From Pseudomonadota bacterium (GTDB lineage: Bacteria > Pseudomonadota > Gammaproteobacteria > SURF-13), in NCBI GenBank assembly GCA_027624315.1, contig JAQBXX010000002.1, positions 7,852 to 71,851 on the forward strand: 64,000 bases of DNA, given 5' to 3'. Position numbers and translations under genes: made by a program. How positions within the stretch are numbered: position 1 is the first letter of the stretch; the number at the start of each line of letters is the position of its first letter. Below, piece after piece: positions 1 through 64,000 of the stretch. Under the pieces are notes generated by a model. It was given only the letters and a program-made list of their open reading frames with translations. It ran no database searches and was not told where the DNA came from.

Positions 1-622
1 TGTTGGCCTGGCGCACGCGGCGCCACGCATCATCGGGCGCATTGCGATAAGGCGTGACATCCGTCAGTTCGGCAAAGTCCGCGTCCAGCCACGTGAGCCG
101 TCCGCGCTGTTCGAGTTCAGCGCGCTGGTCGGAATAAATTTTGCCCAGATAGCGCACGTCATCCGCTGCGTATTGTAATTGCTCCACCGAGAGTGGCCGC
201 GTTGACCAGTCGGTGCGGGTTTGCGACTTGTCGAGTTGCACCCCCAGCATGCCGTTCACCAGCGCGCTGTAACCGACCTGATCGCCATAACCCAGCAGCG
301 CCGCAGCAACTTGGGTGTCGAATACGGGGCGCGGAAGATCGCCGCGCAGATCGTAAAAAATCTCCAGATCCTGGCGCGATGAGTGCAGCACCTTGGTGAT
401 GGAGGAGTCGTAGATGACATCCAGCAACGGCGTCATATCGGTGAGCGCGAGCGGGTCGATGCACGCGATAACCTGGTCCGTGGCGATTTGCAGCAGACAC
501 AGTTGCGCGTGATAGGTCTTCTCGCGCATGAATTCGCAGTCGAGCGCAATCCATGTGATGCCGCGCAGCCGGGCGCACAGTTCTGTCAATTGCTGCGGAG
601 TATCTACATAGATGTCTTGCAT
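1..622 (-). CDS. rnd: Ribonuclease D (N-terminal ~207 aa; gene continues beyond window start)
   Basis: Reverse-strand translation from ATG at 622 gives MQDIYVDTPQQLTELCARLRGITWIALDCEFMREKTYHAQLCLLQIAT..., the DEDDy 3-5 exonuclease domain typical of RNase D. There is no stop before position 1, which is why the ORF track does not list it. Confidence 0.8.
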   Translation of the reverse strand, partial: MQDIYVDTPQQLTELCARLRGITWIALDCEFMREKTYHAQLCLLQIATDQVIACIDPLALTDMTPLLDVIYDSSITKVLHSSRQDLEIFYDLRGDLPRPVFDTQVAAALLGYGDQVGYSALVNGMLGVQLDKSQTRTDWSTRPLSVEQLQYAADDVRYLGKIYSDQRAELEQRGRLTWLDADFAELTDVTPYRNAPDDAWRRVRQAN

Positions 623-678
623 GGTGCTGGGAATCTTAGCATGTCCGGTCTGCGGAAATTTGATACGATTGAGTACAA

Positions 679-1167
679 ATGCCACTGCTCAAGATATTTA
701 TCAATCTCTGCCTGCTGCGCGCCAAGCCGCAGGATCTGCCTGTCGCGCCCGCGCTGACGGCCGCTGCGCTCGCTGCCTACATCCTCGCCGGCCTGGGCTT
801 GTCGCTGCCCGATCTCGGCTTCGGACGCGCAGCGTTGTGGGCCGTGCTCGACACACTGGTGATCGTCCTGCTCACGCACAGCGCACTGCTCTTGCGCCAC
901 TTCCCGGAGCGCCTGCAACAGACCCTGACGGCGCTGCTGGGCAGCGGCGCGCTGCTCGGCCTCGTGGCCTGGCCGATCATCGGCACCCAAAATTCGATAG
1001 TGCAGTTGGTGCTGCTGCTGGTGCTGCTGCTGTGGAATCTCGCCGTGGTCGCACACATCCTGCGCCATGCGCTGTCGATGCCACTCGGACTCGGCATCAT
1101 CGTGAGCTTCGGCTACTTCCTGGTGGAACTCACCGTGAGCATGGTGTTCGCAACGGCCGCGAGCTGA
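679..1167 (+). CDS. Hypothetical polytopic inner-membrane protein (162 aa, 4-5 TM helices)
   Basis: ATG start, strongly hydrophobic helical segments, and clean spacing between rnd and mpl. No family recognised. Confidence 0.5.
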   Translation: MPLLKIFINLCLLRAKPQDLPVAPALTAAALAAYILAGLGLSLPDLGFGRAALWAVLDTLVIVLLTHSALLLRHFPERLQQTLTALLGSGALLGLVAWPIIGTQNSIVQLVLLLVLLLWNLAVVAHILRHALSMPLGLGIIVSFGYFLVELTVSMVFATAAS

Positions 1168-1171
1168 CACC

Positions 1172-2536
1172 ATGCACATCCATATCCTCGGCATCTGCGG
1201 CACCCTCATGGGCGGGATTGCGCGCCTGGCGCGCGAGGCGGGCCATGAGGTCAGCGGCTCGGACGCCAACGTCTATCCGCCGATGAGCACGCAGCTTGCC
1301 GTGCTCGGCATAGCCGTGAAGCATGGCTACCTGCCCCAACACCTCGATCCTGCGCCCGATTGCGTCATCATCGGCAACGCGCTCTCGCGCGGCAATCCCG
1401 CCGTGGAATATGTGCTCGATCGCGGCATCGACTACATCTCCGGGCCGCAGTGGCTGGCGGAACATATCCTGCGCGGACGCTGGGTGCTCGCCGTGGCCGG
1501 CACCCACGGCAAAACGACAACGAGTTCGATGCTGGCCTGGATCCTGGAGTACGCCGGCCTGCAACCCGGCTTTCTCATCGGCGGCGTGCCGCATAACTTC
1601 GGCGATACGGCGCGCCTCGGTACCGCCCCATTCTTCGTCATCGAGGCCGACGAGTACGACAGCGCCTTTTTCGACAAGCGCTCCAAATTCGTGCATTACC
1701 GCCAGCGCACCGCCATTCTGAACAATCTTGAGTTCGATCATGCTGACATCTTCGCCGATCTTGCTGCAATTGAGCTGCAATTTCACCATTTTCTGAGAAC
1801 GGTCCCCGCCTCCGGCCTGATCGTAGCCAACGCCCGGGATGAGGCCATCGGCCGTGTATTACAGCGCGGCTGCTGGACCCCGGTGGAGACGTTCGGCGGC
1901 GACACCGGCTGGGCGGCGGGCCCGGACGAGTCGGACGGCGGCTTCGACATCTTCTGGCGCGGTGAGAGGCAGGGATGCCTGCGCTGGGAATTGCTGGGCG
2001 AGCACAACCGGCACAATGCGCTCGCCGCCATTGCCGCCGCGCGGCATGCCGGCGTCACACCCGGCGTTGCCATCGATGCGCTGGGCGCGTTTCAAGGCGT
2101 CAAGCGGCGCCTTGAAATACGCGGCACGGTGCACGGCGTGACCGTATATGATGATTTCGCCCACCATCCGACCGCCATCGCCACCACGATCGCGGGCCTG
2201 CGGCGCAGCGTCGGCAGTGCGCGCATAATTGCCGTGCTGGAGCCACGCTCCAACACCATGCGCCTGGGTGTGCACCAGCACACACTCGGCCCCTCACTTG
2301 CCGGGGCCGACAGCGTACTGCTGTACGCGCCACCCGACCTTGGCTGGAGCCTCTCCGGCGTGGCCGCTATGCTCGCGGACAAGGGATACGTGTTTGATTC
2401 CGTCGACGCCATCGTTGCCCATCTGGTGCAACAGGCACGCGCAGGCGATCACGTGCTCATCATGAGCAACGGCGGCTTCGGCGGACTGCACGAGCGGCTG
2501 CTGGAGGCCTTGCGCCAGCGCGCGCCAGTGAGCTGA
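1172..2536 (+). CDS. mpl: UDP-N-acetylmuramate:L-alanyl-gamma-D-glutamyl-meso-diaminopimelate ligase (murein peptide ligase)
   Basis: 454 aa with a Mur ligase fold: GTHGKTTTSSMLAWIL P-loop, DEYDSAFFDKRSKF, EFDHADIF. The full length matches Mpl. Confidence 0.9.
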   Translation: MHIHILGICGTLMGGIARLAREAGHEVSGSDANVYPPMSTQLAVLGIAVKHGYLPQHLDPAPDCVIIGNALSRGNPAVEYVLDRGIDYISGPQWLAEHILRGRWVLAVAGTHGKTTTSSMLAWILEYAGLQPGFLIGGVPHNFGDTARLGTAPFFVIEADEYDSAFFDKRSKFVHYRQRTAILNNLEFDHADIFADLAAIELQFHHFLRTVPASGLIVANARDEAIGRVLQRGCWTPVETFGGDTGWAAGPDESDGGFDIFWRGERQGCLRWELLGEHNRHNALAAIAAARHAGVTPGVAIDALGAFQGVKRRLEIRGTVHGVTVYDDFAHHPTAIATTIAGLRRSVGSARIIAVLEPRSNTMRLGVHQHTLGPSLAGADSVLLYAPPDLGWSLSGVAAMLADKGYVFDSVDAIVAHLVQQARAGDHVLIMSNGGFGGLHERLLEALRQRAPVS

Positions 2537-2561
2537 CAACATTTGTTAGCCAGCGCGGCCC

Positions 2562-2628
2562 CAAATCCCCCGGCCTGCGGCCACCCCCTTTGCAAAGGGG
2601 GTCGAGCGCGAGCGAGGGGGGGGATTTG
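2562..2628. repeat. 67-bp MITE/REP-like palindromic element with terminal inverted repeats CAAATCCCCC...GGGGGGATTTG and a central hairpin CCCCCTTTGCAAAGGGGG
   Basis: Intergenic, just after the mpl stop. A near-identical copy sits inside hisF at 27292-27355. Confidence 0.6.
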
Positions 2629-2630
2629 CT

Positions 2631-2665
2631 TAAGGGGGTCGAGCGTTAGCGAAGGGAATTTTAAG
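2631..2665. repeat. Partial (right-half) copy of the same element (AAGGGGGTCGAGCGTTAGCGAAGGG)
   Basis: Direct repeat of the GGGGGTCGAGCG-N3-AGCGA-GGG core found at 2599-2628. Confidence 0.4.
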
Positions 2666-2672
2666 ATAGGCT

Positions 2673-4697
2673 CTAGTTACCCGGTGCAGCGCGCAGCAGG
2701 ATGACCTCGCTATTCCAGTGGTTGTAGCGCGCCTCCCGCAAGCCCATGCGCTGCACGCGCTTCCACTCCAGCCCGTCCAGCGTGCGCTCAAATTCCGCCA
2801 GCGGTTGACTGAACACCGCCTCGCTGCGCGCCACGGTAAACAAGGGAATCTTTTTGCTGACGTGATGGCGTGTCACGTTGCCTACCCACAGCGGCGTGTT
2901 GCCGTCCGCCGCGCGCACATCCGCCGCCCATAGACGCAGCACCAGTTGCCGCTCCTGCCCCGGCAGCGCGCGCACCATGAGCAGTAACTCATGCCGCCCG
3001 TCATGCACCTGCGGCAGCACCGGCAGTTCCGCAAGTGTGGGGCCGGGCGTGAGCCAGACGAGCATCGTCTTCAATCCAGGCTCGACCGGCTCGTGCCAGC
3101 CGCGTGCCGCGAGGGTGCGGCGCAACTCGCCGATACTACCCAGCCATTGCAGCGTGAGCGGCTGACTCGGCTCGCCCTGCAAATCCTTGCGATAGGCGGG
3201 CAGGTCTTGCCACGCGCCATTCCACCACGCCTCCGCATCCACAGTGCGCACGCTGTGGCGCACGGCGTACTGCTCCACGTCGCGCGCATGATGCATGCTG
3301 ATATGCACTGCACCCGCGAGCAGCAGCACAAGCGCGCTGGTCGCGCCCAGGATAGCGAACGGCACCGGTGGCGCCAGGTGACGCCGGTAACTCACGCCCA
3401 GTAGCGCCGCCCACAGCAGCCCACCCAACAGTCCGGCCAAAACCTCGGACAATCCGTGCACGCCCAGATAGAGACGCGCCACCGCCACACCCACGATCAG
3501 CATGCTCGCGCCGACATAAGGCAGCCAGCGCCGCGGGGCGGGCAACTCGCGCGCCAGCAGCACCGCGAGAAAGCCGTACACCAGCATGCTCATCGCCGCA
3601 TGGGAAAATATCTGAAGCTGGCCCGGCAACGTATACAGCGGGCGCGGCAGGTGCAGCACGAGCTGCATGCCGACGACGAACAGCAGACCAAAGCCGACCG
3701 CCGCAATCCAGTGCGCTGCCGCGTGCCGGTGCTGTAACAGCGCGAGCGCGAGCGTAACGGCGAGCATGAGCGGCACGATCACCTGGGCGTCACCCCACTG
3801 GCCGAGCAGCACCATGAACTGATCCGCCCACGGCGTGCGCAACCCTTGCAGGATATAGAACACGGCATTGTCGAGCCGCGCGAGGGGCGCGGTGTTCAGC
3901 GCTTCCAGCCACCCCAGCAGGCCCAAGCCCAGGACAAGCAACAGCAGCGCCCAGATGGCCATGCCGCGCAACTCCGGCTGTTTGGGATCCACCAGCACGG
4001 CGGTAATCACACCCAGCATCGGGTGCTTCCGGCTCCAGCCCAGCAACCGTCCGGCTAATGTTTCAGCACGCGGTTGCAGCAGCTTCACAATATGCAGCAC
4101 CGCCCACACCGTAATCCACAGGATCACCAGCAGCAGCACCACGATCACCGCGAGGCGTGAAGCGACGGCGGAGGCGAGACCAAGCGAAGCGCCGAACACC
4201 ACGCCGGGCAAAATATAGGCGGGCGCCCAGCCCAGCGCGGAAAGCACGTTCACCACCATGAAGCGGCGCGGCGGCATGTTCAACATGCCCGCCACCACCG
4301 GAATCACGGGGCGCACCGGGCCGATGAAGCGCCCGAGCAGCACGCTCTTGCCACCGTGACGGTGAAAAAATTCCTCACCACGCCGCAGCAACTCCGGGTG
4401 CCGGTTAAACGGCCACCACTGACGCAAGCGGTCGTGGTAGTGATAACCCAGCCAGTAGCTCATACTATCGCCCATCACCGCGCCCGCAGCGGCGAGCGCA
4501 AGGGTGGGCCACAACTCCATCGCACCCGCCGCCACCAGTGCACCCACACCGAACATCACCACGGTGCCGGGGATCAACAACCCGACGACGGCCAGCGATT
4601 CCGCGAGCGACACCAGAAATACGGCGGTACCGGCCCAGTAAGGATGCTGACCTATCCAGACCAGCAACGACTCCAGCAGTGAGTGCAGAAAATCCAT
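2673..4697 (-). CDS. Fused DedA/VTT-domain membrane protein plus PAP2 phosphatase, with an extra C-terminal ~200-aa periplasmic domain
   Basis: The N-terminus (FLVSLAESLAVVGLLIPGTVVMFGVG) is DedA-like. The centre carries the PAP2 motif ARLYLGVHGLSEV. 674 aa with many TM segments. Confidence 0.75.
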   Translation of the reverse strand: MDFLHSLLESLLVWIGQHPYWAGTAVFLVSLAESLAVVGLLIPGTVVMFGVGALVAAGAMELWPTLALAAAGAVMGDSMSYWLGYHYHDRLRQWWPFNRHPELLRRGEEFFHRHGGKSVLLGRFIGPVRPVIPVVAGMLNMPPRRFMVVNVLSALGWAPAYILPGVVFGASLGLASAVASRLAVIVVLLLVILWITVWAVLHIVKLLQPRAETLAGRLLGWSRKHPMLGVITAVLVDPKQPELRGMAIWALLLLVLGLGLLGWLEALNTAPLARLDNAVFYILQGLRTPWADQFMVLLGQWGDAQVIVPLMLAVTLALALLQHRHAAAHWIAAVGFGLLFVVGMQLVLHLPRPLYTLPGQLQIFSHAAMSMLVYGFLAVLLARELPAPRRWLPYVGASMLIVGVAVARLYLGVHGLSEVLAGLLGGLLWAALLGVSYRRHLAPPVPFAILGATSALVLLLAGAVHISMHHARDVEQYAVRHSVRTVDAEAWWNGAWQDLPAYRKDLQGEPSQPLTLQWLGSIGELRRTLAARGWHEPVEPGLKTMLVWLTPGPTLAELPVLPQVHDGRHELLLMVRALPGQERQLVLRLWAADVRAADGNTPLWVGNVTRHHVSKKIPLFTVARSEAVFSQPLAEFERTLDGLEWKRVQRMGLREARYNHWNSEVILLRAAPGN

Positions 4698-4886
4698 CAG
4701 TCCTTCTCAGTGTGCGCGCGCATTGCGCCGCACAAATATCAGTGTTGTTGTAATCAAGGCCATCAAGCACGCGGAAACAGTAAACGCATAGCCGATGCCG
4801 AACATCTCCCCCACCACGCCGAAAAAGAAGAGTCTCCCAGAAAATCCGGGCCGGATATTTACCTTGATATCTTTTCTCTTGTCGCT

Positions 4887-5795
4887 TTACTCTTTTCTCT
4901 GCCTTTTTGCGCGCGGATGCGCCGCGTCGTACACCTTGGCGAGGTGCTGGAAGTCGAGGTGCGTATAAATCTGCGTGGTCGAGATGTTGGCGTGACCGAG
5001 CAGCTCCTGCACCGCGCGCAGATCGCCGCTCGACTCCAGCAGGTGGCTCGCGAACGAGTGGCGCAGCATATGAGGACTCACCGCGCCGCCGACACCCTGC
5101 ATCTGCGACCAGGCGCGTAACCGCAATTGCACCGCACGCGGCGTGAGCCTGCCCCCGCGATGGCCTACAAACAGTGCACGCTCGTCGGGCCTCGCACACA
5201 ACACGCGCTGCTTCAGCCATTCGCGCAGCGCCGTGCGCGCATAGCGCCCGACCGGCACCACGCGCGTCTTGTTGCCCTTGCCGGTAACGCGCACGGTGGC
5301 GTCGTTGAGATCGACGTCGCCGAGATTCAGGCTGATGAGCTCCGCGAGACGCAGGCCGGAGGAGTACATCAGCTCCATGATGGCGCGGTCACGGCTGGCC
5401 AGCGTACCCTGCGCCTCCACCGCGAGCAGACGACTCATTTGATCGACATCCAGCGTGCGCGGCAACAGGCGCGGCGACTTGGGCACGCTGATGCCGAGCG
5501 CGGGGTTGTGCGTCACCCTGTTTTCGCGCAGCAGATAATTAAAGAGCGCGCGCACGGCCGACAACTCGCGCCGGATGCTGCGCCCACCCAAGCCCGTGCG
5601 GTGACGCGCAGAGACGAAGTTGCGCAAGACCTCGGCGTCGATCTCTGCCCACGCGTCGATACCGCGCTCACGGCAAAACCCTATCAGGCAAGCGAGATCG
5701 CGCCGGTAGGCCTTGAGCGTAAGCGGCGACAGGCTGCGTTCGGCGCCGAGGTGCACAAAAAACCGCTCCAACCACTGGCACTGGTCTTCATGCAT
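4887..5795 (-). CDS. xerC: Tyrosine recombinase XerC (chromosome dimer resolution)
   Basis: 302 aa with the catalytic R...HxxR...Y motifs (PHMLRHSFASHLLESSGDLRAVQELLGHANISTTQIYTHL). It sits in the conserved dapF-yigA-xerC context. Confidence 0.9.
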   Translation of the reverse strand: MHEDQCQWLERFFVHLGAERSLSPLTLKAYRRDLACLIGFCRERGIDAWAEIDAEVLRNFVSARHRTGLGGRSIRRELSAVRALFNYLLRENRVTHNPALGISVPKSPRLLPRTLDVDQMSRLLAVEAQGTLASRDRAIMELMYSSGLRLAELISLNLGDVDLNDATVRVTGKGNKTRVVPVGRYARTALREWLKQRVLCARPDERALFVGHRGGRLTPRAVQLRLRAWSQMQGVGGAVSPHMLRHSFASHLLESSGDLRAVQELLGHANISTTQIYTHLDFQHLAKVYDAAHPRAKRQRKE

Positions 5796-5813
5796 AGCAG
5801 AATGACGAATTGC

Positions 5814-6533
5814 TCAAGATGCAAGATGGGGCTTCAGCGCTTGGGCGACGATCATGCCCAGATGCGAGAGAAACATCGTGCCCATGGCGGGATGGAAGCG
5901 CTCGGCCTCGAAGCTGCCGACACCCAGCAGGCCGAGACAGGGCTGCGCCTCACCCTGCGAGAGCGGAATCACCGCCAGCGAAGCCACCTCACTTGCCTTG
6001 TCCGCAAACAGCGCCTGCAACTGTGCGGGCCGCAATCGCCCGCACATCGGCTTGCCTGCCTCGATCACGCTCTTGAAGGCAGCGAGATTTTCCGCACCGG
6101 GCGCGGCCACCTGAAACTCCACGCCGTGATCGGTTTCAGGCAACGGCCCGGCGAGCGGCGCAAACAGGCACAGTCCCACCGCATCGGCATCAAAGTCACT
6201 GCTCAGACTGTCCTGCAGGGTTTGCAGAATGCCGTTGATGTCCTTCGCCTCCATCAGGCCGAGGGTGAGACGCCGCACGCGATCATTCAGCCGGTCGTTA
6301 TCGCGCGCGATCTGCACCAGGTCCATAAGCTCACGCCGCAACTGGCAGTTCTGATCGCGCAACACAGACACCTGGCGCTCAATCAGCGACACCGCCTCGC
6401 CGCTCGCGTGCGGCACCGTGAGTTCCGCGAGCAGCGGGGCATGGCTCACAAAGAAATCGGGATGCGCGCGCAAATATTCGATCACCCGCTTTTCCAGCCC
6501 CGGTTCGTCCGTCATTTCCTGCGGTGTGTTCAT
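5814..6533 (-). CDS. yigA: DUF484 family protein (YigA-like)
   Basis: 239 aa lying between dapF and xerC, as in the E. coli dapF-yigA-xerC operon. It overlaps the dapF stop by 4 bp. Confidence 0.75.
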
Positions 6534-7360
6534 AGTTTCAATTGTCCCTCGAATACGCGCGTAGCGGGGCCAGTCATCCTGACCTCCGTACCGTTCCCGC
6601 GCCAGTTTATCAGGAGCCGCCCTCCCGGCAACTCCACGTCTACTTTATCATCCAGTAGTCCCTGCCGGTGACCGACCACCACAGCGGCGCATGCCCCGCT
6701 GCCACAGGCGAGCGTCTCGCCCACGCCGCGCTCGAACACGCGCAGGCGGATGTGCGCGCGGTCGACGATCTGCATAAACCCGGCGTTGACGCGGTTCGGA
6801 AAACGCTCGTGCGCCTCGATCTTCGGCCCCAGTGTCGCCACCGGCGCGCGCGCCACGTCGTCTACGCGCAGCACGGCATGCGGGTTGCCCATCGACACCA
6901 CGCCGAGTTCGATCTGTTGTCCATCGACCAGCAACGGATAACTCAGCGACTCGTGTTCGGCGATGAACGGCACCTCGTCCGGCCGCGTGCGCGGCACACC
7001 CATGTCCACCGTCACCTGACCGTCGGGTTCCATGCGTGGACGGATAATACCGCAGCGCGTTTCCACCACCAACTCATTCTTGTCTGTGAGGCCCGCGTCG
7101 CGCACAAAGCGCATGAAGCAGCGCGCGCCGTTGCCGCACTGCTCCACCTCGCCGCCGTCGGCGTTGTAGATGCGATAGGAAAAATCCACGCCCGGACTGC
7201 GCGTACGCTCGACCAGCAAAAGCTGGTCACAGCCCACGCCAAAATGGCGGTCGGCGATAAAACGCACCTGTTCGGAAGTTAATGCGACGGATTGGGAGAT
7301 AGCATCGATCACGACAAAATCATTGCCGAGGCCGTGCATCTTGGTGAACTTGAGCAACAT
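6530..7360 (-). CDS. dapF: Diaminopimelate epimerase
   Basis: N-terminus [20 protein letters not shown] plus the catalytic Cys motifs GNGARC and ACGSGACA. 276 aa. Confidence 0.9.
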
Positions 7361-7511
7361 GACAACGCTAGGTTACAGGCAGACACCGGCTTTGCAAAGC
7401 CCCGCTCCGCCTCCGGCATGGGTAAAGCAGATATCGTAGGGTGGGTTAGGCGCAAGCCGTAACCCACCGAATGAAGATTGCGTGAATATCAATGCACGCC
7501 TGAGCAAGCGG

Positions 7512-7709
7512 TCAGGCCGCAATTTGCTCAAAAGAGAAGTGGGGAATATCCGCGCGCTTCTGGGCATGCTCTATTGTGATCGCGCAAATATTGCCGCTGC
7601 TATCGATGTCGAGCAGGGTGTTTTCATCGAGGTCTTTGGTTTCGACAACTTCAGCAGATCGAAACTCAATATGCAAGGTGTCCGTATCCTGGAAATATTT
7701 AATCTTCAT
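7512..7709 (-). CDS. DUF2283 family small protein (65 aa)
   Basis: MKIKYFQDTDTLHIEF... matches the characteristic DUF2283 N-terminus. The local GC is lower than the surroundings. Confidence 0.6.
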   Translation of the reverse strand: MKIKYFQDTDTLHIEFRSAEVVETKDLDENTLLDIDSSGNICAITIEHAQKRADIPHFSFEQIAA

Positions 7710-7821
7710 GGCGTAAAGCTCCGGTCAAAAAATGCGTTATGGGCTGCTTGACCATAATTATCAGTGTACCAAAGCCTGCTTAACCGTCAACCAATAACGC
7801 AACCCTGCGCTCACGCTCAAA

Positions 7822-8289
7822 CTAAGCAGGTTTCTTGCTTCCTCGCAATGTCGCCATCAACAATATCGCCACGCCGACGGTGATGGCGGAATCCGCGATA
7901 TTAAACGCCGGCCAGTGCCATTGCTGATAATAGACATCGAGAAAATCAACGACGTAGCCGAGGCGCATGCGGTCGATCACGTTGCCCAGCGCGCCGCCGA
8001 GTATCAGCGACAAGGCCGCCGCTTGCCATTTTTCTTCTGCTGGCAACCGTCGTAGCCATGCGATGATGACGACGCTCACGAACAGCGCGATGCCGGTGAA
8101 GAACCAGCGCTGCCAGCCGCCGGCGTCGGCCAGAAAACTGAACGCCGCACCGGGGTTGTGCAGCAGTGTGAAGCTGAAAAACGGAAGCACGGCCACCGAC
8201 TCGTACAGTTGCAGCCAATGGCTGGCGAGATATTTGCTCGACTGGTCGAGAACAACCACCAGCGCGGAGAGCCATAGCCATTTAAGCAT
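7822..8289 (-). CDS. lspA: Lipoprotein signal peptidase (signal peptidase II)
   Basis: 155 aa with 4 TM segments and the conserved NxGAAFSF and FNIADSAI motifs. It lies directly downstream of ileS, as in ribF-ileS-lspA. Confidence 0.9.
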   Translation of the reverse strand: MLKWLWLSALVVVLDQSSKYLASHWLQLYESVAVLPFFSFTLLHNPGAAFSFLADAGGWQRWFFTGIALFVSVVIIAWLRRLPAEEKWQAAALSLILGGALGNVIDRMRLGYVVDFLDVYYQQWHWPAFNIADSAITVGVAILLMATLRGSKKPA

Positions 8290-8307
8290 TAGAGACCTCT
8301 GAAAAAA

Positions 8308-11151
8308 TCAAGCGTAACTCCTCGCTTCGCCTTTGCCTATGACATTCTCGACGCAGCGCACACAGATTTGCGGGTGGTCGCTCTCAATGCCGACGTCCTT
8401 GCGATGATGCCAGCAGCGGATGCATTTTTCGTGCGCTGAAGGCTGCACCCTGATCCACAGGCCTTTCACGCCCTCTTGCGCGTCTACCGGCTTCGCGTCT
8501 GTGCCATGCACGCGCGCGTACGAGGTGATGAGCACGAAGCGCAATTCATCGTGCAGCGTGGTGAGCGGCATGCGCCACTCTTCGTCACAATAAATATCGA
8601 CCTCCGCATCGAGTGATGACCCGATGCTGCCGGCCGCGCGCAGCTTTTCCAGCTCCTTGCCCACGGCCTCGCGCACGGCGATGATCTTGCCCCATGACTC
8701 GGCATCCGGTGTGGCGGCATCCAGCGGAAACAGGCCGTCGTACCAGGTCGCCATTAACACTGATGGCAACACCGATTCCTTGCGCTCGCCGGGGAGGTAA
8801 CACCAAATCTCCTCTGCCGTGAAGCTCATGATGGGCGCGAACCAGCGCACCAATGCCTCGACGATATGGTAAATCGCGGTCTGCGCGGAACGGCGCGCCA
8901 GGCTGTTTTTCTGAGTGGTGTATTGGCGGTCCTTGATGATGTCCAGATAAAACCCGCCCATGTCCACCGCACAGAAATTATGCAGGCGCTGATAGATCAC
9001 GTGGAATTCGTAATTTTCATACGCCTCAACAACGTCTTTTTGCAAACGATAAGCGCAATCCACCGCCCAACGGTCCAGCGCCAGCATGTCGGCGGGGGCG
9101 ACCTTATCTTTGGCCGGGTCGAAGTCGCTCAGATTGGCCAGCATGAAGCGTGCGGTATTGCGCATGCGCCGGTAGGCATCTGCGGTGCGTTTCAGAATTT
9201 CATCCGACACGCTCATCTCGCCGCGATAGTCCGTGGCCGCGACCCACAGGCGCAGGATATCCGCGCCCAGGTTGCTCATCACCTTCTGCGGCGCGACGAC
9301 GTTGCCCTTGGACTTCGACATCTTCTCGCCCTTGGCATCGACAGTGAAACCGTGCGTGAGCACCGCCTTGTACGGCGCCGCGCCGCGCATGGCGACGGAG
9401 GTGAGCAGCGACGATTGAAACCAGCCGCGATGCTGATCGGAGCCTTCGAGATACAAATCCGCCGGCACACCATGCAGATCGGCACGCTGCTCCAGCACGC
9501 ACGCGTGGGTGACGCCGGAGTCAAACCATACGTCCAGCGTGTCCGTCGTTTTTTCATACTGCGCCGCATCCGCGCCGAGCAGTTCGGCGGCATTCAACCC
9601 GAACCACGCATCGATGCCGTGCTGCTCCACGCGCTGCGCCACCTGCTCGATCAGCGCCGGCGTGTCGGGATGCAGCGCGCCGCTTTCCTTGTGCACAAAC
9701 AGCGCTATCGGTACGCCCCACGTGCGCTGGCGCGAAATGCACCAGTCGGGGCGGCCCGCCACCATGCCGATGATGCGCGCCTTGCCCCAGTCCGGAATCC
9801 ACTGTGCTTGCTCGATGGCATACAGCGCCGCGCTGCGCAGGGATTTCTGCTCCATGCCGATGAACCATTGCGGCGTGGCGCGGAAAATAACCGGCGTGTG
9901 ATGACGCCAGCAGTGCGGGTAACTGTGACGCAGCGCCTCGGCGTGCAGCAGCGCGCCGCGCGCCTTGAGCACTTCGATCACTTCGCTGTTCGCATTCACC
10001 ACGTGCATGCCCGCAAACAATTCCGTACCGGGCAGAAACTTGCCGTCGGCGCCCACCGGGTTATCCACCGGCAGGTGATAGTGCATGCCGACCACGTAAT
10101 CGTCCTGACCGTGCGCGGGCGCGGTGTGCACGGCGCCGGTACCGGCGTCGGCGGTAACATGCGCGCCCAAAATAATCGGCACTTCGCGCGCGTAAAACGG
10201 ATGCTGCAATTTGATACCATCGAGATCGATGCCGCGGCAGGTGGCGATGACGCGATAATCGCTGATGCCGTAACGCCCCAGCGCATCCTGCAGCAACTTC
10301 TCGGCGAGCAGCAAACGCTCCTTGCCGTGCTCGCTCACGCATTGCACTACGACGTAATCCATTTCCGGATTGAGCGCCACGGCCTGGTTCGCGGGCAGCG
10401 TCCACGGCGTCGTGGTCCAGATCACCACACTCAGGGGGCCGCTGCCCTCCTGTCCCGGCACGCGCTGGCAGCGCGCAAGCAACGCCTCGTCGTCCAGCAC
10501 CGCAAAGCGCACGTCAATCGCGGGCGAGGTCTTGTCCTCGTATTCCACCTCCGCCTCGGCCAGCGCCGAGCCGCAATCGACGCACCAGTGCACCGGCTTG
10601 TAGCCCTTGTGCACGTGGCCGTTCTGAATGATGCGCGCGAGGCTGCGGATGATGCCGGCCTCGAACTTGAAGTCCATGGTGAGGTAGGGATGCTCCCAGT
10701 CGCCGATCACGCCGAGTCGCTTGAAATCCTCGCGCTGGCTGTCCACCTGTTGCGCGGCGTACTCGCGGCACGCCTTGCGGAACGTGGCGGCATCGACCTT
10801 CACGCCCGCCTTGCCGATCTTCTTTTCCACCATCAGTTCGATGGGCAGGCCGTGGCAGTCCCAGCCCGGCACATAAGGCGCATCGAAACCGCTCAGGGTT
10901 TTGCTTTTTACAATAATGTCCTTGAGGATTTTATTTACCGCATGACCGATGTGGATGTCGCCGTTGGCATACGGCGGCCCGTCGTGCAGCACGAACTTTT
11001 TGCGGCCCTTGCCCACCGCGCGCAGCTTGGCGTAGAGATTCATCTCCTGCCAGCGTTGCAGGATTTTCGGCTCGTGCGTGGCGAGACTGGCCTTCATGGG
11101 GAAGTCGGTCTGCGGCAAATTCAATGTGTTTTTGTAATCGATCACTACCAA
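8308..11151 (-). CDS. ileS: Isoleucine--tRNA ligase
   Basis: 947 aa with a HIGH-type motif ([15 protein letters not shown]), KMSKS, and a C-terminal Zn finger CIRCWHH...CVRC. Confidence 0.95.
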
Positions 11152-11171
11152 CCCCTTATCTAAATCTTAAA

Positions 11172-11245
11172 GACTCAACGCAAAGTCGCCAAGACGCCAA
11201 GAAAATAAAAATCTTTGCGTCTTGGCGTCTTTGCGTTCAGATTTT
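11172..11245. repeat. REP-like hairpin element, family B (AACGCAAAGNCGCCAAGACGCCAAG ... CTTTGCGTCTTGGCGTCTTTGCGTT)
   Basis: A long imperfect hairpin in the ribF-ileS spacer. A second copy is at 23565-23660. Confidence 0.5.
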
Positions 11246-11250
11246 TCATG

Positions 11251-12186
11251 CTAACGTGAGCCACAATTCCGAAAAAATTCACGCGCCTGTTTGCAATCTT
11301 GAGCAATCGCGTTTTTCAATTCGTCCAGCGTTGCAAAGCGTATTTCCTCGCGCAGCTTGTGCAGAAACTCCACTTGCACGTGGCAGCCGTAGATGTCTGC
11401 ATTGAAATCGAGCAAATGCACCTCCAGCAGGCAGCGTGTGCCGCCTACCGTGGGCCGCGTGCCGACGTTGGCCGCGCCCGCCACCGGCTCGCCGCGGATG
11501 CCGAACATCTCCACTGCAAACACGCCCTGCAGCGGCGCGTTTTTGCGATGCAGGTGGATGTTGGCGGTGGGGAAGCCCAGATCGCGCCCGCGCTTGTCGC
11601 CGTGCGCGACGCGACCGGACATGCGGTAAGGCCGCCCCAGCAGTTGCTCCGCCGTTGCAAAATCACCCTGCGCCAGGGCGGTACGGACGCGCGTGCTGCT
11701 CACGCGCGCACCGGCGACGCTGAAGGTGTGCATGTTGACCACCTCAAAACCGTGGCGTGCACCCGCCTCCTGCAGCAGGGCAAAATCGCCACGGCGCTGG
11801 TGGCCGAAGCGAAAGTCGTCGCCCACCACCAGATAGCGCACGCCGAGTCCGTCCACCAGCAGCGTCTGAATAAAATTCTGCGCTGCCATGGCGGCGAGCT
11901 TTTTGTTGAAACGCAGGCACACCACGCGCTCCACCGAAAAACGGCGCAGCGCCTGAACCTTTTCCCGAAAGCGCGTGAGCCGCGACGGCGCATGAGCGGA
12001 AAAAAATTCCTGCGGCTGCGGCTCGAAGGTCACCACCACGGTGGGCAGCCGCAGCTCCGCACCCTTCTCCGCCAACTGCCCCAGCACCGCCTGGTGCCCG
12101 AGGTGTACGCCGTCGAAATTGCCGATGGTCGCCACGCAGCCCAGGTGGCGCGCGCGCAGATTGTACATGCCGCGCACAATCTCCAT
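11251..12186 (-). CDS. ribF: Bifunctional riboflavin kinase / FMN adenylyltransferase
   Basis: 311 aa with GNFDGVHLGHQAVL (FAD synthetase) and the C-terminal riboflavin kinase motifs (GFPTANI, RPT). Confidence 0.9.
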   Translation of the reverse strand: MEIVRGMYNLRARHLGCVATIGNFDGVHLGHQAVLGQLAEKGAELRLPTVVVTFEPQPQEFFSAHAPSRLTRFREKVQALRRFSVERVVCLRFNKKLAAMAAQNFIQTLLVDGLGVRYLVVGDDFRFGHQRRGDFALLQEAGARHGFEVVNMHTFSVAGARVSSTRVRTALAQGDFATAEQLLGRPYRMSGRVAHGDKRGRDLGFPTANIHLHRKNAPLQGVFAVEMFGIRGEPVAGAANVGTRPTVGGTRCLLEVHLLDFNADIYGCHVQVEFLHKLREEIRFATLDELKNAIAQDCKQAREFFRNCGSR

Positions 12187-13715
12187 CAGCCCTCCTTCCC
12201 GTGTGGCAAGGCGAGTTCGATCTCCGACTTAAACAACGCCTTCAGATTCACACCGGCAAGATGCAGCGACATGAGGTACACCAGCGCGGCGGATACTATC
12301 AGCAGCATCAGATAAGGAGCGCGCGTAACGGCATGCCACTGTAGCCATGTGCTGATCTCGCCCACACCGATCCATAGCAGCAGCGCCATCACCGCATTCG
12401 CAGCCAGCACACGCAACCCAAACTTGCCCCAGCCGGCCTGCGGTTGGTAAACGTTTTGCCGGCGCAGCGCGCGATACAGCAGACCCGCGTTGATGAACGC
12501 CGCCAACGCGGTGGCGAGCGCCAGCCCTGCGTGCTGGAGCGGAAACACCAGCGCCGCGTTCAGCACCATGTTGGACAGCACGGCGATGATGCCGATGCGC
12601 ACCGGCGTGCGCATGTCCTGGCGCGCATAAAACGCGGGCGCCAGCACCTTGATGGAGATGTACGCCGTGAGGCCGAAACTGAAGGCCATCAGGCTGCGTG
12701 TGGACATTTCCGCGTCGTGCGCGGTGAACGCGCCGTACTGAAACAGGGTGATCAGCAGCGGGCCTGCAAGCAGCAACAATCCCAGAGTCGCAGGCGTGCC
12801 GATCAGCACCACCCAGCGCAGCGCCCAGTCCAGCGTGCGCGAAAACTCCCCCGACGCGGCCTCGGTGTACTTCTGCGACAGGCTCGGCAGGATGACCGTG
12901 GCGAGCGCGATACCAAACACGCCGAGCGGAAATTCCACCAGGCGGTCGGAGTAATACAGCCACGACACGCTGCCCGCCACCAGAAAAGAGGCAATCAAGG
13001 TGTCAAACAGCAGGTTGATCTGCGTCACCGAGACGCCGAACAGCGCCGGCACCATGAGCTTCACGATGCGTCGCACGCCGGAGTCCTTCCAGCCCCAGCG
13101 CGGTCGCGGCAGCAGGCGTATCTTTTTCAGAAACGGCAACTGGAACGCGAGCTGAATCAGGCCGCCGAAAAACACGCCCCAGGCCAGTGCCGTGACCGGA
13201 TTTTCCAGATGCGGCGCAAGCCAGATCGCCGCCACTATCATGGCGATGTTGAGAAACACCGGCGTGAACGCGGGCACACCAAAGTGCCCGTACGTGTTCA
13301 GCACACCGCTCGCCAGCGCCGCCAGCGACACAAACAGGAGATAGGGGAAGGTGATACGCAGCATCTCGACCGTCATGCCGTAGCGATCTGGCTCGTCGAG
13401 AAAGCCGGGGGCGAACAGCATCACCACCAGCGGTGACGCCACCACACCGATGAGCGTCATCCCAAACAGCACCACGCCCAGCGTGCCGGTGACACGGTCG
13501 GCCAGTTCCTGCACCTCCTCGTGGCTGCGCTGGGTTTTGTATTCCGTGAGGATGGGCACAAAGGCCTGGGAAAACGAGCCCTCGGCAAACAACCGGCGCC
13601 AGAAGTTGGGAATGCGGAACGCCACGAAAAAGGCGTCGGCACCGCTCGTAGCGCCGAACAGGCGTGCGATCACCACGTCGCGCGCAAAGCCCAGAATGCG
13701 CGATATCAGGGTCAC
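12186..13715 (-). CDS. murJ: Lipid II flippase MurJ (MviN). The real start is probably upstream, about 13757, at a non-ATG codon
   Basis: 509 aa with 14 TM segments and RDVVIARLFGATSGADAFFVAFRIPNFWRRLFAEGSFSQAFVPIL. The track start at 13715 is a GTG. The in-frame upstream peptide LSKSLLKSTATVGAV resembles the canonical MurJ N-terminus. Confidence 0.85.
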   Translation of the reverse strand: MTLISRILGFARDVVIARLFGATSGADAFFVAFRIPNFWRRLFAEGSFSQAFVPILTEYKTQRSHEEVQELADRVTGTLGVVLFGMTLIGVVASPLVVMLFAPGFLDEPDRYGMTVEMLRITFPYLLFVSLAALASGVLNTYGHFGVPAFTPVFLNIAMIVAAIWLAPHLENPVTALAWGVFFGGLIQLAFQLPFLKKIRLLPRPRWGWKDSGVRRIVKLMVPALFGVSVTQINLLFDTLIASFLVAGSVSWLYYSDRLVEFPLGVFGIALATVILPSLSQKYTEAASGEFSRTLDWALRWVVLIGTPATLGLLLLAGPLLITLFQYGAFTAHDAEMSTRSLMAFSFGLTAYISIKVLAPAFYARQDMRTPVRIGIIAVLSNMVLNAALVFPLQHAGLALATALAAFINAGLLYRALRRQNVYQPQAGWGKFGLRVLAANAVMALLLWIGVGEISTWLQWHAVTRAPYLMLLIVSAALVYLMSLHLAGVNLKALFKSEIELALPHGKEG

Positions 13716-13900
13716 CGCGCCAACCGTGGCGGTGGATTTGAGTAAACTCTTGCTCAGCGCAGTGCCCTGACGGTGATTTTGCCGGAATCAAAAAGACCCG
13801 TAAGTATCGCAGAAAGCGTGGGATGAACGCTACGACGACATTGACGCGTGCAGCTCAAAACCGGATAATAGCGGGCTTAAAAGCATTCAGGAGATTGATC

Positions 13901-14161
13901 TTGGCCAACACCCTACAAGCCAAAAAGCGCGTCCGTCAAGCAGAAAAGCACCGCCAGCTGAACACCAGCCAGCGCTCGACGCTGCGCACCAGCGTAAAAA
14001 AGGTTGTCACTGCACTCGCCTCCGGCGACAAGACCGGCGGCAGCGCTGCTTACAAAGATGCCGTAGCCAATCTGGATGTCATGGCCCGCAAAGGCCTCAT
14101 CCACAAGAACAAGGCCGCACGCCACAAGAGCCGCTTGAACACCCGCCTGCGCGCCATCTAA
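13901..14161 (+). CDS. rpsT: 30S ribosomal protein S20 (TTG start)
   Basis: ANTLQAKKRVRQAEKHRQLN... matches the S20 N-terminus. TTG at 13901 follows an AGGAG RBS at 13889. E. coli rpsT also starts on UUG. Confidence 0.85.
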   Translation: MANTLQAKKRVRQAEKHRQLNTSQRSTLRTSVKKVVTALASGDKTGGSAAYKDAVANLDVMARKGLIHKNKAARHKSRLNTRLRAI

Positions 14162-14189
14162 ACATAGCGCCCCGCCCACTAACTATACT

Positions 14190-14969
14190 TTAGCGGGCCA
14201 GCCTTTTCAGATAAGCCCGTATCCGTTGTGCGTTGGCCCCGAGGTCACTCACGCCCACGCGTGAGACGGAGCGAACATCGATGCGGCTGCCCGCCCCTGC
14301 CGGGGTGAGGCGCACCACCACGTCGTCCTTGAAACCGAACCAGAATGTTGTGGCCGTCGCCTCGATGCGGCCCTCGCGTTCACTGGCCTCGACCACTTCC
14401 CAGCCCATTGCCTGTGCCGCCGCCAGCGCACGCGGGAACACCTGCGCCGGCGGCTGCGCCAGCGTCAGCGGCTGGATGTCCGGATAATACCGTTTTTGCT
14501 GCGCGGCAACCGTTGCACCGCCGTAGGCCGCCGGGTTCGACGCACCCGCGCGCAGCGCAAGCACGGCCACAAACTCCGGCGGATGATCCAGATCGGTGCT
14601 GATGTCATGAATCGGCGGCAGACCACGGGCCGTGTAGAGCGTATACAGCGGCACCCACACCCCGGTCAGTCCCACCACCAGTGCCAGCAGCACCCACCCC
14701 CGTCCCCGCCTGCGGCACCGCACCACGAACCACAACCCCAGCAGCGACAGCGGCACCGAGACCAGAGCACCTACCACCGCGTATTTCAGCATTGAAAAAC
14801 CCGTGCCAAAGCTCCACCAGCCCCAGCGCACGCCGAGGCCGGCCGCGACTGCGGCGAGAACCGCTGTGAGCACAAAGGCCAGGGCGAAGAGAACCCCGTC
14901 CGATACGGGTTGAGCGGGTGGAATGGAATGTTGCTGCATGATACGCGTCAGTTTATCCGTGTCGCCCAT
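14190..14969 (-). CDS. DUF1499 domain membrane-anchored protein
   Basis: 259 aa with N-terminal TM helices. The C-terminal motif FGFKDDVVVRL...SRIDVRSVSRVG is typical of DUF1499. Confidence 0.6.
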   Translation of the reverse strand: MGDTDKLTRIMQQHSIPPAQPVSDGVLFALAFVLTAVLAAVAAGLGVRWGWWSFGTGFSMLKYAVVGALVSVPLSLLGLWFVVRCRRRGRGWVLLALVVGLTGVWVPLYTLYTARGLPPIHDISTDLDHPPEFVAVLALRAGASNPAAYGGATVAAQQKRYYPDIQPLTLAQPPAQVFPRALAAAQAMGWEVVEASEREGRIEATATTFWFGFKDDVVVRLTPAGAGSRIDVRSVSRVGVSDLGANAQRIRAYLKRLAR

Positions 14970-15064
14970 CCAAGTCGATGCGGCTTATAAAGTTGACTTC
15001 CATAGGCCTGCTCCCGATACTTAGCGGCTGTTGAAAATAACCATCCACCCACCGCGCCCGGTAC

Positions 15065-15901
15065 ATGCCAGACTTCCCTAACGTAGCCAACGACCCCTTG
15101 GTGAAAATCCGCGGTCTGCGCTTTGCGCGCGGCGAGCGCGTGATCTTCGACGGGATCGATATCGACATCCCGCGCGGCAAGATTACCGCCATCATGGGGC
15201 CCTCCGGCACCGGCAAGACCACGTTGCTGCGCCTGATCAGCGGGCAGTTGCGCCCTCTTGCGGGCAGCATCGTGGTGGACGGCCAGCCCGTGCCGCAGCT
15301 CAAGCGCGCCGCGCTGTATCAATTGCGCAAGCGCATGGGTATGCTGTTTCAGAGCGGCGCGCTGCTCACCGATCTCGATGTATTCGACAACGTGGCGTTT
15401 CCGCTGCGCGAGCACACCCAACTGCCGGAGATGCTGATCCGCGATCTGGTGCTGATGAAGCTGCAGGCGGTCGGCCTGCGCGGTGCGCGTCACCTCATGG
15501 CGAGCGAGCTCTCCGGCGGCATGGCGCGGCGCGTGGCGCTGGCGCGCGCCATCGCGCTCGACCCGATGATGATCATGTACGACGAGCCGTTCACCGGGCA
15601 GGATCCGATCTCGCTCGGCATCATCGTGCAACTGATCCACGCGCTCAACGAGGCGCTCGGCCTGACCAGTATCATCGTCTCGCATGACGTGCACGAAACC
15701 GCCGCCATCGCCGATTACATCTACGTACTCTCCGGCGGCAAGGTGATCGGCCACGGCACGCCCGTTGATCTCGCCCACTCAGACTCACCCTGGGTGCGGC
15801 AGTTTATGCAGGGGCTGGCGGACGGCCCGGTGCCGTTCCACTACCCGGCGGCGGATTACGCGGAAGAACTGCTGAACAATCAGCCCGGGGCCGCGCCATG
15901 A
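15065..15901 (+). CDS. mlaF: Phospholipid ABC transporter ATP-binding protein MlaF
   Basis: Very close to E. coli MlaF throughout ([37 protein letters not shown]-terminal [10 protein letters not shown]). Confidence 0.9.
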
Positions 15902-16680
15902 TTAACCGGCTGCAAACCCTTGGCCGCTGGGGCCTGATACGCTTCGAGCGTCTCGGGCGCGGCTCCCTGTTTTTAATGCAGGTGCTCGCCGGCCTGCCCG
16001 CGCTGCTGTTGCGCCCGCGCCTCGCGCTGCAGCAGGTCTACGCCACCGGCGTGCTGTCGCTGGTCATCATTATCGTGTCCGGCCTGTTTGTCGGCATGGT
16101 GCTGGGCCTGCAGGGCTATAATACGCTGGTGGATTTCGGCGCCGAGGAGTCGCTCGGCGTGCTGGTGGCGCTGTCGCTGGTGCGCGAACTGGGGCCGGTA
16201 ATCGCGGCGCTGCTGTTCGCGGGACGCGCGGGCTCCGCGCTCACCGCCGAGATCGGCCTGATGAAGGCGACGGAACAGCTGTCCGCCATGGAGATGATGG
16301 CGGTGGACCCGCTGGCGCGCGTGATCGCGCCGCGCCTGCTGGGCGGCTTTATCGCCATGCCGCTGCTGGCGGCGATGTTCAGCGCGGTGGGTGTGTTCGG
16401 CGGCTATTTTGTCGGCGTGGGGCTGTTGGGCGTGGATGACGGCTCGTTCTGGTCGCAGATGCAGTCCAAGGTCGAGCTGCAGGAAGACATCCTGAACGGC
16501 GTCATCAAGAGCGTGGTGTTCGGCTTCGTGGTGACTTGGATCGCGGTGTTCGAGGGCTACGACACGGTGCCAACCTCGGAGGGCATCAGCCGCGCCACCA
16601 CGCGTACCGTGGTAAACAGCTCGCTCGCGGTGCTGGGGCTGGATTTTGTATTGACTGCGTTAATGTTCGGAGACTTTTAA
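15898..16680 (+). CDS. mlaE: Phospholipid ABC transporter permease MlaE
   Basis: 260 aa and polytopic. It overlaps the mlaF stop by 4 bp, in the canonical position. Confidence 0.9.
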
Positions 16681-16682
16681 CT

Positions 16683-17159
16683 ATGATGCAGACGAAGACG
16701 CTGGAAATCGCCGTGGGCCTGTTCGTAGCGGCGGGATTGGCCGCACTGTTCGTGCTCGCCATGAAGGTGAGCAACCTTACCGCCTTCACCGATGACACCG
16801 GCTATCAACTGGTCGCCAAATTTGAAAATATCGGCAGCCTCAAGGTCGGCGCACCGGTGAGCATTGCGGGCGTGCGCGTGGGGCGTGTGGGGAGCATCGG
16901 CATCGACCACACTACGCACGAGGCCGTGGTCAAGCTCAACATCAACAAGGAATACACCGACATCCCGGCTGACACCGGCGCGAGCGTCCTTACCGCCGGC
17001 CTGCTGGGTGAGCAATACATTGCACTGGAGCCGGGCGGCGACGTCAAGGCGCTCAAGGCAGGCGACGAGATCAAGCTCACCCAGCCCGCGCTAATACTGG
17101 AGAAGATCATCGGCCAATTCCTGTTCAGCAAGGCCCAGGAAGGGCCGACCAAGCAGTAG
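16683..17159 (+). CDS. mlaD: MlaD (MCE-domain periplasmic substrate-binding component)
   Basis: Start at MMQTKTLEIAVGLFVAAGLAALFV (N-terminal TM anchor), followed by an MCE domain. The longer track ORF (16536) is out of context. Confidence 0.85.
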   Translation: MMQTKTLEIAVGLFVAAGLAALFVLAMKVSNLTAFTDDTGYQLVAKFENIGSLKVGAPVSIAGVRVGRVGSIGIDHTTHEAVVKLNINKEYTDIPADTGASVLTAGLLGEQYIALEPGGDVKALKAGDEIKLTQPALILEKIIGQFLFSKAQEGPTKQ

Positions 17160-17199
17160 TTCGGGCCAGCCTTTTGCACTATAATATGCACCCACGTAG

Positions 17200-17883
17200 A
17201 TGGCTCTACTGGAGTCAATTTTCATGCACCTTATAACCAGAACACTGATGACGATTCTGCTGGCCTGCGCCGCCACTACGGCGAGCTATGCGGCACCTGA
17301 TGATGCACAGGCAATGGTGCATCAGGCCTCAGATCGCATGATCGCCGCGCTCAAGACCGAGCGCGAAGCCATCAAGGCCAACCCGGCGCGACTCTTCACC
17401 CTGGTCGAGGAAATCGTGCTGCCCCACTTTGACTTCGAGCGCATGTCGAGGTGGGTGCTCGGCAAACACTGGCGCACCGCCAGCGCAGCGCAGAGGGTGC
17501 AGTTTGTGCAGGAGTTCCGCCCCCTGCTGGTACGCACCTACGCTACCGCGATGGCCGAATACCGTGACCAGAAAATCGTCTACATGCCCCTTAAAGCCGA
17601 CGCCGCTGCGGACGAGGTCACCATCAGGAGTGAAGTGCGCACCCCCGGCGGCCCGCCGATTCCCGTGAGCTACAGCGCTTACATGAAAGGCAGTGAGTGG
17701 AAGGTGTACGACGTCACCATCGACGGCGTGAGCATGGCGGTCAACTACCGCACCACTTTCTCGCATGAGATCAGGCAGGGCGGTCTGGATGCGCTGATCG
17801 ACAAACTCGCCACCCGCAACCAGCAAAAAGGCAAGGACTCGGCGCTCACGCTCAAAACCAACAGCGCCGCCATCGCCCAGTGA
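17200..17883 (+). CDS. mlaC: MlaC / Ttg2D phospholipid-binding periplasmic protein
   Basis: Signal peptide, then the toluene-tolerance Ttg2D family signature (VLPHFDFERMSRWVLGKHWR). The start may be the internal Met near 17224. Confidence 0.85.
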   Translation: MALLESIFMHLITRTLMTILLACAATTASYAAPDDAQAMVHQASDRMIAALKTEREAIKANPARLFTLVEEIVLPHFDFERMSRWVLGKHWRTASAAQRVQFVQEFRPLLVRTYATAMAEYRDQKIVYMPLKADAAADEVTIRSEVRTPGGPPIPVSYSAYMKGSEWKVYDVTIDGVSMAVNYRTTFSHEIRQGGLDALIDKLATRNQQKGKDSALTLKTNSAAIAQ

Positions 17884-18191
17884 AAACGATCACCGCTGTC
17901 ACTGGCAGTGAAGGACACTTCCAGCTTGCCGGAGAGTTGAGTTTTGCTACCGTACCGCAGGTTTACGTGCAAGGCGGCGAATTGTTCGACAGTACTGCAG
18001 CAATCCTGGTACTTGATCTCGGCGGTATCGAACGTACCGACAGCGCCGGGCTTGCGCTGCTGGTGGAGTGGCTGCGCCAGGCGCGTCACCAACGCAGGGA
18101 TTTGCGCTTCCGCAACATCCCCGCGCAACTGCTGGCGATAGCCAAGGCCAGTGGCCTGGAAAATATCCTGCCACTTGCTAATCATTCGTAA
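17880..18191 (+). CDS. mlaB: MlaB (STAS-domain NTP-binding protein)
   Basis: 103 aa STAS/anti-sigma-factor-antagonist-like protein, last gene of the mla operon. Confidence 0.8.
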   Translation: MKTITAVTGSEGHFQLAGELSFATVPQVYVQGGELFDSTAAILVLDLGGIERTDSAGLALLVEWLRQARHQRRDLRFRNIPAQLLAIAKASGLENILPLANHS

Positions 18192-18233
18192 TTTTAGCGC
18201 GCACGCAGTCGTGCGCGTCGCACCTCTGTCGCA

Positions 18234-19025
18234 ATGAATTCCGCCGTCACCATCAACAACCTCCACAAACGCTACGCGTCGGTGCATGCCTTGCAGGGCG
18301 TGGATTTCACCATCGCACGCGGCGAGTTCTTTGGCCTGCTCGGGCCGAACGGCGCAGGCAAGTCCACGCTCATCAACATCATGGCCGGCCTCACGCGCGC
18401 CGATGCGGGCCACGTTTCGATTCAGGGGCACGATGTCATCCGGCACTACCGCGAGGCACGCGACGCGCTCGGCGTGGTGCCGCAGGAGTTGCTTTATGAC
18501 CCATTCTTCAGCGTACGCGATGTGTTGCGTTTGCAGTCCGGCTATTTTGGGCGCGGGCGCGAAAACGCCGCCTGGATGGATGAACTGCTCGCCACGCTGA
18601 GCCTGTCGAACAAGGCCGACACCAGCATCCACGCACTCTCCGGCGGCATGAAGCGTCGCGTGCTGATCGCGCTCGCCCTGGTGCACAAGCCGCAGGTGCT
18701 GGTGCTGGATGAACCCACGGCGGGGGTGGATACCGAGCTGCGGCGCATGCTGTGGGAGTTCACCCGCCGCCTGCATCGCGAGGGCGTGACGGTGGTGCTC
18801 ACCACCCATTATCTCGCCGAGGCCGAGGCCTTGTGTGATCGCATTGCCATCCTCGACCACGGGCGGCTCGCGGCGCTCGACAGCAAAACGGCGTTGTTGC
18901 AACGCTATCCCTATCGCATGCTGTGTCTCAGCGTGAACGACCCCGCACCCGCGCTGCCGGAGGCGCTGCTGCCGCTGCTCGTCATGCGCGACGAACTACA
19001 GATCAAATTCCGCCTGCACAAATAA
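18234..19025 (+). CDS. ABC-2 type exporter ATP-binding protein, interrupted by an in-frame TAA at 19023 (possible pseudogene)
   Basis: Walker A GPNGAGKST, signature LSGGMKRRV, Walker B VLVLDEP. The conserved C-terminal helical domain (NDSIAGVLDALRDAGFSITDLYTQEPGLEEVFLRIT) continues in the same frame right after the TAA. Confidence 0.7.
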   Translation: MNSAVTINNLHKRYASVHALQGVDFTIARGEFFGLLGPNGAGKSTLINIMAGLTRADAGHVSIQGHDVIRHYREARDALGVVPQELLYDPFFSVRDVLRLQSGYFGRGRENAAWMDELLATLSLSNKADTSIHALSGGMKRRVLIALALVHKPQVLVLDEPTAGVDTELRRMLWEFTRRLHREGVTVVLTTHYLAEAEALCDRIAILDHGRLAALDSKTALLQRYPYRMLCLSVNDPAPALPEALLPLLVMRDELQIKFRLHK

Positions 19026-19161
19026 AACGACTCCATCGCCGGCGTACTGGACGCCTTGCGCGATGCCGGCTTCAGCATCACCGATCTCTATACGCAGGAG
19101 CCCGGACTGGAAGAGGTCTTCCTCCGGATTACTGCCGCCCCCTGCTCTCCGGCGACGCCGC

Positions 19162-19941
19162 ATGACATCGCACCCGTTCAGCAATCCGCGCGGCATGTTC
19201 ACCCTGTTCTGGAAGGAGGTGTGGCGTTTCCTGAAGGTTACCGTGCAGACGCTGCTCACACCCATCATGATCTCGCTGCTGTATCTACTGATCTTCAAAC
19301 AGGTGCTGGAGGAGCATGTGGAGGTCTACAGCGGCATCAGCTACACCGCGTTTCTGGTGCCCGGCCTTGTCATGATGGCCGTGATCCAGAACGCCTACGC
19401 CAACACCTCTTCCAGTCTGATTCAATCCAAGGTCAACGGCAGTCTGGTATTCGTGCTGCTGGCGCCGATTTCCAGCCTCGAGTTTTATCTCGCCTATGTC
19501 GGCGCCGCCATGCTGCGCGGTCTGCTGGTGGGCGCGGGCGTGTATCTCGCAGCGCTTGGCTTTACCGATCTACCCATTACGCATATCGGCGGCATGATTG
19601 CGTTCGCGCTGCTCGCAAGCCTGGTGCTGGGCGCGCTCGGCATCATCACGGCGATTCTTGCCGACACCTATGAACAGCTCTCCGCGCTGCAAAATTTTAT
19701 TATCCTGCCGTTGTCCTTTCTGAGCGGTGTGTTTTACTCCATTCATGACCTGCCGCCGCTGTGGCACGACATATCGCGCCTGAATCCGTTTTTCTACATG
19801 ATCGACGGCTTCCGCTACAGCGTGCTCGGCGTGTCCGACGTCGCGCCGGCACTGAGCCTCGGCATCACCTTCGGTTTTGCCGCACTGCTCAGCGCCGCGT
19901 GCCTGTTTTTACTTAAAAAAGGTTACAAAATCCGCGCTTAA
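19162..19941 (+). CDS. ABC-2 type transporter permease
   Basis: Start at MTSHPFSNPRGMFTLFWKEVWRFLKV (the ABC-2 N-terminus), with 6 TM segments. It is the partner of the upstream ATPase. Confidence 0.8.
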   Translation: MTSHPFSNPRGMFTLFWKEVWRFLKVTVQTLLTPIMISLLYLLIFKQVLEEHVEVYSGISYTAFLVPGLVMMAVIQNAYANTSSSLIQSKVNGSLVFVLLAPISSLEFYLAYVGAAMLRGLLVGAGVYLAALGFTDLPITHIGGMIAFALLASLVLGALGIITAILADTYEQLSALQNFIILPLSFLSGVFYSIHDLPPLWHDISRLNPFFYMIDGFRYSVLGVSDVAPALSLGITFGFAALLSAACLFLLKKGYKIRA

Positions 19942-19946
19942 ACGGT

Positions 19947-20195
19947 ATGCTAACGTCCCATCCAGAGCCCGTACTTATGGACGCCGACACCATCAAACGC
20001 ATGATCGAAACCGGGCTGCCGGGAAGCCAGGCCCACGTCAGCGGCGCGGACGGCACCCACTTCGAGGCCGTCGTGATCAGCGCCGCCTTTCAGGGCAAAA
20101 CCACACTGCAACAGCATCGTATGGTCTACGCCACACTCGGCGACAATATGCAGTCTGCGATCCACGCACTTTCCCTGCGCACCAGTACACCTTAA
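19947..20195 (+). CDS. ibaG: BolA-family protein (IbaG/YrbA-like)
   Basis: 82 aa with the BolA motif and a position between the mla operon and murA, as in E. coli mlaFEDCB-ibaG-murA. Confidence 0.75.
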   Translation: MLTSHPEPVLMDADTIKRMIETGLPGSQAHVSGADGTHFEAVVISAAFQGKTTLQQHRMVYATLGDNMQSAIHALSLRTSTP

Positions 20196-20247
20196 AGTGC
20201 TCACTACTGCGTCACTCCCTGGCTTGCTGTTCATTATTGCATTTTAA

Positions 20248-21510
<1,263 letters not shown>

Positions 21511-21519
21511 AAACAGAGA

Positions 21520-21610
21520 AAAAAGGCAAGAGACAAGTGGAAAGCATTATCGAGCATGCCTTCAACTTTTCTCTTGCCTCTTGTATCTTTTCTCTTGTTA
21601 GTCGAGCATG
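21520..21610. repeat. REP-like element, family C (CTCTTGCCTCTTGTATCTTTTCTCTTG plus an inverted partner)
   Basis: The murA-hisG spacer. Related copies are at 4860-4900 and 61880-61920. Confidence 0.4.
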
Positions 21611-21614
21611 AGAT

Positions 21615-22256
21615 ATGACAAGTAACACCCTGACCATCGCCCTGTCCAAAGGCCGCCTCTTCAAGGAGGCGCTGCCGCTGCTCGCGCACGCGGGCATCAT
21701 ACCCAAGGACGATCCTGACACCAGCCGTAAACTGATTCTGGATACCAATCAGGCCGACGTGAAACTGGTCATCATCCGCGCTGCCGACGTGCCTACCTAC
21801 GTCGAATACGGTGCAGCGGATATCGGTGTCGCTGGTAAGGACGTGCTCATGGAGCACGGCGGCGACGGACTGTATGAACCGCTGGATTTGAAGATTGCGC
21901 GCTGCCGCATGATGGTGGCGGGCAGACCCGCCGCCGCCGATCACGCGCGGCGCCTGCGCATCGCCACCAAATATGTCGACATCACGCGCCGTTATTACGC
22001 CGCACAGGGCGTGCAGGTCGAAATCATCAAGCTCTACGGTTCGATGGAGCTTGCGCCGCTCGTCGGCCTCGCCGACCGCATCGTCGATCTGGTGGACACC
22101 GGCAACACACTGAAGGCGAACGGTCTGCAAGCGCTGGAACACATCGCCGACATCAGCGCGCGCCTCATCGTCAACAAGGCCGCGATGAAAATGAAACACG
22201 TGCAGATCAAGAAACTCATCGCACTCCTGTCGGCAGCGGTGGCAGGCAACAAGTAG
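21615..22256 (+). CDS. hisG: ATP phosphoribosyltransferase, short form (213 aa)
   Basis: [10 protein letters not shown]...[16 protein letters not shown]. It lacks the C-terminal regulatory domain, so it is the HisZ-dependent type. Confidence 0.9.
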
Positions 22257-22267
22257 CACGCAATAAC

Positions 22268-23560
22268 ATGCAACGCCTGGACAGCAGCCACCCGGATTTC
22301 CGCGCCCGACTGGAAAAACTTCTGGCGTGGGAAGAGGTCGCGGATGAAGACGTCGCGCGCTCGGTGCGCGAGATCGTGCATGCGGTGCGCACGCGCGGCG
22401 ACGCCGCGCTGCTTGAATACACCGCACGCTTCGATCAGGTCACGGCGCGCTCGGTGCACGAACTGGAAATCCCCAAGGCGCGTATGCAGGCGGCACTCGC
22501 CGCGTTGCCGCAGGTGCAGCATGACGCGCTGACGGCAGCGGCAGAGCGCATTCGCCGTTATCACGAGCATCAGAAAGCGCAGTCCTGGTCTTACCGCGAA
22601 GCCGACGGCACCCTGCTCGGCCAGCAGATCACGGCGCTGGATCGCGTCGGCCTGTATGTGCCCGGCGGCAAGGCGGCCTACCCCTCATCGGTGCTGATGA
22701 ACGCACTCCCCGCCCGGATCGCAGGCGTCGGCGAACTTATCATGGTGGTGCCGACACCGCACGGTGTGGTGAACGATCTGGTGCTCGCCGCAGCGGCCGT
22801 CGCCAACGTCGACCGCGTGTTCACCCTCGGCGGCGCGCAGGCGGTTGCGGCGCTCGCCTATGGCACGGAGACCGTCCCGCGCGTGGACAAGATCGTCGGC
22901 CCCGGCAACATCTACGTCGCCAGCGCCAAACGTCTGGTGTTCGGCGCGGTCGGCATCGACATGATTGCGGGGCCGTCGGAAATTCTGGTGATCTGCGATG
23001 GTGACGCCGACCCCGACTGGATCGCCATGGACCTGTTTTCCCAAGCCGAGCACGACGAGCAGGCGCAGGCATTGCTGCTCAGCCCCGACCGCGCATTCCT
23101 CGACCGGGTGGCGGCCAGCATCGAGCGCCTGCTGCCTACGCTGGAGCGCGCCGAGATCATCCGCCGCGCACTGGATGCGCGCGGCGCGCTCATCCAGGTG
23201 CGCGACCTCGACGAGGCCGTGGAGCTCGCCAATTTCATCGCGCCGGAACATCTGGAGCTGGTGGTAGACAACGCGGAGCAGTGGGCGACGCGCATCCGTC
23301 ACGCCGGCGCGATCTTCATGGGCCGCTACACGCCGGAGACTATCGGCGATTACTGCGCGGGCCCCAATCACGTGCTCCCCACCTCGCGCACGGCGCGCTT
23401 CAGCTCGCCGCTCGGCGTGTACGATTTCCAGAAGCGCAGCAGCCTGATCCAGTGCTCGGCCAGCGGCGCCGCTGAACTGGGCAAGATCGCATCGGTGCTT
23501 GCACGCGGTGAAGGTTTGACGGCACACGCGCGTTCGGCTGAGTTCAGATTAAAATCGTAG
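22268..23560 (+). CDS. hisD: Histidinol dehydrogenase
   Basis: 430 aa with conserved Zn/NAD-binding regions ([25 protein letters not shown]). Confidence 0.95.
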
Positions 23561-23564
23561 CGGT

Positions 23565-23660
23565 GCCAAACTCACTTAACAACTCAACGCAAAGACGCCC
23601 AGACGCCAAGAAAATTCTTTTCACTTTGCGTCCTTTGCGACTTTGCGTCTTTGCGTTCTG
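23565..23660. repeat. REP-like hairpin element, family B (second copy)
   Basis: CAACGCAAAGACGCCCAGACGCCAAGAAAAT...TTTGCGACTTTGCGTCTTTGCGTT, in the hisD-hisC spacer. Confidence 0.5.
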
Positions 23661-23666
23661 TCTTTC

Positions 23667-24752
23667 ATGAAAGAAACCATCGCTGGAAAAGTGGCACAAC
23701 TCATCCGCCCCGAGATACGCGCGCTTTCCGCTTATCACGTGGCCGAGGCGCGCGGGCTCATCAAGCTCGATGCGATGGAGAACCCCTATACCTGGCCGCC
23801 GGAAATCATCGACGCCTGGCTGGCGCGGCTGCGTGATGTGCCGCTCAACCGCTACCCTGACCCGGCGGCGCAGGCACTGCGCGACCGCCTCAAAACCAGC
23901 ATGGCGGTGCCGGAGGGCTATGACGTTCTGCTCGGTAACGGTTCGGATGAATTGATACAGATGATTGCGCTCGCGCTTAACGGGCCGCGACGCGCGCTGC
24001 TCACACCCGAACCGGGTTTCTCGATGTACCGTATGATTGCTGTTTTTGCTGGGCTGGATTACATCGGCGTGCCGCTGCGCAGCGACTTCGCTCTCGACCG
24101 CGCGGCGATGCTGAGCGCCATCGAGCAGCATCAACCCGCCGTGGTGTTCCTCGCCTGTCCCAACAACCCCACCGGCAACCTGTTCGATGACGACACCGTG
24201 CGCGCAGTGATCGAAGCCGCCCCCGGCCTCGTGGTAGTGGATGAGGCCTATCACGCATTCGCCAACCGCAGTTGGATGGCGCAATTGCCGAGTTACCCCA
24301 ACCTGCTGGTGATGCGCACCCTGTCGAAGATGGGGCTCGCCGGGCTGCGCCTCGGCCTGCTTGCAGGGCACCCGCAGTGGCTGGATGAGTTCAACAAAAT
24401 ACGTCTGCCGTATAACATCAACGTGCTCACACAGGCCAGCGCGGAATTCGCGCTCGAACACTCCGGCCTGCTGGAAGAACAGGCCACGCGCATCCGCAGC
24501 GGGCGCGAGCAACTCATGCGTGCCCTGCAGGCGCTGCCCGACCTCACAGTGTCTCCGAGCCAGGCCAATTTCATTCTGTTCCGCACCCCGCGCGGGCGCG
24601 CGACCGCCCTGTTTGAGGCCCTCAGGCACGCCGGCGTCCTGATCAAAAATCTGCACGGCTCCAGCAGCACGCTTGATGACTGCCTGCGCGTCACCGTGGG
24701 CACGGAACAAGAAAACACCGCTTTCCTGACGGCCTTGCGCGCAGCACTATAA
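23667..24752 (+). CDS. hisC: Histidinol-phosphate aminotransferase
   Basis: Start at MKETIAGKVAQLIRPEIRALSAYHV. A class II aminotransferase with the PLP-lysine region (RTLSKMGLAGLRLG). Confidence 0.9.
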   Translation: MKETIAGKVAQLIRPEIRALSAYHVAEARGLIKLDAMENPYTWPPEIIDAWLARLRDVPLNRYPDPAAQALRDRLKTSMAVPEGYDVLLGNGSDELIQMIALALNGPRRALLTPEPGFSMYRMIAVFAGLDYIGVPLRSDFALDRAAMLSAIEQHQPAVVFLACPNNPTGNLFDDDTVRAVIEAAPGLVVVDEAYHAFANRSWMAQLPSYPNLLVMRTLSKMGLAGLRLGLLAGHPQWLDEFNKIRLPYNINVLTQASAEFALEHSGLLEEQATRIRSGREQLMRALQALPDLTVSPSQANFILFRTPRGRATALFEALRHAGVLIKNLHGSSSTLDDCLRVTVGTEQENTAFLTALRAAL

Positions 24753-24808
24753 GACTACAAGTGAATTCACTGCTATAATTTACCCAAGTCTCTAAACGAA
24801 CCATCCCC

Positions 24809-25402
24809 ATGTCCGAGCGCAAGGCAAGCGTAAAGCGCGGCACACTCGAAACCAATATCGAGGCCACCGTCAATCTGGACGGCAGCGGCGAGTCGCGCCT
24901 GCACACCGGCATCGGCTTTCTTGACCACATGCTCGATCAGGTTGCCCGTCACGGGCTGATCGACATCGCCCTTCAGGCAAAGGGCGATCTGCACATCGAC
25001 GCGCACCACACGGTGGAAGACATCGGCATCACCCTGGGTCAGGCGTTTGTGAAGGCGCTGGGCGACAAACAGGGCATCCGCCGTTACGGCCACGCCTACG
25101 TGCCGCTGGACGAGGCGCTGTCGCGCGTGGTGATCGATTTCTCCGGCCGCCCGGAGCTCGACTACCACGTCGACTATCCGCGCGCGCGCATCGGCGAGTT
25201 CGATGTCGATCTGCTGCACGAGTTTTTCCAGGGTTTCGCCAATCACGCGATGGTCACGCTGCACATCGACAGTCTGCGCGGAAAGAACGCACACCACATC
25301 GCCGAGACCATATTCAAGGCGTTTGGGCGCGCGGTGCGCATGGCCGTGGAGCGCGATGAACGTATGCAGGGGAAACTGCCCTCCACCAAAGGGTCGCTCT
25401 AA
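24809..25402 (+). CDS. hisB: Imidazoleglycerol-phosphate dehydratase
   Basis: 197 aa with IGPD motifs ([12 protein letters not shown], histidine-rich metal sites). Confidence 0.9.
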
Positions 25403-25450
25403 CGCACCATATCCCTTGCCTGCATTCCCGATGCACGCTCTATTGAATCA

Positions 25451-26104
25451 TTGATCATGAATGACGTTGCCGTCATCGACTACGGTATGGGTAACCTGCG
25501 CTCCGTCGCCAAGGCGCTGGAACACGTCGCGCAGAAAGATACGCGCGTGGTGATCAGCAACGATCCGCGGCAAATCATGAATGCCGCACGCGTCGTATTT
25601 CCCGGCCAAGGGGCCATGCGCGACTGCATGAAGGAACTGCAACGGCTGGAGCTCGACGCAGTGGTGCGCGAGTGCGTGAAAAATAAACCATTCCTTGGCA
25701 TCTGCATGGGCATGCAGGTGCTGCTCGACTCCAGCGAGGAAAACAATGGCTGGCCCGGCCTCGGCATCGTGCAGGGCAAAGTACTGCGCTTCGCCGACGA
25801 CATGACCGACGCCGCAGGCGCGCGCCTCAAGGTGCCGCACATGGGCTGGAACCAGGTGCGTCAGGCCCGCGCACATGCCTTGTGGCAGGGTATTCCTGAT
25901 CAGAGCCGGTTTTATTTCGTGCACAGTTATTATGCGCAACCGTCCGATCACAACCTGGTGGCCGGACTCACCTCTTATCCCGCCGAATTCACCTCGGCCA
26001 TTGCACGCGACAACGTCTTCGCCGTGCAGTTTCACCCGGAAAAGAGCGAGCGCCACGGCCTTGCCCTGCTCAGCAATTTTTTACACTGGAATGGTACGGC
26101 CTAA
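25451..26104 (+). CDS. hisH: Imidazole glycerol phosphate synthase, glutaminase subunit
   Basis: Class I glutamine amidotransferase (GICMGMQ, HPEKS). Confidence 0.9.
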   Translation: MIMNDVAVIDYGMGNLRSVAKALEHVAQKDTRVVISNDPRQIMNAARVVFPGQGAMRDCMKELQRLELDAVVRECVKNKPFLGICMGMQVLLDSSEENNGWPGLGIVQGKVLRFADDMTDAAGARLKVPHMGWNQVRQARAHALWQGIPDQSRFYFVHSYYAQPSDHNLVAGLTSYPAEFTSAIARDNVFAVQFHPEKSERHGLALLSNFLHWNGTA

Positions 26105-26119
26105 CACGAGGATGCTTGT

Positions 26120-26866
26120 ATGCTGTTAATCCCCGCCATAGACCTTAAAGACGGAAAATGCGTGCGCCTGCGCCAGGGACGCATGGATGATGAAACAGTA
26201 TTTTCCGATGACCCGCTTAGCGTAGCCGCACGCTGGGTGGAACAGGGCGCGCGCCGCCTGCACATCGTGGACCTCAACGGCGCACTGGCCGGCAAGCCGG
26301 TCAACGCCGAGGTGATCCACCGCATTGCGCGCACTTATCCCGATCTGCCGATCCAGGTCGGTGGTGGCATCCGCGATGAGGACACCATCCAGGCCTATCT
26401 CGACGCCGGCGTGAGCTACGCCATCATCGGCACCAAGGCCGTCAGCGTGCCGCACTTCGTTGCCGACATGTGCCTGGAATTTCCCGGCCACATCATCGTC
26501 GGGCTCGATGTAAAAGACGGCAAGGTGGCCATCGACGGCTGGTCCAAGCTTTCCAATCACGATGTGATTGACCTCGCGCAGCACTTCGAAAAGGACGGCG
26601 TTGAGGCGATCATCTACACCGACATCGGGCGCGACGGCATGTTGCATGGCGTGAACATTGAGTCCACCGTGGCGCTTGCGCGCGCCGTCACCATCCCGGT
26701 CATCGCCTCCGGCGGCATCACCAACCTCGACGACATCCGCGCACTGTGCAAGGTGGCACATGAGGGCATCATGGGCGCGATCACCGGGCGTGCGATTTAC
26801 GAAGGCACGCTGGACTTCAAAGCAGGCCAGAAACTGGCCGATAAATTGTCTAAAAAACGAGGGTAG
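26120..26866 (+). CDS. hisA: ProFAR isomerase (1-(5-phosphoribosyl)-5-[(5-phosphoribosylamino)methylideneamino]imidazole-4-carboxamide isomerase)
   Basis: [17 protein letters not shown]...[10 protein letters not shown], a TIM-barrel HisA. Confidence 0.9.
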
Positions 26867-26892
26867 GGCCGAATTCATTCGGCCTACAGTTC

Positions 26893-27723
26893 ATGGGTCT
26901 AGCCAAACGCATCATCCCCTGCCTGGACGTGGACAACGGCCGTGTCGTCAAGGGCGTGCGCTTTGTGGAACTGCGCGACGCGGGCGATCCGGTGGAGATC
27001 GCACAGCGCTATAACGACGCCGGCGCCGACGAGCTGACCTTTCTCGACATCACCGCCAGCTCCGACGAGCGCGCCACCATGCTCCACGTGGTCGAAGAAG
27101 TCGCCAGCCGGGTATTCATTCCGCTCACCGTCGGCGGTGGCATCCGCAGCATCAGTGACATCCGGCGCATGCTCAACGCCGGCGCCGACAAGGTAGGCAT
27201 CAACACCGCCGCAGTTGCCAACCCGGAATTCGTCAAAGAAGCCGCCGAGCGCTTCGGCTCACAGTGCATTGTGGTGGCGGTGGACGCCAAACAAATCCCC
27301 CGGCCTACGGCCACCCCCTTTTTAAAGGGGGTCGAGCAAAGCGAGGGGGGATTTGGTTGCAACGGGGGGATTTCGCGCTGGGAGGTCTTCACCCACGGCG
27401 GCCGCAAAGCCACCGGCATTGACGTGATTGAGTGGGCGAAAAAGATGACGGATTACGGCGCAGGCGAAATCCTCCTCACCAGCATGGACCGCGACGGCAC
27501 CAAGAGCGGCTTCGACATCGCACTCACGCGCGCCGTGAGCGAGGCGGTAAGCGTGCCGGTGATCGCCTCCGGTGGCGTCGGCAACCTCGACCATCTGGTC
27601 GCAGGCATTCTGGAAGGCAAGGCCGACGCCGTACTCGCCGCCAGCATCTTCCACTTCGGCGAGTACACCATCGCCCAGGCCAAGCAGCGCATGGCCGAAT
27701 GCGGCATTGAAGTCAGGATATAA
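26893..27723 (+). CDS. hisF: Imidazole glycerol phosphate synthase, cyclase subunit, carrying a ~20-aa in-frame insertion encoded by a MITE-like repeat
   Basis: [19 protein letters not shown]...[11 protein letters not shown]. 276 aa versus about 255 aa typical. The extra segment [28 protein letters not shown] lies between the conserved DAK and RWEVFTHGG. Confidence 0.9.
27292..27355. repeat. 64-bp MITE/REP-like palindromic element, same family as 2562-2628, inserted in-frame within hisF
   Basis: CAAATCCCCCGGCCTACGGCCACCCCCTTTTTAAAGGGGGTCGAGCAAAGCGAGGGGGGATTTG is almost identical to the intergenic copy downstream of mpl, including the terminal inverted repeats. Confidence 0.6.
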
Positions 27724-27867
27724 AAAGACCTCGGCCTGCCCCGCTACGCCTGCTGCGACTGTTTTTTTGAAGCCTGTGTTATTACAGTGCTTGGCCCCAA
27801 AGCGAAGCACCTGATAACATCAAAATACAAGATGTGATCCCTGTGAGCTCGATAACGAGAAGTCCCC

Positions 27868-29556
27868 ATGACCGACACTCTACAAGCTACTCCAGCCATT
27901 CAGCCTGAGAAACCTGTGCTGTTGCAACCGGACAATCACAACAAGAAATATGAAGCACTCTTCGTGGAGATCGACACCGGCCAGATCAAGCTTCCGATAT
28001 TCCAGCGCGAGTTTGTCTGGGAGAAGGAGCAGTCGGCCAAGCTGATTGATTCGATACTCAAAGGTTTCCCGATCGGCACTTTCATCTTCTGGAAAACCAA
28101 GGAGGAATTGCGCAGCTACAAAGAGGTGGGCAACCACAAGCTGCCAGAGACCCAACAGGGCGACTACGTGCAGTACATCTTGGACGGCCAGCAGCGCATT
28201 ACCTCTTTGTATGCGATCCGTAAGGGCATCCGCATTACCAAGGACGGCAAGGAGATCGACTACCGCGATATCTTCATCAATCTGGACCACGACCAGGAAA
28301 ACGATGAGCAGATAGTAGTGACGGAGAGGCAGGAAGAGAAGCGTTATTTGTCGGTGCATCGGTTACTGACCAGCCAGGTCACGGATCTGCTGGATGATTT
28401 TCCCAGCCGTGAAACGCTCAAGCAGATCGAAGCCTACAAGGGCAAGCTGACCAACTACGATTTCTCAAGCATCACAATCAAGGATTACCCCATTGAGGTA
28501 GCTTGCGAGGTGTTTTCGCGAATCAATACTGGCGGCAAGGCGCTGACGGTGTTCGAGATCATGGTGGCCAAGACCTACGACGAGGCAAAGGGCTTTGACC
28601 TGGCGGAAAAATACGAGCTGCTGCGCGATGGTTCGGACGAGGAGAAGGAGTGCCTGGTGGCGGCCAAATTCGAGACGCTCCCTGAATCCATCATCATGCA
28701 ATGCGTGGCGGCGATCACGCTGAGAGCGGTGCGCAGCAAGGATATTCTGAAAATCCGTCGCGAGACCTTCATCGCCAACTGGGAGCCGATGAAGGCCGCG
28801 CTATTTATGGCCATCGATTTTCTTCGCTCGGAGTTGCGGGTGCCGGTTTCGCAGCTTGTGCCCTATCCCGCGCTGCTGGTTCCGCTGACCTATTTCTTCC
28901 ATGTCACCGGCAACAAGAAACCAGCCAACGAGCAGGCGCGCTTGCTGGAACAGCTATTCTACTGGGTGGGGCTGACCGAGCGTTATAGTTCCGCCACGGA
29001 ATCCAAGCTTGGCGAGGATTTCAACAAGATCGACAGCATCATCAAGGGCGCGACGCCGAATTATTCCAACCTTGAATTAACCGTGGATCCAAAGGTCATC
29101 GAGACAACACAGTTTTCAGCTGGCAATGCTTACTGCAAGGCGATTCTGTGCTTGCTGGCTTATCATCAGCCCAAGTCCTTTGATACCAATGGCATCGTGA
29201 TTCTTGACAACAGCAACCTGAAAATTGCTACCAGCCGCAACTATCATCACTTCTTCCCGAAGAAATATCTGGAGGAGCACCACAAGGGCAAGGAGCCGAA
29301 CCTCATCGCCAACATTACCCTGATCGATGGCTACTCGAACAAGCATCGCATCGGGAAGAAAGCGCCCAGCGAGTACATCGGGAAATTCGAGAAAGACAAC
29401 AAAGAGCTGGCCGATACGTTCAAGACGCATCTCATCAAGGATATGGATGGTTATGGGATCAGGTTGGACGACTATGAAAAATGTATCCAACAGCGGGCGA
29501 ATGCGATTGCCCTAGCCTTGAATGTGAAGCTGATGTCGATGACACCAGCCATGTAG
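27868..29556 (+). CDS. DUF262 (ParB/Srx-like, DGQQR) plus DUF1524 (His-Me finger/HNH-like) protein, a GmrSD-family type IV restriction endonuclease-like candidate defense gene
   Basis: 562 aa. N-terminal part: [32 protein letters not shown]...[14 protein letters not shown] (DUF262). C-terminal part: [11 protein letters not shown]...[19 protein letters not shown] (DUF1524). GC is about 50-53%, against about 65% in the flanking DNA. Confidence 0.8.
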
Positions 29557-29630
29557 GGTGGGCACGTTTTTCTGCCCACGCGGAATCAAAACAGCGTGGG
29601 CAGGCGAAAGACCTGTCTGCCCACCCTACG
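29557..29630 (+). terminator. Two tandem GC-rich stem-loops (GTGGGCA..TGCCCAC and GTGGGCAG..CTGCCCAC), enclosed by a longer 12-bp pairing GTAGGGTGGGCA/TGCCCACCCTAC
   Basis: Immediately after the stop of the DUF262/DUF1524 gene. There is no clear U-tract, so it may be a rho-independent-like stabiliser or terminator. Confidence 0.4.
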
Positions 29631-29713
29631 TGGTTGATTGCAGATTGTGCTGGTGGACTTTAGCCACCCGCTGCCTGATACTTTATGGCCTTCAAACTTG
29701 CTTTAATCCGCCC

Positions 29714-30106
29714 ATGACACACGACTGGTTAGCTGAAATCCGCTGGGACGAGCAGGGCCTCGCGCCGGTGATTGTGCAGGAGGCTGCGAGCGGCAAGGTG
29801 CTGATGCTGGCCTGGATGAACCGCGCGGCGCTGGAAGAGACCGTGCGGCGGGGCGAGGCGGTGTATTGGTCGCGCTCGCGCCAGCGTCTGTGGCACAAGG
29901 GCGAAAGCTCCGGCCATGTGCAGCGGGTGAAGGATATCCGCCTCGACTGCGACGGCGATGCGCTGCTGCTCAGTGTGGAGCAGGAGGGCGGCATCGCCTG
30001 CCATACGGGCCGCCACAACTGCTTCTTCCACCGGCTTGAGGGCACGCGCTGGGTGGCGGTAGACCCGGTATTAAAGGACCCCAGCCTCATATATAATAAG
30101 GGCTGA
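29714..30106 (+). CDS. hisI: Phosphoribosyl-AMP cyclohydrolase
   Basis: Start at [23 protein letters not shown], with the metal-binding CHTG/C motifs. The longer track ORF (29558) begins upstream in non-coding hairpin DNA. Confidence 0.9.
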
Positions 30107-30107
30107 G

Positions 30108-30437
30108 GTGCCCTATATGAGTGATGTGCTTGAGCGTCTGGCGCGGGTGATTGAGGAGCGCAAAAACGCGAGCCCGGATAGCTCTTACGTGGCGAGCCTG
30201 CATGCCAAGGGGCTCGACGCCGTCTTGAAGAAGATCGGCGAGGAAGCCACCGAACTCGTGCTTGCGGGCAAAGGCGGCGACGCGGAGCAGGTGGTGCACG
30301 AAACCGCTGATCTCTGGTTTCACACCTTGGTGCTGCTGGCGGCGCAAGGCTTGGGTCCGGAGGCGGTGTTGCGCGAGCTGGAGCGCCGTTTCGGGTTGTC
30401 CGGGCTGGAGGAAAAGGCGCGGAGGCCGACGCGGTGA
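30108..30437 (+). CDS. hisE: Phosphoribosyl-ATP pyrophosphatase
   Basis: [15 protein letters not shown]...EEATELVLA matches the MazG-like HisE family. The start may be the Met at 30117. Confidence 0.85.
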
Positions 30438-30781
30438 CTGGCGCGGTGACGCAGTGCGTGTTCTGCGACATCATCGCAGGCAGGATTCCCGCCCAGCTTG
30501 TGCACGACGACGAGCAGGTAGTCGTGTTCAAGGACATCCACCCCAAGGCGCGTGTGCATCTGCTGGTGGTGCCGCGCGTCCATGTGCCGAGTCTCGATGA
30601 GCTGGAGGAGCGGCACGACGCCTTGGTCGCACACATGATGCGCCTGTTGCCCGTGCTGGCACGGAAACAGGGCCTGGCAACCGGCTTCCGCACTGTTATC
30701 AACACCGGCGCGGGCGGCGGTCAGGAGATTGCCCACCTGCACATCCACCTGCTCGGTGGAGCACCCTTACCGGGCTTTTGA
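30434..30781 (+). CDS. HIT-family (histidine triad) hydrolase
   Basis: 115 aa with CVFCDII and HLHIHLLGG, the histidine triad. Confidence 0.85.
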
Positions 30782-30810
30782 CAACTAAAGTTTATTTTTG
30801 GAGAAATGAC

Positions 30811-31065
30811 ATGATAGGCAGTCCCTTACAACTCACCATCATCCTCGCCATCGTGCTGGTACTGTTCGGCGCGAAAAAGCTGCGCAACATCGGCGGCGAC
30901 ATCGGCGGCGCGATCAAGAATTTCCGCAACTCGGTGCGCTCAGGCGGCGATGAAGCGAAGACCGCCGAGGAGGCCAAAGCTGCTGAAGACACTGCAACAG
31001 TGCAGCAGTCCGAAGGACTCGTGATCGAGGCCGAGGTTATCAAGGAGAAGGACAAGGTCTCCTAA
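30811..31065 (+). CDS. tatA: Sec-independent protein translocase TatA/E
   Basis: [24 protein letters not shown]: a TM helix followed by an amphipathic helix. First gene of tatABC. Confidence 0.85.
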
Positions 31066-31083
31066 GCTCGTCTCCGCTGCGCC

Positions 31084-31503
31084 ATGTTCGACATCAGTCT
31101 GGCCGAGATCGCCGTCATTGGAGTGGTCGCGCTCGTCATAATCGGGCCTAAAAAGCTCCCGGAAGTCGCGCGCTTCGCAGGCTATTGGCTGGGCAAGGTG
31201 CGCCGCATGATCGCCAACGCCAAGTCGGACATGAATCGTGAGTTCAAGACCGACGACCTGCGCAACCTGCTCACACAGCAACAGGGTGAAATGCAGGAGC
31301 TGCGCAAGATTTTCGATGAAACCCGCTCCAGCATAGAGGCCGACGTTAAGGACCTGGGCATCAACCTTGAAGACAAGGCCATTCCCGACGATGCTGCCGC
31401 CGCTCCTGCTGGCGAGATCCATAACGAGGTAAAGCCCGGCGACACCGCTGCCCTGCCGGCAGCATCAGCGCCACTGACAGCCCCTCATGACGGATCAAAA
31501 TAA
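31084..31503 (+). CDS. tatB: Sec-independent protein translocase TatB
   Basis: MFDISLAEIAVIGVVALVIIGPKKLPEVAR. Confidence 0.85.
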   Translation: MFDISLAEIAVIGVVALVIIGPKKLPEVARFAGYWLGKVRRMIANAKSDMNREFKTDDLRNLLTQQQGEMQELRKIFDETRSSIEADVKDLGINLEDKAIPDDAAAAPAGEIHNEVKPGDTAALPAASAPLTAPHDGSK

Positions 31504-32398
31504 CCCCTCCCCTGAGGGCGCAGAAGCTCCGCTGGACGCCGCACACCCGCTTATCGCGCACCTCCTGGAGTTGCGCGACCGACTGATGAAAATGATCGGT
31601 TCGGTGATGCTGGTGTTTGGCGTGCTGTTCTGGTTCCGCAACGACCTCTATACCATGATTGCCCGGCCGCTCATGGAGCGCCTGCCGCAGGGCGCAACCA
31701 TGATTGCGACCGAGGTCACTTCCACCTTCTTTGCGCCGCTCAAGCTCACGCTCTGGCTGTCGTTATTCATTGCCATTCCCATCGTGCTCTATCAGCTGTG
31801 GGCGTTCCTCGCGCCGGGGCTCTATAAGAACGAGCGCCGGCTCGTCTACCCGCTGCTGATCTCAAGCGTATTGCTGTTTTTCCTCGGGGCGGCCTTCGCC
31901 TATTTTCTGGTGTTCCCGCTGGTATTCGCGTTCTTCACCATGGCCGCACCCGAAGGTGTGGCGGTGATGACTGACATCAGCAAGTACCTGGACTTCGTGC
32001 TCAGCATGTTTTTCGCCTTCGGCGTTTCCTTTGAAGCTCCGGTGGTGGTGGTGCTGCTGGTGTGGGCCGGCATCGTGACGCCCGAGGCTCTGGCTGAGAA
32101 GCGGCGCTACATCGTGGTGCTGGCGTTCGTCATCGCCATGGTGCTCACCCCGCCCGATGTCATCTCGCAGATCATGCTCGCGATACCGTTGTGCCTGCTG
32201 TTCGAGGTCGGCCTGCTGATTTCCCGCCTGTACGTACGCAAGCGAGATGAGGAAGGAATTGAGGAAGCAGGCGGGGATGAACCGCCCGAGGATCAACCGC
32301 CTGCGCTCATCCCGCGCACCTTCGCGACCCCGCCCGGCGTGCAAGCGGTGACGGGCAACCCCGCGCCCAAATCCGGCACGGACGAAACGCCCGGCTAA
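31487..32398 (+). CDS. tatC: Sec-independent protein translocase TatC
   Basis: 303 aa with 6 TM segments and HLLELRDRLMK...PLMERLPQG. Confidence 0.9.
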   Translation: MTDQNNPSPEGAEAPLDAAHPLIAHLLELRDRLMKMIGSVMLVFGVLFWFRNDLYTMIARPLMERLPQGATMIATEVTSTFFAPLKLTLWLSLFIAIPIVLYQLWAFLAPGLYKNERRLVYPLLISSVLLFFLGAAFAYFLVFPLVFAFFTMAAPEGVAVMTDISKYLDFVLSMFFAFGVSFEAPVVVVLLVWAGIVTPEALAEKRRYIVVLAFVIAMVLTPPDVISQIMLAIPLCLLFEVGLLISRLYVRKRDEEGIEEAGGDEPPEDQPPALIPRTFATPPGVQAVTGNPAPKSGTDETPG

Positions 32399-33525
32399 GG
32401 TTGGCGCGTTGCCGGCGTGGGCCGCTCGCTCACACGGAGATTAAACGTGATGTCCTTGCCGTCGCGCACGCCGCTCAGACGGACGCTGGTGCCGGGCACC
32501 ACCCTCGCCACCGTGTTCATCAGTGCCGCCGGGTCATTCACCGCGCTGTCATTCACCAACAGCACCACGTCACCGGGCCGCACCCCTGCCTCCGCCGCAG
32601 GCCCGCCGCGCAGCACGCTGGCCACGATCACGCCCTTGACCTTGGCCAGACCGAACGACTCCGCCAGCGCCGGGGTCACCTCCTGCACCTCGACGCCGAG
32701 CCAGCCGCGCACGGCATGACCGTGCTTGATGATCTGCTGCATCACACCCTGCGCGAGGCTGAGCGGGATCGCGAAGCCGATACCCTGCGAGCCGCCGGAG
32801 CGGGAGAAGATCACGCTGTTGATGCCCACCATCCGGCCTGCGCTGTCGATCAAGGCGCCGCCTGAGTTGCCGGGGTTGATGGCGGCGTCGGTCTGGATGA
32901 AATCCTCGAAGGTGTTGAGCCCAAGGTGATTGCGTCCGGTGGCGCTCACGATGCCCTGCGTCACCGTCTGGCCGACGCCGTATGGGTTGCCTATCGCGAG
33001 CACCACATCGCCCACGCGCAGATTCTCAGAGTCACCGATGGTGATGGCAGGCATGTTCTTGAGATCGATGCGCAGCACCGCAATGTCGGTTTCCGGGTCG
33101 GTGCCCACCACGCGCGCCTTGGCGTTGCGCCCGTCGTTCAGGGCCACATGGATATCGTCCGCACCCTCGATCACATGATTGTTGGTGAGCACATAGCCTT
33201 CGCTGCTCACGATCACGCCGGAGCCGAGGCTGTTCTCAAGCTGACGGCGCGGTGCAAGCGCGGGATTGTCGCCGAAAAAGCGTTGGAAAAACGGATCGTC
33301 AAAATGCGGATTGCGCTCGGCCACGACCTTGGTGGTGTTGATATTGACCACTGCGGGCGCGGCGCGCTCGACGGCCTCGGCATACGAGGCCGGGGCGAGG
33401 GGGCGCACGGGCTGTGCGGCCCCGCGCTGTCTATCCAGCAGCGTGGGAAACAGATACACCGCGACGAAGGCGAGCGCGAGCCCCGCCGTTACGGCCTTTA
33501 ACAAAAATGAAGCTGTTTTACGCAT
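32395..33525 (-). CDS. Periplasmic trypsin-like serine endoprotease with a single PDZ domain (DegS/AlgW type)
   Basis: 376 aa with an N-terminal anchor, catalytic triad regions (TNNHVI, DIAVL, GNSGGAL) and one PDZ domain. Confidence 0.85.
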   Translation of the reverse strand: MRKTASFLLKAVTAGLALAFVAVYLFPTLLDRQRGAAQPVRPLAPASYAEAVERAAPAVVNINTTKVVAERNPHFDDPFFQRFFGDNPALAPRRQLENSLGSGVIVSSEGYVLTNNHVIEGADDIHVALNDGRNAKARVVGTDPETDIAVLRIDLKNMPAITIGDSENLRVGDVVLAIGNPYGVGQTVTQGIVSATGRNHLGLNTFEDFIQTDAAINPGNSGGALIDSAGRMVGINSVIFSRSGGSQGIGFAIPLSLAQGVMQQIIKHGHAVRGWLGVEVQEVTPALAESFGLAKVKGVIVASVLRGGPAAEAGVRPGDVVLLVNDSAVNDPAALMNTVARVVPGTSVRLSGVRDGKDITFNLRVSERPTPATRQP

Positions 33526-33604
33526 GGATGTTGCGTCTGATCAACACGTAAGGGTGGTGTATGTATGAGCGCGCGCCGCCAGTTCACACACCGGCGGCGC
33601 AGAG

Positions 33605-33770
33605 AGTCGCATCAGCCGCGGATCAGTCAGGAGTCACAAAGTAAGACGACAACATGAATGATGTGACTCCTGAATAAAAACCTGTTTTACCTACCCCCAC
33701 CCTGTCCCGCCCCCTAAACAAGGGGCGGGGACGTAGCGGGAAGTGTAGCCTTACTTACTGACTCCTGAGT
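33605..33770. repeat. Composite REP/MITE-like element, family A core (CTACCCCCACCCTGTCCCGCCCCCTAAACAAGGGGCGGGGACGTAGCGGGAAGTGTAGC), flanked by inverted repeats TCAGGAGTCACAAAGTAAGAC / CTTACTTACTGACTCCTGA
   Basis: Sits between the convergent DegS-like and actF genes. The core recurs at 44104, 47497 and 50469. Confidence 0.5.
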
Positions 33771-34789
33771 AATCCATAGCGGGTCAGTGACCAGCGCACA
33801 GCGAACCAGGCCACAACAATCACCGCCAGCGTGACCACGACATCAAACACTGCGGTCATCGGCATGTGGTAGAACTTCGGGTCCACCGAACCGGAAATCC
33901 AGGTGTAGCGCTCAAGCCAGGTGCCGAGCACGATACCGGAACCGACTACCGTAATCACCACCGGATTATGCCGGTTGGCCGTGAACAAAAAGGTGGAGAA
34001 CGGCACGACGAACTTCACCGTGAAGAAGGTCCACCACAACGCGCCGTAACCCTGATACATCATGTGGTTGTAGCGCGTAAGATTATCCGGCAGGCGCCCA
34101 TACCAGAAGATCAGGTATTGCGTGAAGAACAGGTAGGTCCACAGGATGGTAAAGGCAAACATCATCTGCGCCAGATAATTCATCACGTGCTCGGGCAGCG
34201 GAGTGACGAGCTTGCCGGAGCGGCTCAGGAAAAACAGAAATACCGCGAAGAAACCGAGGAACGCATGGAAGTTGCTCACGAAGTGATACGCGCCGTAGCT
34301 CGCGCTGTGCCAGCCCGGCATCATGGTCATCTCGAAATCCCACGCCACCAGGGTCGCATACGGCACATAGGCAAACGGAATGAGCAGCGCGACGTTGCGC
34401 AGACGCCGCTGTGCGGCAGGAGAACTGTCGATCTCGCTCTGGTGCTGATATTTGATAAACAGGCCGAACAGCCCGGCGACGATGAGGAAGCTCACGATCT
34501 GACGCGCCACGAGGAAGGTGTAGTTGTGCCAGCCGGACAGGTGGTGCTCGCCTTCCTGCGCGTGTTTCAGCCACTGGAAGGTGGACTCGCCGTTAAACAG
34601 CAGTATCAATAACAGTACGAAGGCAACGGGAAACAGCACCGCAAGCGACACGGCGAGTTTGCGCACGTAAAAGCGCCACTGGGCGTTCGCCATCTGGAGC
34701 AGCGAACAGAACAGCACGCCGCACAGCGCCAGATAAAGGACCACCAGAAAATCAGTGGTGAGTACGGACCAGCTTCCAAATTTTTCCAT
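33755..34789 (-). CDS. actF: Alternative complex III subunit ActF (NrfD/PsrC-like membrane subunit)
   Basis: 344 aa, polytopic, and last gene of the actAB1B2CDEF-like cluster. Confidence 0.7.
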   Translation of the reverse strand: MEKFGSWSVLTTDFLVVLYLALCGVLFCSLLQMANAQWRFYVRKLAVSLAVLFPVAFVLLLILLFNGESTFQWLKHAQEGEHHLSGWHNYTFLVARQIVSFLIVAGLFGLFIKYQHQSEIDSSPAAQRRLRNVALLIPFAYVPYATLVAWDFEMTMMPGWHSASYGAYHFVSNFHAFLGFFAVFLFFLSRSGKLVTPLPEHVMNYLAQMMFAFTILWTYLFFTQYLIFWYGRLPDNLTRYNHMMYQGYGALWWTFFTVKFVVPFSTFLFTANRHNPVVITVVGSGIVLGTWLERYTWISGSVDPKFYHMPMTAVFDVVVTLAVIVVAWFAVRWSLTRYGLLRSQ

Positions 34790-34813
34790 GACTACTCCGG
34801 TATCTAAATGGCT

Positions 34814-35380
34814 TTACGGCGTCTTGGCCTGTTGCGTCACAGGGGCTGGCTCATTGACCAGCGCACGACGCACATAATTCACCACGTGCCAGCGCTCATC
34901 CACCGACAGGTCATTGGAGCCCACCTGTCCGCCGGTCACACCGTACGCAGGCATCACTGCGCCGCCGAACGTGATGGTGCCGAAGATCCATCCTTCGCTG
35001 AGCTGTTTCTGCACATAGTCGTCAGTCAGCGGAATCGCGCCGATCTTGTCGCTCACCGGACTGTCAGCCATGCCCGTGAGACCGTGACACGCGGAGCAGA
35101 TGATGCGGAACAGCGTGCGGCCTTTTTTGATCGACTCAGGCGTTGCCGGAATCGGATTGATGAGTGTCTTCGCGGCCTCTCGGTCAGCGACTTGCGTGGG
35201 AATGCCTTGCACCGGAATCGAACGGTGCGGGAACGGCATCATCTTGCCGCCGCGTGCGGGCTCCTGCGGCTTGACGCTGGGCTGATTCATCATGTCCTGC
35301 GACCACGGCCAAGCCCACACCAGTGCTGGGGCGAACGTGGTCGCGAGCAGCGCAGCTATGATCAGTCGGCGCATTTTCAT
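34814..35380 (-). CDS. actE: Alternative complex III subunit ActE (monoheme cytochrome c)
   Basis: Signal peptide plus a single CSACH heme-binding motif. Confidence 0.7.
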   Translation of the reverse strand: MKMRRLIIAALLATTFAPALVWAWPWSQDMMNQPSVKPQEPARGGKMMPFPHRSIPVQGIPTQVADREAAKTLINPIPATPESIKKGRTLFRIICSACHGLTGMADSPVSDKIGAIPLTDDYVQKQLSEGWIFGTITFGGAVMPAYGVTGGQVGSNDLSVDERWHVVNYVRRALVNEPAPVTQQAKTP

Positions 35381-35907
35381 TTCATTACCTCTTCCCTGAT
35401 CTCCAGCACCCTGTGATTCCGGAACAGATTTTTCGCCGATTCTATCTGGGTGTCTTCCAGCTCCAGAATAATGCCGATCTGATCGAGGCTTACCTTTTCA
35501 CTGTACAGTGTATGGGGCCGGGACGGCAGGCGCGCGCCGATCAGAAGCCCGATCAGAGTGGATAGCACGCCGCCCAGAATCATCATCTCGTAGCTCAGGA
35601 CAAAATTCGACACCAGCGTGACCACGGGCTTGCCGCCCTGCGGCTGCACCAGAAAACTGGCCTGTGCTGATGCAATCCACAACCAGCTTCCGACCAGCCC
35701 GAACAGGCCGCCGCAGAAGGTGAAATACTGCACGCTCACCGGGCGGTCACCCAGCGCTTCCTCGACATCCGGGTGCTCGATGGGCGAGATCAGCGTCACG
35801 TCATCCACTGACAGGCCTGCTATCTTGCTGGCGCGGATGTCGTAAATCGCGTTCGTGGCTTCATCAAAATTGCCAAACAAACCGAGAATGCGGCGCGTCT
35901 TTTTCAT
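35377..35907 (-). CDS. actD: Alternative complex III subunit ActD (DUF3341 membrane protein)
   Basis: 176 aa with 2 TM helices. The position and size match ActD. Confidence 0.65.
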   Translation of the reverse strand: MKKTRRILGLFGNFDEATNAIYDIRASKIAGLSVDDVTLISPIEHPDVEEALGDRPVSVQYFTFCGGLFGLVGSWLWIASAQASFLVQPQGGKPVVTLVSNFVLSYEMMILGGVLSTLIGLLIGARLPSRPHTLYSEKVSLDQIGIILELEDTQIESAKNLFRNHRVLEIREEVMK

Positions 35908-37331
35908 GAGCCGTCCTCCTTTCTCATGCTAAGGCTGAAGGCCGGCTGCGCACCGCCGGTGTTGCGCCGTTCGGCTTGCGCTTTTTCACTGGCCAAGCGG
36001 CGGTGGTAGACCATTTCCTTCACTTCATACATGGACACCGACGGGAATATCTTCACGAACGTCAGGAACAGCAGGCCGAACCAGCCGAAGCTGCCCAGCA
36101 CGATACCCCACGACGTGAGGGTAGGCCACATCACGTCCCACGACCAGGGATAGAACGACTGGGACAACGTGGGCGAGATGATCATCCAGCGTTCCAGCCA
36201 CATGCCGACGTTGAGCAGAATGGACACCGTCATCATGGTGGGGATGTGGCGGCGCAGCTTGCGGAAGGCGAGCGTGAACGGCAGCACCGAGCCGAAGAAC
36301 ATCATGCTCCAGAACACCGGCGCGTAAGCCCCGGTCATCTTGGCCCACAGCACTTCCTTGCCATAGATGTCATGGCCGTACCACACCGAGGCGAACTCGA
36401 CCAGATTCAGATACGTCCACACCATGGCGATGGCGAAGGTGAGTTTGCAAATCTTCTCCAGAATTGCCAGCGTCATGTACTCCTCCCAGCGGAAGTAGTA
36501 ACGCAGCAGGATAAACAAGGTGACGATCGCCGCACAGCCGGAGTAGAGCGCGCCCGACACGAAGTAAGGCGGGAAGGTGGTAACGTGCCAGCCGGGCATG
36601 ATGGACATGGCGAAGTCGGACGACACGATGGAGTGCACCGACACCGCCAGCGGAATCAGGAAGATCGCCATCAGCATGTAGGCCTTGCGGAAGATGCGCC
36701 ACTGGCGGTCGCTGCCGTACCAGCCCAGCGACAGCGTGCTGTATAGCTTTTTGCGCCAGCCGGTGGTGTTGTCGCGCGCGATGGCGAGGTCGGGCAGCAT
36801 ACCTATGTAGAGGAACAGCGCCGACGACGTGAGGTAGGTCATGATGGCGAACCCGTCCCACGACAAGGGTGAACGGAAATTCGGCCAGGTGCCGCGCGCG
36901 GGAACGTAGGGAATCACCCAGTAAAAATTCCACAAGCGCCCGAGATGGATCACCGGGAACAAGAGCGCGGTCATGAGCGAGAAAGTAGTCATGGCCTCGG
37001 CGAAACGGTAAATCGGTTTGCGCCAGTCGGCATGCACAATGTGCAGGATCGCCGACAGCAGCGTGCCGGAGTGGCTCATGCCGATCCAGAAGATGAAGGT
37101 GGCGATGTACAGATTCCACATGTGCGGATGGTTCTTGGACCGGCCCATGCCGTACATGTATTGCAGCACTTCCGCCGTGATGCCGATGGCCAGCAGTACC
37201 AGGCAGCCGATCACGGTATACCAAAAGCCCCGGCGCGGATTCTCCAGGCTCTTCATGATATCGCTGTTGATCTGCGACCAGGCCAGATCTTCGCGGATGT
37301 CTTTGTCGTGGTGTAGTTCAGTTTCTTTCAT
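35904..37331 (-). CDS. actC: Alternative complex III subunit ActC (NrfD/PsrC family quinol-interacting membrane subunit)
   Basis: 475 aa with about 10 TM segments, in the NrfD family. Confidence 0.8.
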   Translation of the reverse strand: MKETELHHDKDIREDLAWSQINSDIMKSLENPRRGFWYTVIGCLVLLAIGITAEVLQYMYGMGRSKNHPHMWNLYIATFIFWIGMSHSGTLLSAILHIVHADWRKPIYRFAEAMTTFSLMTALLFPVIHLGRLWNFYWVIPYVPARGTWPNFRSPLSWDGFAIMTYLTSSALFLYIGMLPDLAIARDNTTGWRKKLYSTLSLGWYGSDRQWRIFRKAYMLMAIFLIPLAVSVHSIVSSDFAMSIMPGWHVTTFPPYFVSGALYSGCAAIVTLFILLRYYFRWEEYMTLAILEKICKLTFAIAMVWTYLNLVEFASVWYGHDIYGKEVLWAKMTGAYAPVFWSMMFFGSVLPFTLAFRKLRRHIPTMMTVSILLNVGMWLERWMIISPTLSQSFYPWSWDVMWPTLTSWGIVLGSFGWFGLLFLTFVKIFPSVSMYEVKEMVYHRRLASEKAQAERRNTGGAQPAFSLSMRKEDGS

Positions 37332-37342
37332 GACGCGTTCCC

Positions 37343-38203
37343 TTAGGCCAGCTCTTCGCGCACGCGCTCGAGGTACATCACAGACGGGTCGGTGTTGAGT
37401 TCCTCCAGCACACGATAACCGCGCAGCGCGGGATTCTGTTTGTGCTGCGTGCTCACCGGCAACCCCTCGTCGTCATGGCGCTTGACCTGGTGTTTGGCCC
37501 ACAGTTTGGTTACCGCGCTCTCGGCGTCCATGAGGTCGCCAAAGTGGATCGCGCTGGTGGGGCAAGCCTGCGCGCAGGCAGTGGTGAATTCACCGTCCTT
37601 TATCTTGCGGTTTTCCATCTTGGCCGTGTCCTTGGCGACTCGGATGCGCTGCACGCAGAACGTACACTTTTCCATCACACCCTTGTCGCGCACCGTGATG
37701 TCGGGGTTGAGTTGCAGATTCAATGGCGCCGGCCAAGCGGATTCCGGGTAAGACCAGAAATTAAAATAACGCACGCGATACGGGCAGTTGTTGCTGCAGT
37801 AGCGCGAGCCGATGCAGCGGTTGTACACCTGCGCGTTCAGACCGTCCGGCGTGTGGTAGGTCGCTGCCACCGGGCACACCGGCTCGCACGGCGCGGCGCC
37901 GCACTGCTGGCACAGCATGGGCAGGAAGTTCGCGCCCTGATCGGGAAACTCCGCCTTCGCCTGATCTTCATCCCAGTAGCGCTCAATGCGCATCCAGTGC
38001 ATGTAGTGGCCTTTGGAAAAACGCTCCTTGCCCACCACGGCGAGGTTGTTCTCCGCGTAGCAGGCGGTAGAGCACGCGTTGCAGCCGATGCAGGCATTGA
38101 GGTCGATGGCCATGCCCCAGCGGTGCTCGTAATTATGGAAGCCGCCCTCCTCAATACCGTTGCGGTAGCGCGACCAGTCCTGTGTCAGATTTTCCAGAGA
38201 CAT
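37343..38203 (-). CDS. actB: Alternative complex III iron-sulfur subunit (ActB2; 4Fe-4S ferredoxin-type, NrfC/PsrB-like)
   Basis: Multiple CxxCxxCxxxCP cluster motifs (CIGCNACSTAC, CQQCGAAPCEPVCP, CIGSRYCSNNCPY, CTFCVQR). Confidence 0.8.
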   Translation of the reverse strand: MSLENLTQDWSRYRNGIEEGGFHNYEHRWGMAIDLNACIGCNACSTACYAENNLAVVGKERFSKGHYMHWMRIERYWDEDQAKAEFPDQGANFLPMLCQQCGAAPCEPVCPVAATYHTPDGLNAQVYNRCIGSRYCSNNCPYRVRYFNFWSYPESAWPAPLNLQLNPDITVRDKGVMEKCTFCVQRIRVAKDTAKMENRKIKDGEFTTACAQACPTSAIHFGDLMDAESAVTKLWAKHQVKRHDDEGLPVSTQHKQNPALRGYRVLEELNTDPSVMYLERVREELA

Positions 38204-38208
38204 GTGAA

Positions 38209-40416
38209 TTACACTCCTTCGGTGCGCCGGAACTGTTCGGCGCTGATCGTTACCACCAGCTTGCGGCTACGTTGCGAGATGTTGTTGCGGCCTTCCTTGA
38301 CGAGTTCTTCGTGCACGCCGGTGCGGGTCGCCTTGACACGCGTGCCGTACAGCGCAAGTTCGCCGGTCCTGGCTTCGATTGCGGGGCTGAGGATTTTCAG
38401 CGGGTTCGCGCCGATGCCATTGGCATAACGGCCATAGCCTTCATGGCCCTGGCCCAGCGGCACCGCGATCGCGTCGGGATGCACGCCCTTGAACACGTAG
38501 ACCTTGACCTTGATCGCGCCATGCGCGGAGGTGATCTCCACCACGTCACCTTCCCGCACGCCGAGCCTAGCGGCGGTGGAGGGATGCAGTTCGGCCCAGG
38601 AATCCCACACCACCTTGCTGATCTGATCCGGCGCCTCCTGCAACCAGGGGATGTTGGCGTGGCGCCCGTCCCACAGACCGAGACGCGGCGACGGGATCAG
38701 GTGCAGCGGATACTCCGCATCGGCCTTGACCTCGTGGAGCGTGATCTCGCCCACGTTGGTCTTGAGGCTGCCCGGCGCGCTGTCCACCGTGAGCAGGCCC
38801 TTTTGCAGCGTCTGCTCCCACAGCTGCTTGTTGGTAAGACCGCTCGCCTTGTACTGCTCCGGCAAGCTGGCCACGGCATTTTGCAGGTAGCTGAAGTAAT
38901 CGTTGAACGCGCCGTATTTCTGCGCCTCACGCATCTTCAACAATTTGAGCAGCGCGTCGCCCACGCCAGGCGTGCCGGGGTAGAGGCCCTCCATCAGCGG
39001 CTGCTGGAAGGTGATAACGCCCTGCTCCGGCTGATAGGCCGCGACGTGCGTGCCCCAGTCCTCGAGGCTCGATGCGACCGGCAGCACAAGGTCGGCCTGC
39101 GCCGCGGTCTCGTCCGGAAACTGCGTGAGCACCACCTTGAACGGGATATTCTGCAAGCCTTCCGCCAGACCGAGCGAAGCCGGCGCGGTGTAGACGGGGT
39201 TGGTGCCGTAAAAGAATGCGACATCGAGGGCCTTGTCTTTGGCCGCAGCGGCAAACGCGACCAGATCGCGCGTATTGCCCGTGCGCGGGCGGAGCTGCGG
39301 GAACGGGAATTCGCCGCTCGACACGATGGTCTGACCCACATTGCCCAGCATCACATTCAACAGCATGACGGCGGACGCCGCCTGGTAACCCTGCTCCTGA
39401 CCTTCGACGGTGGCGCCCGCGAGCACGAGGCTCGGGCTGTGCTGCTTGAGCAGCGCAGCCACTTGTTCGATGCGCTGCGCGGAAATGCCGGTGATCTCCG
39501 CCGCCTTCACGGGTGCGTAGGCAGCGACGGCGGGGCGCGCAGCATCCGGCACGCTGACGCCGCTCTGCATCAGCGCATGCGCGATGCCGAGTGCGAGCAT
39601 TCCCTCGGTGCCGGGGCGCACGGCGAGCCACAGGTCGGCGTTCGCGCCGGTGAGCGACATCTTGGGCTCGGCCACGACCAGCACGCCGCGCGTGCCGGAG
39701 CGGAATTTGGCGTATTCCGTCGCAAAATGCGTGGGTGAAACCCAGGTGCCGAGGAAATCCGCGCCGAACGACAGCACCAGCTTCGCCTGGTCGAGGGCCA
39801 GCCGCGGCATGGCCTCGCCCAACACGTCCTGGTTCACCGCGCGGCCGACGGCGTTGTTGATGACCTCGTGCACGAAGTGATGCCTGGAGCCGAGCGCATC
39901 GAGATGCTCGCCGATGAGCGCCGCCTGATGGCCGCTCACCGTGCCGGTAAACCAGGCCACGCGTGCGCCGGAGGTCTTGGCTGCGGCACCGACCTTTTCA
40001 TCCAGCACCTTCCATGCCTCGTCCCAGCTGATATCGACGAGCTTGCCGTCCTTGCGTAACTGCGGCTTGCTCAGGCGGTCGGGATTGTAATGCGTCTGCA
40101 CGCCGGACTGGCCCATCTGGCACAGCTTGCCGCGGTTGACCGGCGAATCGGGATTGCCTTCGAGCTTGAGTGCGCGGCCCTCGCGCACCCTGCCGTGGAT
40201 GCCGCAGCCGGCGGCGCATTGCAGGCAGGTGGAGGCGTACCACACGCCTACACCGGGAATGACGTACTCTTCGGGCGAGAGATAGGCGACGACTTCTTCC
40301 TTGCCCTCTTCCAGCGTGACGGTAGTGGGCAGGTCGCAGCCCGCGAGCGTCGCGCCCGCCGTGCTCCAGCCCATCAATTGCAGGAATTCCCTGCGTTTCA
40401 GCTTCAGATTCATCAT
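38209..40416 (-). CDS. actB: Alternative complex III molybdopterin-oxidoreductase-like subunit (ActB1), Tat-exported
   Basis: Twin-arginine signal MMNLKLKRREFLQLMGWSTAGATLAGC and an N-terminal CxxC..C FeS motif (CLQCAAGCG). 735 aa MopB-superfamily fold. Confidence 0.8.
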   Translation of the reverse strand: MMNLKLKRREFLQLMGWSTAGATLAGCDLPTTVTLEEGKEEVVAYLSPEEYVIPGVGVWYASTCLQCAAGCGIHGRVREGRALKLEGNPDSPVNRGKLCQMGQSGVQTHYNPDRLSKPQLRKDGKLVDISWDEAWKVLDEKVGAAAKTSGARVAWFTGTVSGHQAALIGEHLDALGSRHHFVHEVINNAVGRAVNQDVLGEAMPRLALDQAKLVLSFGADFLGTWVSPTHFATEYAKFRSGTRGVLVVAEPKMSLTGANADLWLAVRPGTEGMLALGIAHALMQSGVSVPDAARPAVAAYAPVKAAEITGISAQRIEQVAALLKQHSPSLVLAGATVEGQEQGYQAASAVMLLNVMLGNVGQTIVSSGEFPFPQLRPRTGNTRDLVAFAAAAKDKALDVAFFYGTNPVYTAPASLGLAEGLQNIPFKVVLTQFPDETAAQADLVLPVASSLEDWGTHVAAYQPEQGVITFQQPLMEGLYPGTPGVGDALLKLLKMREAQKYGAFNDYFSYLQNAVASLPEQYKASGLTNKQLWEQTLQKGLLTVDSAPGSLKTNVGEITLHEVKADAEYPLHLIPSPRLGLWDGRHANIPWLQEAPDQISKVVWDSWAELHPSTAARLGVREGDVVEITSAHGAIKVKVYVFKGVHPDAIAVPLGQGHEGYGRYANGIGANPLKILSPAIEARTGELALYGTRVKATRTGVHEELVKEGRNNISQRSRKLVVTISAEQFRRTEGV

Positions 40417-40437
40417 GGTGCTATTCCCTGCGCGCTG

Positions 40438-41088
40438 CTATTTATGACATGCCCAGCAATCGCCGGGGCCGCCGTTCTTCTCGTGACACGACACGCACCA
40501 GCCCATGGTCATGGGCTTGATCTTCTTCGCCACCGTCATGGTGCGCAGATCGCCGTGGCAGGCGGCGCAGACGGGCGCGACGGTGTCCACGGAGAGATTC
40601 TGCACCAGTTCGTCATTGTCGAAGATGAATTTCTTCAGATGCTTCTCATGCGTGAAGTGCACGAAGTCGGGCACGTCATGTACCTTCTTCCACGGCACTG
40701 GCTGCTTCTTTTCCCAGTACTCGGTGAGCTGCTTGATGCGCGGCTTGTCCGTCGCGATCACGCTGTGACAGCCCATGCACTTGCTGGTGGGCGGGATGCC
40801 GGCCACCTTGCTGCGCCGGGCATAGGTGTGGCAATAAAGACAATTGATCTTGTTGACGGCAGTGTGAATATCGTGTGGAAACTCAATGGGTTGAGCAACA
40901 TCCTTGCCCGCATGCGCACCCTCGGGCGCGACGGGATATTTAATGCTCGCCGGTGCGGCGGTATCGGCACTGGCCGGCATGGCCCAAACCAGCGCGAGCG
41001 CAACCAGCAGGGCGCCGCACCCTTGCCGGGCAGGCTCGCGTTTTGCTCTATCCAACTGAATCCATCGCATTGCGTAAATCTCCCACAC
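40438..41088 (-). CDS. actA: Alternative complex III pentaheme cytochrome c subunit ActA
   Basis: Five CxxCH motifs (CLYCH, CMGCH, CAACH, CVSCH, CWACH) and an N-terminal signal anchor. Confidence 0.8.
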   Translation of the reverse strand: MWEIYAMRWIQLDRAKREPARQGCGALLVALALVWAMPASADTAAPASIKYPVAPEGAHAGKDVAQPIEFPHDIHTAVNKINCLYCHTYARRSKVAGIPPTSKCMGCHSVIATDKPRIKQLTEYWEKKQPVPWKKVHDVPDFVHFTHEKHLKKFIFDNDELVQNLSVDTVAPVCAACHGDLRTMTVAKKIKPMTMGWCVSCHEKNGGPGDCWACHK

Positions 41089-41465
41089 CTTGAACGCTCA
41101 CGCCAAACCGCACACACCACCTTGAGGCGGCAGGCCTGCCGCCCAAGGGTGTTACCCATTAACTCCAAGGGTGATTGTGCTTCCTGATCCAGCGGCGCCT
41201 GCTGCGCCACGCTACTGCTCCTGCCTGACGCCGAATGGCCATCCCGGAATTCATTATCATTATCGAAAGGTTTTCAATTACAGCAAAGCTCACAATCCAT
41301 GTCAATACAGATGCAAAATGATCCCTGTGCCCGCCAAAAACCGGGCGCTCTGGGCTATACTGCGGGTCATTTACATCTCGACGGGGGGCGTCCCCACGCA
41401 ATCGGGACGCCATTCTAGGGCATGAAATAATTGCGCACAAGCAGGCGAGCAACCCGGAGTACGGC

Positions 41466-42161
41466 ATGACAAAACCAAAGGCACCCTCCCGCCCTGCGCG
41501 GGGGGCCAAGGCAAGCAGCGATCTGCGCACGCTGTTCGCGCCCACGCGACGTTCCTCCATGGCGCTCTACTCCGGCGTCGACTGCCCATACAGCCACCGC
41601 ACCCGCATGGTGCTGTACGAAAAAAACATCAGCGCAGAGGTCATCATCGTCACAGCGGAGAACCTGCCACACGAAGTGGCCGGCCTCAATCCTTACCACA
41701 GCCTGCCCATGCTGATGGATCGTGACCTCGCGCTCTACCACTCGCCGATCATCATGGACTATCTCGATGAGCGCTTCCCGCACCCGCCGCTGATGCCCAT
41801 CGATCCGATCTCTCGCGCGCGCACCCGCCTCATTCTGTATCGCATCGAACGCGACTGGTACAGCGCGCTGGAAATCTTGGAAGGCAAACCTGACCGGCAC
41901 CAGGCCACACGCGCGCGCAAGATATTGCGCGAGAGCCTCACCACCAGCGCCCCGCTGTTTGCGCAGAAACCGTTTTTCCTGAGCGACGAACTGTCGATGG
42001 TGGATTGCAGCCTGGCGCCGCTGTTATGGCGCCTGCCCCATTACGGCGTGGAGCTTCCGCCACAGGCCAAGGCGGTAGAGCAGTATGCCGAACGGCTGTT
42101 TGCGCGCGAGTCATTCCAGTCCAGTCTCACCGAGATTGAGCGCGAGATGCGCGAAAGCTAA
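41466..42161 (+). CDS. sspA: Stringent starvation protein A (GST-like RNA polymerase-associated protein)
   Basis: Matches SspA throughout (YSHRTRMVLYEKNISAEVI, LDERFPHPPLMP, ERDWYSALE, SDELSMVDCSLAPLLWRLPHYGVE). The true start could be an internal Met at about 41559. Confidence 0.85.
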   Translation: MTKPKAPSRPARGAKASSDLRTLFAPTRRSSMALYSGVDCPYSHRTRMVLYEKNISAEVIIVTAENLPHEVAGLNPYHSLPMLMDRDLALYHSPIIMDYLDERFPHPPLMPIDPISRARTRLILYRIERDWYSALEILEGKPDRHQATRARKILRESLTTSAPLFAQKPFFLSDELSMVDCSLAPLLWRLPHYGVELPPQAKAVEQYAERLFARESFQSSLTEIEREMRES

Positions 42162-42388
42162 CAGGATGTTGAAAAAGTCCGTCCAGGACTTTTTCAACCC
42201 GGCCGCTCCTGCGCATCCCTGCGCCCGCGGCATTGGGGCGTCCTGCCCGGCACAAAGCAAAAAATGTGCTTTATTGCTTTGCTTCATTTTCCAAACACTT
42301 GGGTGTTTGGAAAATGGCGGTACATCCATGTACCGCACCGCAGGGTGCTGAAAAAAGAGTTTTTCAACACCCTGCTAACGGAGACCGC

Positions 42389-42793
42389 ATGAGCATACCT
42401 ACGTCCGAAATGAATTCGAGCCGTCCCTATTTGCTGCGCGCGCTGTATGACTGGATATTGGACAACGGCCTCACCCCTCACCTGCTGGCGAACGCCGCTG
42501 CCCCCGATGTACACGTACCGGCGCAGCACGTGAAAGACAGCCGCATCGTGCTCAATATCGCACCCTATGCCGTGCATGATCTGCGCCTGGGCAATGAACG
42601 TGTCGAATTCAGCGCGCGTTTCGGCGGCGTGGCGACGGGAATTGTCTTGCCGGTATCCGCTGTGCTCGCCATCTACGCCGTGGAAAACGGCCAAGGCATG
42701 GTGTTCAACACCGAGGAGGGCAGCCCGACCCCGCATGGCACGGCGCCGGAGACACCGCCTTCCGGCAAACCCAAACTCAAGCTGGTAACTTAG
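42389..42793 (+). CDS. sspB: ClpXP protease specificity-enhancing factor SspB
   Basis: MSIPTSEMNSSRPYLLRALYDWILDNGLTPHLL matches the SspB N-domain. An RBS GGAG sits 6 nt upstream. Confidence 0.85.
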   Translation: MSIPTSEMNSSRPYLLRALYDWILDNGLTPHLLANAAAPDVHVPAQHVKDSRIVLNIAPYAVHDLRLGNERVEFSARFGGVATGIVLPVSAVLAIYAVENGQGMVFNTEEGSPTPHGTAPETPPSGKPKLKLVT

Positions 42794-42797
42794 GTGC

Positions 42798-42890
42798 AGT
42801 TACTAGTGGCTAGTAGCGAGTAGCTAGGGAAAGAAAATAGGGCATTTGCATGGTTTCTCTAGCCCCTCGCTACTAGCTACTCGCTACTAA
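42798..42890. terminator. Long imperfect inverted repeat built of TAGTAGCGAG/TAGCTAG units between the convergent sspB and dolP (probable bidirectional terminator/REP)
   Basis: The left arm AGTTACTAGTGGCTAGTAGCGAGTAGCTAGGG and the right arm CCCTCGCTACTAGCTACTCGCTACTAAT flank a ~33-nt loop. Confidence 0.4.
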
Positions 42891-43465
42891 TCAAGATACT
42901 CAAACAGCTTCACCACCCGCTGCACACCATCGGTGTGCCCCGCGATCCCGGTGGCCACATCCGCTTCGGCATGATTCACCAGACCCATCAAATATACCAC
43001 GCCGTTTTCCGTGACCACCTTGACGCGCGTCGGATTGAACTCCTTGGTGCCGACCATCTTGCTTTTTATTTTCGTGGTCACCAACGTGTCACTGCTGCGC
43101 GAGACAAGCGAACTCGGCGCCGCCACCGTCAACTCGTTATGCACCTTCTTCACCTTTTCGACGCGACCCGCCATCTCCTCGGCGCGTTTGCGCAAGGCAT
43201 CGCCCGGCGTTTCGCCGCTCAGCAGCACCGCACCGTTGTAGCTCGTCACATTGATGTGGCTCTGTGCATTGAGTTCCTTGTCGCCGCGGATTGCGCTCCC
43301 TACCTTGAACTCAATGGCCTGGTCCTCGATCACCGCGCCCGCCGTGCGCTGATCGTGCGCCACCGCGACACCGGTCGCGCCGCCCGCCACGACCATCCCC
43401 GCGCAACCTTGCAACAAACCGATAACCATACCTGCCGCCAGATAAAGCGAGATTTTCGCATACAT
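42887..43465 (-). CDS. dolP: Outer-membrane lipoprotein with two BON domains (DolP/YraP)
   Basis: Lipobox LLQGC, two BON domains, and a position after diaA, as in E. coli diaA-yraP. Confidence 0.8.
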   Translation of the reverse strand: MYAKISLYLAAGMVIGLLQGCAGMVVAGGATGVAVAHDQRTAGAVIEDQAIEFKVGSAIRGDKELNAQSHINVTSYNGAVLLSGETPGDALRKRAEEMAGRVEKVKKVHNELTVAAPSSLVSRSSDTLVTTKIKSKMVGTKEFNPTRVKVVTENGVVYLMGLVNHAEADVATGIAGHTDGVQRVVKLFEYLD

Positions 43466-43469
43466 AAAC

Positions 43470-44072
<603 letters not shown>

Positions 44073-44103
44073 TCATGAGTTCATTATGAAGGTTACACCC
44101 TCC

Positions 44104-44215
44104 GCCTCGTACCCGCCCCTTATTTAGGGGGCGGGACAGGTGGGGGTAGAGTAAACACGGTATTGACTCTGGAGTCACAAAGTAAGACATGCTGTCTTAC
44201 TTTGTGACTCCAGAG
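44104..44215. repeat. REP family A core copy (ACCCGCCCCTTATTTAGGGGGCGGGACAGGTGGGGGTAGAGTAAACACGG) followed by a perfect 25-bp-stem palindrome GACTCTGGAGTCACAAAGTAAGACA-TGC-TGTCTTACTTTGTGACTCCAGAGTC
   Basis: The diaA-yraN spacer. The palindrome arms are exact reverse complements. Confidence 0.5.
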
Positions 44216-44593
44216 TCAGTTTGCCTCAAAGGCGTTCCGTATCCATTCAACAGCCTCTTCATGCACACCCGGCGCAAGCGCCATCACATCGAACCGGCAC
44301 GGCTGTCTGCGCGCGACCGGGTGCCGCTGCAGATAGTGTAACGCAGCGGCGATCAGTTTGGCCTGTTTGCGCGCGTCCACGCTGGCAGCGGCCCCGCCGA
44401 AGTTCGTGCCCGTGCGGTAACGTACCTCGACAAACACCAGCGTCTGTTGTTCACGCATGATGAGATCGATCTCGCCGTGCGTGCAGCGGTAATTGCGCTC
44501 CACCAGTTGCAACCCGTGACGTTGCAAATACGCACAGGCCTCGGCCTCGGCCTGCTCGCCGCGTGCGGCGCGCGTATCCGCAGTCGCCATCAA
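44216..44593 (-). CDS. yraN: UPF0102 family protein YraN (endonuclease-like)
   Basis: 125 aa with the conserved GEIDLIMRE..LVFVEVRYR core. Confidence 0.8.
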   Translation of the reverse strand: MMATADTRAARGEQAEAEACAYLQRHGLQLVERNYRCTHGEIDLIMREQQTLVFVEVRYRTGTNFGGAAASVDARKQAKLIAAALHYLQRHPVARRQPCRFDVMALAPGVHEEAVEWIRNAFEAN

Positions 44594-46581
44594 CGCGGCG
44601 GCCCTGCGCCGGTATCCACCAGGCGTGGGACACCGTTCTCGAAACGCGCCCAGATCGGCTGCCGGTGCAGGCGGCGCGCCTCGTCCAGACGCAGGCTGCC
44701 GGTGTCGCCTTCAAAACGTTCCGCGCTGGAATTCTGCAGGCGCGGCAGTTGCGCAATCACGCGGTAGGCATCCACGCCGAGTGCATACAGGCGGCGCAGC
44801 GCATAAAAGGTCTCGCCCTTCTGCGCCAGCAGCGCGTCACTCAGCGCCTTTTGCGGCGTGTCGTCCGCCAGCACCCACGGCATGTCGCTGAAGAAGATGC
44901 CGTCCAGGTCCTGATCCGGGTCGGGATCGGGTTTGGCGCCGTAGAGATGCGAGGTGGCGTACACCGGCAGATCGAAGGCGTAATAGTAACGCAATTGCGG
45001 ATGGATGATGCGTGCCTGATGCGGCAGCGCCGCGAGGAAAATAAAGTCAGCATCCTGCCGCCGGGTCGGCTTTTCTTTTTTATCCTTGCCAGCGCCCTTG
45101 CTCATGTCCTTACCCGCGACTTTGCGCGCGTCTTTGGCAACTTCTTCGGCAGTGCGGTAGTCGAGCAGTTTGCGGATGGGGCCGCCAACGTCCTGCGCCT
45201 CGGGCGCATAGGACTGGTGCGCAACCACGATACCGCCGAGGCGTTCCAGATGGTCGCGGAACGCGCGCAGGATGCGCTCGCCCCACTCGCCCTCCGGCGT
45301 GAGCACGAGCGCACGCGTGTGGCCGTCGAGCCAGGCGCGTTCGGCGGCCTGGCTCGCCTCGTCCTCCGGCGCGAGACCGAACTCGTAGAGATTGGCCGGC
45401 AGCACGGCGCTGTCTTCATTGTAGTTCAGCGCCAGTGTCGGCACCGGTAACGAACCCAGCGTATACAGGGCCTTGACGCCGCCCTTGTCGAGTGGGCCCA
45501 CCACAAAGGCGGCACCCTCCCGGCGTGCCTGCTCATACGCGGAAAGCACTTCGATAGATGATGCGTCAGTGTCTACAGCACCCACGTCGTACACATGCAC
45601 CGCAGCGCCTCCCGCCTGCGCCTTCGCGGCAGCCATGAAGCCGTCGCGCACTGCACTGCCTGCGGCGGCCAACGGCCCGGTGAGCGGTAACAGCAACGCT
45701 ATCGGCGTCACGCTACCGGTATAAGCCATTGCATTGTCCGCAGGCGTGACTTGTGCAGGTGTAGCTGCGACCATGCGCGGAACACTGTCACGCAACCAGG
45801 CGATGGTTTCATCACTCGCCGGATGATTGCGGTAACGCCCGCGCCACTCGGCAATGTGCCGGGTAAATGCCGCAGTGTCCTGCGCCGACGCCCGCGCAAT
45901 ACGCACCAGCTCCGCCCACCCACTCAGACTGTCCGAGGGCCTGCGCGCCGCCAGCCTGCTCAGCTCAGGGTCGGGCACATCAGCGAGACCATGTACGATG
46001 GCCTGCTGGTTGTCGCGCCGTTGAGCGGCATCGGTGAGCAGCGGCTCCAGCGCCACACGTTCGCGCGCCGCATCGAGAGGGCGCTTCAGTTGCACCAGCG
46101 CCTCGGCGCGCAATACGTGGATGTCCGCCTGTAGCTGCGACGCCTGCTTCGGCGCACTCACATTCTTGAGTGCAGCCAGTGCAGAGGGCGGATTTCCTTC
46201 CGCCAACGCGATGCGCGCCTCCAGCAATTGCCTCTGTGTCCATAACGCCGCATCCAGACCCTTGCCATCCAGCCGCTGCAGCTCGGCACGCGCACGTTGC
46301 GGCGCACCTGCGCGCAGCCAGTCTTGCACCACACTGAGGCGATACACATCACGCTTGGGCGGTGCGGTGCTTGCCGCAAGACGCTCCCACTCCTCCGCCG
46401 CGGCCTGAAAATCGCCCACGTTTTCCAGCGCCTGCGCCTTCTGCACCGTGACCACGGGCGGCTGTTGCGGCGTGGGCTTTACCGCTACACTGAACGGCAT
46501 ATCGGCGCAGCCCGCAAGGGTCAGCACCAGAATTGCCGTCAGACCAAGGGTTTTTGTTTGCATCATTTGTCCGGCATACAT
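44590..46581 (-). CDS. lpoA: Penicillin-binding protein activator LpoA (YraM)
   Basis: 663 aa lipoprotein (LTLAGC lipobox) with an N-terminal TPR-like region and a C-terminal periplasmic-binding-protein-like domain. It is divergent to rsmI. Confidence 0.8.
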   Translation of the reverse strand: MYAGQMMQTKTLGLTAILVLTLAGCADMPFSVAVKPTPQQPPVVTVQKAQALENVGDFQAAAEEWERLAASTAPPKRDVYRLSVVQDWLRAGAPQRARAELQRLDGKGLDAALWTQRQLLEARIALAEGNPPSALAALKNVSAPKQASQLQADIHVLRAEALVQLKRPLDAARERVALEPLLTDAAQRRDNQQAIVHGLADVPDPELSRLAARRPSDSLSGWAELVRIARASAQDTAAFTRHIAEWRGRYRNHPASDETIAWLRDSVPRMVAATPAQVTPADNAMAYTGSVTPIALLLPLTGPLAAAGSAVRDGFMAAAKAQAGGAAVHVYDVGAVDTDASSIEVLSAYEQARREGAAFVVGPLDKGGVKALYTLGSLPVPTLALNYNEDSAVLPANLYEFGLAPEDEASQAAERAWLDGHTRALVLTPEGEWGERILRAFRDHLERLGGIVVAHQSYAPEAQDVGGPIRKLLDYRTAEEVAKDARKVAGKDMSKGAGKDKKEKPTRRQDADFIFLAALPHQARIIHPQLRYYYAFDLPVYATSHLYGAKPDPDPDQDLDGIFFSDMPWVLADDTPQKALSDALLAQKGETFYALRRLYALGVDAYRVIAQLPRLQNSSAERFEGDTGSLRLDEARRLHRQPIWARFENGVPRLVDTGAGPPR

Positions 46582-46602
46582 GGCGTGGCAGTATCTTAGT
46601 GA

Positions 46603-47463
46603 GTGTGCAGCGTGTCAATTGAACAGGGTGTACTGTACGTGGTGGCGACGCCCCTCGGCAACCTCGGCGACCTGAGTCCGCGCGCGCAGGAGACGCTGGC
46701 GCAGGTCGCGCTCATCGCCGCCGAAGACACACGGCACAGCGCCCGGCTGCTGCACCACTTCGGCATCAAGACGCCGCTCATTGCACTGCACGAACACAAC
46801 GAGCGCGAACGCAGCGCCGAACTCATCGCGCGGCTCAAGGCCGGTGACGCGCTCGCGCTGATCTCCGACGCCGGCACGCCGCTCATCTCCGACCCCGGTT
46901 ACACCCTGGTGCGCGCGGCGCATGCAGAGCGCCTGCGCGTATGCCCGATCCCCGGCCCGTGCGCGCTCATCGCCGCGCTCTCCGCCTCCGGCCTGCCTTC
47001 CGACCGCTTTGTCTTCGAAGGTTTTTTGCCCGCGCGCGCAACGGCGCGGCGCACGCACCTCGCCACGCTGCAACACGAAACGCGCACGCTGATTTTTTAC
47101 GAAGCGCCACACCGCCTGCAGGACAGCCTGAGCGACCTGTGTGCCGTGTTCGGCACGGAACGTCAGGCCGTGCTGGCGCGCGAACTCACCAAGATATTTG
47201 AAACCGTTCGCAACGACAGCCTGCAGGGACTGTGTGATTTTGTACACGCCGACCCGCAGCAGCAGAAAGGCGAGTGCGTCATCCTGGTGCACGGCGCACC
47301 CGTCCCGCTCGCTTCGGAACATGACAGCGAAACGCTGCTGCGCGCGCTGCTGACCGAACTGCCGGTGAAACAGGCCGTGCGGCTCGCGGCGGCCATCAGC
47401 GGCGTTAAAAAAAATGATCTTTATGAGCTTGCGCTGCGGTTACACACGAGACACAACTTGTAA
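46603..47463 (+). CDS. rsmI: 16S rRNA (cytidine1402-2'-O)-methyltransferase
   Basis: LYVVATPLGNLGDLSPRAQETL...AAEDTR, a tetrapyrrole-methylase fold. Confidence 0.9.
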   Translation: MCSVSIEQGVLYVVATPLGNLGDLSPRAQETLAQVALIAAEDTRHSARLLHHFGIKTPLIALHEHNERERSAELIARLKAGDALALISDAGTPLISDPGYTLVRAAHAERLRVCPIPGPCALIAALSASGLPSDRFVFEGFLPARATARRTHLATLQHETRTLIFYEAPHRLQDSLSDLCAVFGTERQAVLARELTKIFETVRNDSLQGLCDFVHADPQQQKGECVILVHGAPVPLASEHDSETLLRALLTELPVKQAVRLAAAISGVKKNDLYELALRLHTRHNL

Positions 47464-47496
47464 TATCCTGCATAACTGTGTCTCGTGTGTAAATAC

Positions 47497-47563
47497 CGTT
47501 TTACACTACCCCCACCCTGTCCCGTCCCCTAAACAGGGGGCGGGAACGTAGCGGGAACTGTCA
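47497..47563. repeat. REP family A core copy (reverse orientation)
   Basis: CCGTTTTACACTACCCCCACCCTGTCCCGTCCCCTAAACAGGGGGCGGGAACGTAGCGGGAACTGTCACC in the rsmI-moaA spacer. A hairpin CACACGAGACACAAC..CTGTGTCTCGTGTG precedes it across the rsmI stop. Confidence 0.5.
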
Positions 47564-47596
47564 CCTCACTTATGAGTTTACGAGTAAAATACATCC

Positions 47597-48577
47597 ATGC
47601 CTGCACTCATCGACACGTTTGGCCGCCGCATCGACTACGTACGCCTGTCGGTCACCGACCGCTGCGACCTGCGCTGCACCTACTGCCTGCCGCAGGGCTT
47701 CAAGGACTTTGAGGAACATGAGCACTGGCTCACCTTCGACGAAATCGAACGCGTGCTGCGCGCCTTCGGCGAGCTCGGCGTGGCGCGCGTGCGCATCACC
47801 GGCGGCGAACCGCTGCTGCGCAAGAATCTCACGCAACTTGCAGCGCGCCTCTCCGCTCTGCCCGGCATTGAGGATTTATCGCTCAGCACCAACGCCACGC
47901 AGTTACCGAAGCACGCGCACGCCCTCAGACAAGCCGGCGTAACGCGCATCAACGTGAGCCTCGACAGCCTTGATCCGCAACGCTTCCATGAAATCACCGG
48001 CGGCCGCCTGCAAGACGTGCTCGACGGACTCATGGCCGCCAAGGACGCCGGCCTGCATCCCGTCAAGATCAACATGGTGGCCATGCGCGGCGTGAACGAT
48101 GACGAGATTGATGACATGGTGGAATTTTGCATCGTGCATGATTTCACACTGCGCCTCATCGAGACCATGCCCGTGGGGAACACGGGGCGCGCGGCGACGG
48201 ATCACTATCTTGACCTGCAAGACGTAAAAAAACGTCTCGAACAAACCTATGAACTCATCCCGAGCGTGATGCCGGGCGGCGGACCGGCGCGTTACGTGCA
48301 GGTCGCGGGCACGGAACTGCGCATCGGCTTTATCACGCCCATCTCGCAGCATTTCTGCGCCACCTGCAATCGCGTGCGCCTGAGCGTGGACGGCACGCTG
48401 TATCTGTGCCTCGGACAAGAAGACAAACTCGAATTGCGCCCGTTGCTGCGCGGCGGCATCAGCGATGCAGAACTCAAGCACGCCATCGTCGCGGCCATCG
48501 CGCGCAAGCCAGAGAAGCATGAGTTCCGCGAAAAACCCGAACAGATCATCCGCTTCATGTCCATGACCGGAGGATGA
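47597..48577 (+). CDS. moaA: GTP 3',8-cyclase (molybdenum cofactor biosynthesis protein A)
   Basis: Radical-SAM CDLRCTYC motif and a C-terminal auxiliary cluster [18 protein letters not shown]. 326 aa. Confidence 0.9.
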
Positions 48578-49233
48578 CCATGGACACCGGGCGCCCCACA
48601 CTGACGCTGCCGCAGAGTGCAGCACGCGTGCTGCTGCACTCGTGCTGCGCGCCGTGCGCGGCGGACGTCATGAGCGAAATGACGCGGTCCGGGATTGATT
48701 ACACGATCTTGTTCTACAACCCCAACATCCACCCGCAACACGAGTACGAGTTGCGCAAAACCGAAAACAAGCGTTACGCGGAAAAGCTCGGTGTGCCGTT
48801 TGTCGATCTCGATTACGACACCGATAACTGGTTTGCGCGCATCAAGGGGCTGGAATACGAACCTGAGCGCGGAGCGCGCTGCACCGCGTGCTTCGACATG
48901 CGCTTCGAGCGCAGCGCGCTGTATGCCGTCGAACACGGCTATCCGATCTTCACCAGTTCGCTCGGTATCTCGCGCTGGAAAGACATGGAACAGATCAACG
49001 GCTGCGGCGAACGCGCCGCGGCACGCTATCCCGAGCTCACCTACTGGACCTTCAACTGGCGCAAGGGCGGCGGCAGTGCGCGCACCGTGGAAATTTCCAA
49101 ACAGGAACAGTTCTACCAGCAGGAATACTGCGGCTGCATCTACTCACTGCGCGACACCAACCTGCACCGCCGCGCGCAGGGCCGCGAGAAAATAAAATTC
49201 GGCGTAAAGTTTTACGGGAAAGACACGGCATAG
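48574..49233 (+). CDS. queH: Epoxyqueuosine reductase QueH (DUF208)
   Basis: [13 protein letters not shown]...YNPNI and the C-terminal CGC motif. Confidence 0.85.
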
Positions 49234-49302
49234 CGGACGCTGGCTACCCGGCGAGAACGCGCGCCCTGAAAACCGGAATTCCCGTCAGCGCCCTGATCTG
49301 CC

Positions 49303-49788
49303 ATGACCATCACCATCATACTCTGGCTACTCGCCGTCGCGCTGATAGTGCTCGGGTTGGTGGGGCTGCTGCTCCCGGCCATACCCGGTGCGCCGGTGCT
49401 GTTTGCGGGTCTCGTGCTGGCGGCGTGGGCCGAAGACTTCGCCTATGTGGGCTGGGGCACGTTGTCGGTGCTGGGCGTGCTGGCACTGCTCACTTACCTC
49501 GCCGACTTCGTGGCCAGCGCGTTCGGCGCCCAACGCTTCGGTGCGTCACCACGCGCGGTGACGGGTGCGATCATCGGCTCCGTCGTCGGCTTGTTCTTCG
49601 GTCTGCCGGGGGTATTGCTCGGACCCTTCATAGGCGCGGTCATCGGCGAGCTCTCCACCCAGCGCCACCTCGGCGCCGCAGGGCGGGCGGGCATCGGTGC
49701 AACCGTGGGGCTGGTACTGGGTGTCGCGGCCAAATTGGCGCTGACCTTGGCCATGCTCGGCGTATTTGCCATCGCCCGCCTGACGTGA
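49303..49788 (+). CDS. DUF456 family membrane protein
   Basis: 161 aa with four glycine-rich TM helices. Confidence 0.65.
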   Translation: MTITIILWLLAVALIVLGLVGLLLPAIPGAPVLFAGLVLAAWAEDFAYVGWGTLSVLGVLALLTYLADFVASAFGAQRFGASPRAVTGAIIGSVVGLFFGLPGVLLGPFIGAVIGELSTQRHLGAAGRAGIGATVGLVLGVAAKLALTLAMLGVFAIARLT

Positions 49789-49797
49789 CGCGGTTAA

Positions 49798-49874
<77 letters not shown>

Positions 49875-49958
49875 GAGAAAGGGGAATACCACGGACGTTA
49901 AGTAAAAACGGGCCCGGTGTCTTGGCTGTCTGAGTGCCCGATTGTTTTTGGACCCGGT

Positions 49959-50426
49959 TTATACGGCCTGCCTGGATTCCGTCTGTGCGCCGGAGGCATT
50001 GCGCACGCGGATGATCACCTCTATCCCGGCAGCGACCGTGCCTTCGGGCAGGGAGGGCAGCGCGCTGATCGAAAGCTGGTCGGCGCCGACATCCATCAAG
50101 GTGCCGGTATCGAGGTTATAAAAGTGGTGATGCGGCCCGGTGTTGGAGTCGTACAGCACACGCGTGGGGTCGACGATGACCTCATTGATCAGGCCCTGCT
50201 CGGCAAACGTCCGCAGCGTGTTATAGACCGTGGCCTTCGACGCAAGCGGGCGCTCTTTGTTCACCAGCGCCAGTATCTGTTCGGCCGACAGGTGTTGCGG
50301 GCGGGCGAGCAGCAATTGCGCGATTTCGATGCGCTGCTGCGTGGGGTTGATGCCGCGCGCGCGCAACAATGCCGCAACTTCGTCTCGGCTCATGGGAGGG
50401 TTGTCAGACTGATCCAGCATGCTCAC
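49959..50426 (-). CDS. Fur-family transcriptional regulator
   Basis: 155 aa with a winged-helix N-terminus (LRARGINPTQQRIEIAQLL, TVYNTL) and the HHHF metal site. Confidence 0.8.
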   Translation of the reverse strand: MSMLDQSDNPPMSRDEVAALLRARGINPTQQRIEIAQLLLARPQHLSAEQILALVNKERPLASKATVYNTLRTFAEQGLINEVIVDPTRVLYDSNTGPHHHFYNLDTGTLMDVGADQLSISALPSLPEGTVAAGIEVIIRVRNASGAQTESRQAV

Positions 50427-50439
50427 AGTATAAGATGAA

Positions 50440-50590
50440 GGTTTGATGACTCACAAGCAAATAAGTAAAGCTACACTTCCCGCTACGTCCCCGCCCCCTG
50501 TTTAGGGGGCGGGACAGGGTGGGGGTAGGGTAAACACGTTATTAATCAGGAGACACACTAATGGACGACACGCATTAGTGTGTCTCCTGA
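50440..50590. repeat. REP family A core copy (full length) plus a flanking 21-bp-stem hairpin TTAATCAGGAGACACACTAATG-N9-CATTAGTGTGTCTCCTGATTAA
   Basis: GCTACACTTCCCGCTACGTCCCCGCCCCCTGTTTAGGGGGCGGGACAGGGTGGGGGTAGGGTAAACACG in the fur-thiO spacer. Confidence 0.5.
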
Positions 50591-51688
50591 TTAAAGTCTA
50601 TCGTGAGCGGACTGCAAGGCATAGGGCGCGGGGTCAATCACCGGTGTTCGGTCCAGCACAATATCCGCCATGAGTCGCGCCGACGCCGGCGCCAACACCA
50701 AGCCGTTGCGGAAATGGCCGGTGTTCACATACAAGCCCTTGATGCCGGGATGCGCGCCGATATAAGGCACGCCCTGCGGTGAGCCGGGACGCAAACCCGC
50801 CCAGTGTTGCTCCACCTGACAGTAGGCCAGCGCGGGCACCATGATGATGGCGGCGGTTTTGAGCTCGCTCAGGCCACCCGGGGTTGTGGACTTGTCAAAA
50901 CCCGCATGCTCCACGGTGCTGCCCGTCAGCACAACACCATCGCGGCGCGGAATCAGATAGTGTTCTCCCTGCACGATGATGCGCTTCACCAGGCCCGGCT
51001 TGGTGCGCCACAACAACATTTGGCCGCGCACCGGTGTCAGCTCAAGCGCGAGCCCCAACCCCGCCAGTAATTGCCCGCTCCATGCGCCGCCGGCCACGAT
51101 GACCGTGCCGGCCGTCATGCGCCCGTGCGTGCTGCCCACGCCGGTCACCTGACCCTGATCAAACCGCAGCCCCGTCACCTCGCAGTGCTTAAGGATGCGG
51201 ACACGCCGTTTCATCAGGCTTTGCAACAGGGCACGCAGCAGCCGCGGGTTGCGTATCTGCGCCACATCCGGCAGCCATAGTGCGGAGTCAGTGGCGTCAC
51301 TCACCGACGGCTCACGCATCTTGACGGCGAATTTTGCCAGCACCTGCAGCGCTGCGTTGGCGCGCCCGGCCCACGCCAGCGCTTCGGCTTGTTGCGTGGT
51401 ATCGAGACAGAGCAGGCCACTCTGCGTCCATTCCGCGTCGATGCCGGTTTCGTCTTTAAGCTCCTGCGCAAGTTGCGCGTAACGCTCCTGCCCCCAACGC
51501 GCCAACGCCATCACAGATGCAGGCGCCTGCCACGGATGCAACGGGGATAAAATGCCACCCCCGGCCCAGGACGCCTCGCGCCCCGGCTCCCCACGCTCCA
51601 CTACCGTGACGCTGGCGCCCGCATCGGCCAACTCACGCGCCGTGAGCAGGCCAATGACGCCGCCGCCGATGATGAGGCAGTCCGTCAC
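50591..51688 (-). CDS. thiO: Glycine oxidase ThiO-like FAD-dependent oxidoreductase
   Basis: N-terminal dinucleotide fold MTDCLIIGGGVIGLLTARELADAG. DAO-family length (365 aa). Confidence 0.8.
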   Translation of the reverse strand: MTDCLIIGGGVIGLLTARELADAGASVTVVERGEPGREASWAGGGILSPLHPWQAPASVMALARWGQERYAQLAQELKDETGIDAEWTQSGLLCLDTTQQAEALAWAGRANAALQVLAKFAVKMREPSVSDATDSALWLPDVAQIRNPRLLRALLQSLMKRRVRILKHCEVTGLRFDQGQVTGVGSTHGRMTAGTVIVAGGAWSGQLLAGLGLALELTPVRGQMLLWRTKPGLVKRIIVQGEHYLIPRRDGVVLTGSTVEHAGFDKSTTPGGLSELKTAAIIMVPALAYCQVEQHWAGLRPGSPQGVPYIGAHPGIKGLYVNTGHFRNGLVLAPASARLMADIVLDRTPVIDPAPYALQSAHDRL

Positions 51689-51754
51689 AGTATTTGCTTT
51701 AAGTACCGGTGCAGTTCGGATCGGAAAAGATAAATACGACGTTGCACGGGTAAA

Positions 51755-52195
51755 TTAATTCTTGCCCCAGCAGGCGGCCTGATTGGGCGTGCCGTAATCG
51801 GGACCATTCTGATTTATTGTTAATGGCGTACAAGACACGCCGCCGGCTTTGTCCTGATCTTGCCCGCCGGTCGACTTGGCTGTAGCAGTGGCGCTAAAGC
51901 TGGTCCCGTCCGCTCCTCCGGCAATGGCAATATCGTAATAAGCTGTACCGCTCGCTGGCGATGTTGCGGGCAAACCCAACCCGTCCGTACCCAAGGTGCT
52001 GGTATAGCTGACGTTATTCGCCCGCCACTTTTCCTCAGCAATCTGTAGCTGATAGAGCGCCGTGATCGCCTCTGCGCGCCGTCCCTTGCGCACTGAATCC
52101 GTATAAGACGGGTAGGCAATCGCCGCGAGTATGCCGACGATGGCCACCACAATCATCAATTCAATCAAGGTAAATCCTGGCACGAGCTTTTTCAT
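51755..52195 (-). CDS. pilE: Type IV pilin (PilE/PilA-type prepilin)
   Basis: Start at MKKLVPGFTLIELMIVVAIVGILAAIAYPSY, the class III signal peptide with G/FTLIE. Confidence 0.8.
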   Translation of the reverse strand: MKKLVPGFTLIELMIVVAIVGILAAIAYPSYTDSVRKGRRAEAITALYQLQIAEEKWRANNVSYTSTLGTDGLGLPATSPASGTAYYDIAIAGGADGTSFSATATAKSTGGQDQDKAGGVSCTPLTINQNGPDYGTPNQAACWGKN

Positions 52196-52359
52196 AAGGT
52201 TATCCTCGCCATCAACTTGATGCCTACTATAAAACATTGATGCACTCACATATGACAGTTTTCGATCAACGGCGCGAACCGCCGGATGAACGGCAGCACG
52301 CACCCGCCAGGGTTTGCGCTAGATTATAGCCATGCCAAACAAGGATATTCGCCACACTC

Positions 52360-52884
52360 ATGCGCCCGGACAATAATAATGCTGGTTTTACGCTGGTGGA
52401 GTTGATGGTCACGGTCGCCGTGACAGGTATCTTGTTGGCCATTGCGGTTCCGGCCTTCCAAAGCACACTGGATAAACGGCGTCTCGTCGGCGCGGCTGAG
52501 CAGCTTTACGCCGATCTGCAGTACGCGCGCAGCGAGGCCATCAAGCGCAATACCTCGGTTTACGTCAGCTTTACCACGGGCGCGGACTGGTGCTATGGCA
52601 TAGACACGGCCACCTGCAACTGTGCCACGGCCAACGATTGCCAACTGGACGACATTGAAAAGGTTGTCTCCGCCAGCGGATTCAGGGGGGTCAGCCTGGC
52701 GGAAACCTTCGACGGCGTCGATACAGACTTCGACCCGCGTCACGGCAGTGCCGACAATGGCACAGCGACGCTCAGTTCCAACTATGGCTCCATCAAGATC
52801 ATTGTCGGCAATCTTGGGCGGGTGCGGATTTGTTCTGACTCAAGCAATCTACCTCAGTATAACCCGGCCTCCGGCACATGCTAA
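52360..52884 (+). CDS. fimT: Type IV minor pilin, GspH/FimT family
   Basis: AGFTLVELMVTVAVTGILLAIAVPAF prepilin N-terminus. 174 aa. Confidence 0.75.
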   Translation: MRPDNNNAGFTLVELMVTVAVTGILLAIAVPAFQSTLDKRRLVGAAEQLYADLQYARSEAIKRNTSVYVSFTTGADWCYGIDTATCNCATANDCQLDDIEKVVSASGFRGVSLAETFDGVDTDFDPRHGSADNGTATLSSNYGSIKIIVGNLGRVRICSDSSNLPQYNPASGTC

Positions 52885-53627
52885 TGCTGAAATCCCATCC
52901 TGATACGTACCGCGGCTTCAGCCTGGTGGAGATGCTGATCGCCGTGGCGGTGGGCCTGGTGGTGCTCGCGGGCATCACGCAAATCTTCGCCACTACGGTG
53001 GGTAGCGCCTCCGACACGCGCAAGATGGCGCGTGTGAACGCGGACCTGCGCGCCGCCATGGATGTGATGATGCGCCATATTCAACGCGCGGATTACAACT
53101 CCGCCGCCGTCAACCCGGCGACCGGGGCAGTGCAAAGTACCAGCAATCCCTTCACCCAAGGCGCCAATGACTTGGCCGTCGGGAGTAATTGCATCACATT
53201 TACTTACGATGATAGCGACGACGGCGTTGTGGACACGGATGAAGACATGAATGGCCGTCAGGACGTTCATGCGTTCTATCTTAATGGCGGCGCGATAAGC
53301 ATGCGCAGAGATGCCAGCAGTTCCGCGGTCAACAGTTGTTCGCCCAACTTGACAGAGGGCATCACGGATCCAGACCGTGTCACCATCACCGGGCTGCAGT
53401 TCACCTTGGGCGAACAATGCCTGGATGTTACGGGCGGAGGCACACCGACAGCTTGCGTAGCGGGCGCCGCCAACGGCAACACCTGGGTCAAGGCGCGCCA
53501 GGTCACCACCACCATCACCGGCAAACCGGTGGAGGATAGCGCCGGCACCATGGTGCGCTCCATTACTAACACAGCACGGGTACGCAATGACTTGGTTTGC
53601 GCCAAGGGCAGCGTGCAGTGTCCTTGA
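52878..53627 (+). CDS. pilW: Type IV pilus minor pilin PilW
   Basis: RGFSLVEMLIAVAVGLVVLAGITQIF prepilin N-terminus. 249 aa. Confidence 0.7.
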   Translation: MLMLKSHPDTYRGFSLVEMLIAVAVGLVVLAGITQIFATTVGSASDTRKMARVNADLRAAMDVMMRHIQRADYNSAAVNPATGAVQSTSNPFTQGANDLAVGSNCITFTYDDSDDGVVDTDEDMNGRQDVHAFYLNGGAISMRRDASSSAVNSCSPNLTEGITDPDRVTITGLQFTLGEQCLDVTGGGTPTACVAGAANGNTWVKARQVTTTITGKPVEDSAGTMVRSITNTARVRNDLVCAKGSVQCP

Positions 53628-53655
53628 AACCCCCAGTCTATTCGGAGAACCTCCC

Positions 53656-54882
53656 ATGACCACTAGACTCATCACTTCCAGGATGCCCCTGATCCAGCGC
53701 GGCATGGCGACCCTCAGCACCGCCCTGATTCTGCTCTTTGCCATCACCCTGATGACCTTCTCCTCGGCCAAGGTGGGCATCATGGAACAGAAGATCGCGG
53801 CCAACGACTACCGCGCCAAGCAGGCGTTGCACGCCGCCCAGGCCGCCCTGGACAGGGCCGTTTATGAGTCCAATGTCACCGGCGTCGGTGCTGCTAATGG
53901 CACCTATACTCCCGTGACAACGCTCGCAGCCGTGGGGACTGGCCCGTCCACGTCCTATCAGTATGCCTACGGTCGTGTGCTGAGTGACAGTGATGATGAC
54001 GGTACTGATGACAGCAGTGACACCGATGATGATGGCGACGGTACTGATGACAGCAGCGACACCGAGAATAGCCTTCTGCTGATCAAGATTACCGCAACAG
54101 GCTACTCCGATGATTACTGCGCCGACTGCACGCACTATGCGACCAAAACCATTCAGCAATACATCAAAAAGTACAGCCCCCTGCCCAGCGTCCCCAACAA
54201 TCCTTTGAGCACGGGAGGCAATTACGACTCGAACAGCAACTCAATCGAGATCGTAAATGACATCAGCGGCGCCGACGGCACCGCCATCCAGTCTCAGGGC
54301 ACGATAGATACCGGTAATAAAAACGTCACCTCGGTCAACGGCGTTGCAGGGGCCGGTCTGGCGCAGAATGCCGCCACGCCCGGCGTGGATGGTTTGGTGG
54401 ATACCACGGCGGAGCGGGATGCCTTTTTCGAGAACGCCTTTGGCACCACCAAGACAGAAGTCCAAAGTATGAGCCTGCCCGTCAGTTGCAGCGGCGTCTG
54501 TAATACCGGGCTTGGCAATACCATTACCGGCACTCCACAGGCGCCCATGATCTGGGTCACCGGCGACACCACCCTCAACTCCAATACCGTGATTGGCTCG
54601 CCCACCAATCCGGTGGTGCTGGTTATTAATGGAACCCTCAACATCAACGGCGGCGTCACTATCTATGGCTTTATTTATGTGACCGGCAACGTCACGGATA
54701 GCTTGATGGGTGTCGGCGTGGACGCGAGCGGCGGCGCCACGGTGCAAGGTTCCATTGTTTCCGAAGAGAGTTTGGATTTCGCGGGCACAGTGAATCTAAC
54801 CTTCAATAAATTTGACACAGAACCCCCTGGCCCACCCGGCCCGGACTTTTATGTCAAAACACCCGGCACCTGGACGGACTAG
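53656..54882 (+). CDS. pilX: PilX N-terminal domain protein with an acidic repeat region and a large C-terminal beta-rich domain
   Basis: MTTRLITSRMPLIQRGMATLSTALILLFAITLMTFSSAKVGIMEQKIAANDYRAKQAL matches the PilX N-domain. The D/S/T-rich repeat DDDGTDDSSDTDDDGDGTDDSSDT follows. RBS GGAGA sits at 53644. Confidence 0.7.
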   Translation: MTTRLITSRMPLIQRGMATLSTALILLFAITLMTFSSAKVGIMEQKIAANDYRAKQALHAAQAALDRAVYESNVTGVGAANGTYTPVTTLAAVGTGPSTSYQYAYGRVLSDSDDDGTDDSSDTDDDGDGTDDSSDTENSLLLIKITATGYSDDYCADCTHYATKTIQQYIKKYSPLPSVPNNPLSTGGNYDSNSNSIEIVNDISGADGTAIQSQGTIDTGNKNVTSVNGVAGAGLAQNAATPGVDGLVDTTAERDAFFENAFGTTKTEVQSMSLPVSCSGVCNTGLGNTITGTPQAPMIWVTGDTTLNSNTVIGSPTNPVVLVINGTLNINGGVTIYGFIYVTGNVTDSLMGVGVDASGGATVQGSIVSEESLDFAGTVNLTFNKFDTEPPGPPGPDFYVKTPGTWTD

Positions 54883-54891
54883 TTAACGGAT

Positions 54892-55374
54892 ATGGAAATG
54901 TTTGCCAAACATGGCATGTGTCCAGCCATTGGGATCAGCCGGGGGTTCTCCCTGATTGAGGTTTTGATCACTGTCGCCGTGCTGGCGGTGGGTTTGGTCG
55001 CCATGGCCCGCTTTCAAGGCACGGCGCTGCAGACCAGTTCCCTGGCCAAGGATCGCAGCGAGGCCGCAGCCCTGGCGGAGCAGAAAATCGAGCAGCTTAG
55101 AAACTTCACGAATTTTTCCGACATTGGCACTACCCTAGCTTGCGGCACGGATACCATCACGCTGCAAGGGAGCGAATACACGCGCACATGCAGCCTGGGC
55201 AACACGGTGTCCTCCGGTCTTCTCTACCAATACAGGAACGTGACGGTGCGGGTCACCTGGACCAGGCCGGGGGCCTCCGTGGACACTAGCTGCGCGACGC
55301 AGGTCGATACCTGCGTAACGTTGACCACCACCATCAACAATGCCGAACTCAGATATTCTGGCGAGTTGACCTAG
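54892..55374 (+). CDS. pilV: Type IV pilus modification protein PilV
   Basis: RGFSLIEVLITVAVLAVGLVAMARFQ, typical of PilV. 160 aa. Confidence 0.75.
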   Translation: MEMFAKHGMCPAIGISRGFSLIEVLITVAVLAVGLVAMARFQGTALQTSSLAKDRSEAAALAEQKIEQLRNFTNFSDIGTTLACGTDTITLQGSEYTRTCSLGNTVSSGLLYQYRNVTVRVTWTRPGASVDTSCATQVDTCVTLTTTINNAELRYSGELT

Positions 55375-55420
55375 AACCTCTGATCAGGACAACCAGTTCG
55401 GGAGAGAACGCGATGAAAAA

Positions 55421-55702
55421 ATGGTTGGCGGCAATAGGCGCGGCGGCCAGAAAACCGTGTCACGCAAGATTGCCGCGGACTTTGCCGGCTTTTCCGGTTC
55501 GCAGGAAAACGCCGAGGCTCTCGCCGCCGGTTTGCGCAACGGCGCCGAGATCACCCTGGCCGGCGCGGACGGCGCGCCGGCCACATGGGCAACGGCAACG
55601 TCTACAACTCACTCGCGCTCGCCGAACAACAGCTTGCCAACATCGGCGTCACCGATCCGACGCCGGAGCAGATTCAGGCGGCGCTTAACGGCGGGACGGT
55701 AA
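55421..55702 (+). CDS. Probable 5-prime portion of a frameshifted gene (frame A)
   Basis: The ATG is 14 nt after a GGAGAG RBS. It codes a plausible peptide ...KIAADFAGFSGSQENAEALAAGLRNGAEITLAGADGAPA, then degenerates into R-rich junk exactly where the overlapping frame-B ORF becomes protein-like. Confidence 0.3.
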   Translation: MVGGNRRGGQKTVSRKIAADFAGFSGSQENAEALAAGLRNGAEITLAGADGAPATWATATSTTHSRSPNNSLPTSASPIRRRSRFRRRLTAGR

Positions 55703-56193
55703 CCGGCGCGGACGGCGCGAGTTACGAGTTGCAAGGCATCCTGCAAATGCGCAGCGAAGGCATGGGCTGGGGGCAAATCGCCAAGTCCCAGGGCATGAAT
55801 CTCGGCAAGGTGGTCAGCTCCATGAAATCGGCCAACGCCTTCCTCAAAAACCCCAAAGCCCGGGAAGTGGCAAGTGAAACGGCCGTTACCTCGGTGGAAT
55901 CCACCACCTCTGATAAGACCGTCACGCAGGCGGTAAAGGGTAAGGCTGACTCAAACCGCGTCATCACCGCCGAGGGCAACGCACAAGTGACCGGCAAGCA
56001 CTCCGGCAAATCCAAAGTGACGAGCGCGAGCGGTGATATTGCTAGCTCCGGCAAATCCCACGCACGCGCGCGCAGCAGCATCGTCTCCGCGTCTGGCGCA
56101 CCGGTCGGCGGAATGGTGGTGAAGCAGCACTCCGGCGGTGGTGCGGGTAGTGGCGCGGGTGGCAACGCCAAGGGCAACGGCCACTTCAAATAA
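55585..56193 (+). CDS. Hypothetical protein (frame B), probably the 3-prime portion of the same gene as 55421-55583
   Basis: NVYNSLALAEQQLANIGVTDPTPEQIQAALNGGTVTGADGASYELQGI... followed by a low-complexity Gly/Ser-rich C-terminus. No family recognised. Confidence 0.45.
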   Translation: MGNGNVYNSLALAEQQLANIGVTDPTPEQIQAALNGGTVTGADGASYELQGILQMRSEGMGWGQIAKSQGMNLGKVVSSMKSANAFLKNPKAREVASETAVTSVESTTSDKTVTQAVKGKADSNRVITAEGNAQVTGKHSGKSKVTSASGDIASSGKSHARARSSIVSASGAPVGGMVVKQHSGGGAGSGAGGNAKGNGHFK

Positions 56194-56282
56194 GGAATCT
56201 CTGATTTATTCAGAGCTTCCATAACAGACGTTGACGTCAGTGGCTGGGACAGGGATGTCACGGCTTTTTTTGCACGTAATTT

Positions 56283-57224
56283 TTATGGCGCCAGGAGTTC
56301 CTTGGGCAACGGGAACATGACGTGCTCCTGCGGCCCGCTGCTTTCCTCGGCGCTGTAAGCGCCCCACTCTTTCAGTTTCGTTATCACCTGTTGCACCAGC
56401 ACTTCCGGGGCGGACGCGCCGGCGGTGACGCCAATGGCGGTTTTGCCTTCCAGCCAGGCGCGTTGAATATCCGCGGCGCTGTCTATCAGATAAGCGGGCG
56501 TGCCGAGTTTGGCGGAGAGTTCTTTCAGGCGATTTGAATTCGAACTGTTGGGTGAACCCACCACCAGCAGCACGTCGCACTGCCCGGCGAGTTGTTTCAC
56601 CGCGTCCTGGCGGTTTTGCGTGGCGTAACAGATGTCGTCTTTTTTCGGGCCGATGATGGCGGGGAAACGGGCGCGCAGGGCTTCGATTACGCGCGCGGTG
56701 TCGTCCATCGAAAGCGTGGTCTGTGTGACAAACGCGACGCGCGCGGGATTATTTACCGCCAGACTTTGCACGTCCTCCACCGACTCGACCAGATACATGC
56801 GGCCCATCTCATCGGGCTTGTTGTATTGCCCCATGGTGCCCTCGACTTCCGGGTGGCCCTTGTGGCCGATGAGGATGCACTCGCGTCCTTCGCGGTAATG
56901 GCCCAGCACCTCCATGTGCACCTTGGTGACCAGCGGGCAGGTGGCGTCGAACACCTTGAGGCCGCGCCGCGCGGCCTCCTCGCTCACCGCGCGTGACACG
57001 CCATGGGCGGAGAAGATGACGAGACCGTCATCCGGCACTTCGTCCAGTTCATCCACAAACACCGCGCCCTTGGTGCGCAGCGCATCCACCACGAAGCGGT
57101 TATGCACCACCTCGTGACGCACATAGATCGGCGCGCCGAATTTCTCCAGCGCGCGCTCGACAATCACGATGGCGCGATCGACACCGGCGCAGAAGCCGCG
57201 TGGATTGGCGAGGATTACTTTCAT
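56283..57224 (-). CDS. ispH: 4-hydroxy-3-methylbut-2-enyl diphosphate reductase
   Basis: Start at [23 protein letters not shown], with the three conserved Cys (FCAGV, ATCPLV, and the third downstream). The longer track ORF reads through an upstream REP. Confidence 0.9.
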
Positions 57225-57244
57225 ACCGCCCTCACCCTGCGGCT

Positions 57245-57290
57245 TCACCCCCCTCGCCTCGCCCTCCCCAGAGGGAGAGGGTTTTATGTC
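57245..57290. repeat. REP-like hairpin, family D (CCCTCCCCAGAGGGAGAGGG). A second copy, CCCTCTCCCGGAGGGAGAGGG, is at 57965-57995
   Basis: GC-rich palindromes on both sides of mtnB. Confidence 0.35.
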
Positions 57291-57295
57291 TGCTT

Positions 57296-57922
57296 TCATT
57301 TGCAGCGCGCCAGATAGCTCAACATAAACTCCATGCACTCCACGCGATTATAGGCCTCCTGCAGCGAACCGCCCCACACCGTCACGCCGTGGCCGTGCAC
57401 CATCAGCGCCGGCAGTTGCGGCGGCTCATGCTCGAAGCGCGCGGCGATGGCGTCGGCAATCTTGCTCACGTCGAGGGTGTTCTCAAACAGCGGCAGGCTC
57501 ACGCGCGGGTGCTGCTCCCAGATGCCGAGCCCCTTGATCATTTCCAGCGCGGGCAAGGGCAATACACGCGCACCCTCGGCTACGCGCGCGGCGGCGAGAC
57601 AGGCCTCCACCGTGTGCACGTGCAGACACGCGCGCGCCGCCGGAAAACACTGGTAGATAACGCGATGGATGGCGGTTTCAGCGGAGGGTTTGCCGTCCGC
57701 GCGTGCGCGCTCGATGACACTGCCGTCGGCCACATTGACCAGCAGAAAATCGGTTTCGTCGAGGCGGCCCTTGGGACGCCCACTCGCGGTGATCCAGAAG
57801 CCTGCATCGTCGCGCGCGCTGAGATTGCCCGCCGTGCCTGACATCCAGCCACGCGCGTGAAAATCGCGCGCGATCTCGACTAAAGCGGCGCGTAACGGCA
57901 GTTGGTCTAACGTGTGCGGCAT
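57296..57922 (-). CDS. mtnB: Methylthioribulose-1-phosphate dehydratase (class II aldolase fold)
   Basis: 208 aa with [12 protein letters not shown] and HVHT...HGHG metal ligands. It is adjacent to mtnD. Confidence 0.85.
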
Positions 57923-58017
57923 AAACAGGATTGGCCCAGGGTGTCCTGTATATTTACCACCCTCACCCCAGCCCTCTCCCGGAGGGAGAGGGTGTGTGTT
58001 GTTTCACTTGCCACTTG

Positions 58018-58560
58018 CTACTCGAAACTCGCTACTGCTCTTTGCGTATACACTGGCGTCCAGCCGCTGGTGTCGATGAAGTAGCGCACCGCCTTGATGC
58101 GCGTCGAATCGCCCAGCGTAAACCAGTGCTCGGTGTTGGCCGGCACGTTGATGTAATCGCCGGCATTGACCTCGAGCATGAATTGTCCGCCGCTCTTGTC
58201 GACGAAGCCGAAGTAGCCCTTGCCCGCGAGGATGTAACGCACCTCGTCGTCGGTGTGGTAGTGCACTTTGTCGAACTTGCCGAGCATCTCGGCCAGGCCG
58301 GGAACATCCTCGTGCAGCACGATCATGTCGCGCGTGGCATAGCCCGCTTCCTGCTTCAGCGTTTCAAACCTGTCGTCCACTGCATGCAGCAACTCTTCCT
58401 TTTCGCCATCACTCAGCGCCGCCTTGGCCAGCAGCGCCTGCGCGCGCGCGTCTGCCGGAGCGGGCCAATCACGCAGGGTGATACCGATTTCGGCGAGCTT
58501 GCTTTGGATGGCGGGGAAATCGCGCGTCTCGCGCTCGCCGGGGAAAATCATGCGTGCCAT
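58018..58560 (-). CDS. mtnD: Acireductone dioxygenase (ARD)
   Basis: 180 aa cupin with HYHTDDEVRYILAGKGYF...EHWFTL. Confidence 0.85.
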   Translation of the reverse strand: MARMIFPGERETRDFPAIQSKLAEIGITLRDWPAPADARAQALLAKAALSDGEKEELLHAVDDRFETLKQEAGYATRDMIVLHEDVPGLAEMLGKFDKVHYHTDDEVRYILAGKGYFGFVDKSGGQFMLEVNAGDYINVPANTEHWFTLGDSTRIKAVRYFIDTSGWTPVYTQRAVASFE

Positions 58561-58581
58561 CGTACGTACCTTGTATCTGCA

Positions 58582-59907
58582 TCAGCCGCGTCCGCGCGAA
58601 CGCGACGAGCCGTGACTGTGACTCTTGAGCGGTGCGCCGCGCCCGGCCGGCCGGGCGCCTGCCCTGCCATGCCGTCCAGCAAACGGCTTGGGCGCAAACT
58701 CGGACTTGTGCGGCGGCAGCAGTGTGGCCAAAAGCTCATCGGTAACGCGCACGACGGGAATCTTGTGGCCGGTATATTCCTCAATCTCGGGCAGCGTAAA
58801 GGCGTACTCCTCGCACGCGAAGCTGATGGAGTCGCCGGAGGCACCGACGCGCGCGGTGCGCCCGATGCGGTGCACGTAGTCTTCGCCCGATTGCGGCAGG
58901 TCGTAATTGAACACGTGGCTCACTTCCGGGATGTGCAACCCGCGCGCCGCGACGTCGGTGGCGACCAGGATGGCGAGCTTGCCTTCCTGGAATTCCGCCA
59001 GCAACTGCTGGCGCTTTTTTTGCGGCACGTCACCCGACAACAGCGCAGTGCCGAAGCCGTTGCCGAGCAGATAACCCAGCACCTTGTGCGCCACCGCCTT
59101 GGTGTTCACAAACACGATGCTGCGCTTCGCGTCGGTGCGCCGGAGCAGGCCGATCAGCAGCGCGATCTTTTCCTCGTTGCCCACGTGATACACCGCCTGC
59201 GTCACCTTGTCCGCCGTCACCTTGTCGGGCTCGACTGCAATCAGGCGCGGGCTGTTCATGTGCTCATAGGCGAGTTCGGTTACGCGCCACGACAGCGTGG
59301 CGGAAAACAGCATGTTGAGGCGCTGCTCCGGCGGGGGCAGACGGCGCAGCAAAAAGCGCACGTCCTTGATGAAGCCGAGATCGAACATGCGATCCGCCTC
59401 GTCCAGCACCATTACCTGCGCCGCCTTCAAATCGAACACATGCTGTTTGAAATAATCAATCACGCGCCCCGGCGTGCCGATCAGGATATCCACGCCCGCC
59501 TCCATCATGGCACGCTGGGTGTCGTAGCCGGTGCCGCCGTAAACCAGGCCCAGGCTCAGGCCGCTGTGCTTGCCCAGCACCTCGGCGTCCTTGTGGATTT
59601 GAATCGCCAGCTCGCGCGTAGGCGCGAGCACCAGTGCGCGCGGCTGATTGGCTTTGCGCCCCGCAGGCACAGGATGCTTGAGCAGGTGATTCATCAATGC
59701 GAGCAAGAACGCCGCGGTCTTGCCGGTGCCGGTCTGCGCCTGGCCTGCGACATCGTGGCCGGCCAGTGCCAGCGGCAGGGTCTCGGCCTGGATCGGGGTG
59801 CACCAGGAAAACCCAGCTTCTTCAACGCCTTGCAGCAACGGCGCAGGAAGCCCGAGACTTGAAAACGCCACTGCGGTCAGATGTTTTTCGCTTGCTTGTT
59901 CAGTCAT
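58582..59907 (-). CDS. rhlB: ATP-dependent DEAD-box RNA helicase RhlB
   Basis: Start at [12 protein letters not shown]-motif, [12 protein letters not shown] (VLDEADRM), [11 protein letters not shown] and an RG-rich C-terminus. Divergent from trxA-rho, as in E. coli. Confidence 0.85.
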
Positions 59908-60074
59908 AGTGCTACACGATAGCAGAATTGATGCAGCCCTGTTGTAAAAAACCGAGGCTTGAAAAACTTCTTCAAGTACGGTGAAATAGCGACAGCAGGG
60001 CGGCACAATAAAGCGCGGCGCCCGCAAACGGCCCCTGTCCGGGCCATCCGATCACTTCCAGCAGAGGCACAACC

Positions 60075-60401
60075 GTGAGCGGAAATATCATTCATATCAC
60101 TGACGCAAGTTTCGAAAACGAAGTGCTCAAGGCCAGCGGACCCGTGCTGGTGGACTACTGGGCCGACTGGTGCGGACCGTGCAAGATGATTGCGCCGATC
60201 CTGGATGAGATCGCCACCGAATACAGCGGCAAGGTCAAGATCGCCAAGCTCAACATCGACCAGAATGCGGCCACCCCGCCCAAGTTCGGCATCCGTGGCA
60301 TACCCACCCTGATGCTGTTCAAAAACGGCAGCGTCGCGGCCACGAAGGTAGGGGCGCTTTCGAAGTCGCAGTTGACGGCCTTTATCGACACCAACCTTTG
60401 A
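60075..60401 (+). CDS. trxA: Thioredoxin 1 (GTG start)
   Basis: 108 aa with WCGPC and high identity to E. coli TrxA throughout. Confidence 0.9.
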
Positions 60402-60564
60402 ACACGCACCACTGGACGCAAGAGTGATGGCGTGATAGTGTTGCCTCAACTGTAAAGCCTGTTGACCTGCCCTTCGGCAGTTCTCCCCAGACCACAACCA
60501 TTTTTTACCTCGGACGTTTAAGCGTCCGTGTCGCAGCACCCACCCGTCATCCAGAAATACACGC
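60402..60564 (+). promoter_or_regulatory. rho leader / autoregulatory attenuator region (C-rich, G-poor untranslated leader)
   Basis: A 163-nt spacer between trxA and rho with C-rich stretches (CCCTTCGGCAGTTCTCCCCAGACCACAACC, CACCCACCCGTCATCC) and the small hairpin GACGTTTAAGCGTCCG. Confidence 0.35.
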
Positions 60565-61821
60565 ATGAACCTCACTGAACTCAAACAAAAATCACCCTCT
60601 GATCTGATCGACCTCGCCCAGTCCATGGGCATCGAAGGCATGGCGCGCTCGCGCAAGCAGGAAGTCATCTTCGCCATACTCAAGGCGCACGCGCATAAAG
60701 GCGAAGACATCTCCGGCGACGGCGTGCTGGAAATCCTGCAAGACGGCTACGGCTTTCTGCGCTCGGCGGACAGCTCCTATCTGGCCGGCCCCGACGACAT
60801 CTACGTCTCGCCCAGCCAAGTGCGGCGCTTCAACCTGCGCACCGGTGACACCGTCTCCGGCAAGATCCGGCCGCCCAAAGAGGGCGAGCGCTATTTCGCC
60901 CTGCTCAAGGTCAACGAAATCAATTTCGAAGCACCGGAAAACTCCAAGAACAAGGTGCTGTTTGAAAACCTGACGCCGCTGTTCCCCAATGAGCGTCTCA
61001 GCCTCGAAATCGGCAACGGCACCACCGAGGATCTCACCGCGCGCGTCATCGACCTCATCTCGCCCATCGGCAAGGGCCAGCGCGGCTTGATCGTCTCGCC
61101 GCCCAAGGCGGGCAAGACCATGATGCTGCAGAACATCGCGCACTCCATCGCCGCCAAACATCCGGAATGTTATTTGATCGTGCTGCTCATCGACGAGCGT
61201 CCGGAGGAAGTCACCGAGATGCAGCGCTCGGTGAAGGGCGAGGTGGTCTCCAGCACCTTTGATGAACCGGCGACCCGTCACGTGCAGGTGGCGGAGATGG
61301 TGATCGAGAAGGCCAAGCGCCTGGTGGAACACAAGCGTGACGTGGTCATCCTGCTCGACTCCATCACCCGCCTGGGCCGCGCCTACAACACCGTGGTGCC
61401 CGCCTCGGGCAAGGTGCTCACCGGCGGCGTAGACGCCAACGCCCTGCAACGCCCCAAGCGCTTTTTCGGCGCGGCGCGCAACATCGAGGAAGGCGGCTCG
61501 CTCACCATCATCGCCACTGCGCTGGTGGATACCGGCTCCAAGATGGATGATGTGATTTACGAAGAATTCAAGGGCACCGGCAACATGGAGGTGCACCTCG
61601 ACCGCAAGATGGCGGAAAAGCGTGTTTACCCCTCGATCAACATCAACCGCTCCGGCACGCGGCGTGAAGAGCTGCTCACCAAGCCGGATGAATTGCAGAA
61701 GATGTGGATACTGCGCAAGCTGCTGCATCCGATGGACGAACTTGCGGCGATGGAATTCCTGCTGGAAAAACTCAAAACGACCAAGGTCAACTCCGAGTTC
61801 TTCGATTCAATGAAGCGTTGA
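60565..61821 (+). CDS. rho: Transcription termination factor Rho
   Basis: 418 aa, [25 protein letters not shown], Walker [11 protein letters not shown]. Near-identity to E. coli Rho. Confidence 0.95.
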
Positions 61822-61917
61822 ACGGCAGAGAAAAGTTAAAGCCTGAAAATGTTTGCACCAGGGCGGCTGTGAAATAATTCAATCCTTTGCTCTTGCCTCT
61901 TGCCTCTTTTCTCTGCC

Positions 61918-64000
61918 TTAAATCGGGCACTGCAACGTCACCTCTACCGGCGCGACGTTCCATATCTCTTCGGCATATTCACGGATAGTCCGGTCGCTGG
62001 AGAATTTTCCCATGCCCGCCGTATTCAGTATCGCCTTGCGCGTCCACTCTTCCTGATCGCCGTACAGCTGCGCCACCTGCTCCTGACACGCCACATAGGA
62101 CGCATAATCGGCGAGCAACAGATAATGATCGCCGCCATCGAGCAGGTTGTGAATGATGGGGTGATACAAGGCGGGCGCATCGGCTGAAAAAAATCCCGAG
62201 CCGATCATGTCGAGCGCCTGCCTGAGCTCGCTGTTGGCGTGGTAGTAATCCCGGGGCCGGTAGCCCTCGCCACGCAGCCGCCGCACTTCTTCGGTGGTGA
62301 GGCCGAAGATAAAGATATTGTCCGCCCCCACCTCGTCGCGTATCTCGACATTGGCGCCGTCCAGCGTACCGATGGTGAGCGCACCGTTCAACGCGAACTT
62401 CATGTTGCCGGTGCCGGAGGCCTCGGTGCCGGCGGTGGAAATCTGCTCCGACAAATCCGCCGCGGGAATAATATCGAGCGCGGTGGAGACGTTGTAGTTC
62501 GGGATAAACACCACCTTGAGCCGATCGCGGACGTTGGGGTTGTTGTTCACGACGTCAGCCACGTCGTTAATCAGCTTGATGATCAGCTTGGCCATCGCAT
62601 AAGCGGGCGCGGCCTTGCCGCCGAACACCACGGTGCGCGGCACGATGCCGTCTCCGCCGTTGGCGCGGATGCGATTGTAGAGCGTGATCACATGCAGCAG
62701 ATTAAGCAACTGGCGCTTGTACTCATGGATGCGTTTGACATGCACATCGAACAGCGAGTCGATGTTGACCTCGATGCCGAGACGCTGCTGGATCAGCCGC
62801 GCCAGGCGCTCCTTGTTGGCACGCTTGGCGGCACGGAACGCAGCGCGGAAGGTGCGATCCGCCGCCAGCGGCGCAAGCTTTCTCAGTTCATCCAGATTCG
62901 TGAGCCAGCCACTGCCGATGTGCGAGCTGATGAGTTGCGTGAGCGGCAGGTTGGCCTGGTTGAGCCACAGACGCGGCGTGATGCCGTTGGTCTTGTTGAC
63001 GATGCGGCCCGGAAAGTTGCGCTCGAAATCGGAGAACAGCGTGGTCTTCAGCAGATGTGTGTGCAGCGCCGCCACGCCATTGACCTTGTGGCTGCCGACG
63101 ATGGCGAGATGCGCCATGCGCACGCGCTGCTCGCCGTCCTCATGGATGATCGACATGCGGCGCAGCAAGTCCAAATCACCGGGATGCCGGTGGATCACCT
63201 GCCTCAGAAAATGATGATTGATCTCGAAGATGATCTGCAAATGGCGCGGCAGCATGACCTCGAACAGGGCAGCCGGCCAGGTCTCCAGCGCCTCCGGCAA
63301 CAGTGTGTGGTTGGTGTAGGAGAAGGTGCGCTGGGTGATGTCCCACGCACGCTCCCACGGCACAGTGTATTTGTCGACCAGCAGCCGCATCAGCTCCGGA
63401 ATGGCAATCGCCGGATGGGTGTCGTTCAGCTGGATCGCCACCTTGTCGGGCAGCTTGCCGATGTCGTCGTGTACTTTGTGAAAACGCGCGAGGATGTCCT
63501 GCAACGAGGCCGAAACGAAGAAATACTCCTGCTTCAAACGCAGGCCGCGGCCCATGCTCGTGGTGTCGTCGGGGTAGAGCACCTTGGAAATGCTCTCCGA
63601 GGCACTCTTGTCCTGCACTGCGCGGATGTAATCACCATCGTTGAAATATTTGAGATCGAAATCGCGCGAAGACTTGCTCGCCCACAGGCGCATGTTGTTC
63701 ACGGTGTTGGTGCCGTAGCCGGGGACCGGGGTGTCGTAGGCCATGGCCAGCACCTCCTCGCCGTCGACCCACTGGAAGTGCGACTTGCCGTGCTCATCCA
63801 CGTAGTCCACCACGCGCCCGAAAAAGTGCACCGGGTAGAGCATCTCGGGGCGCGCGAACTCCCACGGATTGCCGTAGCGCAGCCAGTTGTCCGGGTGTTC
63901 AACCTGATGGCCGCTCTCGATACCCTGATGGAACATGCCGTATTCGTAACGGATACCGTAGCCATAACCGGGCAGGCCCAGCGTGGCCATCGAGTCGAGA
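61918..64000 (-). CDS. glgP: Glycogen/maltodextrin phosphorylase (C-terminal ~690 aa; the N-terminus lies beyond the window end)
   Basis: The PLP-site region EASGTGNMKFALNG and extensive GT35-family conservation. The ORF runs off the window at 64000. Confidence 0.9.
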   Translation of the reverse strand, partial: LDSMATLGLPGYGYGIRYEYGMFHQGIESGHQVEHPDNWLRYGNPWEFARPEMLYPVHFFGRVVDYVDEHGKSHFQWVDGEEVLAMAYDTPVPGYGTNTVNNMRLWASKSSRDFDLKYFNDGDYIRAVQDKSASESISKVLYPDDTTSMGRGLRLKQEYFFVSASLQDILARFHKVHDDIGKLPDKVAIQLNDTHPAIAIPELMRLLVDKYTVPWERAWDITQRTFSYTNHTLLPEALETWPAALFEVMLPRHLQIIFEINHHFLRQVIHRHPGDLDLLRRMSIIHEDGEQRVRMAHLAIVGSHKVNGVAALHTHLLKTTLFSDFERNFPGRIVNKTNGITPRLWLNQANLPLTQLISSHIGSGWLTNLDELRKLAPLAADRTFRAAFRAAKRANKERLARLIQQRLGIEVNIDSLFDVHVKRIHEYKRQLLNLLHVITLYNRIRANGGDGIVPRTVVFGGKAAPAYAMAKLIIKLINDVADVVNNNPNVRDRLKVVFIPNYNVSTALDIIPAADLSEQISTAGTEASGTGNMKFALNGALTIGTLDGANVEIRDEVGADNIFIFGLTTEEVRRLRGEGYRPRDYYHANSELRQALDMIGSGFFSADAPALYHPIIHNLLDGGDHYLLLADYASYVACQEQVAQLYGDQEEWTRKAILNTAGMGKFSSDRTIREYAEEIWNVAPVEVTLQCPI

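Follow-up and report, generated by a model that had tools for sequence, protein, structure and literature searches.

Results

A GmrSD-family ORF lies between hisF and hisI

The window (the whole stretch of 64,000 nucleotides analysed here) contains a complete ORF that starts with ATG, runs for 562 codons and is bounded exactly by positions 27868 and 29556 of the + strand. It lies within a his operon, in which the gene order, all on the + strand, is hisD, hisC, hisB, hisH, hisA, hisF, the ORF, hisI, hisE, a HIT-family gene and tatA/B/C. This his-operon position was absent from the first-pass annotation, which had described the product as a stand-alone DUF262-DUF1524 nuclease. The features of the locus are listed below.

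26893-27723, + strand: hisF, the upstream flanking gene (Pfam His_biosynth, E=1.7e-88)
27756-29548, + strand: horizontally acquired DNA (gene cassette) defined by blastn homology, comprising the gene and 112 bp of its own upstream DNA, minus the last ~8 original codons
27868-29556, + strand: complete ORF of 562 aa, putative type IV restriction enzyme of the GmrSD family (BrxU/HEC-05-like)
27958-28572, + strand: N-terminal DUF262 / ParB-Srx-like domain, a predicted NTPase (aa 31-235)
28039-28053, + strand: KLIDS motif (aa 58-62)
28183-28197, + strand: DGQQR motif (aa 106-110)
28573-29187, + strand: predicted alpha-helical linker or middle region (aa ~236-440), placed from the helices of an AlphaFold2 model and the HMMER alignment to BrxU
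29188-29535, + strand: divergent DUF1524 / His-Me (HNH-type) domain, a predicted nuclease (aa ~441-556)
29245-29373, + strand: putative core nuclease motif, H460-H461-F-F-P464 ... N478, N482 ... N491 ... E502
29546-29636, + strand: 91-nt extended palindromic hairpin at the 3' junction (inverted repeats; RNA fold of -61.7 kcal/mol, z = -7.9)
29714-30106, + strand: hisI, the downstream flanking gene (Pfam PRA-CH, E=7e-36; gene calls in an independent assembly, L088/L095)

The ORF is not a chance reading frame, because more than 5,000 homologous proteins scored at E<1e-5 in a database homologue search and 369 genome loci in one-genome-per-species data encode a relative (full-length identity, 44-85%). 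These loci span the Proteobacteria, Acidobacteriota, Chloroflexota, Cyanobacteria, Bacillota, Bacteroidota, CPR and archaea, which marks a large family that has undergone wide transfer. Only one relative was found in 2.9 million viral contigs, and this near-absence is consistent with a host-side gene.

The gap between hisF and hisI is 1,990 bp here, compared to -7 to 221 bp in 38 of 39 related metagenomic loci; these statistics were drawn from metagenomic loci in which a related hisF is followed by hisI, and the HisF relatives are only 68-77% identical. Some seemingly long matches to HisF were rejected as insertions, since they turned out to be HSPs between the HisA and HisF paralogues. The inserted DNA has a GC content of 51.9%, whereas hisF and hisI on either side have 61.8% and 64.4%. 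Run SRR2027830, assembled independently in Logan (L088/L095), yields the identical gene order, which implies that the locus is not an assembly chimera. An exact-match search returned nothing for HisF and only the same two contigs for HisI, and no strain-level "empty site" was found. One further locus (L171) carries an unrelated 292-aa ORF inside its hisF-hisI spacer, which indicates that the site tolerates insertions.

The gene is solitary in the 64-kb window. A PADLOC scan of the 64 window ORFs detected no Hsd, BREX, Hma, Dnd or Ssp component and no PDC-M55A/B, and tblastn searches with HsdM, HsdS and HsdR gave no match in the window. What the scan did return was generic: besides matches to the LmuA and PDC-M35A profiles, there were matches that traced to a radical-SAM protein, a HIT protein, an HtrA-like protease and an ABC ATPase. 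The strongest match in the window, to "mad3/mad8", was rejected as a defence partner; it is an ABC-transporter-type ATPase (15065-15898) with a Walker A motif and LSGGM. The large genes of the window are housekeeping genes, such as ileS, murJ, a Mur ligase gene, rho and the gene for glycogen phosphorylase. The scan thus agrees with the first-pass annotation that the window holds no methyltransferase, BREX, Dnd or Ssp partner.

Domain organization of the 562-aa protein

All of the peptide motifs previously quoted for this protein are present in the 562-aa product, with IFQREFVW at aa 44-51 and the others at aa 104-117, 458-468 and 482-500. The DUF262 N-domain was borne out by a Pfam profile search, in which PF03235 (GmrSD_N/DUF262) matched aa 31-235 with E=2.5e-31 and a score of 109.8 bits (cut-off, 33.2). 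Within this domain, residues F45, Q46, R47, D61, S62 and D106-R110 are invariant in two family alignments, one of 73 sequences and one of 146.

The assignment of the C-terminus is less direct. Of the two Pfam profiles proposed earlier as a check, only PF03235 was found: PF07510 (DUF1524/GmrSD_C) gave no match on the protein itself, even at E<=1, and the precomputed annotation of all 120 closest database homologues likewise lists PF03235 alone. In full-length homologues with 45-52% identity to the window protein, the corresponding region does exceed the gathering threshold of PF07510, as at a Bacillus locus (L063; 26.2 bits against a cut-off of 23) and a Methanosarcina locus (L038; 25.2 bits), and PF07510 is precomputed on 6 further homologues. 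Moreover, the PADLOC profile for HEC-05, the BrxU system (PDLC04151), covers aa 31-555 of the protein (model positions 31-593 of 600) with E=1.2e-32. Residues H460, H461, P464, N478 and N482 are invariant in both family alignments, and N491 is invariant among the 73 members and nearly so among the 146. Together with the fold of the structure model described below, these observations lead us to assign the C-terminus as a predicted divergent DUF1524/His-Me finger. The earlier claim of such a domain is therefore upheld by the motif, by the full-length HEC-05 coverage, by the PF07510-positive homologues and by the modelled fold, and not by a direct Pfam match.

The motif itself reads HH-x2-P, with His460 in place of the Asp or Glu of the canonical (D/E)H-x2-P, and this substitution at the first position probably explains why the Pfam model misses the HH-x2-P clade. 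Members of this clade are 76-97% identical across proteobacterial genera, and identity between bacteria and archaea is ~45-50%.

Structure model and comparison with BrxU

An AlphaFold2 monomer model built on 146 sequences reached a mean pLDDT of 88 and a pTM of 0.81. The sequence diversity of the family set came from a homologue search seeded with a mid-family member (L043); a search with a diverse family profile recovered the ≥76% clade once more and did not broaden the set. A first structure prediction, built on 9 near-identical sequences, had a pLDDT of 39 and was discarded. In a Foldseek comparison with the PDB, BrxU was the sole significant match (E=2.9e-16), with a full-length alignment, and its entry 7p9k ranked first in both the sequence (HMMER) and the structure (Foldseek) comparisons; this is the outcome of the structural comparison with BrxU suggested earlier. 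The global TM-score is low (0.39) because the domain orientations differ between the two structures.

In the model, helices span aa ~209-432, mostly with pLDDT >85, and aa 203-345 align to BrxU residues 222-359 by HMMER. An alpha-helical linker of 200-400 residues is typical of the GmrSD family (Machnicka et al., PMC4619093). The central ~250 residues had been put forward as a possible new specificity module; this suggestion is not sustained, and the region appears from model and alignment to be the usual helical linker of the family, with nothing novel at the present level of analysis.

BrxU of Escherichia fergusonii pEFER (PDB 7p9k/7p9m) has the same three parts as the window protein: a DUF262 NTPase, a helical linker and a DUF1524 HNH domain. 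The motifs also correspond. RLFDS of BrxU (with S42) is equivalent to KLIDS, DGQQR is found in both proteins, DHIYP (D474/H475) is equivalent to HHFFP, and among the downstream Asn and Glu residues, N482/N491 of the window protein correspond to N509 and N518/N519 of BrxU and E502 to E528. These equivalents include residues that were selected for mutagenesis in BrxU (D474/H475, N519 and E528; PMC8565348). The two proteins differ in several respects. Structure-based identity is only ~18-20%, which implies that substrate specificity cannot be transferred from one to the other; the window protein has His rather than Asp at the first nuclease-motif position and a shorter segment between the HH-x2-P motif and the N-x3-N strand. 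Both kinds of protein are often found inside larger defence operons, whereas the window gene stands in a housekeeping operon and not in a BREX locus, with no BREX or Hma components among the 64 window ORFs.

The founding type IV enzyme, Eco94GmrSD / EcoCT GmrSD, which targets glc-hmC DNA, belongs to the same family of single polypeptides with DUF262 and DUF1524 domains. BrxU and GmrSD share just 13% identity (PMC8565348), so the window protein is a remote relative of GmrSD at best. SspE and DndI (PDB 6jiv, 7dri, 9jfl) are phosphorothioate-sensing DUF262-DUF1524 defence proteins; the window lacks sspABCD and dnd genes, and the SspE profiles matched the window protein weakly, over only ~80 N-terminal residues (aa ~40-118; best E=7.9e-07).

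Acquisition of the gene as a single-gene cassette

The limits of blastn homology resolve the boundaries of the insertion. Homology to the locus of the nearest relative (L094; 97% protein identity), in which the gene stands after a DUF4325 gene, covers positions 27756-29548 of the window at 94.5%, and homology to a relative embedded in a restriction-modification (R-M) operon (L089; 94% identity) covers positions 27852-29546. These limits imply a mobile unit made up of the ORF together with at most 112 bp of its own upstream DNA. We conclude that the locus results from horizontal acquisition of a ~1.8-kb single-gene cassette of foreign origin.

At the 3' junction, the last ~8 original codons have been lost and the protein is otherwise full-length; it ends in TPAM, compared to TPVQAADAEKNI in relatives. 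The final 3 codons and the stop codon come from the 91-nt hairpin, and the cassette break coincides with the foot of the hairpin. No T-run and no terminator call were found in the hairpin, and no Rfam family scored above threshold for it. We also considered membership in a REP family, which is not obvious; the motif is unique within the window. The hairpin probably stems from the native hisF-hisI spacer, of which about 32 + 165 bp is left over, within the normal range. Integration of the cassette would have taken place by illegitimate recombination at the hairpin base. Neither a target-site duplication nor a conserved target sequence was found at the junctions. The source lineage would probably have carried the gene in a type I R-M operon or a defence island.

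Having landed in the hisF-hisI spacer in operon orientation, the gene may be transcribed by read-through, from the 112-bp upstream region, or both. Read-through from the his operon is plausible because the gene has the same orientation and no intrinsic terminator was called between hisF and the gene. The 112-bp region contains an imperfect inverted repeat that is also present in L094, and no sigma-70 consensus or promoter-like site was found upstream of the gene.

The loss of the last 8 codons and the lack of a detectable sigma-70-like promoter raise the question of whether illegitimate recombination, by removing the 3' end and the native context, left behind a stranded, non-functional remnant or a pseudogene in the making. 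Pseudogenised copies may exist in the family; tblastn showed an in-match stop codon in 4 of 80 genome loci (L035, L039, L042, L048 and L067, less start-extension artefacts). Several findings speak against such a fate for the window copy. Its ORF has no interruption and retains all of the residues that are invariant in the family. The tail that it lacks would follow the last predicted helix, in a stretch whose sequence and length vary among relatives, and read-through transcription is available, as noted above. Finally, dN/dS is 0.115 relative to the nearest relative, L094 (dS, 0.136), 0.058 relative to L089 and 0.02-0.06 relative to more distant relatives. These ratios (0.02-0.12) reveal purifying selection, which indicates a functional gene, and we regard a decaying remnant as very unlikely.

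The precisely delimited single-ORF cassette has moved between settings that are unrelated to one another, namely downstream of hsdS, downstream of a DUF4325 gene and in the hisF-hisI spacer, which would fit a protein that recognizes some other DNA feature or acts in another way, either as a phosphorothioate-sensing nicking enzyme like SspE/DndI or as a selfish, homing-type HNH nuclease that aids its own mobility. The limited reach of the SspE matches and the absence of ssp and dnd genes from the 64 window ORFs argue against the first version, and the heterogeneous insertion sites and the lack of a target-site duplication or conserved target sequence at the junctions argue against the second. 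In addition, the large NTPase-linker-HNH architecture is unlike that of known homing endonucleases. Of the readings weighed in this study, we find this one the hardest to credit.

Relatives occupy varied neighbourhoods

In the closest clade (75-94% identity), the gene often stands between hsdS and hsdR in the same orientation, and about half of the members are embedded in R-M operons in this way (L001, L002, L005, L009-L011, L015, L017, L018 and L089). The M, S and R subunits encoded beside these relatives are bona fide, canonical type I subunits. A Schlafen/AlbA_2-HATPase gene is sometimes also present in the hsdS-hsdR-embedded loci, and a link or fusion to Schlafen/AlbA_2 recurs in the family. 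Embedding of GmrSD-like genes, as independently acting defence genes, in type I R-M, Hma and BREX operons has been described (Payne et al., bioRxiv 10.1101/2024.01.29.577857); the closest relatives fit the hsdS-hsdR pattern, and the window copy instead lies in a biosynthetic operon.

This embedding suggests another role, that of an accessory of type I R-M systems, such as a back-up or guard that acts when Hsd is blocked; such a protein would depend on hsd genes elsewhere or have no function without them. The frequent hsdS-hsdR position of the closest relatives that have context and the authenticity of the neighbouring subunits favour it, as does the best PADLOC match of the window protein, which is to PDC-M55C (E=1.4e-54, aa 29-473), a component of an uncharacterised multi-gene candidate system. 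PDC-M55A/B were found neither among the 64 window ORFs nor among the tested neighbours of relatives, and the idea that the PDC-M55 partners are the Hsd subunits was rejected, since the neighbours are canonical type I M, S and R proteins. A search of the literature found no mention of PDC-M55.

Wider sampling weakens the case for an accessory role. Hsd neighbours occur at only about one-fifth of 73 species-level loci, and many of the 73 have purely housekeeping neighbours, such as alaS, COQ7, catalase and gcvP; at most loci the neighbours are unrelated. The upstream neighbour is BrxL once and Type ISP once, and the adjoining genes of selected close relatives encode a Type IIG enzyme (L012), a mad3-like ATPase (L014) or a Gabija/PARIS-like ATPase (L090). 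At L008, the gene has been kept while the downstream SLFN gene and hsdR have been reduced to fragments. The varied neighbours of the 73 loci, together with L008, imply that there is no obligatory partner. Likewise, the window copy has remained under purifying selection after relocation to a window with no Hsd or PDC-M55A/B match, BrxU cleaves modified DNAs in vitro (PMC8565348), and BrxU/HEC-05 was cloned and assayed by itself as a candidate system (bioRxiv 10.1101/2024.01.29.577857). An obligate type I accessory is therefore unlikely in our judgment.

These data also qualify two earlier statements. The gene is alone in the window, as the first-pass annotation had said, and this is not unusual, given the unrelated genes that flank most of its homologues at the 73 species-level loci. 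That annotation had further raised the prospect of a truncated fragment of a multi-gene system; the nearest relatives are indeed common in type I R-M operons, and the window protein is full-length apart from its last 8 residues.

Predicted function

The product is most likely an autonomous, single-polypeptide type IV (modification-dependent) restriction enzyme of the GmrSD family and of the BrxU/HEC-05 kind. This is in essence the function proposed in the first-pass annotation, and the PF03235 match, the HEC-05 profile, the conserved motifs and the predicted fold make it the best supported one for an activity that is itself predicted. The GmrSD family carries out NTP-dependent cleavage of modified DNA (PMC4619093; PMC8565348). 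BrxU undergoes an ATP-driven switch from an intertwined dimer to a monomer (PMC8565348), and the HEC-05 homologue that was assayed is 99.2% identical to BrxU (bioRxiv 10.1101/2024.01.29.577857). The enzymatic activity, substrate and anti-phage role of the window protein are predicted by analogy with BrxU. The DUF262 ParB-like domain would bind and hydrolyse NTP through its KLIDS and DGQQR motifs, and this would drive a conformational or oligomeric cycle that is passed on through the helical linker. The His-Me (HNH-type) domain would then cleave DNA with modified bases, for example phage DNA containing 5hmC or glucosyl-hmC, with H461 as the putative general base and N482, N491 and E502 supporting the metal site. 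An unmodified host chromosome would be spared, and no methyltransferase would be needed.

Several points weigh against this assignment: the His at the first catalytic-motif position, the lack of a direct PF07510 match, the low identity to BrxU, the PDC-M55C profile as best PADLOC match, the embedding of about half of the closest clade in R-M operons, which would allow functional coupling, the lost tail and the lack of a promoter-like site. A more speculative extension, to which we attach only a slim chance, holds that the HH-x2-P clade is a distinct and unusually conserved GmrSD-like branch that moves as a single-ORF cassette, possibly aided by its own nuclease, and lodges in essential operons, where it is hard to lose or silence. 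Defence expression would then be coupled to the amino-acid-starvation control of his. The substrate or trigger may also differ from that of BrxU; the recurrent Schlafen/AlbA_2 fusion in the family hints at such a difference.

Discussion

The gene between hisF and hisI belongs to a large defence family that is already known, and within that family it is ordinary in all but one respect, its insertion into the his operon. It does not represent a new type of system: GmrSD/BrxU-like enzymes have been characterised structurally and biochemically, and their embedding in R-M operons has been published. What the locus provides is a boundary-resolved case in which a defence gene has probably left a defence operon and has settled, as a single-gene cassette, in a core biosynthetic operon. 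Such copies would escape discovery methods based on defence islands. Furthermore, the large and highly conserved HH-x2-P subfamily escapes the Pfam DUF1524 model, and automated annotation consequently labels its members only as "DUF262". As a minor point, the association with Schlafen/AlbA_2 in the family might merit a separate look.

Sequences at the borders of the inserted DNA

In the window, the foreign DNA meets its 3' flank exactly at an extended, near-perfect hairpin, which contributes the last three codons and the stop codon of the GmrSD-like gene. This hairpin lacks a T-run and matches none of the Rfam families, and its motif occurs only once across the 64-kb window. It may be a palindrome native to the spacer that served as a hotspot for recombination or stabilised the mRNA. 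At the other end, an imperfect inverted repeat enclosing a 9-bp hairpin (27787-27810) lies in the 112-bp upstream region that was co-transferred with the gene. The outer repeat, TGTTATT/AATAACA, is common to the window and to L094 (~1225-1262), the locus with the 97%-identical relative, and the repeat may serve as an operator or regulatory element.

Window 27777-27819: imperfect inverted repeat, TGTTATTACAG ... CTGATAACA
Window 29546-29636: 91-nt hairpin (-61.7 kcal/mol, z = -7.9)

The hisF-hisI junction occasionally accepts foreign genes: the 961-bp hisF-hisI gap of a metagenomic his operon (L171) also holds an ORF unrelated to the window gene. The N-terminus of its product is hydrophobic and resembles a signal peptide.

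L171:4837-5715: 292-aa ORF in the hisF-hisI spacer

Contexts of related genes

In a Polaromonas MAG (L008:164-2607), all that follows the 85%-identical GmrSD-like gene is fragments of SLFN (58 aa) and HsdR (98 aa). We conclude that a type I R-M operon has decayed at this locus, leaving only the GmrSD-like gene intact. Relatives of 78-88% identity that lie outside type I R-M operons occupy other defence or mobile contexts.

L090:2720-8491 and L091:2090-3355: integrase-bounded islands with SMC/AAA_15 (Gabija/PARIS-like) ATPases and RhuM
L012:1742-4900: Type IIG R-M enzyme near a close relative
L014:6973-9927: mad3-like ATPase near a close relative

Within the window itself, an ABC-type ATPase (15065-16680 region; adjoining ORF at 15898-16680) matched the PADLOC model mad3 at 2.8e-29. 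This protein carries a Walker motif and the signature LSGGMARR, and we rejected it as a defence gene, the match being of a false-positive type that arises from generic ABC ATPase similarity.

Domain associations in the GmrSD-like family

When compared with the family profile, the recently deposited PDB entries 20yv/20yw (an 818-aa 'DUF262 domain-containing protein') matched over the N-domain only (E~1e-6). Association of GmrSD-like proteins with Schlafen is recurrent and takes two forms: a C-terminal Schlafen/AlbA_2 (PF04326) fusion on a variant of ~705-720 aa, and, in some loci embedded in type I R-M operons, a separate SLFN_AlbA_2+HATPase_c_4 gene immediately 3' of the GmrSD-like gene.

L061, L062, L064, L068-L072, L077, L078, L081, L083, L084 and L087: fusion variant (example, L078:9992-12106)
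L005:9707-11347 and L018:11686-13329: association in type I R-M-embedded loci
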